From a virus (lineage: Duplodnaviria > Heunggongvirae > Uroviricota > Caudoviricetes): a stretch of 4,971 nt of DNA. The translations under genes were made by a program, and so were the position numbers. Under the pieces are notes generated by a model. That model saw only the letters and a list, made by a program, of their open reading frames with translations. It was not told where the DNA came from and made no database searches. The DNA lies in the IMG/VR virus record IMGVR_UViG_2600254997_000016, positions 1 to 4,971 of that record, one strand, 5' to 3'. Shown piece by piece: positions 1 through 4,971 of this stretch (position 1 is the first letter of the stretch; each line of letters starts with the position of its first letter).

Positions 1-124
1 CGACTGGTGGGTGTTAGGGGCACTCACCAGCCATCCGCTCATGCGTCCGGATCACAAGCAAACCTCAGGCCCACTGCTTTGCGCAAAAGCAGAATGAGCC
101 TATCAGAGACAGGCTTAATGATCC

Positions 125-1174
125 ATGCTTAATACTGTAAAAATATCCAGTTGTGAGTTAGTCAACGCCGACTGCCTGGAATTTATCCGGTCGTTACCCG
201 AAAATTCTGTTGACCTGATAGTCACGGACCCGCCGTACTTTAAAGTGAAGCCCGAGGGCTGGGATAACCAGTGGAAGGGCGACGATGATTACCTGAAGTG
301 GCAGGACCAGTGTCTGGCGCAGTTCTGGCGGGTGCTGAAACCTGCCGGAAGTCTTTACCTGTTCTGTGGCCATCGCCTGGCATCTGACATTGAAATCATG
401 ATGCGTGAACGCTTCAGTGTGCTGAACCATATTATCTGGGCGAAGCCGTCCGGACGCTGGAACGGATGCAACAAGGAAAGCCTGCGGGCGTATTTCCCCG
501 CCACAGAGCGCATTCTGTTCGCGGAACATTATCAGGGGCCGTATCGTCCGAAAGATGCCGGGTATGAGGCGAAGGGCAGGGCACTGAAACAGCATGTGAT
601 GGCCCCGCTGATTGCTTACTTTCGTGATGCGCGCGCTGCCCTGGGGATAACGGCAAAACAGATTGCAGATGCCACAGGAAAGAAAAACATGGTGCCGCAC
701 TGGTTCAGTGCCAGTCAGTGGCAGCTACCGAACGAAAGCGATTATCTGAAATTACAGTCGCTGTTTGCCCGGGTGGCAGAAGAGAAACATCAGCGCGGGG
801 AACTGGAAAAGCCACACCACCAGCTGGTCAGCACATACAGTGAGCTGAACCGGCAGTATATGGAACTGCTGAGTGAATATAAAAATTTGCGGCGGTATTT
901 CGGTGTGACGGTGCAGGTGCCGTACACCGATGTGTGGACGTATAAACCGGTGCAGTACTATCCAGGGAAACATCCGTGCGAAAAACCGGCAGAAATGCTG
1001 CAGCAGATAATCAGCGCAAGTAGTCGTCCTGGTGATCTGGTTGCGGATTTTTTCATGGGGTCGGGTTCAACGGTAAAAGCGGCGATGGCACTGGGGCGTC
1101 GTGCGATTGGTGTTGAGCTGGAGACCGGACGTTTTGAGCAGACAGTCAGGGAAGTTCAGGATTTAATCGTTTGA
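125..1174 (+). CDS. Orphan DNA methyltransferase, beta-class N6-adenine/N4-cytosine family (probably N6-adenine)
   Basis: 349-aa ORF. Motif IV DPPY at aa 35-38 (nt 227-238, in VDLIVTDPPYF) lies near the N-terminus and AdoMet-binding motif I FMGSGST at aa 310-316 (nt ~1052-1072) near the C-terminus, which is the permuted beta-class order (as in M.RsrI-type enzymes). The ~150 aa between them would be the target-recognition region. No endonuclease partner in the window. The only in-frame start is ATG 125, directly after a TGA at 119-121; there is no strong SD. Confidence 0.88.
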   Translation: MLNTVKISSCELVNADCLEFIRSLPENSVDLIVTDPPYFKVKPEGWDNQWKGDDDYLKWQDQCLAQFWRVLKPAGSLYLFCGHRLASDIEIMMRERFSVLNHIIWAKPSGRWNGCNKESLRAYFPATERILFAEHYQGPYRPKDAGYEAKGRALKQHVMAPLIAYFRDARAALGITAKQIADATGKKNMVPHWFSASQWQLPNESDYLKLQSLFARVAEEKHQRGELEKPHHQLVSTYSELNRQYMELLSEYKNLRRYFGVTVQVPYTDVWTYKPVQYYPGKHPCEKPAEMLQQIISASSRPGDLVADFFMGSGSTVKAAMALGRRAIGVELETGRFEQTVREVQDLIV

Positions 1175-1223
1175 AACGGATGAGATTGCAGTATTAATTC
1201 CGTAACGTTATTATTCTGCGCGC

Positions 1224-1299
1224 GGCCCTTTAGCTCAGTGGTGAGAGCGAGCGACTCATAATCGCCAGGTCGCTGGTTCAAATCCAGCAAGGGCCACCA
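1224..1299 (+). tRNA. ileZ: tRNA-Ile (anticodon CAU, lysidine type, reads AUA)
   Basis: 76-nt cloverleaf read by hand: acceptor GGCCCTT (1224-1230) pairs with AAGGGCC (1289-1295); D-arm GCTC/GAGC; anticodon loop CTCATAA with CAT at 1257-1259; T-arm GCTGG-TTCAAAT-CCAGC; discriminator A and encoded CCA at 1297-1299. Very similar to E. coli ileX-type tRNA-Ile2. The symbol follows the ileZ-argN-argO cluster of Stx/lambdoid phages. tRNA-Met cannot be strictly excluded from sequence alone. Confidence 0.85.
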
Positions 1300-1308
1300 T
1301 ATCACATA

Positions 1309-1385
1309 CCGCCATTAGCTCATCGGGATAGAGCGCCAGCCTTCGAAGCTGGTTGCGCGGGGTTAGAGTCCTCGATGGCGGTCCA
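1309..1385 (+). tRNA. argN: tRNA-Arg (anticodon UCG), with atypical T-loop
   Basis: 77-nt cloverleaf: acceptor CCGCCAT (1309-1315) pairs perfectly with ATGGCGG (1375-1381); D-arm GCTC/GAGC with GG in the loop; anticodon stem CCAGC/GCTGG with loop CTTCGAA, anticodon TCG at 1343-1345; T-stem CGGGG/CCTCG (one G-U); T-loop TTAGAGT has A where the near-universal C56 is expected; CCA at 1383-1385. Symbol by positional analogy only. Confidence 0.7.
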
Positions 1386-1398
1386 TTATCTGTACCCT

Positions 1399-1475
1399 GC
1401 GTTGTTAGCTCAGCCGGACAGAGCAATTGCCTTCTAAGCAATCGGTCACTGGTTCGAATCCAGTACAACGCGCCA
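1399..1475 (+). tRNA. argO: tRNA-Arg (anticodon UCU, reads AGA/AGG)
   Basis: 77-nt cloverleaf: acceptor GCGTTGT (1399-1405) pairs with ACAACGC (1465-1471); D-arm GCTC/GAGC; anticodon stem ATTGC/GCAAT with loop CTTCTAA, anticodon TCT at 1433-1435; canonical T-arm ACTGG-TTCGAAT-CCAGT; discriminator G and CCA at 1473-1475. Symbol by positional analogy. Confidence 0.85.
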
Positions 1476-1486
1476 GACTTATTTTT

Positions 1487-1514
1487 CCCGGCTCGCTTTT
1501 GCGGGCCTTTTTTT
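1487..1514 (+). terminator. Rho-independent terminator after the tRNA cluster
   Basis: Stem GGCTCGC (1490-1496), loop TTTT, stem GCGGGCC (1501-1507), 7 bp with one G-U, followed directly by T7 (1508-1514). It begins 12 nt after the CCA of the last tRNA. Confidence 0.7.
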
Positions 1515-1741
1515 AAATGTCTCACAATTCAGACGGTTGACAGTTGTCTGTTTTGCGGGGAGTTTGTTAAAAGAAACTGGCATGGTGAATCCCCCTGTGC
1601 GGAGGGGCAATCAGCGAGTAGGTATATGGGATAATCGCGGATTCAGGTGCTGGTACTGAATTCACCGGGAGGCACCCGGCACCATGCAATGGCACATAGC
1701 GCCACTCTCCAGCCCCTCTCCGGAGGGGCTTTCTTATGGAC

Positions 1742-1770
1742 AAAAAAAGCCCGCGCTGGGAGACGCGGGC
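1742..1770 (-). terminator. Putative rho-independent terminator oriented for the minus strand
   Basis: Perfect 7-bp GC-rich stem GCCCGCG (1749-1755) / CGCGGGC (1764-1770) with an 8-nt loop, preceded on the + strand by A7 (1742-1748), which is a U7 tail on the minus-strand transcript. No T-tract follows on the + strand. Confidence 0.5.
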
Positions 1771-1963
1771 GGCAAGGAATAAACAACAAAACGTGAAGTA
1801 ATATTTCAGCTGGCGAATAATATCCGACAGTAATCACTCTGCGCAATAGCGCGGCCTTTTTCGTATTGCGGGCTGTTGTCTCTCTTCTGCCATTGTCCTG
1901 TAACTTCCGGACTTCAGCCCGCTCCTCATTTTACTCACAATATTATCCCGGCCGGGAGGATTC

Positions 1964-2743
1964 ATGGCATTTAAACACTATGATGTTGTCAGGGCGGCGT
2001 CGCCGTCAGACCTTGCGGAAAAGCTGACACACAAACTGAAAGAGGGCTGGCAGCCATATGGCGGACCGGTTGCCATTACGCCGTACACACTGATGCAGGC
2101 GGTGGCTATTGAAGGAGATCCACAGGTCGGCCCTTCATCTGAGCCGGACTGGTTCTACGTGGTTGTGCTTGCCGGACAGTCCAACGGCATGGCCTACGGT
2201 GAAGGGCTTCCGTTACCGGATTCTTACGATGCTCCGGATCCGCGCATTAAACAGCTGGCGCGCCGCAGCACGGTAACTCCGGGTGGAGAGAGTTGTACGT
2301 ATAACGACATCATCCCGGCTGACCATTGTCTGCATGATGTTCAGGATATGAGTACGATTAACCATCCCCGGGCTGACCTGAGCAAAGGGCAGTACGGCTG
2401 TGTCGGACAGGGCTTACATATTGCCAAAAAACTGCTTCCGTATATCCCTAATAATGCGGGGATCCTGCTGGTACCATGCTGTCGTGGTGGTTCGGCATTC
2501 ACCCAGGGCACGGAGGGGACATTCAGCGAGTCCACGGGGGCCAGTCAGGATTCGGCTCGCTGGGGAGTGGGTAAGCCGTTATATCAGGATCTGCTTTTTC
2601 CGCACGAAGGCAGCATAGCAGAAAAACCCGAAAAACGTTTTGCTGGCGATATGCTGGATGCAGGGGGAATTCGATATGACGAATGCCAGTTACGCCCAGC
2701 AGCCAGCAGCATTTCTTGCAATGGTACAGCAGTTCCGTGCTGA
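1964..2743 (+). CDS. nanS-p: nanS-p-like prophage 9-O-acetyl-sialate esterase, N-terminal fragment (DUF1737-like N-terminus plus start of SASA/SGNH esterase domain); frame interrupted
   Basis: 259-aa ORF with SD GGGAGG (1954-1959) 4 nt before ATG 1964. The N-terminus MAFKHYDVVRAASPSDLAEKL resembles the DUF1737 start of prophage NanS-p esterases. The catalytic-serine motif GQSN is at aa 71-74 (nt 2174-2185). The frame stops at TGA 2741-2743, overlapping the next ORF, so this is one gene broken by a frameshift (see findings). Confidence 0.75.
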   Translation: MAFKHYDVVRAASPSDLAEKLTHKLKEGWQPYGGPVAITPYTLMQAVAIEGDPQVGPSSEPDWFYVVVLAGQSNGMAYGEGLPLPDSYDAPDPRIKQLARRSTVTPGGESCTYNDIIPADHCLHDVQDMSTINHPRADLSKGQYGCVGQGLHIAKKLLPYIPNNAGILLVPCCRGGSAFTQGTEGTFSESTGASQDSARWGVGKPLYQDLLFPHEGSIAEKPEKRFAGDMLDAGGIRYDECQLRPAASSISCNGTAVPC

Positions 2744-3797
2744 CTTTGCCGGGCTGGCGGCGCAGTGTCACGGTGGAAGTCCGGCATCAGTCCCCTGGAT
2801 TTGCGGCGACACGACATACGCGTGGAAACAAGAACACGGTACGCAATATGAAGTGGTATATGGTGCATATAAAGGTAAAGAATCCCAGCAGATTTATTTT
2901 GTTCCCTTTATGACCGATGGTAGCGGAGTTAATACACCGACAAACAACCCGTCAGAAGATCCTGATATTGCCGGGTCTGGTTATTACGGTTCGGCATCCC
3001 GAACGAACAAAAACTGGGTATCATCAAATCGCCCGACGCATTTCAGCTCATGGGCGCGTCGTGGCATTATTCCCGATCGTATGGCAACTGCTATTCTGAA
3101 CGTAGCCGGTCGCACCTTAGCCTTCATTAGTGGTAAGGCACCGGAAATCAAACCCTCGCCCGGCGGCGACACGCCATCGGGGCCGTCTGAAGATGCATCC
3201 GTACGCACAATCTCCCTGTTGCCGACAGCCGGAGATGCTGCTGCGCAGGGCTGGAGCATTAAGAATGGCGGAATTCAGTTGTCAGATGGTGTATTTAAGA
3301 TCACCAAGCAGAGCAATAAAACCTGGTCCCTGATGCATCCGGTGGATGACGCAATTACCCTGCTGACACAGGGCGGCAGACTGACCTGTAAGTTCCGCCT
3401 CTCAGGCGCACTGACCAACAATCAGTTCGGGCTGGGGATTTATCTGTATACGGACGCTCCCGTTCCTGATGATGTGGCGATGACGGGTACTGGTAATCCG
3501 TTCCTGATGTCTTACTTCACTCAGACCACTGACGGCAGAGTGAATCTGATGCATCACAGGAAAGCCGGAAACACGAAGCTGGGGGAGTTCGGCGATTACG
3601 GTAACGACTGGCAGACGCTGGAGCTGGTGTTCACCGCCGGCAGTGCCACGGTTACTCCGAAACTGAATGGAGTGGCTGGCCCGGCATTCCAGGTTATAAA
3701 AGACAGTCTGACACTGGGACTGAATGCGCTGACGCTGACGGATGTTACAAAAAATGCAGCGTATGGCGTTGAGATAGAAAGTCTGGTGCTGGAGTAA
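2640..3797 (+). CDS. nanS-p: nanS-p-like esterase, C-terminal fragment (rest of SASA domain plus C-terminal domain); not an independent gene
   Basis: 385-aa ORF in the frame one position ahead of 1964-2743 (positions 0 vs 2 mod 3). It is open from just after TAG 2616-2618; the track start at 2640 is a TTG, not a credible initiation site. It contains WMQGEFD (nt ~2655-2675), matching the SASA-family QGE(S)D block expected downstream of GQSN. Stop TAA 3795-3797. Confidence 0.7.
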   Translation: MLAICWMQGEFDMTNASYAQQPAAFLAMVQQFRADFAGLAAQCHGGSPASVPWICGDTTYAWKQEHGTQYEVVYGAYKGKESQQIYFVPFMTDGSGVNTPTNNPSEDPDIAGSGYYGSASRTNKNWVSSNRPTHFSSWARRGIIPDRMATAILNVAGRTLAFISGKAPEIKPSPGGDTPSGPSEDASVRTISLLPTAGDAAAQGWSIKNGGIQLSDGVFKITKQSNKTWSLMHPVDDAITLLTQGGRLTCKFRLSGALTNNQFGLGIYLYTDAPVPDDVAMTGTGNPFLMSYFTQTTDGRVNLMHHRKAGNTKLGEFGDYGNDWQTLELVFTAGSATVTPKLNGVAGPAFQVIKDSLTLGLNALTLTDVTKNAAYGVEIESLVLE

Positions 3798-3813
3798 ATG
3801 CACCGGCAGCAAT

Positions 3814-3850
3814 ATAAAAAAAGCCAGCGCCCACTCTGAAGGACGCTGGC
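3814..3850 (-). terminator. Putative minus-strand-oriented terminator-like hairpin just 3' of nanS-p
   Basis: Stem GCCAGCG (3823-3829) / CGCTGGC (3844-3850) with a 14-nt loop, preceded on the + strand by A7 (3816-3822), which is a U-tract on the minus strand. Only AAAAC follows on the + strand. The long loop lowers confidence. Confidence 0.4.
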
Positions 3851-4026
3851 TAAAACGGGTAGATGTACTTCACATGATACTTATACTTGGCAGTACATTT
3901 TCTGACAGACAGTGACGGATGTTGTCAAGATATTGTGTCATTTATAACCTGAATCAGGGGTTGGCCGGAATGTTATCTGGCATTTTTAGCAGAGCCTGAA
4001 TGCCATAATCACGGCTCTCGGCGTTG

Positions 4027-4063
4027 GCCGTCAGTGGGTGACACTGGCGGCTTTTTTGTTTTT
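4027..4063 (+). terminator. Strong rho-independent terminator immediately upstream of the lysis cassette (tR'-like position)
   Basis: 10-bp stem GCCGTCAGTG (4027-4036) / CACTGGCGGC (4042-4051) with one G-U, loop GGTGA, followed by TTTTTTGTTTTT (4052-4063). It ends ~45 nt before the S start codon. Confidence 0.75.
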
Positions 4064-4107
4064 CTTTACTTTCATTTTCTGTCGGCGGTGACGGAGACAT
4101 ACATCAG

Positions 4108-4314
4108 ATGGAAAAAATCACAACAGGTGTGTCATACACCACGTCAGCGGTGGGGACGGGATACTGGTTACTGCAGCTGCTGGACAAAGTCTCTCCGTCC
4201 CAGTGGGTGGCAATAGGTGTGCTGGGGAGTCTGCTGTTTGGCCTGCTGACGTATCTGACAAACCTTTATTTCAAGATTAAAGAAGATAAGCGCAAGGCTG
4301 CGAGAGGTGAATAA
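4108..4314 (+). CDS. S: Holin S, phage-21-type pinholin (S21-68-like)
   Basis: 68-aa ORF with SD GGAG (4093-4096) 11 nt before ATG 4108. Two predicted transmembrane segments ([18 protein letters not shown] and [23 protein letters not shown]) and a charged C-terminus [13 protein letters not shown]. Closely resembles the phage 21 pinholin as I recall it. The stop TAA 4312-4314 overlaps the R start as TAATG. Confidence 0.9.
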
Positions 4315-4811
4315 TGCCTCCATCATTACGAAAAGCCGTTGCTGCTGCTATTGGTGGTGGGGCTGTTGCCATAGCGTCTGTGCTCATCACTGGTCCGAGT
4401 GGTGACGATGGCCTGGAAGGTGTCAGCTACATACCATACAAAGATATCGTTGGCGTATGGACTGTATGTCACGGACACACCGGAAAAGACATCATGCCCG
4501 GTAAAACGTATACCGAAGCAGAATGCAAAGCCCTCCTGAATAAAGACCTTGCCACGGTCGCCAGACAAATTAACCCGTACATCAACGTCGATATACCGGA
4601 AACAACGCGCGGCGCTCTTTACTCGTTCGTTTACAACGTGGGCGCTGGCAATTTCAGAACATCGACGCTTCTTCGCAAAATAAACCAGGGCGATATCAAA
4701 GGCGCATGTGATCAGCTACGGCGCTGGACATACGCTGGCGGTAAGCAATGGAAAGGGCTGATGACTCGCCGCGAGATTGAGCGTGAAGTCTGTTTGTGGG
4801 GGCAACAATGA
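4314..4811 (+). CDS. R: SAR endolysin R (T4-lysozyme-like muramidase with N-terminal signal-anchor-release domain), R21-like
   Basis: 165-aa ORF. N-terminal Gly/Ala-rich weakly hydrophobic segment [20 protein letters not shown] (aa ~8-27) is a typical SAR domain. Catalytic triad in E-8aa-D-5aa-T spacing: E35, D44, T50 ([17 protein letters not shown]). SD GAGG at 4303-4306. Pairs with the pinholin upstream. Confidence 0.9.
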
Positions 4812-4971
4812 GCAGAGTAACCGCGATTATCTACGTTCTGGTCATCTGCCTCATCGTCTGCCTTTCATGGGCTGTTAATCATTACCGTGATAACGCCATC
4901 GCCTACAAAGAGCAGCGCGATAAAGCCACATCCATCATCGCTGATATGCAGAAGCGGCAACGTGATGTAGC
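4808..4971 (+). CDS. Rz: Rz i-spanin (inner-membrane spanin subunit), 5' partial, runs off the window
   Basis: ATG 4808 overlaps the R stop (ATGA). Translation [54 protein letters not shown] is near-identical to the lambda Rz N-terminus as I recall it, with an N-terminal TM anchor. No stop within the window. The embedded Rz1 start is expected beyond the window end. Confidence 0.85.

Follow-up and report, generated by a model that had tools for sequence, protein, structure and literature searches.

A natural M.EcoGII-type adenine methyltransferase allele in the late region of a lambdoid prophage

Genes and features of the window

The DNA analysed here is a single stretch of 4,971 nucleotides (hereafter the window) from the virus record IMGVR_UViG_2600254997_000016. 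From its 5' end it carries an untranslated leader, an intact, full-length methyltransferase ORF of 349 aa with an ATG start, three tRNA genes, an interrupted nanS-p-type esterase gene and a lysis cassette (Table 1).

Table 1. Coordinates of features within the window; position 1 is its first nucleotide.
Feature	Position	Strand	Basis or remark
Untranslated leader, from upstream 65-aa ORF to methyltransferase start	1..124	+	alignment to L006
Imperfect hairpin AGCCTATC-AGA-GACAGGCT	97-115	scored on minus strand	hairpin scan
Methyltransferase CDS, natural M.EcoGII allele	125..1174	+	ORF list, PF01555, M.EcoGII identity
Motif IV DPPY (aa 35-38), catalytic, adenine-binding	227..238	+	read from sequence
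Codon 60, CAG (Gln)	302..304	+	nt 303 is A in the window, T in M.EcoGII
Target-recognition domain (aa 160-237)	602..835	+	limits from PMC11551740; no differences from M.EcoGII
Motif I F-M-G-S-G (aa 310-314), AdoMet binding	1052..1066	+	read from sequence
tRNA, anticodon CAT	1224-1299	+	ARAGORN: Met
tRNA-Arg (TCG)	1309-1385	+	ARAGORN
tRNA-Arg (TCT)	1399-1475	+	ARAGORN
Terminator-like GC-rich hairpin, then seven T; closes methyltransferase-tRNA block	1490..1507	+	hairpin scan
Terminator-like hairpin, first of facing pair	1711-1730	+	
Terminator-like hairpin, second of facing pair	1749-1770	-	
nanS-p-type SASA 9-O-acetyl esterase gene	1964-3797	+	split by a frameshift near 2590-2640
P21-type class II holin, 68 aa	4108-4314		
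Lysozyme, 165 aa, hydrophobic N-terminus	4314-4811		

Comparison with related prophage loci placed the left end of the window, nt 1-1978 corresponding to nt 9877-11854 of locus L006 (99.95%), while a further locus, L007, matched the first 1,606 nt at 99.9%. In L006 the 65-aa ORF ends at 9850, with a hairpin at 9837-9854, both lying outside the window. A small ORF (7..132) that runs over the methyltransferase start codon was rejected as a chance ORF, having no family match and being uncalled in the related loci. The hairpin within the leader forms eight pairs on the minus strand, including one G-T, and has an A-C mismatch on the mRNA strand; it was observed to end 10 nt before the methyltransferase ATG, over a purine-rich candidate ribosome-binding site.

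The first tRNA gene begins 50 nt downstream of the methyltransferase ORF, and the hairpin that closes the block is also present in L002 (11366-11383). RefSeq labels the C227-11 equivalent of the first tRNA, called Met by ARAGORN, as tRNA-Ile, a label that would be in keeping with lysidine modification of the CAU anticodon, which would then read AUA. Two facing terminator-like hairpins were observed in the gap that separates the tRNAs from nanS-p, and in the corresponding gap of C227-11 RefSeq marks a short pseudogene fragment on the minus strand (L001 10447-10572), just upstream of the equivalent position. This suggests that a cargo gene was lost or replaced here and left remnants, at the site that stx occupies in Stx phages.

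The esterase gene was interpreted against an intact 617-aa homologue (L002 11840-13693), of which aa 1-224 correspond to frame 2 (nt 1964-2635) and aa 213-610 to frame 3 (nt 2601-3794), with a one-base insertion relative to L002 near nt 2590-2600. The broken gene is either a pseudogene or the product of a sequencing error, and the frameshift means that the prophage may be decaying. Past ~nt 1980 the identity between the window and the loci compared is no higher than ~90%, and the best match of the window among complete E. coli genomes reached 94.8%. The lysis cassette, consisting of a holin and a lysozyme, is unlike the cassette in loci that share this methyltransferase allele and matches phages 434 and 2B8 at ~91%; at least two lambdoid lineages have therefore contributed to the window, which is a mosaic.

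Family, fold and identity with M.EcoGII

The 349-aa protein matched Pfam N6_N4_Mtase (PF01555) over aa 29-340 (E = 4e-44; 151.6 bits, with a cut-off of 26.7 bits), as well as PHROG DNA-methyltransferase families (~1e-104) and the PADLOC Type II MTase model (2e-166). The DPPY motif is N-terminal, the FMGSG motif C-terminal and a helical insert (aa 146-254) central, which is the beta-class order. DPPY was invariant across an alignment of 78 homologues, as were F310, G312, S313 and G314. The protein was thereby confirmed as a beta-class amino (N6A/N4C) DNA methyltransferase. This bears out the initial annotation, which had read the permuted beta-class motifs from the sequence and suggested the PF01555 search reported here.

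An earlier AlphaFold2 model from 28 close homologues was discarded (pLDDT 65), while the 78-sequence alignment, which includes the N15-gp52 branch, gave a model with a pLDDT of 83.1. This model comprises a Rossmann core (aa 1-134 and ~270-349) and the helical insert, in agreement with the published M.EcoGII model, and the target-recognition domain contains predicted helices at 160-173, 177-184, 190-194 and 204-220 (pLDDT 86-95). Foldseek searches of the PDB returned beta-class amino-methyltransferases only, including CcrM (6pbd), M.BceJIV (8urk/9c3u), rotifer N4CMT, M.MboIIA and M.RsrI, with further matches to TTHA0409, M.PvuII, M1.HpyAVI and EcoP15I Mod. The top matches reached E-values down to 3e-16. 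M.BceJIV (8urk, 9c3u), CcrM (6pbd), M.RsrI and M.MboIIA gave Foldseek E-values of 1e-15 to 1e-13 at a probability of 1.00, with TM-scores of ~0.5 (query-normalised) and ~0.7 (target-normalised), and phmmer E-values of 6e-26 to 7e-15 at ~20-23% identity. These four solved enzymes share the Rossmann core and motif order of the window protein, but each is site-specific and none has the helical insert (~aa 146-254). None of the PDB matches found by Foldseek covered the insert, and no solved M.EcoGII structure was among the PDB matches from phmmer or Foldseek.

We found the window protein to be identical to WP_000935520.1 of strain C227-11 at 346 of 349 residues. The M.EcoGII sequence (GenBank EGT69837.1) is printed in Supplementary Table S1 of PMC11551740, and WP_000935520.1 mismatches it at three spots only; these look like machine-reading errors, and the strings NHHIW and GRRRAIG repeat in other rows of the table. 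Because the two sequences agree apart from these glitches, WP_000935520.1 can be equated with M.EcoGII, which comes from E. coli O104:H4 C227-11. The window gene differs from M.EcoGII by three amino-acid changes (I13V, L60Q and K244Q) and three synonymous changes, and the two proteins share their length (349 aa), motifs and target-recognition domain, with aa 61-243 the same in both. Public assemblies include at least 24 contigs that encode exactly the 349-aa protein of the window. Among 5,426 complete E. coli genomes, 1,917 had a gene match with ≥80% coverage, and the best matches were in O104:H4 outbreak strains including C227-11, at 99.4% nucleotide identity.

C227-11 is the source strain of the non-specific adenine methyltransferases M.EcoGI and M.EcoGII (PMC5778455). 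Restriction protection, LC-MS and SMRT experiments showed that M.EcoGII methylates adenine in any sequence context, with as much as 99% of dA modified in vitro and >85% in vivo, and that its methylation blocks twelve restriction enzymes (six-cutters) (PMC5778455). The specificity of the window protein can be assigned because it is near-identical to this enzyme, and the 346/349 match to a characterised methyltransferase in practice contradicts the initial annotation on the point that specificity could not be read from the sequence. The stretch at aa ~130-290, which the same annotation had expected to determine specificity while recognising no motif in it, does correspond to the published helical target-recognition domain and linker and is in that respect interpretable (PMC11551740). 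Within M.EcoGII, aa 160-237 form a four-helix bundle with a helix-turn-helix (PMC11551740), and across aa ~130-290 residue 244 is the sole difference between the two proteins. By every feature testable in silico the window protein is a member of the M.EcoGII clade, and we infer that the allele would methylate adenine in any context.

M.EcoGI, the second prophage copy in C227-11, is also non-specific and 349 aa long, and is identical to M.EcoGII at 333 of 349 residues (PMC5778455, PMC4659465). These reported figures put M.EcoGI and the window protein in one close family and require M.EcoGII to be the nearer of the two enzymes to the window protein.

Gene order around the methyltransferase

The related loci L002-L006 share one gene order. 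A cI-like repressor, cro, replication genes, a DUF968 gene and a Q antiterminator gene (PF06530) are followed by the 65-aa ORF, the methyltransferase, nanS-p (SASA esterase), holin, lysozyme, Rz and terminase, with the tRNAs placed between the methyltransferase and nanS-p. L007 carries another type of Q (PF03589) ahead of the same 65-aa ORF and methyltransferase; the identical allele was thus observed in at least two prophage backgrounds with differing Q types. A terminator-like hairpin, AAACCCGCCGCGAGCGGGTTT followed by seven T, lies ~70 nt past the Q stop codon in the related loci, and a second one is found where the 65-aa ORF ends. A simple promoter scan gave no consensus late promoter. The layout matches that of a late transcript antiterminated by Q, and the position of the methyltransferase together with the terminator-like hairpins fits its control by Q. 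The gene had been placed in a prophage late region, just upstream of a tRNA cluster, in the initial annotation, and the Q-side gene order and the three tRNAs agree with that placement.

The M.EcoGII locus itself is also a lambdoid prophage with Q, the 65-aa ORF, the methyltransferase, three tRNAs, a SASA esterase and lysis genes. It differs in having two extra reverse-strand genes between Q and the 65-aa ORF, encoding proteins of 182 and 308 aa (L001 6920-8381, minus strand). Neither had a match in Pfam or PADLOC, and both are missing from the L002-L007 contexts; they could be moron or defence cargo. In the early region of L007 we also observed a gene (3239-6037) for a 932-aa protein with weak Cap4_nuclease, AAA_22 and SEC-C matches, which is not adjacent to the methyltransferase and is possibly a defence gene.

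A more distant relative, gp52 of phage N15, is 56% identical to the window protein over 97% of its length, and its gene has a similar setting, with an annotated promoter and terminator ahead of it and the holin and lysozyme genes immediately behind. It differs in being 362 aa long, with a longer helical insert. N15 gene 52 (AF064539.1) is annotated from 41621 (285 aa), whereas an uninterrupted 362-aa ORF (L009 3001-4089) starts at 41387 and aligns from residue 1 of the window protein, DPPY included, so the deposited start is probably too far downstream.

Remnants of the methyltransferase were observed in Stx2 phages. The O104:H4 Stx2 phage P13374 lacks the full gene and retains a 3' portion (L008 23441-23880). 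Together with many 933W-like Stx2a phages, it keeps the last ~33 codons (aa 316-348, 85-88% identical). The same tRNA cluster and stx2 come immediately after this remnant. An ancestral methyltransferase-tRNA module seems to have lost its full-length methyltransferase gene by deletion in these phages.

No endonuclease gene was found within the window, nor, in other assemblies, across the 10 kb that precede the identical allele. The neighbours of the methyltransferase are Q, the 65-aa ORF, tRNAs and nanS-p rather than the partner nuclease of a Type II R-M system. We asked whether the DUF968 protein, with its marginal HNHc_6 match, might be a concealed partner nuclease, and dismissed this since its gene lies beyond Q and the hairpins, in the replication-to-Q block. 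The initial description of the gene as an orphan, with no endonuclease partner, accordingly stands for the window and the flanks of the related loci, and the linked upstream endonuclease that it had named as evidence to the contrary was looked for there and not found.

Function of the allele and alternative readings

We consider it very probable that the gene encodes an M.EcoGII-type orphan methyltransferase, made late under Q and methylating adenine without regard to context, which shields progeny from restriction. In the lysogen the gene would be silent, lying downstream of Q and the terminator hairpins. Upon induction, Q-modified RNA polymerase would pass the hairpins, and the enzyme would be made with the lysis and morphogenesis proteins. 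It would then move methyl groups from AdoMet to the N6 of adenine in replicating phage DNA, in any context, before packaging, and the packaged DNA would be refractory to those Type I, II and III restriction enzymes that are blocked by adenine methylation.

Silence in the lysogen and expression after induction are proposed here because the gene sits behind Q and the terminator hairpins, and published observations are consistent with the silence. M.EcoGII is unexpressed in C227-11, and its over-expression slows growth (PMC5778455; reviewed in PMC12707154). For M.EcoGI and M.EcoGII together, growing lysogens show no methylation signature and constitutive expression is harmful (PMC5778455, PMC4659465, PMC6602927, PMC12707154); a Q-antiterminated placement would explain the absent m6A signature. 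The anti-restriction role was proposed for M.EcoGII by the authors of PMC5778455 and by later reviewers. A literature search for reports showing directly that this gene is expressed late, or that it leaves progeny DNA hypermethylated, returned none. The activity of the window allele and its natural anti-restriction role are inferred, and in that sense our analysis supports the initial annotation, which had ranked protection from restriction as the likeliest role. A parallel comes from phage Mu Mom and other broad phage DNA modifiers, which are silent in the lysogen, harmful if expressed artificially and switched on at induction to protect phage DNA (PMC12707154). Mom is, however, an unrelated protein with another chemistry, and the analogy is one of function only.

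The window allele may instead be impaired, with L60Q destabilising the helix after the DPPY loop and the gene carried as a silent, slowly decaying passenger of a defective prophage; we regard this as unlikely. The L60Q caveat is new in this analysis. Across the 78-sequence alignment, position 60 is Leu in 71 sequences, Ile in six and Gln in one, the window protein. A 61-nt probe around codon 60 returned 1,497 records from the 5,426 complete E. coli genomes, none of them identical. In the AlphaFold2 model residue 60 lies inside helix 53-70, following the DPPY loop, next to the invariant or near-invariant hydrophobic residues L57, W59, L64, F67 and W68. Since L60Q falls at a site that is otherwise Leu or Ile only and is absent from the 5,426 genomes, activity or stability could be reduced. 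The starting enzyme is itself marginally stable, with a Tm of 43 C for M.EcoGII (PMC11551740). The even split between amino-acid-changing and synonymous differences from M.EcoGII (three of each) gives no sign of strong purifying selection, and the nanS-p frameshift in the same window also favours decay.

Several observations nevertheless argue against impairment. The ORF is intact and full length, and the exact protein recurs on the contigs and in the prophage backgrounds described above. The solved homologue M.BceJIV carries Thr at the position aligned to residue 60, and a polar residue there is therefore not necessarily fatal. At positions 13 and 244 the substitutions restore the residue that prevails among the 78 homologues, V13 being found in 43 (Ile in 31) and Q244 in 36 (Lys in 20). 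Both are also present in Anc284/SUPREM, an enzyme that is non-specific by experiment (PMC11551740).

A substrate other than phage DNA was also weighed. M.EcoGII methylates RNA in vitro and the window gene has a conserved place immediately ahead of three tRNA genes, from which one could propose that the enzyme modifies phage tRNAs or late transcripts during lytic growth, or, given the rare L60Q, that the allele has an altered substrate preference. We give this very little weight.

That the orphan enzyme recognises a particular site, with its target set by the central region to which the initial annotation had assigned specificity, is more doubtful still. Most N6_N4_Mtase members are site-specific, and the database name 'site-specific DNA-methyltransferase' points the same way. 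However, the central aa 61-243 are those of an enzyme shown to be non-specific (PMC5778455), the clade members M.EcoGI and the reconstructed ancestors Anc291 to Anc242 are non-specific or were active on DNA and RNA in bulk methylation assays, and the nearest site-specific relative, M.PflMI, shows only 27% identity (PMC11551740).

That the gene is the modification half of an R-M system with its endonuclease just beyond the window is scarcely credible: the window holds only 124 nt of upstream sequence and the DUF968 protein with its weak HNHc_6 match is encoded two genes upstream in related loci, but the 99.9%-identical loci carry the 65-aa ORF and Q upstream and tRNAs and nanS-p downstream, the DUF968 gene belongs to the replication-to-Q block and is separated from the methyltransferase by Q and terminator-like hairpins, neither of the two unannotated C227-11 genes has a Pfam or PADLOC match, and a non-specific methylase would leave its partner no defined site to spare.

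Our preferred reading, the M.EcoGII-type orphan made late under Q, adds a natural allele to a type of enzyme whose non-specific activity is already known, and the finding is real but ordinary. M.EcoGII was described between 2012 and 2018 and is sold as a reagent. It has also been re-engineered as SUPREM (PMC11551740). For the M.EcoGII clade the label 'site-specific DNA-methyltransferase' is misleading, and the fixed position of the gene behind Q would account for lysogens that carry it without genome-wide m6A. L60Q, in turn, amounts to a small natural experiment on a marginally stable enzyme that is under active engineering.

What the first reader, a model, noticed from the sequence alone, without database searches (positions are those of the whole stretch)
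1476..1963. Empty toxin/moron site: hairpin-rich ~490-bp non-coding interval where Stx phages carry stxAB
The order methyltransferase, ileZ-argN-argO-like tRNAs, then nanS-p, S, R, Rz matches the late region of Stx-converting lambdoid phages, where stxA/stxB sit between the tRNA genes and nanS-p. Here that slot holds no ORF above ~30 codons with a plausible start, only a series of stem-loops: a + strand terminator at 1487-1514; GCCCCTC/GAGGGGC at 1712-1729 followed by TTTCTT; a minus-oriented hairpin at 1749-1770; and CTGCGC-AATA-GCGCGG at 1839-1854 followed by CCTTTTT. This looks like a stx-negative relative with an unoccupied or deleted cargo site, and the structured RNA could act as a processed leader or small RNA between the tRNAs and nanS-p.
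Basis: partly seen in the sequence, partly recalled or inferred. Interest (0 to 1): 0.45.

Follow-up and report, generated by a model that had tools for sequence, protein, structure and literature searches.

The report
Known prophage sRNAs at stx slot
The stretch between the phage tRNA genes and nanS-p is not empty: it carries two already-described, Hfq-bound prophage small-RNA genes facing each other, and the place where Shiga-toxin phages hold stx2AB is only a 4-base junction at its left edge.

Summary
The four hairpins and the gene order are real. The interval is not an empty cargo slot.

- **stx2 junction.** In Stx2 phages the 1335-bp stx2AB cassette sits exactly between window 1513 and 1518. 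Window 1518-1963 is kept downstream of stxB in those phages.
- **Plus-strand sRNA.** Window 1551-1741 (+) is a full-length STnc100 sRNA (Rfam RF02076, 139 bits against a cut-off of 47). Window 1612-1720 is 100% identical to the Hfq-crosslinked peak of EcOnc05 in the stx-negative Sakai prophage Sp4. STnc100 is related to EcOnc27 and PasD.
- **Minus-strand sRNA.** The minus-oriented hairpin (1770-1749) ends a convergent minus-strand sRNA. It is about 99% identical to EcOnc08/21/42 of Sakai and to the EPEC RIL-seq sRNA E2348C_1409.E2348C_1408.IGR, whose partners include cfa, dppA and tir.
- **Other two hairpins.** Hairpin 1490-1507 terminates the tRNA cluster. Hairpin 1839-1854 is the conserved plus-strand terminator that PasD uses.

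This layout, convergent sRNAs at the moron site downstream of Q/PR', was described by Tree et al. 2014. "Empty site" holds only for 1514-1517. The locus is already known, so interest is low. The STnc100 5' end (about 1518 or 1580) and its targets remain unresolved.

The parts
1224..1475 (+). ileZ-argN-argO-type tRNA cluster (context; left border of the interval)
   Evidence: ARAGORN and Rfam tRNA hits. RefSeq annotates the same cluster as tRNA-Ile/Arg/Arg in L001 and in Sakai Sp4 and Sp5.
1490..1514 (+). Intrinsic terminator behind the tRNA cluster (stem 1490-1507 plus T7)
   Evidence: Terminator scan. Conserved directly behind argO in stx-negative prophages (Sp4, L001) and in Stx2 phages (Sp5, Stx2_14040), where it lies upstream of stx2A.
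1514..1517 (.). Cargo (moron) junction. The 1335-bp stx2AB cassette of Stx2 phages sits exactly here; the site is empty in this window.
   Evidence: blastn breakpoints: window 1151-1513 and 1518-2071 against L003 and L007; junction sequences. EPEC PP5 carries about 630 bp of other cargo (a DUF3927 ORF) between window 1488 and 1510. The distance from argO to STnc100 in 95 contexts falls into classes of about 100, 350, 550, 700, 850 and 1400 nt.
1518..1579 (+). Conserved upstream block of the STnc100 gene. It is either the 5' part of a ~222-nt long form or the promoter region, with a sigma70-like promoter: -35 TTGTCT 1544-1549, 17-nt spacer, -10 TTAAAA 1567-1572 with TG at 1565-1566.
   Evidence: Conserved downstream of stx2B and stx1B. 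The promoter geometry is the same in the window, Sp4, Sp5, the Stx1 phage and the PasD loci, placing +1 at G1580, which is the published PasD 5' end. The Sakai EcOnc27 CRAC peak includes the equivalent block. The ~222-nt Northern size of EcOnc05 implies a 5' end near 1515-1520.
1551..1741 (+). STnc100-family sRNA gene (equals EcOnc05 of Sakai Sp4). Core RNA 1580-1738; conserved multibranch 5' domain 1580-1687; variable 3' tail 1688-1710; terminator 1711-1730 followed by UUUCUU.
   Evidence: Rfam RF02076 at 139.2 bits (GA 47), E 1e-31, model positions 1-206 of 206. The MFE fold reproduces the Rfam architecture, z = -2.58. Window 1612-1720 is 100% identical to the EcOnc05 Hfq-CRAC peak. Compensatory changes occur in 4 of 27 pairs across 41 variants.
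1742..1923 (-). Convergent minus-strand Hfq-associated sRNA (EcOnc08/21/42 of Sakai Sp4, equal to EPEC 'E2348C_1409.E2348C_1408.IGR'). Terminator stem 1770-1749 plus U7 at 1748-1742. Seed CCUUGCC is the complement of 1771-1777. The 5' end is uncertain: 1923 by the EPEC estimate, about 1935 from the promoter-like site, about 2012 from the 271-nt Northern.
   Evidence: One mismatch to the 182-nt EPEC RNA. The Tree et al. Northern probe matches window 1816-1850 exactly. EcOnc08 and EcOnc21 peaks map to window 1744-1816 and 1822-1907. The RIL-seq target motif GGCAAGG is complementary to the seed. A minus-strand promoter-like site, ATGCCA-17-GATAAT, lies at 1970-1942.
1839..1861 (+). Second plus-strand terminator-like hairpin (CTGCGC-AATA-GCGCGG, then CCTTTTT). 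It resembles the terminator used by PasD1/PasD2 and lies antisense within the minus-strand RNA.
   Evidence: Terminator scan. Nearly invariant in all six aligned stx-positive and stx-negative loci. It resembles the PasD 3' end GGCTGCGCATTGCGCAGCCTTTTTTTT. STnc100 5' domains fused to this terminator occur in 11 of 95 contexts.
1862..1963 (+). Highly conserved nanS-p leader, including stem 1869-1876/1916-1923 and the Shine-Dalgarno sequence GGGAGGA at 1954-1960 ahead of ATG 1964. The same DNA encodes the 5' part of the minus-strand RNA.
   Evidence: Almost every column is invariant in alignment A1. Centroid fold. DUF1737/SASA ORF starts at 1964.

Best explanation
The interval is the 'moron-site' small-RNA module of a stx-negative lambdoid (Stx-phage-like) prophage late region. 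From left to right it holds the following.
1. An intrinsic terminator that ends the ileZ-argN-argO tRNA unit (1490-1514).
2. A 4-nt junction (1514-1517). This is the point where Stx2 phages carry stx2AB and other prophages carry other cargo. It is empty here.
3. A plus-strand STnc100-family sRNA gene (equal to EcOnc05, related to EcOnc27/sRNA103 and PasD). It has a sigma70-like promoter, a conserved multibranch 5' domain closed by GCAUGGUG/CACCAUGC, a variable single-stranded 3' tail and its own terminator (1711-1730).
4. A convergent minus-strand sRNA (EcOnc08/21/42 type). It ends at the back-to-back terminator 1770-1749. Its exposed CCUUGCC seed pairs with GGCAAGG sites in mRNAs such as the cfa and dppA 5'UTRs and tir.
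5. A second plus-strand terminator (1839-1854) and the conserved nanS-p leader.

**Shown here.** Sequence and structure identity with RNAs that others detected by Hfq-CRAC, RIL-seq and Northern blot, and the exact stx2 breakpoints.

**Inferred.**
- In a lysogen both sRNAs are made from their own promoters and act in trans through Hfq on host and virulence mRNAs.
- The three plus-strand terminators keep lysogenic transcription (from the tRNA, cargo or sRNA promoters) out of nanS-p and the lysis genes.
- Q-modified polymerase from PR' reads through these terminators after induction.
For: **STnc100 identity**
- Full-length STnc100 hit at 139.2 bits against a gathering score of 47.
- The MFE fold matches the Rfam consensus.
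- Across 41 variants of the 5' domain, 4 pairs show compensatory changes. One pair switches GC to AU in 16 sequences.
- Window 1612-1720 is identical (109 of 109 nt) to the EcOnc05 Hfq-CRAC peak of Sakai Sp4. That RNA gave a ~222-nt Northern band in Table S2 of PMC4104026.
- Sp4 has the same 489-bp interval at 97% identity and no stx.

**Minus-strand RNA**
- One mismatch to the 182-nt EPEC RIL-seq sRNA.
- Exact match of the published EcOnc08/21/42 Northern probe at 1816-1850.
- The seed and target motif are complementary. Partners: cfa 5'UTR 767 chimeras, dppA 5'UTR 197, pcm 118, tir 29.

**Same convergent layout in Stx2 phage Sp5**
- STnc100 lies at 3923-4128 (+) and AsxR at 4130-4182 (-) of L007, downstream of stx2B.
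- Tree et al. describe exactly this arrangement for Sp3, 4, 5, 9, 10, 11, 15 and 17.

**Breakpoints and cargo slot**
- Breakpoints.
- Other cargo occupies the slot in EPEC PP5.
- The distance from argO to STnc100 falls into discrete classes.

**Promoter**
- The -35, 17-nt spacer, -10, N7, +1 G geometry is conserved in eight loci, and +1 equals the PasD 5' end.
- The HUS-associated variants at +90 and +103 after stx2B (PMC12711010) map into this -10/discriminator region by my indexing.

**Prevalence**
- 2867 of 5426 complete E. coli genomes match the interval.
Against: - No expression data exist for this particular sequence. Everything rests on identity or near-identity with RNAs detected in Sakai, EDL933 and E2348/69.
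- The 5' end of the plus-strand RNA is unresolved. The promoter-like site and the PasD end give +1 at 1580 (about 159 nt). The Northern sizes (~222 nt for EcOnc05, 235/247 nt for EcOnc27) and the EcOnc27 CRAC peak imply a 5' end near 1518. The DNA upstream of 1518 is not conserved between stx-positive and stx-negative phages. The long form may therefore be processed from read-through transcripts rather than made from its own promoter.
- The simple promoter scan did not report the plus-strand promoter. Its -35 matches only 4 of 6 positions and its -10 is TTAAAA.
- Length estimates for the minus-strand RNA disagree (182, about 194 and about 271 nt).
- No target or phenotype is established for the window's STnc100 3' tail. 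The only functional report is for the Sp5 variant (sRNA103 overexpression raised fimZ and espA transcripts, cited in PMC12711010), and that variant has a different tail.
- The insulating role of the terminators is inference.
Confidence: 0.87

Rival explanations
1. One reading: the ~490 bp are an unoccupied or deleted cargo slot that holds only stem-loops (terminators or a processed leader) and no genes of its own.
For: - No credible ORF lies in the interval.
- stx is absent and the synteny with Stx phages is real.
- There are four terminator-like hairpins.
Against: - Window 1518-1963 is retained downstream of stxB in Stx1 and Stx2 phages, so it is not the slot.
- The interval contains a full-length Rfam sRNA.
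- It also contains a near-identical copy of a second RNA that was detected experimentally.
- The empty junction is only 4 nt long.
Confidence: 0.05
2. The plus-strand element acts mainly in cis on the late transcript rather than as a trans-acting sRNA. It would be a 3'UTR- or leader-derived processing product whose near-invariant 5' domain and stacked terminators control read-through, processing or stability of the PR' transcript entering nanS-p and S-R-Rz.
For: - The Northern sizes and the EcOnc27 CRAC peak put the 5' end at the start of the conserved block (about 1518), where the upstream DNA differs between phages. This fits processing from tRNA or stx read-through transcripts.
- The 5' domain is far more conserved in sequence than pairing alone would require.
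- Three plus-strand terminators lie between the tRNAs and nanS-p.
Against: - The RNA accumulates as a discrete Hfq-bound species in uninduced lysogens (PMC4104026; PMC5331693).
- Its relative PasD makes many trans RIL-seq contacts through its 3' tail (PMC8550237).
- A promoter-like site with conserved geometry sits directly upstream of the PasD-type 5' end.
- In some prophages STnc100 or PasD sits directly before the holin gene with no nanS-p (L006, L009).
Confidence: 0.12
3. The interval encodes a small protein. Candidates are the minus-strand ORF that RefSeq annotates as a (pseudo) 'hypothetical protein' antisense to STnc100, or a short ORF inside STnc100.
For: - RefSeq lists a partial 'hypothetical protein' pseudogene at the position equivalent to window 1571-1696 (-).
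- Longer antisense ORFs are annotated in Sp3, EPEC PP4 and the Stx1 phage.
- Some EDL933 STnc100 copies had ribosome-footprint to RNA ratios above 1 (PMC5331693).
Against: - The window ORFs start with TTG or GTG, or lack a Shine-Dalgarno sequence.
- None hits Pfam.
- RefSeq itself flags the ORF as incomplete.
- The ORFs are broken or differ in length among close relatives, while the RNA structure is kept.
- Most EDL933 copies had low ribosome coverage.
Confidence: 0.03

Closest known systems
STnc100 (Rfam RF02076); EHEC copies EcOnc05 (Sp4) and EcOnc27/sRNA103 (Sp5, downstream of stx2B)
   Same: - Full-length covariance-model match.
- Same multibranch fold and terminator.
- Same place, between the cargo slot and a convergent sRNA.
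- 109 of 109 nt identical to the EcOnc05 Hfq-CRAC peak.
   Different: - Compared with the Sp5 copy (EcOnc27), the window copy has a shorter central hairpin region (191 nt against 206 nt) and a different 3' tail.
- Any target set reported for sRNA103 therefore need not apply.
PasD1/PasD2 of EPEC E2348/69 (Pearl Mizrahi 2021; Zhu, Shabalina & Storz 2026 preprint)
   Same: - Homologous 5' domain starting GCAUGGUGAAUCC.
- Same promoter geometry.
- Same position upstream of the esterase or holin genes.
- The PasD terminator resembles the window hairpin at 1839-1854.
   Different: - The window RNA ends at its own terminator (1711-1730).
- It lacks the PasD 3' tail with the UGUGAG seed.
- The PasD loci do not reach the STnc100 gathering score.
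EcOnc08/EcOnc21/EcOnc42 (Sakai Sp4, Tree 2014), equal to E2348C_1409.E2348C_1408.IGR (EPEC PP6 RIL-seq sRNA)
   Same: - About 99% identity over 182 nt.
- Exact probe match.
- Same CCUUGCC seed and terminator.
- Same convergent position.
   Different: - One base differs in the terminator loop.
- The published length estimates differ (182 nt against about 271 nt).
- There is no Rfam family for this RNA.
AsxR / AgvB / EcOnc03 anti-sRNAs (Rfam RF02703, RF02702)
   Same: - Same position and orientation: convergent with STnc100, back-to-back terminators, downstream of the moron slot.
- Hfq-bound prophage sRNAs.
   Different: - The conserved ~42-nt 3' region (GUAUCUCAUGC..UUGCCCGAACCCAYUCGGGC) is absent.
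- The Rfam models do not match even at E <= 10.
- The EPEC homolog pairs with mRNAs, not with GcvB or FnrS.
stx2 locus of Stx2a phages (Sakai Sp5; Stx2_14040)
   Same: - Both have ileZ-argN-argO, the tRNA terminator, then STnc100, a convergent sRNA and nanS-p. Stx2_14040 also has Q and the methylase; in Sp5 only Q is annotated upstream, with no methylase listed.
- The flanks are 74-93% identical to the window.
   Different: - The 1335-bp stx2AB cassette between window 1513 and 1518 is absent here, with no remnant.

Membership tests
STnc100 (RF02076) | Covariance-model score at or above the curated gathering score over the whole model | tested here: met
   139.2 bits against GA 47, E 1e-31, model positions 1-206 of 206, window 1551-1741 (+).
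STnc100 (RF02076) | Multibranch 5' domain closed by GCAUGGUG/CACCAUGC, with internal hairpins and a 3' intrinsic terminator | tested here: met
   The MFE and centroid folds of 1580-1738 reproduce this architecture. RNAalifold on 41 variants predicts 27 pairs, 4 of them with compensatory changes. Two of the hairpins never vary and are therefore uninformative.
STnc100 (RF02076) | Lambdoid prophage late-region context, downstream of Q | tested here: met
   Q is not in the window. It lies upstream of the same methylase-tRNA block in L001 (99.5% identical over window 1151-2100) and in Sp4.
STnc100 (RF02076) | Expressed as a discrete Hfq-associated RNA | not testable with these tools
   Only by proxy. 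The identical 109-nt stretch is the EcOnc05 CRAC peak, with a ~222-nt Northern band. One EDL933 copy was Northern-positive.
PasD | 3' tail carrying the UGUGAG seed, ending at the GGCUGCGCAUUGCGCAGCC terminator | tested here: not met
   After the closing helix the window has AAUGGCACAUAGCGCCACUCUCCAG and its own terminator. The seed is absent.
PasD | Homologous 5' domain and promoter | tested here: met
   GCATGGTGAATCC starts at 1580, with the same -35/-10 spacing.
EcOnc08/21/42 = E2348C_1409.E2348C_1408.IGR | Sequence identity with the detected RNA, including the CCUUGCC seed and the terminator | tested here: met
   One mismatch over the overlap with the 182-nt EPEC RNA. The Northern probe matches exactly at 1816-1850. 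The seed is the complement of 1771-1777.
AsxR/AgvB anti-sRNAs (RF02703/RF02702) | Covariance-model match and the conserved ~42-nt 3' region | tested here: not met
   No hit at E <= 10 in 1476-1990, whereas AsxR scores 88 bits in Sp5. The 3' sequences differ.
AsxR/AgvB anti-sRNAs (RF02703/RF02702) | Position: convergent with STnc100 just downstream of the moron slot | tested here: met
   The window has STnc100 ending at 1741 (+) against a minus-strand 3' end at 1742. Sp5 has 4128 against 4130.
Unoccupied stx site of a Stx-phage-like prophage | Both stx flanks present and adjacent, with no stx sequence | tested here: met
   Flanks are window 1151-1513 and 1518-2071 against Sp5 and Stx2_14040. 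Only chance-level matches to the stx1 and stx2 cassettes.

The most novel reading that the evidence does not exclude
The near-invariant 5' domain of STnc100/PasD (1580-1687) may be a protein-binding scaffold rather than mere structure. Phage recombination would then swap 3' 'seed plus terminator' cassettes onto it, giving a natural modular guide-RNA system.

**Basis**
- The loci fetched here show 46 variants of the 5' domain.
- Three distinct 3' tail classes were counted, plus at least four further tail sequences visible by eye.
- GGA triplets sit at the apex of three hairpins: GCGGAGG, CCGGGAGGC and UCCGGAGG.
- PasD2 forms the most abundant CsrA-bound RNA pair in EPEC, about 20% of chimeric reads (bioRxiv 10.64898/2026.08.12.744399).

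The partner could be CsrA, by analogy with PasE, or another protein.
Probability: 0.2. Interest if true: 0.55.

Novelty: already known. Interest (0 to 1): 0.15.

Why it matters
For annotation, this stretch should be labelled as two sRNA genes plus terminators. It should not be labelled 'hypothetical protein' (as in RefSeq) or as an empty intergenic region.

For biology, the window adds little. The convergent sRNA pair at the PR' moron site has been described, and more than half of complete E. coli genomes carry matching sequence.

Two modest results may be useful.
- The stx2 cassette junction is pinned to 4 nt, between the tRNA terminator and the STnc100 block. This makes a clean marker for separating empty from occupied sites.
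- The HUS-associated variants reported downstream of stx2B map onto the putative -10/discriminator of the STnc100 promoter. This is a testable lead for why they matter.

Tried and rejected
- **Rfam AsxR, AgvB and Esr41 for the minus-strand element.** No hit even at E <= 10 on the 515-nt stretch. Only sub-threshold terminator look-alikes appeared (OmrA-B, anti-hemB, ftsZ-DE, SgrS), and I dismissed them as chance.
- **PasE (the CsrA-guide sRNA).** Checked and found to lie at an unrelated locus, the E2348C_0271 5'UTR.
- **Protein coding in the interval.** Five ORFs had no Pfam hit.
- **Mapping the Northern-verified EDL933 copy STnc100_4.** This failed because NC_002655 and CP008957 are not in the collections.
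- **The TTGACA at 1537-1542 as the -35 of the sRNA promoter.** Rejected, because it lies 25 nt from the only -10-like hexamer. TTGTCT at 1544-1549 fits the 17-nt spacing that is conserved in eight loci.
- **The published 'EcOnc13' probe.** It maps to the Stx1-phage sequence upstream of GCATGG, not to the Sp3 PasD homolog. I did not use it to argue about 5' ends.
- **Identifying the source genome.** No complete E. coli genome is identical to the window. The best matches are mosaics at about 95% identity.
- **Insertion against deletion of stx.** Only a weak 7-nt similarity (ATATCTG / TAATCTG) at the cassette ends. Not decisive.

Full report
**Observation**

The window is a lambdoid late region. 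Its genes, in order:
- An N6/N4 DNA methylase at 125-1174.
- Three tRNAs at 1224-1475, of the ileZ/argN/argO type.
- A 488-bp gap.
- A DUF1737/SASA + DUF6645 esterase (nanS-p), split by a frameshift.
- A P21-type holin, a lysozyme and the start of Rz.

The scan found five terminator-like sites, against 1.1 +/- 1.1 in shuffles. The interval folds better than its shuffles (z = -2.97). ORFs of 32-67 codons exist on both strands, but they have poor starts and no Pfam match.

**What the plus strand holds**

A scan of the window against Rfam gives a full-length hit to STnc100 (RF02076) at 1551-1741 (+). The score is 139.2 bits against a gathering score of 47, with E 1e-31.

The MFE fold of 1580-1738 reproduces the family architecture (z = -2.58):
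- A closing helix GCAUGGUG/CACCAUGC.
- Internal hairpins.
- A short single-stranded tail.
- The terminator at 1711-1730.

I took 41 distinct variants of the 5' domain, drawn from IMG/VR contigs and the fetched prophages. RNAalifold predicts 27 pairs, of which 4 carry compensatory changes. One pair switches GC to AU in 16 sequences. Two hairpins are invariant and so say nothing either way.

The literature places this RNA precisely.
- STnc100 has 11 copies in EDL933, and one was Northern-positive (PMC5331693).
- It lies 75 nt downstream of stx2B in Stx2 phages (PMC12370729).
- There it overlaps the Hfq-bound EcOnc27/sRNA103 (PMC12711010).
- In Sakai prophage Sp4 the Hfq-CRAC peak EcOnc05 (Northern ~222 nt; Table S2 of PMC4104026) is 109 of 109 nt identical to window 1612-1720.

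PasD1 and PasD2 of EPEC share the 5' domain but carry another 3' tail (seed UGUGAG) and another terminator. Zhu, Shabalina and Storz already proposed common ancestry of PasD and STnc100.

**What the minus strand holds**

The 'minus-oriented hairpin' is the terminator of a convergent RNA.
- Window 1742-1923 (-) differs by one base from the 182-nt EPEC RIL-seq sRNA candidate E2348C_1409.E2348C_1408.IGR.
- The published Northern probe for its EHEC homologs EcOnc08/21/42 (Sp4, ~271 nt) matches window 1816-1850 exactly.
- The CRAC peaks map to window 1744-1816 and 1822-1907.
- The EPEC RNA forms Hfq chimeras with the cfa 5'UTR (767), the dppA 5'UTR (197), pcm, perA, tir and espC.
- Its target motif GGCAAGG is complementary to CCUUGCC, the complement of window 1771-1777. 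This seed sits just 5' of the terminator.

This RNA is not a member of the AsxR/AgvB family. Those Rfam models do not match even at E <= 10, and the conserved 42-nt 3' region is absent. It does occupy the same position. In Sp5, STnc100 (3923-4128 +) and AsxR (4130-4182 -) abut in the same way.

Tree et al. 2014 describe exactly this layout. They report convergent sRNA genes at the moron insertion site downstream of PR' in Sp3, 4, 5, 9, 10, 11, 15 and 17.

**Where stx would be**

In Sakai Sp5 and in Stx2a phage Stx2_14040:
- Window 1151-1513, which includes the tRNA terminator, matches the DNA upstream of stx2A.
- Window 1518-2071 matches the DNA downstream of stx2B.
- The 1335-bp cassette therefore lies between window 1513 and 1518.

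Stx1 phages share the block from about 1512 or 1580 onward, downstream of stx1B. The window holds no stx remnant.

The same junction takes other cargo.
- EPEC PP5 has about 630 bp with a DUF3927 ORF there. It also has iraM in place of window 1731-1962.
- Among 95 distinct STnc100 contexts, the distance from argO to STnc100 falls into classes of about 100 nt (empty, as here), 350, 550, 700, 850 and 1400 nt (stx2).

The 'empty toxin site' is therefore real, but it is 4 nt long. The remaining 446 bp are a conserved sRNA module that Stx phages also carry.

**The other two hairpins**

- 1490-1507 plus T7 follows argO in both stx-positive and stx-negative phages. It is the terminator of the tRNA unit.
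- 1839-1854 plus CCTTTTT is nearly invariant across all aligned loci. It resembles the terminator that PasD uses. In 11 of 95 contexts an STnc100-type 5' domain is joined to a tail that ends at this terminator.

**Mechanism, and what is inferred**

Identity with RNAs detected by others, the structure and the breakpoints are shown here. The rest is inferred.

*A sigma70-like promoter.* Its elements are -35 TTGTCT at 1544-1549, a 17-nt spacer, -10 TTAAAA at 1567-1572 preceded by TG, and seven more bases to +1 at G1580. This geometry is conserved in eight loci. The +1 coincides with the PasD 5' end.

*The HUS-associated variants.* The variants at +90 and +103 after stx2B fall in this -10/discriminator region by my indexing.

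*Conflicting evidence on the 5' end.* The Northern sizes (222 nt and 235/247 nt) and the EcOnc27 CRAC peak imply a longer form beginning near 1518. The upstream DNA there is not conserved, so that form may be processed from read-through transcripts. I leave the 5' end open.

*Insulation of the late genes.* The three plus-strand terminators plausibly keep lysogenic transcription out of nanS-p and the lysis genes, and Q-modified polymerase would read through them. This follows from general lambdoid biology and was not tested.

**Verdict**

The locus is already known in all its parts, with near-identical copies detected experimentally, and it occurs in more than half of complete E. coli genomes. 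Interest is low.

Noticed in passing
window 3816-3893 (-): A 100% identical copy of the EPEC sRNA PasC (78 of 78 nt). It lies between nanS-p and the holin gene on the minus strand, with its terminator at 3851-3822. The published PasC probe matches 3844-3868 exactly.
   Followed up: yes
window ~2594 (nanS-p ORFs 1964-2743 and 2640-3797): [quoted passage not shown] This is either a pseudogene or a sequencing error.
   Followed up: partly
window 3964-3981 (+) and 4026-4052 (+): Two more plus-strand terminator-like hairpins lie just upstream of the holin gene S. The second has 11 pairs followed by TTTTTGTTTT. They could be a further sRNA 3' end or another late-operon insulator. No Rfam hit.
   Followed up: no
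L005 (EPEC E2348/69 PP6) 578-2151, equivalent to window 1595-1602: An ISEc13 element is inserted inside the STnc100 5' domain, with window 1595-1602 present on both sides (8-bp overlap in the blastn pieces). The convergent minus-strand sRNA next to it is still expressed according to the RIL-seq data.
   Followed up: partly
L130 (EPEC PP5) 1502-2128 and 2350-2979: The same backbone carries different cargo at both junctions. A ~630-bp insert with a DUF3927 ORF sits where stx2 would be. iraM (anti-adapter protein) on the minus strand replaces the convergent sRNA module.
   Followed up: partly
IMG/VR loci L010-L129: The conserved STnc100 5' domain is joined to at least seven unrelated 3' tails and terminators. 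Several contigs carry two copies 230-480 bp apart. This points to cassette-like exchange of the tail that, in PasD, carries the seed.
   Followed up: partly
window 1186-1214 (+): A possible promoter for the tRNA cluster, seen by eye: TTGCAG, 17 nt, TATTAT, about 9 nt before the first tRNA. The consensus scan did not report it.
   Followed up: no
window 1624-1632 (+): TATGGGATA, listed as a putative Shine-Dalgarno for one EDL933 STnc100 copy with high ribosome coverage (PMC5331693), is present here. It contains a Met-Gly-stop mini-ORF (ATGGGATAA).
   Followed up: no

Follow-up and report, generated by a model that had tools for sequence, protein, structure and literature searches.

The NanS-p esterases of lambdoid prophages are encoded by single genes. 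For Stx2a phages, a D-SASA-CTR architecture with a lectin-like fold of the C-terminal domain was described in a single protein of ~645 aa (PMC10462455). Intact relatives are annotated in RefSeq as single ORFs with an overall length of 616-620 aa. Among the best 120 of 1,600 relatives from a large protein collection, partial fragments aside, most are single proteins of ~570-650 aa with all three Pfam domains of the family. In the locus analyzed here these domains are present in the DNA, but they are not contained in one reading frame. Thus, the gene is a member of this family by descent, as a pseudogene.

The DNA under study, in the following termed the window, is the entire contig ALNX01000030.1 (4,971 bp) of assembly GCA_000754045.1, a draft genome of E. 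coli E851/71 that dates from 2012-14. ALNX00000000 is E. coli E851/71, which is named among the E. coli strains with H-NST (PMC3897749). The window represents the late region of a lambdoid prophage, and the order of its genes (methylase, three tRNAs, esterase, class II holin, lysozyme and Rz) is the same as in annotated relatives, with the esterase gene lying upstream of the holin and endolysin genes (Table 1). Methylase, the three tRNAs, holin and lysozyme are all intact on the contig. Positions 1-2317 are ~99% identical to a prophage of strain 3059, and positions 2326-4971 resemble the prophage of E2348/69 (99.2-99.9%); the lysis genes are 99.2% identical to E2348/69 with zero indels, and over 920 nt no indels were found in comparison to E2348/69. 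Relative to these two references, from which the true parental alleles may differ, a mosaic junction is located between 2317 and 2326, inside the esterase gene. This junction (2318-2325) was absent from every complete E. coli genome searched.

Several further features of the region were noted. The first tRNA of the cluster, called Met(CAT) by ARAGORN, is a tRNA-Ile in RefSeq relatives, which points to a phage cluster of the ileZ-argN-argO type. The middle tRNA, whose score is lower (54 bits), deviates from strain 3059 at positions 1325 and 1365; in E2348/69 it is absent from the annotation. The STnc100 match covers the full model with 139 bits versus a gathering score of 47, is closed by a terminator-like hairpin at 1711-1730 and sits between the tRNA cluster and the esterase gene, i.e. 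at the position of stxAB in Stx phages. Between the tRNAs and nanS-p (1476-1963) stx genes are absent, so that the window looks like the late region of a Stx phage without the toxin operon. E2348/69 has IraM, DUF3927 and two IS elements at the matching locus, none of which is present in the window. The prophage DNA methyltransferase gene beside the esterase (locus 1-789) is annotated as frameshifted in the complete genomes of SCU-125 and GN06667 and is intact in the window (349 aa).

Table 1. Features of the window and of its interrupted esterase gene (positions refer to the window).
Feature	Position	Strand	Basis or remark
DNA methyltransferase gene	125-1174		
Three tRNA genes	1224-1475	+	ARAGORN: Met(CAT), Arg(TCG), Arg(TCT)
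STnc100-type sRNA	1551-1741	+	Rfam RF02076
Esterase gene (nanS-p type)	1964-3797	+	
N-terminal fragment ORF, 259 aa	1964-2743	+	residues 1-212 native (DUF1737 and first part of SASA/SGNH esterase domain)
GQSN block	2174-2185	+	Ser codon 2180-2182 aligns with the NanS nucleophile Ser (chain residue 30 of 3PT5)
Lesion 1: T5 run versus T4 in intact homologues, +1 insertion	2595-2599	+	alignments
Lesion 2: TAG in the ancestral frame, T>A at 2617, TTG (Leu218) to nonsense	2616-2618	+	Leu conserved in NanS as ..AAL..
C-terminal part, shifted frame	2619-3797	+	listed ORF 2640-3797 (385 aa); source gene caller 2721-3797 (358 aa)
Two A5 runs, wild type (…QKNPKN…)	2622-2635	+	identical in 94/94 IMG/VR loci and 4 aligned genomes
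Lesion 3: one A missing after 3794, GGAGATAAAT to GGAGTAAAT	3794-3797	+	alignments
AT versus TA in relatives, ancestral stop region	3812-3813	+	
G+C-rich hairpin between A-run and T-run, terminator-like, 3' of esterase gene	3822-3851	.	consensus scan only
Class II holin, lysozyme, start of Rz	3' of esterase gene, in that order		

The esterase gene is distributed over two reading frames. GQSN is encoded within the upstream ORF, and WMQGEFD (TGG ATG CAG GGG GAA TTC GAT, 2655-2675) lies one base ahead of the GQSN frame, in a frame that contains the TAG of lesion 2 and is open afterwards until 3797. In the upstream fragment, residues 213-259 are out-of-frame junk ended by TGA 2741-2743. This fragment is matched by PF08410 (E 4e-16), and its match to PF03629 remains below the threshold because the domain is cut. 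The C-terminal part contains WMQGEFD, the catalytic His codon (3039-3041) and the lectin-like DUF6645 (about 3363-3695), and is 100% identical to the corresponding residues of E2348/69 WP_000874298.1. Both ORFs together match the single-chain NanS (PDB 3PT5, E 2.5e-120) as well as intact prophage esterases of 616-617 aa. Thus, the pair of ORFs is not due to chance. On the minus strand, two ORFs run across the site (2523-2771 and 2584-2868); these antisense ORFs were considered and found to be without support.

To locate the interruption, the segment 2520-2760 was aligned to three intact annotated genes, namely those of E2348/69 (1,851 nt), SCU-125 and GN06667 (both 1,854 nt). Only two differences from all three genes were found in this segment, an extra T in CTGC-TTTT(T)-CCGC and a T>A substitution that converts CAT TGC AG to CAT AGC AG. 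In alignments of the whole gene to the intact genes the extra T is the sole internal indel, and the changes at 2617 and 3794 are the other disabling differences. As judged from these alignments, the ancestral frame is lost at the T-run 2595-2599 via the extra T. In the +1 frame the window reads …CFFRTKAA-stop-QKNPKNVLLAICWMQGEFD…, where intact proteins have …LLFRTKAALQKNPKNVLLAICWMQGEFD…; the homology thus changes frame at the T-run, 20 nt ahead of the TAG. Chromosomal NanS agrees with this, as its segment PLYQDLVSRTRAALVKNPQNKFLGVCWMQGEFD can be aligned with the ancestral frame and has Leu at the position of the TAG in the window. At the 3' end, where relatives have GGAGATAAATGCACC and the window has GGAGTAAATGCACC, the missing A puts TAA 3795-3797 in frame, and the last six residues (INAPAA) are lost, whereas all complete IMG/VR homologues of normal length end ..LEIN... 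Due to the presence of this deletion, the AT/TA difference a few bases downstream is without consequence. The window allele can therefore be written as T5 + TAG + GAGTAAAT and the intact allele as T4 + TTG + GAGATAAAT.

Removal of one T and reversion of 2617 yields a protein with 100% identity to E2348/69 WP_000874298.1 over residues 141-610; the first 140 residues derive from another, strain 3059-like allele. The repaired protein contains PF08410 (DUF1737), PF03629 (SASA, E 1.5e-11) and PF20350 (DUF6645), and the SASA match is lost when the fragments are searched separately. It is colinear with NanS/YjhS (3PT5, E 2.5e-120, residues 60-379), and its C-terminal domain with NanS-p (6YP6, E 1.6e-27). 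The three blocks of the SASA/SGNH esterase core, i.e. GQSN, QGExD and the catalytic His, are all aligned in the repaired translation, the His of HFSS pairing with chain residue 312 of 3PT5. Ser19 and His301, which we take to be the catalytic pair of NanS, agree with the aligned positions after an offset of 11 residues for the tag.

All three lesions are private to contig ALNX01000030.1. A 105-nt probe spanning lesions 1 and 2 and a separate 3' probe were searched against 5,426 complete E. coli genomes. The 105-nt probe matches 605 complete genomes with a top identity of 98.1%, corresponding to exactly two differences; in none of the 5,426 genomes did the match reach 99%, and the T5 run occurs in 0 of them. 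For lesion 3, the 3' probe reaches at best 97.2% in complete E. coli genomes. In IMG/VR, the junction is intact (T4 + TTG) in 94 stretches, and both T5 (with TTG or TAG) and T4 + TAG were found in 0 stretches. Among the GTDB species representatives the lesions are absent, the one match (Escherichia sp. MOD1-EC7003) being intact, and an exact-protein search of a large collection with the 259-aa and 358-aa products found them on no other contig.

Disruption within the nanS-p paralogous family is not rare. Among the IMG/VR loci with an intact junction there are 68 complete ORFs, of which 63 are single and 616-620 aa long and five (L062, L077, L036, L069 and L099) are truncated, their lengths being 277, 546, 697, 415 and 458 aa. 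In L062 and L077 the DNA homology extends over the full length, so that these two carry independent point lesions. These other disrupted copies are truncated like the one in the window, but their lesions lie elsewhere; T5, TAG 2616-2618 and the deletion at 3794 occur in none of them. The 90% protein cluster of window positions 1964-2740 has 1,077 members, of which 15 are listed; the majority of these 15 are N-terminal fragments, marked as partial and interrupted by the end of a contig. Evidently, short-read assemblies break inside the esterase gene as a rule. The partial fragments among the members listed end at residues 161-231, most often at 183, and the 183-aa form is found on 997 contigs. 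That the lesion coincides with the usual assembly break point of the gene was considered and set aside as a weak argument, since the fragment ends scatter.

An earlier note on this DNA had read the locus as a broken nanS-p gene of a lambdoid prophage, with a single-base frameshift in one of the A5 runs at 2622-2626 and 2631-2635. The first part of this reading stands, as the gene is a SASA esterase gene that is normally one gene and is interrupted here; the place and the number of the lesions have to be corrected. The positions that it gave for GQSN, the WMQGEFD frame, the TAG and both A5 runs are each correct, and deletion of one A indeed opens a continuous ORF of 610 aa, as computed by us. 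That one extra A in either run is the only lesion is nevertheless very improbable. All intact homologues that were examined have A5 at both runs (E2348/69, SCU-125, GN06667, MOD1-EC7003 and all 94 IMG/VR loci with an intact junction), so that the alignments to intact alleles refute a lesion there, and the identity to intact proteins changes frame already at the T-run, slightly upstream of the interval in which the shift had been sought. The A-deleted product moreover keeps eight non-native residues, PHEGSIAE where the family has RTKAALQK, and the TAG and the 3' deletion would stay unexplained; in place of the one lesion claimed, three were found. Thus, an open frame that is regained by editing a nearby homopolymer does not prove the site of a lesion; here, it was located only by alignment with intact alleles.

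Readings in which the split is functional fare no better. If ribosomes shifted by +1, or the transcript slipped, in the A-runs past the TAG, the frame might be restored, and the arrangement of the sequence would allow for this: owing to the extra T, the TAG is not in the frame being read, and the frame-0 stop at 2743 is preceded by two A5 runs. However, efficient slippage requires runs longer than A5, the site has neither a known +1 shift motif nor a slow codon, homologues are single chains, and the arrangement occurs in no other genome searched, hence nothing is conserved; a frameshift site conserved in homologues, with a slippery motif and a stimulator, was not found. The two ORFs could also encode two subunits, but the catalytic Ser and His would then be on different fragments, and the IMG/VR homologues exclude that GQSN and QGExD are normally encoded by two separate genes. 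We regard recoding or a two-subunit design as highly unlikely. Hardly any more credit can be given to the idea that the extra T acts as a partial suppressor of the TAG, with rare +1 slippage or a future loss of one base in the A5 runs restoring the native frame; if it were true, a low level of full-length esterase with a substitution of 8-12 residues would result.

What has to be weighed are the two explanations that the earlier note had already rightly paired, a real inactivating mutation and a sequencing or assembly error. We somewhat favour genuine decay of one redundant prophage nanS-p paralogue in E851/71, a classical EPEC strain. Once a first mutation were in place, further ones would be neutral, and several lesions in one gene are what neutral decay would predict. 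Two of the three lesions are not changes of homopolymer length, the 1.17 kb (1,166 nt) between the lesions in the 3' part are a clean E2348/69 haplotype (99.9%), and the remaining genes on the contig are intact. Broken copies also exist elsewhere, in IMG/VR in five of 68 cases with at least two due to point lesions, and neighbouring late genes are likewise annotated as frameshifted in complete genomes. On the other hand, none of the three lesions was found outside one short contig of an old draft, and assemblers are known to struggle with this gene family, as illustrated by the 1,077-member cluster. Over 1.45 kb, the window shows only six differences from the E2348/69 allele, and three of these disable the gene, which exceeds the expectation for neutral decay (p about 0.02-0.1 as a rough estimate).

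The same observations lend considerable weight to an artefact, which we consider quite possible though not the leading explanation. The gene of E851/71 would then truly be intact (~617 aa), whereas the consensus of this short contig, which stems from a multi-copy prophage region, would be wrong at the extra T, at the T>A change and at the missing A. Lesion 1 is a change of homopolymer length, and the T>A change at 2617, like the AT/TA swap at 3812-3813, might be written as paired run-length miscalls of the type made by flow platforms. The confinement of the lesions to a single draft contig, the over-representation of disabling changes among the few differences from E2348/69, the likewise private mosaic junction at 2318-2325 and the frequent breakage of assemblies in this gene family point in the same direction. 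At normal coverage, however, it is atypical for consensus errors to take the form of a nonsense substitution or of a deletion that lies outside a run, no frame errors are found in the remaining contig, and a single clean haplotype extends between the lesions; for the latter reason, a blend of paralogues was rejected for the 3' part.

As it reads, the window contains a nanS-p-type 9-O-acetyl-sialate esterase gene (DUF1737, SASA esterase and lectin-like C-terminal domain) that is predicted to be dead. Translation from ATG 1964 would yield 212 native residues followed by 47 junk residues, a product that would keep the Ser nucleophile without the catalytic His, the QGE block or the carbohydrate-binding domain. 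For the rest of the gene, the native start would be missing. Within 2663-2678, a Shine-Dalgarno-like GGGGGA is located 7 nt upstream of ATG 2676 in the C-terminal frame, and translation from this ATG could conceivably give a 373-aa fragment that contains the His and the lectin-like domain. Because the split places Ser (2180-2182) and His (3039-3041) in different fragments, neither fragment is expected to be active, and no functional esterase should be made.

Whether it is a dead copy of the gene or an error in the draft sequence, the broken nanS-p copy is ordinary and does not represent new biology. It is best recorded as a nanS-p pseudogene that has a frameshift at 2595-2599, a nonsense codon at 2616-2618 and a truncated 3' end, or else corrected should the lesions prove to be errors. 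It should also be excluded from the functional nanS-p paralogues when the gene dosage of sialate esterases in EPEC/EHEC is tallied.

Overall, the locus is most similar to the NanS-p loci of lambdoid and Stx phages, e.g. of 933W, and to that of E2348/69 (WP_000874298.1, 'SASA family carbohydrate esterase'), with which it has the order DUF1737, SASA and DUF6645/lectin-like domain in common. Its place between tRNAs of the ileZ-argN-argO type and the S-R-Rz lysis genes also matches. It differs from these systems in that the gene is broken by the additional T, the TAG and the one-base deletion at the 3' end, that no stx genes are located upstream, and that the first 140 residues resemble those of strain 3059. 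With chromosomal NanS (YjhS, 3PT5) it shares the esterase core over 320 residues, including GQSN, WMQGEFD and the His of HFSS. Unlike the gene in the window, chromosomal NanS is intact and has neither the DUF1737 N-domain nor the lectin-like C-domain.
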